A DNA stretch of 32,000 nucleotides from Paracoccus suum. Lineage in GTDB: Bacteria > Pseudomonadota > Alphaproteobacteria > Rhodobacterales > Rhodobacteraceae. Under the pieces are notes generated by a model. It ran no database searches. It saw only the letters and a list, made by a program, of their open reading frames with translations, and was not told where the DNA came from. A program made the position numbers and the translations under genes. Positions 1 through 32,000 of this stretch are shown here, in pieces (within the stretch, counting starts at the first letter, position 1; the number at the start of each line of letters is the position of its first letter). The stretch is from assembly GCF_003324675.1 (NCBI RefSeq), contig NZ_CP030918.1, positions 2,640,001 through 2,672,000 of the forward strand. The letters are read 5' to 3'.

Positions 1-439
1 GTCCGCGGAAATCGTCCCAGTTGGCTTTGATGATCTCGCCCAGCTCCCCGAAGGTTGTATAATCAATCCTTCGAACCGAGCGAGCTTCCAGCCCCTCACT
101 GTCCTCGTTTTCCTTGTTCTTCTTGACGTTATCACGAACGGCTTGAGGCACCTTATCACCCCACCAGTTAGGCCCATGAAGTTCCTCCATGGTATTCGCG
201 ATTAACTCCCTGATATCATTCTCAAGAGAATAGAACATCCGGTAGAACTCGCCCATCCGATGGGCGTCAGATCTGATCCTCTTATCAATTTGATCCAAGT
301 GCCGGTCAATGAGTGCGTCAGTATAAAGCTCGAGATCAGTCCGGCCGGTGGAAGCATTACTTGAAGGCAGAGCCAATCGTAAATCGCGGTACGTAAGCGC
401 GCCTTTTAGGCAAAATAATTCTACCCTCTCTGAACTCAT
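1..439 (-). CDS. Partial CDS (N-terminal 146 codons; 3' end beyond the window): HEPN-like protein with a Swt1-type motif layout
   Basis: Absent from the ORF track because it is open at the window edge. Manual reverse-complement translation from ATG 437-439 gives MSSERVELFCLKGALTYRDLRLALPSSNASTGRTDLELYTDALIDRHLDQIDKRIRSDAHRMGEFYRMFYSLENDIRELIANTMEELHGPNWWGDKVPQAVRDNVKKNKENEDSEGLEARSVRRIDYTTFGELGEIIKANWDDFRG, with no stop down to position 1. The layout LEN-x-IR-x-LI ... NWW ... IDY-x-x-FG-x-L-x-x-II-x-x-NW-x-x-F is what I recall for Swt1-like HEPN domains. The catalytic Rx4-6H motif would lie beyond the edge. The start overlaps the upstream stop (TGATG). Confidence 0.6.
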   Translation of the reverse strand, partial: MSSERVELFCLKGALTYRDLRLALPSSNASTGRTDLELYTDALIDRHLDQIDKRIRSDAHRMGEFYRMFYSLENDIRELIANTMEELHGPNWWGDKVPQAVRDNVKKNKENEDSEGLEARSVRRIDYTTFGELGEIIKANWDDFRG

Positions 440-1203
440 CATTCTAAGAGATTTCTTTTGAGGCTTCGGAATATCGCGTCGAAGGTACGTTCATCCTGGC
501 TCTCAGGAAGCACAATGTTGAATTGGTATGACAACCCGAACGTCGCCGCGGCGGGGCCTGGATCCGACTTCGGTGGAAGCGGCGGGACCTTTTCCACCTC
601 GTCGTCCCTTCTGGCTTGATTCCCGTCCGAAATAAAGTTGGCCGGTATGTATGCTTTTATATTGTTAAAAGTGTTAATTATGTGTCGAAGTACCGGATCT
701 TTTTTGGTCAAACCGGTGATTTCTACTACGATGTCTTGAAGCTGGACGTCGGTTGCCTTATGTGCGACTTCATTCTTCCTAAAAATCTCAGGAAATGCAT
801 TTTTTAATCCACCTAGCGCTGCCGCAGCACGCCCGGTCTCGGTCTTAAATTTTGAGTAAAGGTCCGTTGGCGAGCCATCGCTGTTAAGAAAGCCCATCTT
901 TTTGAGTATGGGCGGCACAGAGCGGGCGCCCCCTCCCGACAATCCGAATACTGTCTCCATGTAGACGTTGCTCAGGCGGTTGGGGCGTTCGGCGGCAATT
1001 ACCGCGTCGAGGACACCCTTAATCAGACCCGGAGAAGCGGTGTAAGGAAGATTCCCCTTAATCTCCCTAGCAGCCTGCTTCTCGGAAGCGACGGTCGTTT
1101 TCGCAGCCTCGCTCTCAGCTTCTTGGACCGCCCCTCCAGCGGTGCCCGGTTCGCCTTCTTGTTCCCCTTCCCCCTCTCCAGTACCCGTGACCGGCTCTTT
1201 CAT
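439..1203 (-). CDS. DUF5343-like hypothetical protein (probable winged-helix-like core) with an acidic Gly/Glu-rich N-terminal tail
   Basis: 254-aa ORF. The core LPYTASPGLIKGVLDAVIAAERPNRLSNVYMETVFGLSGGGARSVPPILKKMGFLNSDGSPTDLYSKF...VVEITGL matches my memory of the DUF5343 family (function unknown). The N-terminus TGTGEGEGEQEGEPGTAGG is low complexity. ATG 1201-1203 is the only in-frame ATG/GTG/TTG before codon 82. The stop TGA 439-441 overlaps the next ATG. Confidence 0.7.
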   Translation of the reverse strand: MKEPVTGTGEGEGEQEGEPGTAGGAVQEAESEAAKTTVASEKQAAREIKGNLPYTASPGLIKGVLDAVIAAERPNRLSNVYMETVFGLSGGGARSVPPILKKMGFLNSDGSPTDLYSKFKTETGRAAAALGGLKNAFPEIFRKNEVAHKATDVQLQDIVVEITGLTKKDPVLRHIINTFNNIKAYIPANFISDGNQARRDDEVEKVPPLPPKSDPGPAAATFGLSYQFNIVLPESQDERTFDAIFRSLKRNLLE

Positions 1204-1206
1204 CCC

Positions 1207-3006
1207 TCACCCATCCATCTTCAACGCCGAAATAAACGCCGACTGCGGAATCTCCACCTTCCCGAACTGGCGCATCTTCTTCTTACCCGCCTTCTGCTTT
1301 TCCAGGAGCTTTTTCTTTCTCGTGGCGTCCCCGCCGTAACACTTGGCCGTCACGTCCTTGCGCATCGCAGACAGGGTCTCGCGCGCGATTACCCGCCCGC
1401 CGATGGCCGCCTGGATCGGGATCTTGAACATGTGCCGGGGGATCAGGTCCTTCAGCTTTTCGACCATCGCCCGGCCGCGGGCGTCGGCGCGGTCGCGGTG
1501 GACCATGATCGACAGCGCGTCCACCGGCTCGTCATTCACCAGGATCGACATCTTCACGAGGTTGTCCTCGCGGTATTCGCTGATCTGGTAGTCGAACGAG
1601 GCATAACCCTTGGTCACCGATTTCAGCCGGTCGTAGAAATCGAACACGACCTCGGCCAGCGGCAGGTCATAGACCACCATCGCCCGGCTGCCGGCATAGG
1701 TCAGGTCCAGCTGGATGCCGCGGCGGTCCTGGCACAGCTTCAGCACGTCGCCCAGGTAGTCGTCGGGCACCATGATCGTGGCCTTGATCCGCGGCTCGTC
1801 GATATGGTCGATCTGCATCGGGTCGGGCATGTCGGCGGGGTTGTGCAACTCGCGCACCTCGCCATCCTTCATGTGCAGGCGGAACACCACCGACGGCGCG
1901 GTGGTGATCAGGTCGAGGTCATATTCCCGCTCGAGCCGGTCGCGGATCACCTCGAGGTGCAGCAGCCCCAGGAAGCCGCAGCGAAAGCCAAAGCCGAGGG
2001 CGGCCGATGTCTCCATCTCGGAGCTGAAGCTGGCGTCGTTCAGGGCCAGCTTCTCGATCGCCTCGCGCAGCGCGTCGAAGTCGTTGGCGTCAACCGGAAA
2101 GAGGCCGCAGAACACGACGGGCTGCGCGGGTTTGAAGCCGGGCAGCGGGGCGTCGGTGCCCTTGCGCTCATGCGTGATGGTATCGCCGACGCGGGTGTCG
2201 CGGACCTGCTTGATCGAGGCGGTAAAGACGCCCATCTCGCCGGGGGCGAGTTCGGCGATGTCCTTCATGGCCGGGGTCAGCACCGCCAGCTTGTCGATGC
2301 CGTAGACCGCGCCGGTCTGCATCATGCGCACCCGGTCGCCCTTGCGGATCACGCCATCCATGACGCGGATCATGACGACAACGCCGAGGTAGGCATCGTA
2401 CCAGCTGTCGACCAGCATTGCCTTCAGCGGCGCGTCCCGCTCGCCCTTGGGGGCCGGCAGGCGGGTGACGATCGCCTCCAGCACGTCGGGAATGCCGAGG
2501 CCGGTCTTTGCGCTGATCGGGATCGCGTCGCTGGCGTCGATGCCAATGACATCCTCGATCTGTTCCTTGACGCGATCGGGCTCTGCCGCGGGCAGGTCGA
2601 TCTTGTTCAGCACCGGCACGATCTCGTGCCCGGCGTCGATGGCCTGGTAGACATTAGCGAGGGTCTGCGCCTCGACCCCCTGGGTCGCGTCGACCACCAG
2701 CAGAGATCCCTCGACCGCGCGCATGCTGCGGCTGACCTCATAGGCAAAGTCGACGTGGCCGGGGGTGTCGATCAGGTTCAGGATATAGGTCTGCCCGTCG
2801 CGCGCCGGATAGGTGATGCGCACGGTGTTGGCCTTGATGGTGATACCGCGCTCGCGCTCGATATCCATACTGTCCAGCATCTGCTCTTTCATGTCGCGGT
2901 CGGCGACAGTCCCGGTCGACTGGATCAGCCGGTCGGCGAGCGTGGATTTGCCGTGGTCGATATGGGCCACGATCGAGAAATTGCGGATCAGCGAGATGTC
3001 GGTCAT
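1207..3006 (-). CDS. lepA: Elongation factor 4 (translational GTPase LepA)
   Basis: ORF 1207..3378 trimmed to ATG 3004-3006, giving [27 protein letters not shown] (G1 AHIDHGKST). It also has DTPGHVDF (G3), NKIDL (G4) and the LepA-type C-terminal tail [28 protein letters not shown]. The 599-aa length is typical. Confidence 0.97.
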
Positions 3007-3247
3007 GGCCGGGCTATAGTGCAGCGCCGGGCGTGCGGGAAGGGGGCGCGTGCAGCCGCGCGGGGCGATTCGCGCTGTATTTCGGCGGCTCTCGCCGGGC
3101 GTGCTGCAAGATGCGGTGGTTGGTCGGGCGGGTGGCCACAGCCTGCGGTGCCGGGCATCGCGGAATTGAGTGGGCCGCGGCGCTTGTGCTATCCTCGTCC
3201 GGATAAGCAAAACAGACGCCTTCACGGCGCAACGAGGAGACAGGACA

Positions 3248-3553
3248 ATGCTTAACCGCGCTCTGCTGGGGGCCGCCGTGCTGGCCCTGACCGCGCCCTT
3301 CGCCATGGCCGGCCCGATCGACAGTGCCTGCGCAAGATCCGCCCGTGCCAGCGGCAACGGTTCGGTATGCAACTGCATCCAGCAGGTTGCCGACCAGACC
3401 CTCTCGCCCAGCGATCAGAGACGCGCTGCGGCGTTCTTTCGTGACCCGGATCAAGCGCAGTCGGTGCGCATGTCAAAGACCGGCACCGACAACGCCTTCT
3501 GGGCCCGCTACAAGAACTTTGCGACTACTGCCGAGGCGTATTGCGCCCGCTGA
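3248..3553 (+). CDS. Small secreted hypothetical protein (Sec signal peptide, 4 Cys)
   Basis: ATG 3248 is preceded by AGGAGA (3234-3239). The N-terminus [23 protein letters not shown] is a classical signal peptide with an AxA cleavage site. The mature part has 4 cysteines. I recognise no family. Confidence 0.65.
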
Positions 3554-3615
3554 GGGCGCGGACGCCAGGATAAGACTTGGCGGGCGCCTAGGTCGCGCCC
3601 TGCCGATCCCGGCGC

Positions 3616-3882
3616 TTAGACGCCTTCAACGGGCGAGCCGTCCTTTTCCTGCATCAGGATCTTGGCCTCGGAGGCATTGGCCGAGAGCCAGACCTTGCCG
3701 TTGTCGACCGATCCGACATCGGCCAGCGGAACGTAGTGATGATGGTCGCTGACGACCCCGTGCTTCTCATCGTTCTTCGTCAGCTTCAGCCGGTTGCCGT
3801 CCATGTGATCCACAATGCCGACATGCACGCCATCGGCGCCGACCACTTCCATATGTTCCTTGATCTCGCTGGCATCGATCAT
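3616..3882 (-). CDS. DUF2171-like small protein
   Basis: 88 aa: MIDASEIKEHMEVVGADGVHVGIVDHMDGNRLKLTKNDEKHGVVSDHHHYVPLADVGSVDNGKVWL. This fits the pattern I recall for DUF2171. A GGAGG Shine-Dalgarno lies about 6 nt upstream of ATG 3880-3882. Confidence 0.75.
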   Translation of the reverse strand: MIDASEIKEHMEVVGADGVHVGIVDHMDGNRLKLTKNDEKHGVVSDHHHYVPLADVGSVDNGKVWLSANASEAKILMQEKDGSPVEGV

Positions 3883-4037
3883 GATCGCTCCTCCAGTATT
3901 TCTGTGCGCCGCTCGGCGCGGGTGTCAGTGCAACGCCGACGGCCCCCGCGCGGTTCATGCGCTGAGGCGTCGCACCCCTCTGGCGCACTCGCGGATTCCG
4001 GGTCAGGATGCCCCATCGCAAGGCGCAGGTGACCCCG

Positions 4038-4490
4038 ATGAGCGTGACGATCCGGCCCGTGGAAGCCGCCGACAAGGCGGAATGGCAGCGCCTCTTCGAG
4101 GGCTATCAACTTTACTACGAGCGGCCGGATCTGCCCCAAGAGTTTTACGATACGGCCTTCGCCCGACTGATGGCGCGCGATCCGCGCGATTTCGCCGGGC
4201 TGGTCGCGGTCGGTGATGAAGGGCACCTGCTCGGGCTGACCCACTACGTCTTTCACCCGCATATGTGGCGCCCTGAAGGCGTATGTTATCTGCAGGACCT
4301 GTTCACAAAGCCCGAGGCGCGCGGCCAGGGCGTGGCCCGCGCGCTGATCGAGGCTGTCTATGCCGCCGCGGACAATGCGGGCGTGCCATCGGTCTATTGG
4401 CTGACGCAGGAATTCAACTACGCAGGCCGGATGCTCTACGACAAGGTCGCCACCCGAACACCGTTCATTCGCTACAACCGTGCGTTGTAA
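4038..4490 (+). CDS. GNAT family N-acetyltransferase
   Basis: MSVTIRPVEAADKAEWQRLFEGY... with the acetyl-CoA binding motif KPEARGQGVARALIEAV (R/Q-x-x-G-x-G/A). An alternative upstream ATG at 4008 would add 10 aa. Confidence 0.85.
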   Translation: MSVTIRPVEAADKAEWQRLFEGYQLYYERPDLPQEFYDTAFARLMARDPRDFAGLVAVGDEGHLLGLTHYVFHPHMWRPEGVCYLQDLFTKPEARGQGVARALIEAVYAAADNAGVPSVYWLTQEFNYAGRMLYDKVATRTPFIRYNRAL

Positions 4491-4827
4491 TTTCGCGATT
4501 CGCCGGGCTTTGAGCGAAATTATCACCGGACAGGGCGGGAAAAATTTTCCGTGTCGCCCGGCAGACGAGCCAGCGAGAGTCGGCAAGGTTCCTTCGCCTT
4601 GAGCACGAGGACTTTCTCTTGGATTCCACCGCCTTGACCTGAGCTGACGCGCCCCGCTCCTCCGATCCGGCATCGGTGAGCACCCTCCCCCGGCGGCCTC
4701 CCCTGCCCCGACGTCCGGCAAACGCGGCCTCACCGCGGTGCGAGGGGCGTGACAAGACCGATCTTCTCCATTATGGCGACGCGCGGGAGGCCGGGAGACC
4801 TTATCCCCCGGCCGCGTGGGAGCCACG

Positions 4828-5250
4828 ATGAAGCCGCAGACTTTCCTTCCAGAAGACTATCGCCCCGCCGAGGACGAGCCCTTCATGAACGAGCAGCAGC
4901 TGGAATATTTCCGGCGCAAGCTGAAGGCGTGGAAGCAGGAGCTTCAGGCGCAATCGGCAGAAACGCTCGAAGGGCTGCAGGACAGCGCCCGCAACGTCCC
5001 CGACATCGCTGACCGCGCCAGCGAGGAAACCGACCGCGCGTTGGAGTTGCGGACCCGGGACCGGCAGCGCAAGCTGGTGAGCAAGATCGACGCAGCACTA
5101 CGTCGGATCGATGCGGGCGAGTTCGGCTATTGCGAGCGCACGGGCGAGCCGATCAGCCTAAAGCGCCTGGACGCCCGGCCGATCGCGACCATGACCCTCG
5201 AGGCGCAGGAGCGTCACGAGCGCCGCGAGCGCGTGCACCGCGACGAGTGA
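4828..5250 (+). CDS. dksA: RNA polymerase-binding transcription factor DksA (Cys-poor, non-zinc-finger variant)
   Basis: ATG 4828 with a GGGAG Shine-Dalgarno at 4818-4822. It has the coiled-coil tip motif DIADRASEE (DxxDxA). The C-terminal region GYCERTGEPISLKRLDARPIATMTLEAQE retains only one of the four canonical zinc-finger cysteines. Confidence 0.92.
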   Translation: MKPQTFLPEDYRPAEDEPFMNEQQLEYFRRKLKAWKQELQAQSAETLEGLQDSARNVPDIADRASEETDRALELRTRDRQRKLVSKIDAALRRIDAGEFGYCERTGEPISLKRLDARPIATMTLEAQERHERRERVHRDE

Positions 5251-5311
5251 AGCCGGTCCCGCGACGGGTCAGCCGCCGCCACGGAAACGCTACCAGCAAA
5301 GGGGTGCTGCC

Positions 5312-5878
5312 ATGGCCGATCTGAAGCCCGTGCTGGTCGTGCTGCCGCAGGGCTTTGCCGACTGGGAAACGCCGATGATTTCGGCAGCCGGCAGCGACTT
5401 CTACGGGCTGCGCGTGAGCCATGCGACACCCGGCGGCGGCCGCGTGACGTCGATTGGCGGGCTGACGGTCGACCTGCCCGACTTTGCCCCCGAAGGCGAT
5501 GAGGTGATCGTACTCTGCGGCAGCGATATCTGGGCCAGACCAGAGGCGCCGCAGATCGAGGCAACGCTGCAGGACGCGGCGAGTCGCGGCCAGACCATCG
5601 CTGCGATCTGCGGCGGAACGCTGGCCCTAGCGCGCGCCGGGCTTGTCGATGCGCGGGCACATACCTCGAACAGCGCAGATTTCATCGAGCGGGCACAGGG
5701 TTACAAAGGCGCGGCGCATTACCGCGATGTGCCGCATGCTGTCGCTGATGGCGGCGTTATCACGGCGCCTGGAACTGCGCCCATCAGCTTTGCGGCCGAA
5801 GTTCTCACCGCCGCTGGCGTGTCCGCCGAGGATGTGGACCAGTTCCGCACAATGCTCGGGGCGGAACATCGCGCCTGA
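5312..5878 (+). CDS. DJ-1/PfpI family (class I glutamine amidotransferase-like) protein
   Basis: 188 aa with the nucleophile-elbow motif IAAICGGTLALARAG. The Shine-Dalgarno AAGGGG lies about 8 nt upstream. Confidence 0.8.
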   Translation: MADLKPVLVVLPQGFADWETPMISAAGSDFYGLRVSHATPGGGRVTSIGGLTVDLPDFAPEGDEVIVLCGSDIWARPEAPQIEATLQDAASRGQTIAAICGGTLALARAGLVDARAHTSNSADFIERAQGYKGAAHYRDVPHAVADGGVITAPGTAPISFAAEVLTAAGVSAEDVDQFRTMLGAEHRA

Positions 5879-7001
5879 ATCTGCCCTGACTGGCCGCCGC
5901 GTCACCATCATCGGCGCGGGCATCGCTGGACTGAGTGCTGCGCTAGCCCTCGCCCGGGCCGGTGCCGACGTCACGGTGCACGAACGCGCCGGCGCACTGC
6001 GCGAGGTGGGTGCCGGGATACAGATCTCACCCAACGCAGGCCGTGCGCTTGATGCGCTTGGCCTCTCCGCCGGGCTCGACCGTATCTCGCATCCGTCCGA
6101 GGCAGTGGTGTTGCGCGAAAGCGGAGGGCGCCAGGTCGCGCGACTGAACTTTGCCCGGCACCGGCCGGAAGCGATCTTTCGCTTCGTCCACCGGGCCCGG
6201 CTGGTCGAGCTGCTTGAATCCGCCGCCCGCGCCGCCGGCGCCGCCATCCACCTCGGCAGTCCGCTGACCGAGCCCCCGGCAGATGCCGAACTGGTCGTCG
6301 GTGCGGATGGCCTGCATTCGGCGCAGCGCGCGGCCATGAACGGCCCTGAGGTGCCGTTTTTTACCGGCCAGACCGCGTGGCGGGCGCTAATCGCGACAGA
6401 GGCAGAGCCCTCGCCGGTAGCGCAGGTCTTCATGGGTCCTGGCCGGCATCTGGTCAGCTACCCGCTGGGCAAAGGCCTGCGCAACATCGTCGCCGTCTTG
6501 GAGACGCCGGAGTGGACCGCCGAAGGTTGGTCGCAGCCCGGGGACCCGGACGATCTGCGCGCAGCCTTCCGGGATTTCGGCGGCCCTGTGCCCGAATGGC
6601 TTGCGCGGGTGGACGCGTGCGGACACTGGGGTCTTTTCCGGCACCCGCTGGCCGACCGCTGGCAGGACGGGCGGCGCGTGCTGATTGGCGATGCCGCGCA
6701 TCCCACCCTGCCATTCCTCGCCCAGGGTGCCTGCATGGCCATCGAGGATGCGTTTCGGCTGACCCACTATCTGGGCGCCGCCAGGGATCAGGCAGCTGCC
6801 TTCGCCCGTTTCGAGGCTGAGCGTCGTCCCCGCGTCGCGCGCATCGTCGCCGCTGCGGACGCCAATGCGCGCAACTATCATCTGAACGGGCTGCAGCGAT
6901 TGGCGGGGCATACGGCGCTGCGGCTTGGCTCAAGATTTGTGCCGAGAATGGTCTTTGACCGCTTTGCCTGGGTCTATGACTACGACCCCGCCCGCGGCTG
7001 A
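5832..7001 (+). CDS. FAD-dependent monooxygenase (salicylate hydroxylase / UbiH-like flavoprotein hydroxylase)
   Basis: Rossmann motif RVTIIGAGIAGLSAALALARAG-x-V-x-V-x-E and FAD-binding motif LIGDAAHPTLPFLAQGACMAIEDA. The start is uncertain. The only canonical in-frame start upstream of the GAG motif is ATG 5832, which overlaps the preceding gene by 47 nt. Confidence 0.85.
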   Translation: MWTSSAQCSGRNIAPESALTGRRVTIIGAGIAGLSAALALARAGADVTVHERAGALREVGAGIQISPNAGRALDALGLSAGLDRISHPSEAVVLRESGGRQVARLNFARHRPEAIFRFVHRARLVELLESAARAAGAAIHLGSPLTEPPADAELVVGADGLHSAQRAAMNGPEVPFFTGQTAWRALIATEAEPSPVAQVFMGPGRHLVSYPLGKGLRNIVAVLETPEWTAEGWSQPGDPDDLRAAFRDFGGPVPEWLARVDACGHWGLFRHPLADRWQDGRRVLIGDAAHPTLPFLAQGACMAIEDAFRLTHYLGAARDQAAAFARFEAERRPRVARIVAAADANARNYHLNGLQRLAGHTALRLGSRFVPRMVFDRFAWVYDYDPARG

Positions 7002-7028
7002 AGCAGCTGCCTCCGCCGAACTGCGTGC

Positions 7029-8372
7029 TCAGGCCGCGTGCTCGACCGCCGCCACGATACCGTCCACCACCTCGTGCAGCACGGTCTCGTCTTCGGCTTC
7101 GGCCATCACGCGGATCAGCGGCTCGGTACCCGATTTACGGATCAGCACGCGGCCGCTGCCGTTCAGCCGGCCCTCGGCATCGGCGATGACGCGCTGCACG
7201 CCCGCCGTGCCCAGCGGGTCGGCCCCGGCGGCATAGCGCACGTTCTTGAGCAATTGCGGCACCGGGGCGAATTGTTCGGCGAGGCGGCTCGCGCGCTCGC
7301 CCGTCTCGGCCATGGCCGCCAGCACCTGCAGCGCCGCGATCAGCCCGTCGCCGGTGGTGGCGTAGTCGGTCATGACGATGTGGCCCGATTGTTCGCCGCC
7401 GAGGTTGAAGCCCCCTGCCCGCATCCGTTCGACGACATAGCGATCGCCCACCGCCGTCCGTTCCAGCCGGAGGCCGCGTCCCTCCATGAACCGCTCTAGC
7501 CCGAGGTTCGACATGACCGTCGCGACCAGGGCGCCACCCTTCAGCCGGCCCTGCGCGGCCCAACGGCCGGCCAGCAGCGCCATGATCTGGTCGCCATCGG
7601 CGACGCGGCCGGTTTCGTCGACGATCATCACCCGGTCGGCATCGCCATCGAGGCTGATGCCCAGATCGGCGCCATGCTTCTTGACCGCTGCCTGCGCCGC
7701 CGCGACATGGGTGGATCCCACGCCAGCGTTGATGTTCAGCCCATCCGGCTTGACGCCCAGCGGAATGACCTCGGCCCCCAGTTCCCACAGCACATCCGGC
7801 GCGGCCTTGTAGGCAGCGCCATGGGCGCAATCGATCACCACCTTCAGCCCGTCCAGTCGCTGGCCGGCCGGAAAGGTCGTCTTGGCATATTCGACATAGC
7901 GGCCGCGGCCGTCGTCGATGCGTTTGACGCGGCCGATGTTCTCGGGCTGGGCCAGCGTGATGTCACCGCCGACCAGGGCCTCGATCTCGGCCTCGGCCTC
8001 GTCGCTCAGCTTGAAGCCTTCGGGGCCAAAGAACTTGATGCCGTTGTCGTCGGCCGGATTGTGACTGGCCGAGATCATGATTCCCACATCGGCGCGCATC
8101 GAGCGCGTCAGGAACCCGACCGCCGGTGTGGGCACCGGCCCCAGCAGCAGCACATTCATGCCGGTGCTGGTCAGGCCCGCGGTCAGCGCCGTCTCGATCA
8201 TGTAGCAGGACAGGCGCGTGTCCTTGCCGATCACGACGCGGTGCCCATTCTTGCCATCTCGGCGGAAATAGCGCCCTGCGGCAGCCCCGAGGCGCAGCGC
8301 CATCTCGGCCGTCATCGGGTGGCTGTTGGCCCGGCCGCGCACGCCGTCGGTGCCGAAAAGTGATCTGGCCAT
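7029..8372 (-). CDS. glmM: Phosphoglucosamine mutase
   Basis: [16 protein letters not shown]..., the phosphoserine loop [16 protein letters not shown], and GEQSGH. Start chosen at ATG 8370-8372, with GAGG 7 nt upstream. An alternative ATG at 8388-8390 would add 6 aa. Confidence 0.95.
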
Positions 8373-8393
8373 CTGCGCCTCGTTCGTCATTTG

Positions 8394-9374
8394 TTATCGC
8401 GCCACTGCCGACCAGAGCCTGATGCCCTGAACGGCGTCGGCGACATTATGTACACGGTGAATCTGCACCCCTTGGCCCAGCGCCGCAAGCGTCAGCGCGA
8501 GCGTGCCGGGATCGCGACCCGCGCCCGGCGCCCCGCCGCCGATGGTGCCGACGAATTTCTTGCGCGAGACACCCAGCATCAGGGCGCAACCGAGACCGTG
8601 GAACAGCGCGATGCCACGCAGCAGCGCGATGTTGTGGTCCTGCGACTTGCCAAAGCCGATGCCGGGATCAACCGCGATGCGGGCGCGAGGGATACCAGCC
8701 GCCTCGGCCGCCGCGACGCGCGCCTCCAACACCTCGTAGACGTCCAGCAGCACGTCATCGTAATGCGGATCATCCTGCATCGTCTCGGGCGTGCCCTGGG
8801 CGTGCATGAGGACCAGATCGGCCGTGCTGGCGGCGATGACGCCGGCCATCGCCGGATCGAAGGACAGGGCCGAGACATCGTTGATAATCCCTGCCCCAGC
8901 ATCCAGCGCCATCCGCGCCACAGGCGCCTTGCGCGTGTCGACCGAGAGCGGCGCCAGACCGGCGAGGGCGCCGAGCACCGGACCGATGCGCGCGGCCTCG
9001 ACCGCGGCCGGCACTTGGGTCGCGCCGGGCCGGGTCGATTCCCCGCCGATATCAAGAATCGCGGCCCCTGCCGCAACGAGCTCGCGGCCATGGCGCACAG
9101 CGGTGTCGGGATCGAACCACTGCCCGCCATCGGAAAAACTGTCCGGGGTGACGTTGATGATACCCATCACCTGCGGCGCGCCCAGGTCCAGCCCGGCAAA
9201 GCTGCGTCGCCCGGTGAAGGCCGCCAGTACTTCCGGCGGTGCTGCCTCAGCCGCGATCCGGTGCGGGGAGCGGCTGCGCGAGAGCACCTCGAATGCGGCA
9301 AAGCGCAAGGGACCCCCGGCGAGCGGCGGCCCCTCGTCAGCAACGATCGGGCGATAGAACTGGCGTTCGTCCAA
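8394..9374 (-). CDS. folP: Dihydropteroate synthase
   Basis: Pterin-binding domain motifs VMGIINVTPDSFSDGG and LDIGGESTRPG. The conserved folP-glmM order is present. The longest ORF starts at TTG 9372-9374 and gives an N-terminal extension of about 70 aa. Internal TTG or GTG starts are possible, so the 5' end is uncertain. Confidence 0.9.
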   Translation of the reverse strand: MDERQFYRPIVADEGPPLAGGPLRFAAFEVLSRSRSPHRIAAEAAPPEVLAAFTGRRSFAGLDLGAPQVMGIINVTPDSFSDGGQWFDPDTAVRHGRELVAAGAAILDIGGESTRPGATQVPAAVEAARIGPVLGALAGLAPLSVDTRKAPVARMALDAGAGIINDVSALSFDPAMAGVIAASTADLVLMHAQGTPETMQDDPHYDDVLLDVYEVLEARVAAAEAAGIPRARIAVDPGIGFGKSQDHNIALLRGIALFHGLGCALMLGVSRKKFVGTIGGGAPGAGRDPGTLALTLAALGQGVQIHRVHNVADAVQGIRLWSAVAR

Positions 9375-9416
9375 GCAACCTCGCGCCCCCGGCGCCCCCG
9401 GGCCGCGGAGGCTGCG

Positions 9417-10334
9417 TCACAAACCGCGGCCGCCCACGGCGCCATAATATTCGCCGGTGATGTAGCTTGCTTCGTCCGAGGCGAGCAAGACGTAGATCGG
9501 CGCGATCTCGACCGGCATCCCCGGCCGCCCGAGTGGCGTGTCGGCGCCATGCTCCATGTATTTTTCGCGCGGCTGACCGCCCGAAGTCTGCAGCACCGTC
9601 CAGAACGGCCCCGGACAGACCGCGTTCACCCGGATCCCTTTGGGCGCGAGTTGCTTGGCGAGCGATTGCGCAAAGGCGCGGTTGGCAGCCTTGGTCTGCG
9701 CATAGTCGAAGAGCGTCTCGGACGGCGAGAACCCCTGCACCGACGACGTGATTATGATCGATGCGCCGGATTTCAGATGCTTCAGCGCAGCCTTGGTGAT
9801 CCAGAAGGGCGCGTAGCAGTTGGTCTTGAAGGTGGCGTCGAAATCCTCGGTGCTCAGATCCTCGATGCTGTCGCACCATTGTTGGCGGCCGGCATTGTTG
9901 ACCAGAATCTCCAGCCCGCCGAGGCCGGCCACCGCATCAGCGACCAGCTTGTTGCAGGCCTCCTCCTCGCGGATGTCCGCCGGCAGGGCGACCGCCTTGC
10001 GGCCCTCGGCTTCGATCAGGGTGATGATCTTGCGCGCGTCCTCTTCCTCGGCCGGCAGGTAACTGATCGCGACGTCCGCACCCTCGCGGGCAAAGGCAAT
10101 CGCGACCGCGGCGCCGATGCCGCTGTCGCCGCCGGTGATCAGCGCGCGCTTGCCCGTGAGGCGGCCGGTCCCGCGATAGCTGGTCTCGCCCAGGTCGGGG
10201 CGCGGCTCCATCTTTGCATCGAGGCCGGGCCAAGGCTGGTCCTGCTCGGGAAAAGGCGGCGCTGGCAGGTCCGGTTCGGTGATCACGCCGCTGCGATGCG
10301 GGGTTCGGACGGGGTCGCTCGTGTCGTCGGCCAT
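9417..10334 (-). CDS. SDR family oxidoreductase (YghA/YhdF-like)
   Basis: GKRALITGGDSGIGAAVAIAFAREGADVAISYL cofactor motif, the NNAG motif, and the catalytic YAQTK (YxxxK). ATG 10332-10334. Confidence 0.9.
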   Translation of the reverse strand: MADDTSDPVRTPHRSGVITEPDLPAPPFPEQDQPWPGLDAKMEPRPDLGETSYRGTGRLTGKRALITGGDSGIGAAVAIAFAREGADVAISYLPAEEEDARKIITLIEAEGRKAVALPADIREEEACNKLVADAVAGLGGLEILVNNAGRQQWCDSIEDLSTEDFDATFKTNCYAPFWITKAALKHLKSGASIIITSSVQGFSPSETLFDYAQTKAANRAFAQSLAKQLAPKGIRVNAVCPGPFWTVLQTSGGQPREKYMEHGADTPLGRPGMPVEIAPIYVLLASDEASYITGEYYGAVGGRGL

Positions 10335-10437
10335 GACGCGCTCCTGCGGTGGGGACGGGCAAGGGGAACGGACCTCGCCGCGCGAGGTTCCACCCCCCTT
10401 GCCGCGCGCCCCCGCGATCGGCTAGGCCATCGCCGTC

Positions 10438-10527
10438 GGGGGCGTGGCAGAGCGGTTGATTGCACCGGTCTTGAAAACCGACGTGGGGGAAACTCCACCG
10501 TGGGTTCGAATCCCACCGCCCCCGCCA
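10438..10527 (+). tRNA. tRNA-Ser (anticodon UGA), class II with a long variable arm and encoded CCA
   Basis: Hand fold: acceptor GGGGGCG/CGCCCCC; D arm GCA-GAGCGGTTGAT-TGC; anticodon arm CCGGT-CT-TGA-AA-ACCGA (one C:A mismatch); variable arm GTGGGG-GAAA-CTCCAC; T arm GTGGG-TTCGAAT-CCCAC; discriminator G + CCA. Near-identical layout to E. coli tRNA-Ser(UGA). Confidence 0.95.
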
Positions 10528-10554
10528 CCGTTACCAAGGCGTTCTTGGACCGGA

Positions 10555-11574
10555 CTAGGCTTCGACGAGGTGCCGGCACAGGTTCTCGATCGCCTTGTGT
10601 CGAACTTTCGGCACACGCGCGTTCAGCACGTCTTCCGCAAGCTCAGACTCGCGCATCTGCAGGAGGTTCAGCGCCAAGCTAAGGGTTTTGACATTGGCGA
10701 TGTCCTCAAGAGATCGGGCGCAGTATTGCCGTGCCAAGGGTGGCCGGCCCGCGCGTTTTGCGAGCATCGCCATCAGGTACAGGCTCTTCCAGTCCGGCAG
10801 GCCGTTAGCCTTCTCTCGCTGGGCAGCGAGAGCAAGGGCCTTCGCCGGGTCGGTGTCCTTCCACCGCCGCCACACAAGATTGTAAAAGTAGTTGGACGTA
10901 GGCACCTTCGTTGACTGGCGCACCAGCCTGCGGGCGGCACCGAGGTCAACCTGAGGCGCCAGCAACCCTTCAAGGAAGGTAGACAGCAGCCCGGCGGTCT
11001 TGAGTTGTTGAAGGGCACCATGGCCGGCCAGAGGGGCCTTGATCGCGACCGTGCCCGGAACTTGCAATGCCCGCTTCGCCTGCGCGGCGTCCAAGGTGTC
11101 CAGCGGGTCAAATATTACCAGCTTCTCTATGCCTTCGCTGATGGAGTGCGGATCGTCTCTCGAGAGTAGGGCAACCTTCTCGGCTTCTGCTGGCCACCGC
11201 GTCTCTGTCGGCATCACCGAACGATCGATCGAGTACTGCGGCGCCACAGCGATGGCGCGCTCTGCCCCAAAAAAGCCGGCCAGACGAAGCGCAGCATGCC
11301 CCCCCATGCTGGAGCCATACGTGATCACCCGATTGTAGCCGTGGTTCTCGTAGCCGATCTTGCGACGAAGCATCTCGAACTCTCTGGTATGGTACCACTC
11401 ATTCCGGCGGGCCCGGATCGCAAGGTACGAGATGCCGCGCGAGGCGAGAAAACTTGTCGCGAAGGGCCGCGAGGGTGGTCGTTTGGCGAAATTCGAGAAC
11501 GTAACAATCAGCTGATCGCCACCAAGAGGCCGGTACTCGCCAAGGAGGTCTTCCCCTTCGAATTCAGTTGCCAT
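10555..11574 (-). CDS. Alpha/beta-hydrolase fold protein with a C-terminal helical (TPR-like) region
   Basis: 339 aa. Nucleophile elbow VITYGSSMGGHAAL (G-x-S-x-G). The C-terminal third is helical and repeat-like (DPAKALALAAQREKANGLPDWKSLYLMAMLAKRAGRPPLARQYCARSLE). ATG 11572-11574, stop TAG 10555-10557. Confidence 0.7.
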   Translation of the reverse strand: MATEFEGEDLLGEYRPLGGDQLIVTFSNFAKRPPSRPFATSFLASRGISYLAIRARRNEWYHTREFEMLRRKIGYENHGYNRVITYGSSMGGHAALRLAGFFGAERAIAVAPQYSIDRSVMPTETRWPAEAEKVALLSRDDPHSISEGIEKLVIFDPLDTLDAAQAKRALQVPGTVAIKAPLAGHGALQQLKTAGLLSTFLEGLLAPQVDLGAARRLVRQSTKVPTSNYFYNLVWRRWKDTDPAKALALAAQREKANGLPDWKSLYLMAMLAKRAGRPPLARQYCARSLEDIANVKTLSLALNLLQMRESELAEDVLNARVPKVRHKAIENLCRHLVEA

Positions 11575-11702
11575 GGTATTCTAGCTTTCGTCAAACAATG
11601 GTAGGCGAACCCATCTAGCTGCGTGGCTGTCCCCTTGTCCACTCAACTTATGAGGGTGTAGACCGCGCGCTCGTACCCTCTTGGCCTTCTGGAGCCCGCC
11701 CA

Positions 11703-12383
11703 ATGGTTATGATCAGCTACCCCCACAAATTCGTGTTTTTAAAGACACATAAGACTGGGGGTACCTCCTTTGAGATGCTGCTCGAGCCGTGGTGCACTCC
11801 ACCCGGCCACGTTGTAAGAGAGCGGGTACCAGAGATGGTGACGGACTATGGGATCGTGGGCGCTCGTCTTAACCGCGGCCCCCAAAAACCCTACTGGCGA
11901 AACCACGCCTCAGCCAAACAGGTCGTCGCTCACCTGGGAGAGGCCTTCTGGGACGAGTACAAGCGGATCATCTCCGTCCGCAATCCCTACCGGCGCGCGA
12001 TTTCGCAGTTTTACTGGCAAACGACATGGAAGAAATTGACCCTTCCCGACAGCGTGGACGAGCAGCGGGTTATGTTCTCGGACTTCGTGCTGAGCGACAG
12101 TTTCAAATCGGACTACTACATCACCCATGCCGATGGCCGTTATGTGGCCACGCACATGTTCCGCTTGGAACACAGGGACGAAGATATAATCAAGGTCGGC
12201 GAAGCTTTAGGCATCCCCTTGCGACCGGAAGACTTACCGAAAACCAAGGAAAACTCAGACCGCAAGCCGGACGCAGATTTCCGGACCTTCTTTTCAAAGA
12301 AGGAAGAGGATGCGGTGCGCGACAAGCAAGGGTGGGTCTTCGAGCACTGCGGCTACGACGAGTCTTCCGCCGCGGCCTTCTGA
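11703..12383 (+). CDS. Sulfotransferase family protein (Sulfotransfer_2-like)
   Basis: 5'-phosphosulfate-binding loop FLKTHKTGGTSF near the N-terminus, the candidate catalytic His in RNHASAKQV, and the 3'-phosphate-binding motif SVRNPYRRAISQFYW. Confidence 0.8.
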   Translation: MVMISYPHKFVFLKTHKTGGTSFEMLLEPWCTPPGHVVRERVPEMVTDYGIVGARLNRGPQKPYWRNHASAKQVVAHLGEAFWDEYKRIISVRNPYRRAISQFYWQTTWKKLTLPDSVDEQRVMFSDFVLSDSFKSDYYITHADGRYVATHMFRLEHRDEDIIKVGEALGIPLRPEDLPKTKENSDRKPDADFRTFFSKKEEDAVRDKQGWVFEHCGYDESSAAAF

Positions 12384-12403
12384 AGACCTGTTATCCGCGA
12401 CCT

Positions 12404-12434
12404 TCGTGGCGCTGCCGGATCCCGGCGGAGCCAC
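12404..12434. terminator. Strong stem-loop between convergent genes (possible bidirectional terminator; no U-tract)
   Basis: cgtggcgctgccgg-atc-ccggcggagccacg forms a 14-position stem with one mismatch, one G:U and a 3-nt loop. It lies between stop 12383 (+) and stop 12450 (-). Confidence 0.35.
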
Positions 12435-12449
12435 GACGGCCCCGGAACC

Positions 12450-13340
12450 CTAGAGGAAGTTAACGCCGCCCCAGCGAGCTTTGTAAGACTCTAGGTCTGG
12501 GAGATATCTCGCGTTAATTCTCTGCCGCTCATTCTCCGGGTAGGGCGAGCCTGGCGCGTAGCCAGAGGCAACAGCATATTTCGCGTTGATCATCTCGGTC
12601 AGGGGCAGGCAGTTTGTCGGGCCAATCGCAGGCGCAAGGTCCGCGAGCACGTCCAGGGTCTTTTGCGACAGCGAGGGGCGCGTGGCCTCAGGCGCGTATT
12701 CGGCGACAAGACGCGGGCCCAGGTCAGTCCCGGTAAGTCGGTTGACGAGGTCCGGCAGCAGGTCTCTGAACGAGGCGAAGTCCCAGATCGTGACGGCACT
12801 TTCTCCGAAGACATCAACCATCGGCTCGATCACCGAACTCCAGCTCCAAGCCATCGGATCGAAGGCGCCGGCATACTCCTCAGCGGGGATAAAACCCTGG
12901 TTGCGGACAATTTCCGAGTACATCGAAGAAAAGAAATCGCCATATCGGCGCACCGAGAAATACACCTCTATCTGGCGGTCGCCGAACACTTCCTTCAGCG
13001 TCTCCAGCCGCTGCCGGGTATTTGCATAGAATCCGCCGTCCTTGAGAACTTGTCGCGGCGTGCCGATGATGTTTTCGTCGGTGAGGATCCAGTCATTCGC
13101 CTCTGGCATCACCCTTCGCAGAGCCGTCCTCGTATCCGGGCGAGGACCACGCTCAGGCTTTTTTACCTGCTGCCTGACCGCAGCAAAGTACATTTCCAGC
13201 CAATCCGGTCGCAGCTGGCGCGGGGCGGTGACAGAGGTTCCCGCCGCCTCCAGCAGGTCCGCATTCTTTATCAAGATGCCCTGGAGATGGGTCGTGGCAG
13301 TTTTATGCGCCCCAAGGTAAAGCTTGATCGTGGATGTCAT
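12450..13340 (-). CDS. Divergent sulfotransferase-fold (P-loop-like) hypothetical protein
   Basis: Trimmed to ATG 13338-13340 (GGAG about 9 nt upstream): MTSTIKLYLGAHKTATTHLQGIL... The N-terminal loop G-x-HKTATT resembles a PAPS 5'-phosphosulfate loop, and FSVRRYGDFFSSMYSE resembles the R...S 3'-phosphate motif. The assignment rests on motif resemblance only. Confidence 0.6.
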   Translation of the reverse strand: MTSTIKLYLGAHKTATTHLQGILIKNADLLEAAGTSVTAPRQLRPDWLEMYFAAVRQQVKKPERGPRPDTRTALRRVMPEANDWILTDENIIGTPRQVLKDGGFYANTRQRLETLKEVFGDRQIEVYFSVRRYGDFFSSMYSEIVRNQGFIPAEEYAGAFDPMAWSWSSVIEPMVDVFGESAVTIWDFASFRDLLPDLVNRLTGTDLGPRLVAEYAPEATRPSLSQKTLDVLADLAPAIGPTNCLPLTEMINAKYAVASGYAPGSPYPENERQRINARYLPDLESYKARWGGVNFL

Positions 13341-13801
13341 GGTTGCTCCGACACTTAACTGGGACGCTGCGCGCCCCATAACTTACCCCCTGCAGAGGAG
13401 CCAGTTCAAAACCGGCAAATCCGGCCGAAGCGCGCCAGGTTGCCTGCCGTCCATGAAAGGCGCTTACTTCGCGGGACGGGGCCGGACTGACAGTGCGCGT
13501 GGGCTAAGATGGCTCTCGCGTTCAACTCGGATTGGACCGTCTGCCGCGCTGCCCAACTTCGCCACAGAGCGGGACTCATTGGCTCGGACCCTGCCGGGCA
13601 GTCCGCAGGCGAGCGTCGGCGGCGCCCGTCGCGACGACGGCCCCAGCCCCTAGCGAGAAAATGGACCAACGTCCGTGACGTCCAGTGCCCACGACGGGCG
13701 GCCCGCGGATCGGATTCGCTCTACCGCGAGTTGATGGCCAGTCGCCACTCATTCCGTTAAATTGGCGCCAGCCCCACCACATTCCGCGCTGCGAGGAAGC
13801 A

Positions 13802-14713
13802 ATGGACCGCCTTGAATGCGACCGGATGTTCCTCGCCGTCATCGAGACCGGCAGCTTCACGGAGGCCGCGGGCAGGCTGGGGACGCGGTCGGGTCAGGCC
13901 TCAAAACTGATTTCCCGGCTAGAAGCCGAGTTGGGCGTGCGGCTGCTCAACCGCACAACGCGGTCCGTGGCACCGACCGAGGCTGGCCGAGCGTATTACG
14001 ATCGGCTGCGGCCGCTCGTGGACGAGTTGGACACGCTCGACCTCGACATCCGCAACATCTCCCAGTCTCCGCGCGGGCGCCTGCGCATGACGGCACCGCT
14101 GACATTCGGCACGCTGGAACTGGTTCCGGCCCTGAATGATTTCGCGCGGCTTTACCCGGATATCGAACTGGACGTCGCCTTCTCGGACCGGCTGGTCAAC
14201 GTCGTGGATGAGGGGTTCGACCTTGCCATCCGCGTCGGGCGACCGGGGGATTCGACCCTCATCCTGCGCCGATTGTGCGCGGTCCGGATCGTACTGGTCG
14301 GCGCGCCATCCTATGTCGAAAAGCATGGGGCGCCGGCGACGCCCCCGGCTCTCTCGCGGCATTCCTGCATCATCGACACCAACTACCGGGACCCCAACCG
14401 CTGGCCCTTCAAGGGCAAGAATGGCGAGGCCGAGATGACTGCCGTTGCCGGCCGGGTTCGCTATTCGAATGCCGAGGCCTGCGTTCAGGCCGCCGAAATG
14501 GGCCTGGGACTCGCCTATGTCCCGGCCTTTGTTGCGGGCGAGGCGCTCCGCGCGGGCAGGCTGCTGAGGCTGCTGCAGCAATTTGAAATCGATCCCTATG
14601 ATGTGCAGGCGCTCTATCCGCACAGCCGCCATCTGGCGGTTAAGGTTCGCCTGGTGATCGATTTCCTCACCGAGAGATACCGGCAGACCCCGCACTGGGA
14701 TCAAGGCTGGTAG
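13802..14713 (+). CDS. LysR family transcriptional regulator
   Basis: Trimmed to ATG 13802: MDRLECDRMFLAVIETGSFTEAAGRLGTRSGQASKLISRLEAELGVRLLNRTTRSV (LysR wHTH) plus a C-terminal substrate-binding domain. Confidence 0.92.
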   Translation: MDRLECDRMFLAVIETGSFTEAAGRLGTRSGQASKLISRLEAELGVRLLNRTTRSVAPTEAGRAYYDRLRPLVDELDTLDLDIRNISQSPRGRLRMTAPLTFGTLELVPALNDFARLYPDIELDVAFSDRLVNVVDEGFDLAIRVGRPGDSTLILRRLCAVRIVLVGAPSYVEKHGAPATPPALSRHSCIIDTNYRDPNRWPFKGKNGEAEMTAVAGRVRYSNAEACVQAAEMGLGLAYVPAFVAGEALRAGRLLRLLQQFEIDPYDVQALYPHSRHLAVKVRLVIDFLTERYRQTPHWDQGW

Positions 14714-14936
14714 CCATTACCATCCATCGGGAAGCAATTATCTTCCCCGCCCGAAGATTATCGCTGCTTTGGTCATGGGCTAGGTTCTTCCGCATGACGG
14801 AGCCTGTGGGCCACGGATGCCAGGCGTCCCCCTGAGAGGTCGCCGCACTGACATCACGCTCGGCTAGGCCTCGGCAACGGCGCTAACGCCCAACCTGGCA
14901 GCCTGCTGCCTGAACCTTGCTTCAAGGAACATAACC

Positions 14937-15377
14937 ATGACCTACGCAACAACCTCCGCCGAACGCGCGTCGCTGATCGACGGCGTCTCCAATGCCGACC
15001 TCGCCGCGACCGTCCTGCGCGTCACCCTGGGCGTCCTTTTCCTCGCCCACGCCGGGCTTAAGCTGTTCATTTTCACGCCGTCCGGCACCGCGGGCTACTT
15101 CGCCAGCCTCGGCCTGCCTGCTGCGCTGGCTTATCTGGTCATGGCGGCAGAACTGTTTGGCGGCATCGCCCTGATCCTCGGCGCGTACACGCGCTGGGTG
15201 TCGCTGGCGCTGGTGCCGATCCTGCTTGGCTCGATCTACGCGCCGCACGGCGCGGCCGGCTTTTTCTTCTCGAACGAAGGCGGCGGCTGGGAATTCCCGG
15301 CGTTCTGGGCGGTGACGCTGGTCGTCCAGGCCCTCCTCGGCGACGGCGCCTGGTCGCTGAACCGCGACCGCACCTGA
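14937..15377 (+). CDS. DoxX family membrane protein
   Basis: 146 aa with four predicted TM segments. LRVTLGVLFLAHAGLKLF and AAELFGGIALILG are DoxX-like. The Shine-Dalgarno AAGGA lies at 14924-14928. Confidence 0.85.
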   Translation: MTYATTSAERASLIDGVSNADLAATVLRVTLGVLFLAHAGLKLFIFTPSGTAGYFASLGLPAALAYLVMAAELFGGIALILGAYTRWVSLALVPILLGSIYAPHGAAGFFFSNEGGGWEFPAFWAVTLVVQALLGDGAWSLNRDRT

Positions 15378-15435
15378 CCTTTCTCTCGCCGGCCGCGGAG
15401 CTTCTCCGCGGCCGCATTCCCCGAGGACATCTGCC

Positions 15436-16299
15436 ATGAGTGCCGCGAACGCCCTTTTCGACATGAATGCTGCGCCGATGCGGATTGGAACCGTCCGGCT
15501 GAAGGTGCGCGATCTGGATACGGTCGCCGCCTTTTATCGCAAGGTCCTCGGCCTTGAAGCGACCGAAAGCGGCGCTGCCCGCACGCTACTTGGGACCGGC
15601 AGGACCCCGCTGCTGGAACTCCAGAGCGAGACGGCCCTCGTTCCCCGCGACCCGCGACAGGCCGGGCTCTTTCACACAGCTTTCCTGATGCCCAGCCGCG
15701 CCGACCTCTGCCGCTGGGTCGCCCACGTCGTCGAGGCTGGGGTGCCGCTGCAAGGCGCATCCGACCACATCGTCAGCGAGGCGCTCTATCTCGCTGACCC
15801 CGAGGGAAACGGAATCGAGGTTTATGCCGACCGACCGTTCGCAAGCTGGGCCACGCCGACCGGCGAGGTGCGCTTGTCGACCGATCCGCTCGACGTGCGG
15901 GACCTGCTCGCGAGCGCGGCCGGCACCGCTTGGACAGGCTTTCCCGAACGCGGCTGCATCGGCCATGTCCACCTGCAGGTGGGTGAGACCGAGGCGGCGG
16001 ACCGCTTTTACCGCGACATCCTCGGCTTCGACATCGCGACCCGCTATACCGGCGCCAGCTTCTACGGCAGCGGCGGCTATCACCACCAGCTTGCCGGGAA
16101 CGTCTGGAACAGCCGCCATGCAGGCAAACGCCCCGCGGGCATGGCCGGGTTGGACGCAGTCGGAATCGTCGTCCGCGACGGCGCGAACCTCGACGCCATC
16201 GCCGCGCGGGCAGAGACTGCCGGTCTCCCGGTCACCCAAAATCCCGATGGCCTCACCTTTCGAGACCCTTGGGGAACGAAGATCCGGCTGAATCGCTGA
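15436..16299 (+). CDS. VOC family protein (two-module glyoxalase / ring-cleaving extradiol dioxygenase-like)
   Basis: 287 aa with two tandem VOC modules (IGTVRLKVRDLDTVAAFYRKVLGLE and IGHVHLQVGETEAADRFYRDILGFD). The Shine-Dalgarno GAGGA lies 8 nt upstream. Confidence 0.85.
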   Translation: MSAANALFDMNAAPMRIGTVRLKVRDLDTVAAFYRKVLGLEATESGAARTLLGTGRTPLLELQSETALVPRDPRQAGLFHTAFLMPSRADLCRWVAHVVEAGVPLQGASDHIVSEALYLADPEGNGIEVYADRPFASWATPTGEVRLSTDPLDVRDLLASAAGTAWTGFPERGCIGHVHLQVGETEAADRFYRDILGFDIATRYTGASFYGSGGYHHQLAGNVWNSRHAGKRPAGMAGLDAVGIVVRDGANLDAIAARAETAGLPVTQNPDGLTFRDPWGTKIRLNR

Positions 16300-16317
16300 G
16301 GTCCACGTGCGGGGAGC

Positions 16318-16349
16318 CAAAACGGGTCGCTGAAAGGCGGCTCGTTTTG
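16318..16349. terminator. Hairpin between convergent genes with an A-rich 5' arm and a U-rich 3' arm (candidate bidirectional terminator)
   Basis: caaaacgggtcgc-tgaaag-gcggctcgttttg forms a 13-bp stem (two G:U) with a 6-nt loop. It lies between the VOC stop (16299) and the LysR stop (16350). Confidence 0.5.
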
Positions 16350-17255
16350 TTAGAAAATCTCGTGAAGTGCCACTTTATGCTCTGATTTCACTAGCATATC
16401 GACAAACGCCGTCACCTTGGCTGGCCGGAACCGCGCGGCGGGAAACACGGTGTGGATGCCCCCCGACCGCAGGCGCCAATCGGGCAGGACATACAGCAAC
16501 TCGCCGTTCGCCAGCAGAGGCGTGACCAGAAACTCCGGCAACACGGAAAGGCCGCCGCCCGCGCGAACGGCGGACAGCACGCCAAGCGTGGTGTCGATCA
16601 CGATACGGGCCGGCAGGAATACATCCTGCGGCGGATGATCGTCATGGGTGAACTGCCATGCGCGCGGCTTGCGCAGCGCCGCATTGGCGATGAAAGGCAC
16701 CGCGGGCAGATCTGCCGGTTCGCGGATCGCCGCGATCTGATCGGCCAGGCGGGCGCTGCCTACCAGGTACTGCCTGAAACTGCCGATCTTGCGCGCCTGC
16801 AGGCTGGAATCGTCCAGCCAACCGACCCGCAACGCCAGGTCAATCTGCCCTTCGATCAAGTCCAGCGTCCGGTCGCCCAGCACAAGCTCGACATTGCAGG
16901 CCGGATAGCGCGCGGTGAAGGCCGTGACCACTGGCACCACGCTAGCGATTCCGTAGTCGAACGGGGCCGTGATGCGCAGGGTGCCGCTGGGCGTTTCATG
17001 CTCGGCCGTGACTTCGGCATAGGCGTCCTCGGCCTCGCGCAGAATCTGGGTGCAGCGGATGTGGAAGGCCGCGCCGGCCTCGGTCGGCTGCACGCGGCGC
17101 GTGGTGCGGATCAACAGCGTCGTGCGAAGATCCTGCTCCAGCTGGGCGACCTGATGGCTGACAACGGCCTTGGTCACGCCCAACCGCACCGCTGCCTGTG
17201 TGAACGAGCCGGCATCCACGACGGCGGCAAAGTAGGCGAGGCGGTTCAGGTTCAT
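16350..17255 (-). CDS. LysR family transcriptional regulator
   Basis: MNLNRLAYFAAVVDAGSFTQAAVRLGVTKAVVSHQVAQLEQDLRTTLLIRTTRRV. It is divergent from the DsbA-like operon. Confidence 0.93.
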   Translation of the reverse strand: MNLNRLAYFAAVVDAGSFTQAAVRLGVTKAVVSHQVAQLEQDLRTTLLIRTTRRVQPTEAGAAFHIRCTQILREAEDAYAEVTAEHETPSGTLRITAPFDYGIASVVPVVTAFTARYPACNVELVLGDRTLDLIEGQIDLALRVGWLDDSSLQARKIGSFRQYLVGSARLADQIAAIREPADLPAVPFIANAALRKPRAWQFTHDDHPPQDVFLPARIVIDTTLGVLSAVRAGGGLSVLPEFLVTPLLANGELLYVLPDWRLRSGGIHTVFPAARFRPAKVTAFVDMLVKSEHKVALHEIF

Positions 17256-17262
17256 CGCAACC

Positions 17263-17287
17263 CACTGTCAACCTAGTACACACAGTG
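17263..17287. promoter_or_regulatory. Candidate LysR-type operator (interrupted dyad containing T-N11-A)
   Basis: CACTGT-N13-ACAGTG lies at 17263-17287 in the 97-nt divergent intergenic region, and T17268-N11-A17280 sits inside the dyad. A third half-site ACAGTG lies at 17321-17326. Confidence 0.35.
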
Positions 17288-17352
17288 CGTCCGGATCGTA
17301 TGTCTAATTCGATTGGGATGACAGTGTTATCTTCGGCGGAAAGGAGGCCGAG

Positions 17353-17997
17353 ATGACCCGGATCACCTATCTGTTCGACCCGCTGTGCGGCTGGTGCTAC
17401 GGCGCCTCCGCGACGATCAAGGCGCTGGGCGCCCAACCCGAACTGACGGTTGAATTGCTGCCGACAGGCCTGTTTTCCAACGCGTCCGCGCCGCTCATGA
17501 ACGACGATTTTGCCGCCTATGCCTGGGCGAACGACCGCCGCATCGCAAAACTGACTGGCCAGCCCTTCAGCGACACCTATCGCGACAAGGTGCTGACGGA
17601 TCAAGCCACGCGGTTCGATTCGGGTCCCGCGACGTTGGCGCTGACGGCTGTCGCGCTGACAGAACCCGCGCAGGAAATCGCGGCGCTTCGGGCGATCCAG
17701 ACCGCCCGCTACGTCGATGGCCGTGACATCACCGATAGCTCCGTGCTCGCACAAATCCTTGCGGACCTGCCTCTGGCCGAGGCGGCCGAGCGTCTGGCCG
17801 CCGCAGATCCCGAGCTGCTGACCGCAAATCGCGCGCGCATCTCTCGGGCAAAGGCCCTGATTGGCCGTCTCGGCGTGGATGGCGTTCCGGCGCTTGTCGT
17901 GAACGACGGACATGGTGAGCGCCTCATCCGCGGCGCGGGGATTTTCGCCAATCCGAACCTTGCCGCGAAATTGGCGGCCGCCCCCGCCGCAGTCTGA
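17353..17997 (+). CDS. DsbA-family thioredoxin-fold protein (FrnE/HCCA-isomerase-like)
   Basis: MTRITYLFDPLCGWCYGASATI with a CxxC (CGWC) active site. A strong Shine-Dalgarno AAGGAGG lies at 17341-17347. Confidence 0.85.
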   Translation: MTRITYLFDPLCGWCYGASATIKALGAQPELTVELLPTGLFSNASAPLMNDDFAAYAWANDRRIAKLTGQPFSDTYRDKVLTDQATRFDSGPATLALTAVALTEPAQEIAALRAIQTARYVDGRDITDSSVLAQILADLPLAEAAERLAAADPELLTANRARISRAKALIGRLGVDGVPALVVNDGHGERLIRGAGIFANPNLAAKLAAAPAAV

Positions 17998-18049
17998 GCG
18001 AAACACCCACAGCTGCCGCCCCAAGGCGGGCACAACCACGGAGAATGTC

Positions 18050-18940
18050 ATGATGACCCGCAGAACCGTAGTGACGACCACCCTGGCCGCCGGTGCCCTC
18101 GCCGCAACGACCGGACTAACCCGCGCCGCCACTCCCCTGACACTGACCCCGTTTCCCGCCGGCGAGAACGGATTTTTCCGCGCGCCCGTCCTTCTGTCCG
18201 GCGCGAGCGAGGCCGTTCTGATTGACGGCGGCTTTACCTTTCCCGACGGGGCTGCGGTCGCCGACGCGATCAGGCAGACCGGCCGCAAGCTGACCAGCAT
18301 CTACATCAGCCAGTCCGATCCTGACTATTACTTCAGCCTGAAACCGATCACCGAGGCCTTCCCCGAGGCGCGAGTCATCGCCGCATCCGAAACCCTGGCA
18401 GCGATCAACGGCAACATCGCGAAAAAGCTCGAAACCTGGGGTCCCCAGCTGAAGGAGAATGGACCGCAGTCGATGGCCGACATCATCCTGCCCGAGGCCT
18501 ATGACGCGGCCAGCCTGACGGTCGATGGCGAGGCGATCGAGATTGTCCCTGCCGAGGGCCTCGACAATCGCCGGTACCTCTATGTCCCGTCGCTGAACGC
18601 GGTTGTCGGTGGCGTTCTGGTGTTTGCGGGCGTCCACGTCTGGACCGCCGACACTCCCACCAAGGAGGCGCGCGCCGCCTGGATCGCCAATCTGGACAGC
18701 ATCGCGGCCCGCAAGCCCGCCATCGTCGTGGCCGGCCACATGACCCCCGAGGCCGCCACCGATCTGTCGGCGGTGGAGCACACCCGGGCCTACCTCGCGG
18801 CCTTCGAGGAAGAGCTGGCGCGGGCCGCCGACGCTGCCGCGCTGAAGGCCGCGATGGAGGAACGTTTCCCGGGTCTGGGGATGGGCGTCGCGCTCGACAT
18901 CGGCTCCAAGGTCGCCACCGGCGAAATGAAGTGGGGCTGA
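18050..18940 (+). CDS. Tat-exported MBL-fold protein with a degenerate metal-binding motif
   Basis: Trimmed to ATG 18050 (GGAGA at 18039-18043): MMTRRTVVTTTLAAGALAATTGLTRAA is a twin-arginine-type signal. The fold signature LIDGGF... is present, with YISQSDPDYYF in the position of the canonical HxHxDH motif. VVAGHMTP follows later. Confidence 0.75.
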   Translation: MMTRRTVVTTTLAAGALAATTGLTRAATPLTLTPFPAGENGFFRAPVLLSGASEAVLIDGGFTFPDGAAVADAIRQTGRKLTSIYISQSDPDYYFSLKPITEAFPEARVIAASETLAAINGNIAKKLETWGPQLKENGPQSMADIILPEAYDAASLTVDGEAIEIVPAEGLDNRRYLYVPSLNAVVGGVLVFAGVHVWTADTPTKEARAAWIANLDSIAARKPAIVVAGHMTPEAATDLSAVEHTRAYLAAFEEELARAADAAALKAAMEERFPGLGMGVALDIGSKVATGEMKWG

Positions 18941-18943
18941 CCA

Positions 18944-19342
18944 ATGGGGCAGAACCTTGATCTGATCCGCGCCACCTACAACGGCCCGCCCGAACAGAAC
19001 GGCCAGAACCTGATGGCCGCACTTGCCCCCGACGCTACCTGGACGGAGGCCGAGGGCTTTCCTTACGCGGGAACGTATGTCGGCCCCGATGCCATCATCG
19101 CAGGTGTGTTCAACCGCCTTGCGACCGAGTGGGTCGACTACAAGGCTGATGCGCAGACCTTTCTTGAGGACGGCGATCGGGTTGCGGTCTTCGGTGTCTA
19201 TTCCGGGATCTACAAGGCCACGGGCATCGCAATGCGTGCGCCTTTCGCCCATCTTTACCGGCTCGAGAACGGCAAGATCGCGAGCATGGTCCAGTATGTG
19301 GACACGCTGCTCGTCAGCCGTGCGCTCGGCGAGAGCGCCTAG
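18944..19342 (+). CDS. NTF2-like / SnoaL-like small protein
   Basis: 132 aa: MGQNLDLIRATYNG...WTEAEGFPYAGTYVGPDAII...YRLENGKIASMVQYVDT is typical of SnoaL/NTF2-fold proteins. It starts 3 nt after the upstream stop. Confidence 0.8.
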   Translation: MGQNLDLIRATYNGPPEQNGQNLMAALAPDATWTEAEGFPYAGTYVGPDAIIAGVFNRLATEWVDYKADAQTFLEDGDRVAVFGVYSGIYKATGIAMRAPFAHLYRLENGKIASMVQYVDTLLVSRALGESA

Positions 19343-19373
19343 CGGGGTCGTTTGCTGGCGATCTCATGCGAAT

Positions 19374-19407
19374 GGAGCCCGCGTTGCCGCGGGCTCCAGT
19401 TTTTTTT
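19374..19407 (+). terminator. Rho-independent terminator of the DsbA-like/MBL/NTF2 operon
   Basis: ggagcccgcg-ttgc-cgcgggctcc forms a perfect 10-bp GC-rich stem, followed by agTTTTTTTT. Confidence 0.85.
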
Positions 19408-19536
19408 GGAAGGTTGCGGATTTCGCCGCCTGGCGGAAACCAAAAGAGTCTCACGCACTGCTCAAAAGAATAGGCCGCCGCACTCTCGTTTCTTCTGCAG
19501 ACTGCGGACCGCCCGGGTATAATCCTGCCGCAGCGG

Positions 19537-19914
19537 TCACGGTTCGCTTGACCGGCGGCCGATCCGTCCCAAATGGGTCATGTTGAACGCCTCCGGAGAT
19601 TTCAGGCCGTAGCCAAGCATGCGATCGAACCCCGAGTGAGCGAGCCAAAGTGCGCCGAGCGCCGATAGCGTCGGGCTACCGAATGCTACGCCGGCCGCTA
19701 GCACGATCGAACCAAACGCAAAGACATGAACCAGGTTGTATAGCAGCGCGCCGACCTTCGGGCCCAGCGCGTAGGCTGCGAAGCTGATGTCGGGGGCAAG
19801 GAAAACGATGATGGCCAGCCACCAGACGATGCCGCCGCCCAGATACACGAACAAAACGAGCGCCGACAGAAAGACGAGCCCTCCTTCGATCCGCTGCCAA
19901 CTCACGGTATCCAT
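19537..19914 (-). CDS. DUF4260-like integral membrane protein
   Basis: 125 aa with multiple TM segments. APDISFAAYALGPKVGALLYNLVH and AHSGFDRMLGYGLKSPEAFNMTHLG fit my recollection of DUF4260. Confidence 0.75.
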   Translation of the reverse strand: MDTVSWQRIEGGLVFLSALVLFVYLGGGIVWWLAIIVFLAPDISFAAYALGPKVGALLYNLVHVFAFGSIVLAAGVAFGSPTLSALGALWLAHSGFDRMLGYGLKSPEAFNMTHLGRIGRRSSEP

Positions 19915-19930
19915 CTCTCACCCCCTCCCT

Positions 19931-19967
19931 CGCTGACTGGACGCACCAGACGGACTGTCTGGAAGTC
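19931..19967. promoter_or_regulatory. Nested inverted repeat upstream of the DUF4260-like gene (operator or 5'-UTR hairpin)
   Basis: ctgact-ggacgca-ccagac-ggact-gtctgg-a-agtcag: an inner 6-bp and an outer 6-bp perfect arm, 17 nt upstream of start codon 19914. Confidence 0.3.
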
Positions 19968-20200
19968 AGACTGCCCAGGTATCCTAACCCATGGAGAAGT
20001 TTGGATAAACCCTGGACATTCGCGCGGGCGGTCTTCTGGCTGATCGCATGTTGGCAGGAGGGACCGGGGCATTTACAGCAGGTTCGACCGGCTCTCTTCG
20101 GGCCGAAGGTCGGGGCCTCCGCCGCGCATCGGAAAGCCGCCCTCCGCTCAGCAAACGGGTGGGTGCGAAGTGACCAGGGGACCAGGACCCCCACCGCCAT

Positions 20201-21070
20201 TCACTCGAGCAGCCGCGCGAGGTAGAGCCCGTAATCGTTCTTGCCGAACTGCTCCGCACGCGCGCGCAGTTCGGCCGCGGTAATCCAGCCTTGATCGTAG
20301 GCGATCTCTTCGGGGCTGCCGGACTGCATGCCCTGGCGGTTTGCAAGCGTCCGCACGAAGTTGCCTGCATCCAGCAGACTGCCGTGCGTGCCGGTGTCGA
20401 GCCACGCAAAGCCGCGGCCCATGCGTTCGACCTTCAGCCTGCCCTCGTGGAGGTAGGTTTCCAGCAGCGTCGTGATCTCCAACTCGCCGCGGGCGGAGGG
20501 CGAGACCTTGCGGGCGCGACGGGGGGCGTCGGCATCGAGGAAATAAAGCCCGGTCACCGCGTAGTTGGTCGGCGGCACAGGTGGCTTTTCAATGATCTGC
20601 ACGGCCTGGCCCTGATCGTCGAAGGCGACCACCCCGTAACGCTCGGGGTCCGCGACGTGGTAGCCAAAGACCGTCGCCTCCTCGCGTCCGTCCGCGGCGG
20701 ACAGAAGTTCGGTCAGGCCGTGGCCGAAAAAGATGTTGTCACCCAGGACCATCGCGGAGGGCGAGCCGTCCAAAAAGCCCTCGGCCAAGATATAGGCTTG
20801 CGCCAGCCCGTCGGGACTGGGCTGCACGATCCAGGTCAGGCTGACGCCCCACTGGCTGCCGTCCCCCAGCAGGCGCTGGAACTGGGCCTGATCCTCGGGC
20901 GTGGTGATGACCGCAATCTCGCGGATGCCGGTCAACATCAGGACTGACAGCGGATAATAGATCATCGGCTTGTCATAGATTGGCAGCAACTGTTTGGAGA
21001 GGCCGAGCGTGATCGGGTAGAGCCGCGTGCCCGAGCCGCCGGCCAGAATGATGCCCTTGCGCCGGGTCAT
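20201..21070 (-). CDS. rfbA: Glucose-1-phosphate thymidylyltransferase
   Basis: Trimmed to ATG 21068-21070: [45 protein letters not shown]. The start overlaps the rfbD stop (ATGA). Confidence 0.96.
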
Positions 21071-21918
21071 GACGACAACTCCTCGATGACGCGGTCCAGC
21101 CCCTGCTGCCAATCGGGCCGTGCAATGCCAAAGTCGCGCAGGATGGCTGCACAGTCTAGGCGCGAGTTCGCGGGTCGTCTGGCTGGCGTCGGATAGCTGG
21201 AGGTTGGGATTTCGTCCACCTGCGCGGGCAGGCCCGAGCGGGCAAATATCTCGCGCGCGAAGCCGGCCCAACTGACGTCCGGGGCGCCGGCGAAATGATA
21301 GATGCCGCCCTTGGCCGGGTCCGCACGCATCGCCTCCACCATCGTCAGGATCGCGGCGGCGATGTCGGCCGCAGGCGTAGGGCCGCCAATCTGGTCTGCG
21401 ACGATGCTGAGGCGGTCCCGCTCGGCCCCCAGCCGCCGCATCGTCTTGACGAAGTTTTGCCCGTGGGCAGAGAAAACCCAACTGGTGCGCAGGATCGCCC
21501 ATTGGCCGCCAGCGGCCGTGACAGCGCGCTCTCCCGCCAGCTTTGTCCGGCCATAGACGCCCAGCGGGCGCGTGGGAGCGTTTTCGGCTCGCGGCGTGTC
21601 ACCTGTCCCGTCAAAGACATAATCGGTCGAAATATGAACGAAGGGGACGCCCAACTCGGCGCAGGCCACTGCCATCGCACCGGGTGCCTTAGCATTGATC
21701 GCCTGCGCGGCCTGGGGTTCGGATTCCGCGCGGTCCACCCCGGTATATGCGGCGGCGTTGATGACGGCGGCTGGCCGCGCGGCGCGGATCACCGCAGCAC
21801 AGGCGGCCGGGTCGGAAAGGTCGGCAGCTTCCCGTCCGACAAACCGGGCCTGTGGCGCGAGGCGCGCAAGCTCAGTCGCCACTTGCCCATTGCGGCCAAA
21901 GACCAGCAATTCGGTCAT
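21067..21918 (-). CDS. rfbD: dTDP-4-dehydrorhamnose reductase
   Basis: Trimmed to ATG 21916-21918: [20 protein letters not shown]..., the catalytic YGRTKLAGE (YxxxK), and STDYVFDG. It shares an ATGA overlap with the rfbB stop. Confidence 0.95.
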
Positions 21919-23003
21919 GACACTTCCATCCCCCCGGAACTGTCGCCCGCACCAGCCAACATGCGCGGGCCCGTTCCCAATCGCGCGCCGAACTCGCCAC
22001 GGTCGAGCAGAGGCTGCCACCAGTCCCGGTTCGCCAGATACCAGGCGACGGTGCGGCGCAACCCCTCCTTCAAGGTGACCGAGGGCCGCCAGCCGAGTTC
22101 GGTGCGGATGCGCGCCGGATCGATCGCATAGCGGCGGTCGTGGCCCGGCCGGTCGGGCACGAATGTGATCAGTCGCTCATGGGGCGCGCCGTCCGGGCGC
22201 ACCCGGTCGAGATGTCTGCAGATCATGCGCACCAGATTGATATTCCGTGCCTCGTTCTCGCCGCCGATATTGTAACTGCGCCCAACCTGACCCTTTTCAA
22301 GGCACAGCAGCAGCGCGTCGGCGTGATCCTCGACATAGAGCCAGTCGCGGACGTTGCCACCGTCTCCATAGACCGGGATCGGTCGGCCGTGCAGGGCGCT
22401 GAGGATCGCCAGAGGCACCAGTTTCTCGGGGAAATGGAACGGCCCGTAGTTGTTCGAACAGTTCGTCAGCACGACTGGCAGACCATAGGTTTCGTGCCAG
22501 GCGCGGACCAGATGATCGCTCGCGGCCTTGGACGCGGAATAGGGGCTGCGCGGATCGTAGGGGGAGTCTTCGCTGAACTTGCCTGTCTCGCCGAGCGAGC
22601 CGAACACCTCGTCGGTCGAGATGTGGTGGAAGCGGAAAGCCTCCGGGCGGCCCTCGGCCGTCCAGTAGGCGCGCGCAGCCTCCAGCATGTTGTAGGTGCC
22701 GTTCACGTTCGTCTCGATAAAGACGCCCGGCCCGTCGATTGAGCGATCGACGTGGCTTTCGGCCGCCAGGTGCATCACCGCATCGGGGCGATGGGCGGCA
22801 AAGATGCGGCTCAGCGCCGGGCGGTCGAGGATGTTGGCGTGTTCAAAGGCGTAAAGCGGGCTGCCTGCTACCGATGCCACATTTTCGAGGTTCGCGGCAT
22901 AGGTCAGCGCGTCGAGGTTCACGACGCAGTGGCCGCGCGCGATGGCAAGCCGCGCCACCGCAGAGCCGATGAAGCCCGCGCCACCGGTGACGAGGATCTT
23001 CAT
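21915..23003 (-). CDS. rfbB: dTDP-glucose 4,6-dehydratase
   Basis: Trimmed to ATG 23001-23003: [16 protein letters not shown]..., the catalytic YSASKAA (YxxxK), and HISTDEVFG. It shares an ATGA overlap with the rfbC stop. Confidence 0.96.
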
Positions 23004-23563
23004 GGGCGGAACTCGAAAGGCGAGGACCAATCGGCGAAGGCCGGTGCTGCGGCGTCCTTGTCAGAGAGGATCGGCGTCGTGATCCCCCAATCGATGCCGA
23101 GACTGTTCCAGCGCACGGCTCCATCGGCCTGCCGGTCGTAATAGCCGGTGCATTTGTAGACCACCTCGGTGTCGTCCTGCAGCGTGACGAAGCCATGCAG
23201 GAAACCCGGCGGCACCCACAACTGGCGCCCGTTGTCGAACGACAACTCGGTGCCAAACCATTGGCCGTAGCTTGGACTGCCCCGCCGCGCATCGACTGCA
23301 ACGTCATAAAGCGCACCGCGCCCGCAGCGGACCAGCTTGCCCTGTTCGTGCGGAGGCGCCTGATAGTGCAGGCCGCGCAACGTGCCGGCCTTTGCGGACG
23401 TCGAGTGATTGTCCTGCACGAACTCCGGCAGCGCGACGCCCGCCTCCTCAAGCGTGCGCCGGTTCCAGCTTTCCGAGAAAAAGCCGCGGTGATCGCCGAA
23501 CCGCGCCGGGGTCAGTACCAGAACCCCCGAAAGGGCGGTTTCCTCGATCTGCATGCCCGTCAT
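23000..23563 (-). CDS. rfbC: dTDP-4-dehydrorhamnose 3,5-epimerase
   Basis: [33 protein letters not shown]...LRGLHYQ...PPGFLHGF (cupin). The start is either ATG 23561-23563 or ATG 23552-23554. The rest of ORF 23000..24439 is a spurious extension over chrA. Confidence 0.93.
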
Positions 23564-23658
23564 CCCCTCGCGCGGCCGGTCGGCGGTGCGTCCCGCCGAC
23601 CAGAGTGTATCCACGAACCGCGCCCGGGTCGCAATTCGCTTGGGCTCGGGATACCCGG

Positions 23659-24861
23659 CTAGCCAGTAAGCGCCAGACCGATCCCGCCAAGCGCAGCAAT
23701 GACGACAACCGCCCAAGGCGCCAGCTTCCATGCGACGAGCAGCACAAAGCAGACGAGTGCGAGCGCGAAGTCGCGCATCCCGCCGATGGCGCTGGTAAAG
23801 ACCGGCGTGTAAAGTGCGGCACCGAGGATGCCGACGACGGCGGCGTTCGCGCCCTGCATCAGGGACCGCGCCGGGGTCATCGCCCTGAACCGGTCCCAGA
23901 AGGGCAGAACGCCGATCAGGATCAGAAAGCCAGGTAGGAAGACCGCGGCCAATGCAAGTGCACCGCCCACCACCCCGTTCGGCGCGGGGCCGCGGACCGA
24001 GCCGAGATAAGCCGCGAAGGTGAACAGCGGCCCGGGCACCGCCTGCGCCGCGCCGTAGCCGGCGAGGAACTGGCCCGGCGTAACCCAGCCCGGCTGCACC
24101 ACCTCGGCCTGCAGCAAGGGCAGCACCACATGCCCGCCGCCAAACACCAGGGCGCCGGCGCGGTAAAAGCTGTCGATCAGGTCGAGCGCCGGCGCCTTGT
24201 CGGCCACCAGCGGCAGCAGGGTCAGTAAAGCGAAAAAGGCGAGGAGCGCGGCAAGCCCCTGCCCGCGCGATACCGGCATCGTCACATGGCCCCCCACAGG
24301 GGCCGCCTCGCCACGCCCCAGCGTCAGCCCCGCGAGCGCACCGAGCAGAATTGCGCAGACCATCCCCAAAGGTCCGGGCGCGAAGGCCAGAACAACCACA
24401 GCACCCGCTGCGATGGCGGCGCGCTCGCGGTCCGGGCACAGGGTTCGCGCCATGCCGAGGACGGCCTGGGCGACAATCGCCACGGCGACGATCTTGAGCC
24501 CCTCAAGGGCTCCCGCACCGATGGGTCCCGTGAAGGACGCCGCAGTCATCGCGAACAGCAGCAGCGCCAGGGCCGAGGGCAGCGTGAATGCTGTGAATGC
24601 CGCGAGAGCCCCCAGCCAGCCCGCGCGCATCATCCCGAGGGCGAAGCCGACCTGGCTGGACGCCGGTCCGGGCAGGAACTGGCAGAGCGTGACCAGATCC
24701 ACATAGGCATGATCGCTGAGCCAGCGGCGGCGGGTGACGATCTCGTCGCGGAAATAGCCGAGATGCGCGATCGGCCCGCCGAACGAGGTCAGTCCGAGCT
24801 TGAGGAAGGTCGCAAAGACTTCGCCCGGCGTGCCTTTTTCCGCTCCGGTTTCCGTGTCCAT
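23659..24861 (-). CDS. chrA: Chromate ion transporter (CHR family, two-domain long form)
   Basis: Trimmed to ATG 24859-24861: MDTETGAEKGTPGEVFATFLKLGLTSFGGPIAHLGYFRDEIV..., with a second CHR half containing ALVFGGGHVVLPLLQ. About 400 aa and multi-TM. Confidence 0.9.
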   Translation of the reverse strand: MDTETGAEKGTPGEVFATFLKLGLTSFGGPIAHLGYFRDEIVTRRRWLSDHAYVDLVTLCQFLPGPASSQVGFALGMMRAGWLGALAAFTAFTLPSALALLLFAMTAASFTGPIGAGALEGLKIVAVAIVAQAVLGMARTLCPDRERAAIAAGAVVVLAFAPGPLGMVCAILLGALAGLTLGRGEAAPVGGHVTMPVSRGQGLAALLAFFALLTLLPLVADKAPALDLIDSFYRAGALVFGGGHVVLPLLQAEVVQPGWVTPGQFLAGYGAAQAVPGPLFTFAAYLGSVRGPAPNGVVGGALALAAVFLPGFLILIGVLPFWDRFRAMTPARSLMQGANAAVVGILGAALYTPVFTSAIGGMRDFALALVCFVLLVAWKLAPWAVVVIAALGGIGLALTG

Positions 24862-25191
24862 CGCCCTGCCCTGCCCTTGCCCGCCAGCAATCTGCCCGCT
24901 GGTCCGCCCCTCTTTACTCGCTGGCGTGTAAATCCTGCGCAACCGTGTCCGGCGCAATCGGCGAAATTCGCTGGCGAACCCATTGATCTGCTTCGGCTTC
25001 CAGATGATGCGAGTGGCGGGCCTCATTGACCCTCCGCCGAGGATGGCCGACATGATCTCTCGTAGTGCCGGAAGCTGCCCGGGGTGCGCGCCAGCTCATC
25101 TGGGTTGCCGTGTTGATACTCGGCGCCCGTGGGGCCCGGTCACGAACAGAGGTTCCGGGCGCCATGCCCATGTCTAACTGCAGGAAGACCC

Positions 25192-26142
25192 ATGAAACCG
25201 CATGTCCTCGTCGCCGTCCCTTTGCGCCCGCAGCAACTGGACATGTTGGCACAGCTTTATGAGTTGCACCGGCTGGACCAGGCGGCTTCGCCCGCGGAGC
25301 GCGAGGCGGTGCTGGCCGCGGCAGGGCCGGTCTGCTCGGCCATGGTGGTCAACGGCAATTTCAGGCTGGATGGCGCCCTGCTGGACAGGCTGCCGGCGTT
25401 GAAAATGGCCTCCTGCTCGTCGGCCGGGTTTGACCAGATCGACCTGGACGAGTTGACGCGGCGCGGGATCACCCTGACCAACACTTCCGAGGCGCTGCGC
25501 GATGACGTCGCCGACATGGCGATCCTGCTGATGCTGGCCTCGCGCCGCCGCCTGATCGAAGGCGATGCCTATGTCCGCACGGGCGGCTGGGGCCAGAAGG
25601 GGATGTTCCCCCTGACAACCTCCAGCGCGGGCAAGCGGGCGGGGATCCTCGGGCTCGGCAATATCGGCATGGCGATCGCCCGCCGCGCCGAGGCGCTGGG
25701 CATGACGGTCGGTTATTGCGGCCGCAATCCCAAGCCCGACGTCGGGTATAAGTATTTTGCCGATCCCGTCGCCCTCGCCGAATGGGCGGACGTGCTGCTG
25801 GTCGCGACGCCCGGCGGTGCCGGGACCGAGGGGCTCGTCTCGGCCCAAGTGATCGAGGCGCTGGGCCCGCAAGGGATGCTGGTCAACATCGCCCGCGGGT
25901 CGGTGGTGGACGAGGCGGCAATGATCGCGGCGTTGCAGGACGGGCGCCTCGGGTCGGCGGGGCTGGACGTTTATCTCAGCGAGCCAAAGCCGGACCCGGC
26001 GCTGGTCGCGCTGCCGAACGTCACCCTCAGCCCGCACCACGCCAGCGGGACTGAGGAAACACGGGCGCGCATGGCCCAGTTGACCGTTGACAACTTGGAC
26101 GCTTTCTTTGCCGGCAGGCCGCTGTTGACCCCGGTGAACTGA
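25192..26142 (+). CDS. D-isomer-specific 2-hydroxyacid dehydrogenase (glyoxylate/hydroxypyruvate reductase-like)
   Basis: Trimmed to ATG 25192 (AGGAAG at 25182-25187). It has the NAD motif GILGLGNIGMAIA and the catalytic Arg/Glu/His context NIARGSVVDE ... SPHHASGT. Confidence 0.9.
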   Translation: MKPHVLVAVPLRPQQLDMLAQLYELHRLDQAASPAEREAVLAAAGPVCSAMVVNGNFRLDGALLDRLPALKMASCSSAGFDQIDLDELTRRGITLTNTSEALRDDVADMAILLMLASRRRLIEGDAYVRTGGWGQKGMFPLTTSSAGKRAGILGLGNIGMAIARRAEALGMTVGYCGRNPKPDVGYKYFADPVALAEWADVLLVATPGGAGTEGLVSAQVIEALGPQGMLVNIARGSVVDEAAMIAALQDGRLGSAGLDVYLSEPKPDPALVALPNVTLSPHHASGTEETRARMAQLTVDNLDAFFAGRPLLTPVN

Positions 26143-26296
26143 CGCCCGTTGGTCGGCATTGGCTGCCTAACGCCTCTGCCATCTTGCAGCGGCACTTGCC
26201 GCAGGCGACGTTGCGTCCTGCGGGCGCGCTGCGCAGGATGCCGCCCCGAACCCCCCCGACCGGCCGCCGCGCCGGCCCAGTGCTGGAGCTTGACGC

Positions 26297-28381
26297 ATGA
26301 CCGACGCCGTTAGCTATGCCCGCAATGGCGAGATCGCCGTCATCACCGTCGACTCGCCGCCGGTAAATGCGCTGTCGGCGGCGGTGCGGCAGGGGCTGGT
26401 GACTGCGATGGAGCGCTTTGCAGCGGATGACGCGCAGGCCGCGGTGCTGTGCTGCGCCGGCCGGACCTTCATCGCCGGGGCCGACATATCGGAGTTCGGC
26501 AAGCCGCCGCAGCCGCCGCTGTTGCCCGAAGTCATCGGCCTGATCGAGGCCGCGTCGCGGCCGGTAATCGCCGCGCTGCACGGCACGGTCCTGGGGGGCG
26601 GGCTGGAGGTTGCACTTGGCGCACATGGCCGCGTCGCCCTTGCCGGCACCCGCCTCGGGTTGCCCGAGGTCACCTTGGGCCTGCTGCCCGGCGCGGGCGG
26701 CACGCAACGCTTGCCGCGGCTGACAGGGCTTGAGTCCGCGGTCGACCTGATCACCTCGGGCCGTCAGATCTCCGCGGAAGATGCTCTGGGTCTGGGCTTG
26801 ATCGACACCGTCGCCGAGGGTGGCGACCCCTGCGCGGCGGGCATCGCCGAGGCGCGGCACTGGATCGCCGAGGGGCGCGGGCCGCGTCCCGTCTCGGCCC
26901 TGCCGGCGCCCGCGATCGATGTCCCCGCCCTGCCCGCGCTGCGGGCCAAGGTTGAAAAGGCGGCCAAGGGCCAGCCGGCGCCCCTGCGCGCCTTTGACAC
27001 CATCATCGGCGGCATGGCCCTGCCCCTGGCCGAGGGAATGGCACTCGAGCGCGCGGCCTTCGTCGACCTGATGGCCTCGCCCGAACGGGCCGCGCTGATC
27101 CACGCCTTTTTCGCCGAGCGGGCCGCCGCCCGACCGCCGACCGATGCGAAACCCCGCCCGGTCGCGCGCATCGGCGTCGTCGGCGGCGGGACCATGGGCC
27201 AGGGCATAGCCGCCTCGGCCCTCAGCGCCGGCCTCGACGTCACTCTGATCGAACGTGACCCGGCCGCCGCCGACCGCGCCGCGAAGGGCATCGCCGCGAT
27301 GCAGGACGGCGCCGTCAAGCGCGGCAAGCTGACCGCCGCGGCGCGCGAGCGAATGCTGGCCGAGCAGTTCCGCACCGCCGCCGGACTGGACGCCCTCTCC
27401 GAAGTCGATCTGGTCATCGAGGCCGTGTTCGAGGCCATGGACGTCAAGCGCGCCGTCTTTGCCGATCTGGACCGCATCTGCCGTCCCGGCGCGATCCTTG
27501 CGACCAACACCTCCTACCTCGACCTGAACGCCATCGCCGCCGCGACCAGCCGGCCGCAGGACGTGATCGGCCTGCATTTCTTTTCGCCCGCCAATGTCAT
27601 GCGCCTGCTGGAAATTGTCGTCGCCGACGCCACCGCCGAGGACGTGACCTCCACCGCCTTTGCGCTGGCCAAGCGCATGGGCAAGATCGCCGTGCGCTCG
27701 GGCGTGTGCGACGGCTTTATCGGCAATCGCATGCTTTCGGCCTATCGCACGGCCGCCGATCACGCGGTGCTGGACGGCGCCTCGCCCTATGATGTCGACC
27801 GGGCCATCACCGGCTTCGGCTTTGCCATGGGTCCCTATCAGGTCGGCGATCTGGCAGGCCTCGACATCGGCTATGCCAACCGCCGCCGGCTGGACGCCAG
27901 CCGCGATCCACGCGAGCGGCCGCCGATCTTTGCCGACAGACTGGTCGAGGCCGGCCGGCTGGGGCGCAAATCAGGCGGCGGCTATTACCGTTACGATGCC
28001 GAGGCGCCGAACGGCCGCCCGGACCCCGAGGCAGAGGCGATCATTGACGCCTCACGTCCCCCGAAGCCCGGCCTTGATGCCGACCAGATTCGCGCCCGCT
28101 ACATGGCCGCGATGGTCAACGAAGGGGCCAAGATCCTCGACGAAGGCATCGCCGCGCGGCCGGGCGATATCGACGCGGTGCTGCTGCACGGCTACGGCTT
28201 TCCGCGCCACAAGGGCGGCCCGATGCACTGGGCCGACGCCTATGGCCTCGAGCGGATCGCACAGGATATTCGCAGCTACGCCCAGGACGATCCGTATTTC
28301 TGGCAGCTCTCCCCGCTGCTGGCGCGGCTGGCCGACAGCGGCGGGCGCTTTGCCGATCTTGACCGAAAGGATACCGCATGA
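26297..28381 (+). CDS. Bifunctional enoyl-CoA hydratase / 3-hydroxyacyl-CoA dehydrogenase (FadB/FadJ-type)
   Basis: 694 aa. The N-terminal crotonase fold has FIAGADISEF, and ALHGTVLGGGLEVAL follows. The C-terminal dehydrogenase has IGVVGGGTMGQGIA and HFFSPANVMRLLEIV. GGAG lies 8 nt upstream of the ATG. Confidence 0.93.
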   Translation: MTDAVSYARNGEIAVITVDSPPVNALSAAVRQGLVTAMERFAADDAQAAVLCCAGRTFIAGADISEFGKPPQPPLLPEVIGLIEAASRPVIAALHGTVLGGGLEVALGAHGRVALAGTRLGLPEVTLGLLPGAGGTQRLPRLTGLESAVDLITSGRQISAEDALGLGLIDTVAEGGDPCAAGIAEARHWIAEGRGPRPVSALPAPAIDVPALPALRAKVEKAAKGQPAPLRAFDTIIGGMALPLAEGMALERAAFVDLMASPERAALIHAFFAERAAARPPTDAKPRPVARIGVVGGGTMGQGIAASALSAGLDVTLIERDPAAADRAAKGIAAMQDGAVKRGKLTAAARERMLAEQFRTAAGLDALSEVDLVIEAVFEAMDVKRAVFADLDRICRPGAILATNTSYLDLNAIAAATSRPQDVIGLHFFSPANVMRLLEIVVADATAEDVTSTAFALAKRMGKIAVRSGVCDGFIGNRMLSAYRTAADHAVLDGASPYDVDRAITGFGFAMGPYQVGDLAGLDIGYANRRRLDASRDPRERPPIFADRLVEAGRLGRKSGGGYYRYDAEAPNGRPDPEAEAIIDASRPPKPGLDADQIRARYMAAMVNEGAKILDEGIAARPGDIDAVLLHGYGFPRHKGGPMHWADAYGLERIAQDIRSYAQDDPYFWQLSPLLARLADSGGRFADLDRKDTA

Positions 28382-29553
28382 CTGACGCCGTCATCGTTTC
28401 GACCGCCCGGACCGGCATCGGCAAGGCCGTCCGCGGCAGCCTGAACTTGACCCACGGCGCCACCATGGGCGGCCATGTCGCGCGCATTGCGGTCGAGCGT
28501 GCCGGGATCGATCCGACGCTTATCGAGGATTCGCTCTGGGGCTGCGGCTATCCGGAATATGTCACAGGCGGGAACATCGCGCGCCAGATCGTGGTCCGCG
28601 CGGGCCTGCCGGTCAGCATCGCCGGCACGACGGTGAACCGCTTCTGCGCCTCGGGCCTGCAGGCGCTGGCGATGGCCGCGCATGCGGTCCAGGTCGAGGG
28701 GGCGCAGGCGGTGCTGGCAGGCGGCGTCGAATCGATCAGCCTGGTCCAGCCCCCGCCCCGCAATTCGCGCGAGGCCTGGATCGAGGCGAATTACCCCAGC
28801 CTTTACATGCCGATGATCGACACCGCCGACATCGTAGCCGAGCGCTATGGCATCAGCCGCGAGGCGCAGGACGAATACGCGCTGCTCTCTCAGCAGCGCA
28901 TCGCCGCAGCACAGGCGGGCGGACTGTTCGACGACGAGATCGTCCCGTTCGAGGTCACCCGAGCGGTCACCGACAAGGCCAGCGGCGAGATCCGGAGCGG
29001 GACGGTCACGCTCGACCGCGACGAGTGCAACCGACCCGGCACCACACTGGAGGGTCTGGCGGCGCTGACCCCGGTCCGGGGCGAGGGCAAGTTCATCACC
29101 GCCGGCAACGCCAGCCAGCTGTCGGACGGCGCCGCCGCGCTGCTGGTCATGAGCGCCGATCGCGCGGCGGCCCAGGGTATCGCTCCGCTCGGCGCCCTTC
29201 GCGGCTTTGTCGTTGCCGGCTGCGAGCCGGACGAGATGGGCATCGGCCCGGTCTTTGCCGTCCCGCGTCTCCTCGAGCGCGCCGGCCTTGCCGTTGACGA
29301 CATCGATCTTTGGGAGCTGAACGAGGCTTTCGCGAGCCAGGTCCTCTACTGCCAGCAACGGCTGGGGATCGACCCGGCCAAAATGAACGTCAACGGCGGC
29401 TCAATCGCCATCGGCCACCCCTTCGGCATGACCGGCGCACGGATGGCGGGACATATCCTGCTGGAGGGCCGTCGGCGCAAGGCACGCTGGGGGGTCGTCA
29501 CGATGTGCGTCGGCGGCGGCCAAGGCGCCGCCGGCCTGATCGAGATCTTCTGA
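28378..29553 (+). CDS. Acetyl-CoA C-acyltransferase (3-ketoacyl-CoA thiolase)
   Basis: MTDAVIVSTARTGIGKA..., the active-site Cys in NRFCASGLQA, NGGSIAIGHPFGMTGAR, and MCVGGGQGAAGLIE. It shares an ATGA overlap with the upstream gene. Confidence 0.95.
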   Translation: MTDAVIVSTARTGIGKAVRGSLNLTHGATMGGHVARIAVERAGIDPTLIEDSLWGCGYPEYVTGGNIARQIVVRAGLPVSIAGTTVNRFCASGLQALAMAAHAVQVEGAQAVLAGGVESISLVQPPPRNSREAWIEANYPSLYMPMIDTADIVAERYGISREAQDEYALLSQQRIAAAQAGGLFDDEIVPFEVTRAVTDKASGEIRSGTVTLDRDECNRPGTTLEGLAALTPVRGEGKFITAGNASQLSDGAAALLVMSADRAAAQGIAPLGALRGFVVAGCEPDEMGIGPVFAVPRLLERAGLAVDDIDLWELNEAFASQVLYCQQRLGIDPAKMNVNGGSIAIGHPFGMTGARMAGHILLEGRRRKARWGVVTMCVGGGQGAAGLIEIF

Positions 29554-29597
29554 ATGGGTGCGCGGATGGCGAACGGCCGGTGCCCAGGGTGCCGATC

Positions 29598-30038
29598 ATG
29601 AGCGCAGGAGACGAAGGCAACGGCCTGATCTTGGACGAGACCGGAACCCAGCGGCTGGTTGGCTATGTCCTCGATATCGGCCAGCCCGATAGGCGCGCGC
29701 GTTGCCGGCTGGTGGTTGGACCAGAGCATACCAACCGCCATGGCGTGCTGCACGGCGGCATCGCGGCGATGCTGCTGGACAGCGCCTCTGGCGCGACGGC
29801 CAGCCTGACGGTGGATTCCACGGGTCGCCAACCGTTCTTGACCGTCTCACTGAATGTCGATTTCCTGGCCGCGGGCCTTTTCGGCGAAGTCACGGCCACC
29901 GGCCGCGCCACCGGCGGAGGGCGCAGCCTGCAATTCATCGCCTCGGAACTGGTCCACGCCGACGGCACGCTGATCGCCACCGCCAGCGGCGTGTTCAAGC
30001 GGGTCAGGCCTGCGTCCGAGCGCGCGGGGGGCCGATAG
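29598..30038 (+). CDS. PaaI-family hotdog-fold thioesterase
   Basis: Trimmed to ATG 29598: MSAGDEGNG...NRHGVLHGGIAAMLLDSASG...GRSLQFIASELVHADGTLIATASGVFK. This is the typical PaaI/4HBT pattern. Confidence 0.85.
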   Translation: MSAGDEGNGLILDETGTQRLVGYVLDIGQPDRRARCRLVVGPEHTNRHGVLHGGIAAMLLDSASGATASLTVDSTGRQPFLTVSLNVDFLAAGLFGEVTATGRATGGGRSLQFIASELVHADGTLIATASGVFKRVRPASERAGGR

Positions 30039-30195
30039 GCGTCGGCGCCGATGCAACCGTTCGGCTAAGACAGGTCTCGCGGGCCGCGCATATAAAAAAT
30101 TACAGACTTTCGCCGGTGCAGCACTGGGCGGCTTTCCCCGCGTGGCGCCCTGTGGCAGATGCGACACCCAGACGGATCGTAACGGGGGCGGGCTC

Positions 30196-31779
30196 ATGCA
30201 GCGGCGAGAGTTTCTGACGGCAGCGGCGGCCACGGGCGGAGCACTCTGGCTGGGAACGAGTGCCCTGGCCCAGGGCGCGGCGGAAATCGCCGCCACCACT
30301 GATGGCGAGCCGGCCAAGGCTGCGCCAGTCTCACCGCCCCGACCATTCGGTTTTGACGACGTCGTCGCCATCGCCGAAGCCACCGCAGCCAAGAGCTTTG
30401 TCGATCCCAAGGTGGATCTCGCGGGCATTTTTGCCAAGCTCAGCTACGACCAGTTTCGCGCCATCCGCTTTCGCCGTGATCACGACCCTTGGGCGGATCA
30501 CAGCCGCTTCGGACTCGACCTGCTGCCGCCGGGCCTGCTCTACCGCGACCGGATCGAGATTAACATCGTCACGCCCGAGGGCGAGGCGCGGCCGATGCCG
30601 TTCGACCCGCGCGCGCTGGACTTCCAGGCCGAGTTGTTCCCCGACCCCATCGATCTGGACGATATCGGAAAGATGGGTTGGTCCGGCTTCCGCCTGCGCA
30701 CGACGCTGAACCGTCCCGACGTGCTGGACGAATTCGCCGTCTTTCAGGGCGCCAGCTACTTCCGCGCGGTGGCACGCGGCACGACATACGGTCTGTCCGG
30801 GCGCGGGCTCGCGCTGAACACCGGCCTGCCCGAGGGCGAGGAGTTTCCGCTGTTTCGCGCCTTCTGGCTGCACACTCCGGGGGTAGCAGATGGCGCGCTG
30901 ACCATCCACGGGCTGCTCGACAGCCCCTCGGTCGCCGGCGCCTACCAGTTCATCATGCGCCCCGGCGCCGATACGGTGATCGCAACCCGCGTCGCCCTGT
31001 TTCCGCGCAAGCGCCTTACGGCCGCCGGGATCGCGCCGCTGACATCGATGTTCTGGTTCAGCGATGCCGACCGCGACGGGATCGACGACTATCGCCGCGC
31101 AGTCCATGACAGCGACGGCCTGCAGATGATCACCGGCGGCGGCCGCCGGTTGTGGCGCGCCCTGTCCGGGCCGCCCACGCTGCAGCTTTCCGATTTCCAG
31201 GACGAGAACCCCGAAGGCTTTGGTCTCGCCCAGCGGCCCCGCAGCTTTGACGACTACCAGGACGCCGAGGCGCGCTACGAGACCCGTCCCTCGGCCTGGC
31301 TCGAGCCACATTCGCCTTGGGGCAAGGGTTCGGTCGGACTGGTCGAGATCCCGGTCGAGAACGAGTTTCACGACAACATCGTCAGCTTCTGGCGCCCGGG
31401 CGAGCCGCTGGAACCCGGCCGTCGGCATGATTTCGGCTATGACCTGATATTCTCGAAACTGCCGCCGGACCTCGCGCCGCTGGCGCGGGTGAATTCGACC
31501 CGCTCGGGCAAGTCGGTGAACAACCCGAATGCGCGCAGCTACTTCCTCGATTTCGACCTGGCGCCCTTCATCGGAATTGAGCCACGGATCACCATCACCA
31601 CCTCGGTCGGCGAGATCGGCCATAACTACGTGCAGCGTCTGGCGGCAGAGGATCGGCTGCGGCTTGCCTTCGACTTTCTGCCGGGCGATGCCCCCTTGGC
31701 CGACCTCAGCGCCAGCCTCAGCGCGCCTGACGGCACGGTGCTGACAGAGACGTGGATGGCGCGATGGGTCAAGGGCTGA
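30196..31779 (+). CDS. opgD: Periplasmic glucan biosynthesis protein, OpgG/OpgD (MdoG) family, with a Tat-type signal (OpgD-like)
   Basis: Trimmed to ATG 30196: MQRREFLTAAAATGGALWLGTSALAQGA is a twin-arginine signal. Family motifs LSYDQFRAIRF, FQGASYFRAV, FPLFRAFWL and DNIVSFW are present. Confidence 0.9.
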   Translation: MQRREFLTAAAATGGALWLGTSALAQGAAEIAATTDGEPAKAAPVSPPRPFGFDDVVAIAEATAAKSFVDPKVDLAGIFAKLSYDQFRAIRFRRDHDPWADHSRFGLDLLPPGLLYRDRIEINIVTPEGEARPMPFDPRALDFQAELFPDPIDLDDIGKMGWSGFRLRTTLNRPDVLDEFAVFQGASYFRAVARGTTYGLSGRGLALNTGLPEGEEFPLFRAFWLHTPGVADGALTIHGLLDSPSVAGAYQFIMRPGADTVIATRVALFPRKRLTAAGIAPLTSMFWFSDADRDGIDDYRRAVHDSDGLQMITGGGRRLWRALSGPPTLQLSDFQDENPEGFGLAQRPRSFDDYQDAEARYETRPSAWLEPHSPWGKGSVGLVEIPVENEFHDNIVSFWRPGEPLEPGRRHDFGYDLIFSKLPPDLAPLARVNSTRSGKSVNNPNARSYFLDFDLAPFIGIEPRITITTSVGEIGHNYVQRLAAEDRLRLAFDFLPGDAPLADLSASLSAPDGTVLTETWMARWVKG

Positions 31780-32000
31780 CAGGGGCGAGGCAGGTGGCAA
31801 GGGCCGCCGAAGCGGGGGCGCCGGGCGATCTCGCACCGCTGGCGCTGACAGCCCTGCCCCCGACGCCCCCCGAGGCGCCGCTGGAGATGCCCGCACAGGA
31901 GTTCTTTGGCGAGGTGCCGGAGGGGCCGGCCCGCCGCCCGGCCTCGACCGCGACCATCGGCGCGCGCGTTGTGACCTTTGGCCTGACCGCCATCATCGCC
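31764..32000 (+). CDS. opgH: Partial CDS (5' end only): probable glucans biosynthesis glucosyltransferase OpgH
   Basis: Absent from the ORF track because it is open at the window end. The frame from ATG 31764 reads MGQGLTGARQVARAAEAGAPGDLAPLALTALPPTPPEAPLEMPAQEFFGEVPEGPARRPASTATIGARVVTFGLTAIIA with no stop. Its position directly after opgD and the R-rich segment followed by a hydrophobic stretch fit an OpgH N-terminus. Alternative starts are GTG 31794 and ATG 31887. Confidence 0.55.
   Translation, partial: MGQGLTGARQVARAAEAGAPGDLAPLALTALPPTPPEAPLEMPAQEFFGEVPEGPARRPASTATIGARVVTFGLTAIIA

Follow-up and report, generated by a model that had tools for sequence, protein, structure and literature searches.

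A DUF5343–HEPN gene pair in an AT-rich islet of Paracoccus suum: a further copy of the catalogued candidate PDC-M34 and a possible toxin-antitoxin-like conflict module

Two tightly coupled genes lie in an unusually AT-rich piece of the otherwise GC-rich Paracoccus suum genome, raising the question of what system they encode and how their products might act on one another. The pair occupies the minus strand at the left edge of the window, that is, the whole stretch of 32,000 nucleotides that was analysed. An earlier note on this DNA had placed the genes in a segment of about 50% GC within GC-rich DNA, and the composition of the window agrees, with a GC content of 0.49–0.51 at positions 1–1000 versus 0.57–0.74 (mostly 0.62–0.70) elsewhere. 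The locus is made up of the following elements.

Positions 1–1100, no strand: low-GC islet, GC about 0.50 (flanks about 0.66), coinciding with both genes.
Positions 1–442, minus strand: gene B, Swt1-like HEPN protein, PDC-M34B; the first 147 of 197 codons, from translation, PADLOC and Pfam.
Positions 439–442, minus strand: ATGA stop/start overlap of A and B, read from the sequence, with a second in-frame ATG at 439–437.
Positions 439–1203, minus strand: gene A, DUF5343 protein, PDC-M34A; 254 amino acids, ATG start, TGA stop at 441–439, from the open reading frame, Pfam and PADLOC.
Positions 1204–1209, minus strand: junction of lepA and A; lepA stop TGA at 1209–1207, a GGG codon, then the ATG of A, in the same frame.

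The P. suum pair is a further copy of an already catalogued candidate, PDC-M34, which is without a published mechanism. The earlier note knew of no described system built on such a pair, a statement overturned by PADLOC-DB, where both proteins find their counterparts. Gene A matches PDC-M34A (PDLC04589) at E 7.7e-34 over profile positions 6–207 of 208, and the visible 147 residues of B match PDC-M34B (PDLC04592) at E 4.2e-28 over positions 1–142 of 192. In gene order, orientation and direct adjacency the two also agree with PDC-M34; this is the same system. PDC-M34 corresponds to cassette CAS_00130 (FAM_01148>>FAM_01657), one of 145 predicted PDC candidate systems, and was chosen for its embedding in known defence systems, namely RM-I, BREX, DISARM or Hma loci (Payne et al., 2024, bioRxiv 10.1101/2024.01.29.577857). 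While the nominated copies lie inside defence loci, those of P. suum, other Alphaproteobacteria and Actinobacteria are stand-alone islets beside housekeeping genes. A literature search on PDC-M34 and DUF5343 found no paper.

The product of gene A is 100% identical to P0001, the NCBI ‘DUF5343 domain-containing protein [Paracoccus suum]’. Assignment of this upstream, 254-residue protein to DUF5343, made in the earlier note, was borne out by Pfam (PF17278, residues 53–185, 99.5 bits, cut-off 27, E 2.6e-28). At E ≤ 1, Pfam returned nothing except DUF5343, and no nucleotidyltransferase family. The protein can be divided into four segments.

Positions 1069–1203, minus strand: residues 1–45, an acidic, low-complexity N-terminal extension, predicted to be disordered (pLDDT 39–52).
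Positions 634–1068, minus strand: residues 46–190, the folded DUF5343 core (pLDDT 80–95).
Positions 556–633, minus strand: residues 191–216, a variable linker, predicted to be disordered (pLDDT 44–58).
Positions 442–555, minus strand: residues 217–254, the C-terminal strand-plus-helix tail (FGLSYQFNIVLPESQDERTFDAIFRSLKRNLLE), delimited from conservation and the model.

The N-terminal extension is restricted to the alphaproteobacterial clade, being missing from the actinobacterial and other clades, and is unconserved across clades. In the AlphaFold model, the core is composed of helices at residues 60–70, 79–84 and 91–103, a beta hairpin at 106/112 and then a helical bundle. This topology fits the winged-helix-type module that had been proposed for it, but a significant structural counterpart did not emerge: the best Foldseek matches were GntR/MarR-type regulators at E ≥ 0.78, which is not significant, fold searches against the PDB and BFVD gave no significant match, and neither Foldseek nor profile comparison with PDB sequences linked the core significantly to any DNA-binding protein. 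The model thus weakly suggests a winged-helix-like core. The linker shows the lowest conservation (0.26) within the ordered part of the alignment, and the tail is the best-conserved segment across phyla, at 0.63 versus 0.51 for the core, with a confidently predicted helix at residues 238–253. The tail is proposed here as a putative B-binding element. Many type II antitoxins are likewise built from a folded core, a disordered linker and a conserved C-terminal helix.

Gene B runs off the window. Its frame is open from the ATG at 442–440 (alternatively 439–437) to position 1, giving 147 or 146 codons, and about 50 further codons lie beyond the edge, for which the C-terminus was taken from the NCBI P. 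suum protein P0130. The annotated gene B of P. suum falls 62 codons short. Against HEPN_Swt1 (PF18731), the visible part of B scores 27.3 bits, just below the 27.5 cut-off, because the window holds only profile positions 1–68 of 115. P0130, the annotated B of P. suum, spans the whole profile (1–115 of 115) at 53.5 bits, which upholds the earlier assignment of the downstream gene to the Swt1-type HEPN family. The domain starts near residue 68, at about window position 241. An Rx4-6H motif, which the earlier note had asked to be sought in the missing C-terminal part, is present in P0130 as RGPIAH (Rx4H), some 20 codons past the window edge; R[GA][PT]IAH occurs in all 46 full-length B orthologues, and alignment A2 shows no variation at R168 or H173. 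In distant clades the motif reads RNVIMH, RAAIAH or RNPIAH, with an Rx4H-type motif in six of six distant pairs. The model of B is all-helical (pLDDT 86.7), and its best PDB match by Foldseek is the HEPN toxin PbAbiF (PDB 8vz6), with a probability of 0.96 and a TM-score of 0.44 over 146 aligned columns, but an E value of 0.46. Neither A nor B had a significant match when profiles were searched against PDB sequences, the best hit being ‘Retron-Kva2 HEPN’ at E 0.55. B is a putative RNase, and would be a toxic one in the reading preferred below.

The two genes are bound together in sequence and in evolution. The overlap may be read as ATGA at 442–439, the form seen in orthologues, or as TGATG at 441–437, the earlier reading; either way, the stop of A overlaps the start of B. 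Translational coupling, also claimed earlier, is supported by retention of the 4-nt overlap in 32 of 38 intact orthologous pairs. Co-occurrence of the two families proved essentially constant, with the HEPN gene coming directly after DUF5343; tblastn detected the pairing in 49 of 53 loci, and six of six further contexts from Actinobacteria, Gammaproteobacteria and Rhodobacterales also carry the pair; the pair at L053 was confirmed from its ORFs, L007 retains a remnant of B, and the start of B at L035 falls at a contig end. The distance matrices of A and B correlate at r = 0.90, a value reached in none of 2000 permutations. Further partner genes had been suggested as possible to the left of position 1, yet a third conserved gene, sought across the loci, was found in none. 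Together the two genes form a genuine and strictly conserved module, coupled and co-evolving, that is widespread in Alphaproteobacteria and Actinobacteria.

Directly upstream of A lies lepA, identified as such through the Pfam match of its orthologue upstream of A at locus L001, with its stop ending 3 nt ahead of the ATG of A. As only GGG separates the two, the gap leaves no space for a promoter specific to A, and a scan of the gap found no terminator-like or sigma-70-like site. The A–B transcript of P. suum is probably produced by read-through from lepA. Such apparent co-transcription could speak for a housekeeping or regulatory role in RNA processing tied to translation, such as that of an RNase which acts with an adaptor on ribosomes or tRNA, as could the fact that the pair is always chromosomal and often directly adjoins genes of translation, replication or repair (lepA, tig-clpPX, dnaG, rsfS, nrdB, guaA, uvrA). 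This role is, however, highly improbable. The genomic position of the pair varies between genera, with any one neighbour common to at most 4 of 53 loci, and in nearly all loci its GC content is 10–25 points under that of the host. The mean GC trough over 47 loci extends from about −150 to +1400 nt relative to the start of A, approximately 1.5 kb. In addition, the L003 copy is IS-disrupted, the L007 copy is truncated and some copies have surroundings of integrase-, recombinase- or prophage-like character. Taken together, the varied positions, GC deficit, damaged copies and mobile settings mark the pair as accessory, horizontally moving DNA.

Our preferred reading, to which we give about an even chance, is that of a PDC-M34-type two-gene conflict module of toxin-antitoxin-like character, in which A restrains the RNase B. 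B would be a HEPN RNase of 197 residues that belongs to the Swt1/AbiD-F branch and keeps its Rx4H motif intact, and A its obligatory protein partner, both being made in fixed proportion from one transcript by way of the ATGA overlap. The tail of A, carried on the flexible linker, would bind B and keep the RNase silent, while the winged-helix-like DUF5343 core may bind nucleic acid, for autoregulation, or sense a trigger. If A were lost, titrated away or triggered, as phage infection might do, B could cleave cellular and/or phage RNA and growth would stop, with abortive infection or addiction as the outcome. We infer that B is a toxic RNase, and likewise the direction of the effect of A on B, the role of the tail and any phage phenotype of the pair. 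The evidence that A would neutralise B by binding it is indirect, namely the co-evolution at r = 0.90 and the conserved tail.

Comparison with known systems places the module close to several of them. The Abi2/Swt1 group forms one HEPN branch, holding both AbiD/AbiF and the type of B (Anantharaman et al., 2013, PMC3710099). B resembles AbiD/AbiF as a small, stand-alone, predicted HEPN RNase with Rx4H and has PbAbiF as its best structural match, at E 0.46, although sequence similarity between them is undetectable. AbiD/AbiF (Abi_2) toxins are controlled by a non-coding RNA antitoxin in a type III-like toxin-antitoxin arrangement. The P. suum partner, in contrast, is a 254-residue protein, and there is no intergenic space, the start of B overlapping A; a search for an RNA antitoxin at positions 1–1700 brought up neither a tandem repeat nor an Rfam match with E < 0.1. 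HEPN-MNT (HepT-MntA, type VII) shares the two-gene operon with the partner first, the overlapping stop/start and an Rx4H HEPN RNase. In that system, the toxin is AMPylated by its partner, a minimal nucleotidyltransferase, whereas A has no nucleotidyltransferase match and B is of the Swt1 rather than the DUF86/HepT type. Antitoxins of type II and AbiE-like systems combine a DNA-binding domain with a toxin-binding C-terminal region; the likeness here extends from gene order and translational coupling to the predicted wHTH-like core, disordered linker and conserved C-terminal helix of A. The differences are that A is large for an antitoxin, at 254 amino acids, and that plasmids and phages yielded no copy of the pair.

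Classical toxin-antitoxin and addiction modules are commonest on plasmids and phages. A was found by tblastn in none of 72,556 plasmids and 50,697 phage records, nor in IMG/VR contigs, and had no PHROG match, an absence that is unusual for such modules. It also weighs against the proposal that the pair acts only selfishly, as a chromosomal addiction module that keeps itself and its neighbourhood in place by post-segregational killing and has no role against phages, since plasmids and phages would be its usual home. Compactness, self-containment and lack of accessory genes suit that proposal, and so do the sharp edges of the low-GC islet and its insertion next to core genes at many unrelated sites. 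The same can be said of the surroundings: enrichment beside known defence genes, suggested as a check in the earlier note, was not seen in this clade, where the 97 immediate neighbours are mostly housekeeping (LepA, NrdB, GuaA, UvrA, Lhr) and defence-island context gave no signal, with helicase and ABC cross-hits in 2–3 of the 97. Even so, a solely selfish role appears unlikely, as the cassette of Payne et al. was picked from within RM-I, BREX, DISARM or Hma loci and abortive-infection activity is recurrent among HEPN toxin systems (Anantharaman et al., 2013, PMC3710099). Shared k-mers that could represent flanking repeats, ends or operators were not found, the recurrent 8-mers deriving solely from the stop region of B.

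A number of loci carry a disrupted A beside an intact B, through a nonsense codon at L001 and frameshifts at L044, L046, L051 and L052. A constitutively toxic B should not tolerate loss of A, so these loci count mildly against B being toxic and neutralised by A. They were rejected as proof that B is harmless, being too weak for this purpose, because they come mostly from MAG or long-read assemblies, in which assembly errors are possible, and because the tail can survive disruption: in the split-A isolates L046 and L039 it is kept as its own ORF, still overlapping B.

The persistence of intact B would also fit A acting in the opposite direction, as a sensor, adaptor or activator. B would then be inactive alone, and the core of A would recognise a phage or stress ligand, or nucleic acid, and switch the RNase on. 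This is a live alternative, though a less likely one. It draws on P0469 (457 amino acids), in which the DUF5343 core is joined to a Ser/Thr kinase domain that bears VAVK, HRD and DLG motifs and stands in place of the C-terminal tail; this fusion presents the DUF5343 core as a module attachable to another effector. It is the single one among the top 150 representatives of the family and makes up one of 1734 clusters, which tempers its weight. By analogy only, the linkage of DUF5343 to a HEPN RNase in trans and to a fused Ser/Thr kinase in P0469 recalls the KEN domains of RNase L and Ire1; joint kinase-HEPN action is not indicated in the DUF5343 family, and this is a resemblance, not a relationship. 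Absence of the pair from plasmids, where addiction modules thrive, also agrees with a sensing role. The partner-first order, overlapping stop/start and core-linker-tail layout, on the other hand, are the classical antitoxin arrangement, and the disrupted A alleles may be assembly errors. In its fuller form, which is likewise tentative, DUF5343 might be a modular sensor or adaptor that gates the HEPN RNase via its tail, encoded in chromosome-only, persistently AT-rich islets of 1.5 kb that are free of mobility genes and conserved ends and spread between genomes by recombination within the well-conserved core genes on either side.

Whichever direction A acts in, the pair departs from the usual mobile toxin-antitoxin and defence genes in being chromosome-only, in lying by core genes and in its GC deficit in nearly every host. 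As a compact, self-contained and widespread unit of 1.3 kb, the module is easily tested. If the preferred toxin-antitoxin-like reading is true, a protein-regulated HEPN RNase of the Swt1/AbiD-F type would join the bacterial immune and addiction modules, and the DUF5343 family, comprising 1734 clusters at 50% identity, would gain a function. If instead A proves to be a sensor with B as its effector, the pair would represent a new type of immunity and not simply a toxin with its antitoxin.

The two genes considered here, A (encoding a DUF5343 protein) and B (encoding a Swt1-like HEPN protein), occupy the left edge of the window.

Gene A: ATG at 1203 to TGA at 441-439, minus strand, 254-codon ORF.
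Gene B: ATG at 442-440 (further ATG at 439-437), minus strand, open to position 1, 147 codons.

Because the B frame opens at 442-440 and A stops at 441-439, the two genes overlap as ATGA (442-439), and the stop-start overlap described in an earlier note, there written TGATG, is real. The low-GC segment reported to carry the two minus-strand genes is likewise confirmed, with a GC content of 0.49–0.51 across 1-1000 and 0.57–0.74 in the remaining window. Protein A is 100% identical to the NCBI entry 'DUF5343 domain-containing protein [Paracoccus suum]'. Immediately upstream lies lepA, with its stop TGA (1209-1207) in frame with the ATG of A and one GGG codon between them (window 1201-1209). Given this spacing, and with no terminator-like or sigma-70-like site found at the junction, the pair is probably carried on the lepA transcript in P. 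suum. Read-through of the lepA stop would yield a LepA-DUF5343 fusion protein. The same lepA-then-A order occurs in Pseudorhodobacter (L001) and Rubellimicrobium (L003), with gaps of 43–58 nt. Between lepA and the next genes, an 88-aa ORF (window 3616-3882, minus strand) matches DUF2171 (93.9 bits).

The proposed DUF5343 identity of A holds at 99.5 bits against a Pfam cut-off of 27, while an MNT-type partner identity is excluded by Pfam search of A. Visible B scores 27.3 bits with HEPN_Swt1, slightly below the cut-off of 27.5, because the match, cut by the window edge, spans positions 1-68 of the 115 in the profile. The P. suum product of gene B, P0130 (DRW48_12900, 135 aa, annotated from the internal Met63), provides the C-terminus absent from the window, ...LFSNCSIPRFEKVIKRLNVARGPIAHSGYIVPEEAVRLKLTIRDWYTMIG, and matches the entire profile at 53.5 bits. 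This bears out the Swt1-type HEPN assignment, and the Rx4-6H motif anticipated beyond the window edge is present as Rx4H. Since orthologues keep the 62 residues that precede Met63 together with the ATGA overlap, true B is, on this comparison, 197 aa long and has been annotated too short in the public record.

A scan for A relatives, using one genome per species, gave 53 loci, and at 49 of these tblastn places B directly 3' of A. The loci also include a divergent A-B pair with the motif RNVIMH in Cellulomonas (L053), a retained but truncated B (L007), and the first 45 codons of B followed by a contig end (L035). In Rubellimicrobium mesophilum (L003, 8540-8801) the C-terminal tail of A is cut after 'LSYQ' and the contig ends there; the sequence that follows (PTYRTTNWRAYSEALKQRGSLLVWFDPEM...) resembles the start of an insertion-sequence transposase. 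Starting from distant A or B homologues, six more contexts were reached (in Microbacterium, Demequina, Leifsonia, Ruegeria, Marinobacter and Planktophila), every one of them with DUF5343 followed by HEPN_Swt1, and the co-occurrence that the earlier note had put forward for checking is thereby found in both samples. B measures 189–198 aa, with R[GA][PT]IAH or a variant in all full-length copies, and the 4-nt overlap is present in 32 of 38 intact pairs. The distance matrices of A and B correlate at r = 0.90, a value reached in 0 of 2000 permutations. A and B form a strictly paired, translationally coupled and co-evolving module, the second gene of which keeps the HEPN catalytic motif intact. The DUF5343 family spans 1734 clusters (50% identity, E <= 1e-3), nearly all of 200–250 aa and with the same layout. 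Additional partner genes, also suggested, are not supported because no other family recurs near the pair, LepA being the next most frequent neighbour at only 4 loci. Some actinobacterial loci carry an extra gene of 242–263 aa without a Pfam family directly after the HEPN gene (L055 9478-10269, L057 9211-9939); it overlaps the B stop in Leifsonia and is absent from alphaproteobacterial loci.

A model of B, made from the orthologue P0122 (76% identical) with 33 sequences, is confident and all-helical (pLDDT 86.7). Among PDB structures it is closest to the HEPN toxin PbAbiF with bound ncRNA (8vz6_A, probability 0.96, TM 0.44, E 0.46), which fits the grouping of Abi2 and Swt1 together among HEPN (Anantharaman et al. 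2013, PMC3710099). Whereas AbiF systems have an ncRNA antitoxin, the window pair has no intergenic space, tandem repeat or Rfam match, and an AbiF-type RNA antitoxin is excluded. The model of A (pLDDT 74.6) has four parts.

Residues 1-45: N-terminus, disordered and acidic, alphaproteobacterial clade only.
Residues 46-190: core, confident, first elements in winged-helix order.
Residues 191-216: linker, disordered.
After residue 216: C-terminus, strand-plus-helix.

The winged-helix-type core proposed earlier agrees with this order of elements, but Foldseek against PDB and BFVD gave nothing significant, the non-significant top matches being GntR/MarR-type regulators.

A toxin-antitoxin-like working of the pair is the most economical model, to which we give about an even chance. 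The tail of A would bind and silence B, the core would regulate or sense, and release of B would lead to RNA cleavage and growth arrest. A tail-centred interaction fits the conservation of A across phyla, highest in the tail (0.63, versus 0.51 in the core and 0.26 in the linker), and the survival of the tail in split alleles. In the isolates Rhizobium sp. CF080 and Xanthobacter autotrophicus DSM 431 (L046 7872-8647, L039 8004-8760), a frameshift divides A into a DUF5343-core ORF and a small ORF (78 or 69 aa) that retains the conserved C-terminal tail and shares 4 nt with B. Two findings weigh in the opposite direction. At several loci, many of them MAG or long-read assemblies, a nonsense or frameshifted A stands beside an intact B. 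In one family member, P0469 (457 aa), the DUF5343 core (136.5 bits) is joined to a Ser/Thr protein kinase domain (114.3 bits) that carries VAVK, HRD and DLG motifs and occupies the place of the tail, an arrangement suggesting that the core is a portable sensor or adaptor domain. The disrupted loci and the fusion therefore keep A as a sensor or activator in play as a serious rival, at clearly lower probability than the toxin-antitoxin-like model.

In nearly all loci the GC content of the pair is 10–25 points under the flanks, and a mean over 47 loci places the trough between about -150 and +1400 nt from the A start, with a sharp return to baseline. The earlier note had also proposed looking for known defence genes nearby; among the 97 immediate neighbours housekeeping genes (LepA, NrdB, GuaA, UvrA, Lhr) predominate, with PADLOC matches limited to helicase or ABC cross-matches in 2–3 proteins. 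Actinobacterial copies adjoin tig-clpPX, dnaG or dnaE. A housekeeping role for the pair itself, in RNA processing, is considered very unlikely. Searches covering 72,556 plasmids, 50,697 phage records and the contigs of IMG/VR recovered no A, neither protein has a PHROG match, and the flanks of the pair yielded no conserved repeats or ends; integrase, IS element, serine recombinase or prophage-like genes lie close to a few copies. From the GC trough, the varied neighbours and the absence from plasmid, phage and viral collections, the pair thus behaves like an accessory islet without the usual carrier vehicles, for which recombination via the flanking conserved core genes is a possible transfer route. 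That the pair serves purely as a selfish addiction element seems improbable, if less so than RNA processing. Elsewhere in the window, the sole tRNA, tRNA-Ser(tga) (10438-10527, plus strand), is followed by a lower-GC stretch (0.57–0.61, within 10438-13500) with three ORFs without clear family, which may be a small island at the tRNA.

10555-11574, minus strand: ORF of 339 aa, no clear family.
11703-12383, plus strand: ORF of 226 aa, sub-threshold sulfotransferase match.
12450-13379, minus strand: ORF of 309 aa, no clear family.

In PADLOC-DB, A matches PDC-M34A (E 7.7e-34) and B matches PDC-M34B (E 4.2e-28), models of a phage-defence candidate. Payne et al. (bioRxiv 10.1101/2024.01.29.577857) list the cassette CAS_00130 (FAM_01148>>FAM_01657, count 97) in their supplement as 'Assign as candidate PDC-M34', one of 145 candidates, termed untested in that paper, that emerged from loci of Hma, BREX, DISARM and type I RM through 'guilt-by-embedding'. 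The literature collection searched has no paper naming PDC-M34 or DUF5343. The statement that no such system had been described was consequently wrong on cataloguing, but right as far as a demonstrated function or mechanism goes. Overall, the interpretation given in the earlier note is borne out in part. By these profile matches the window pair is a further member of candidate PDC-M34, with its activity only predicted, and so its novelty is limited. It retains moderate interest for the question of its mechanism and for an unusual lifestyle that is chromosome-only, AT-rich and flanked by core genes.
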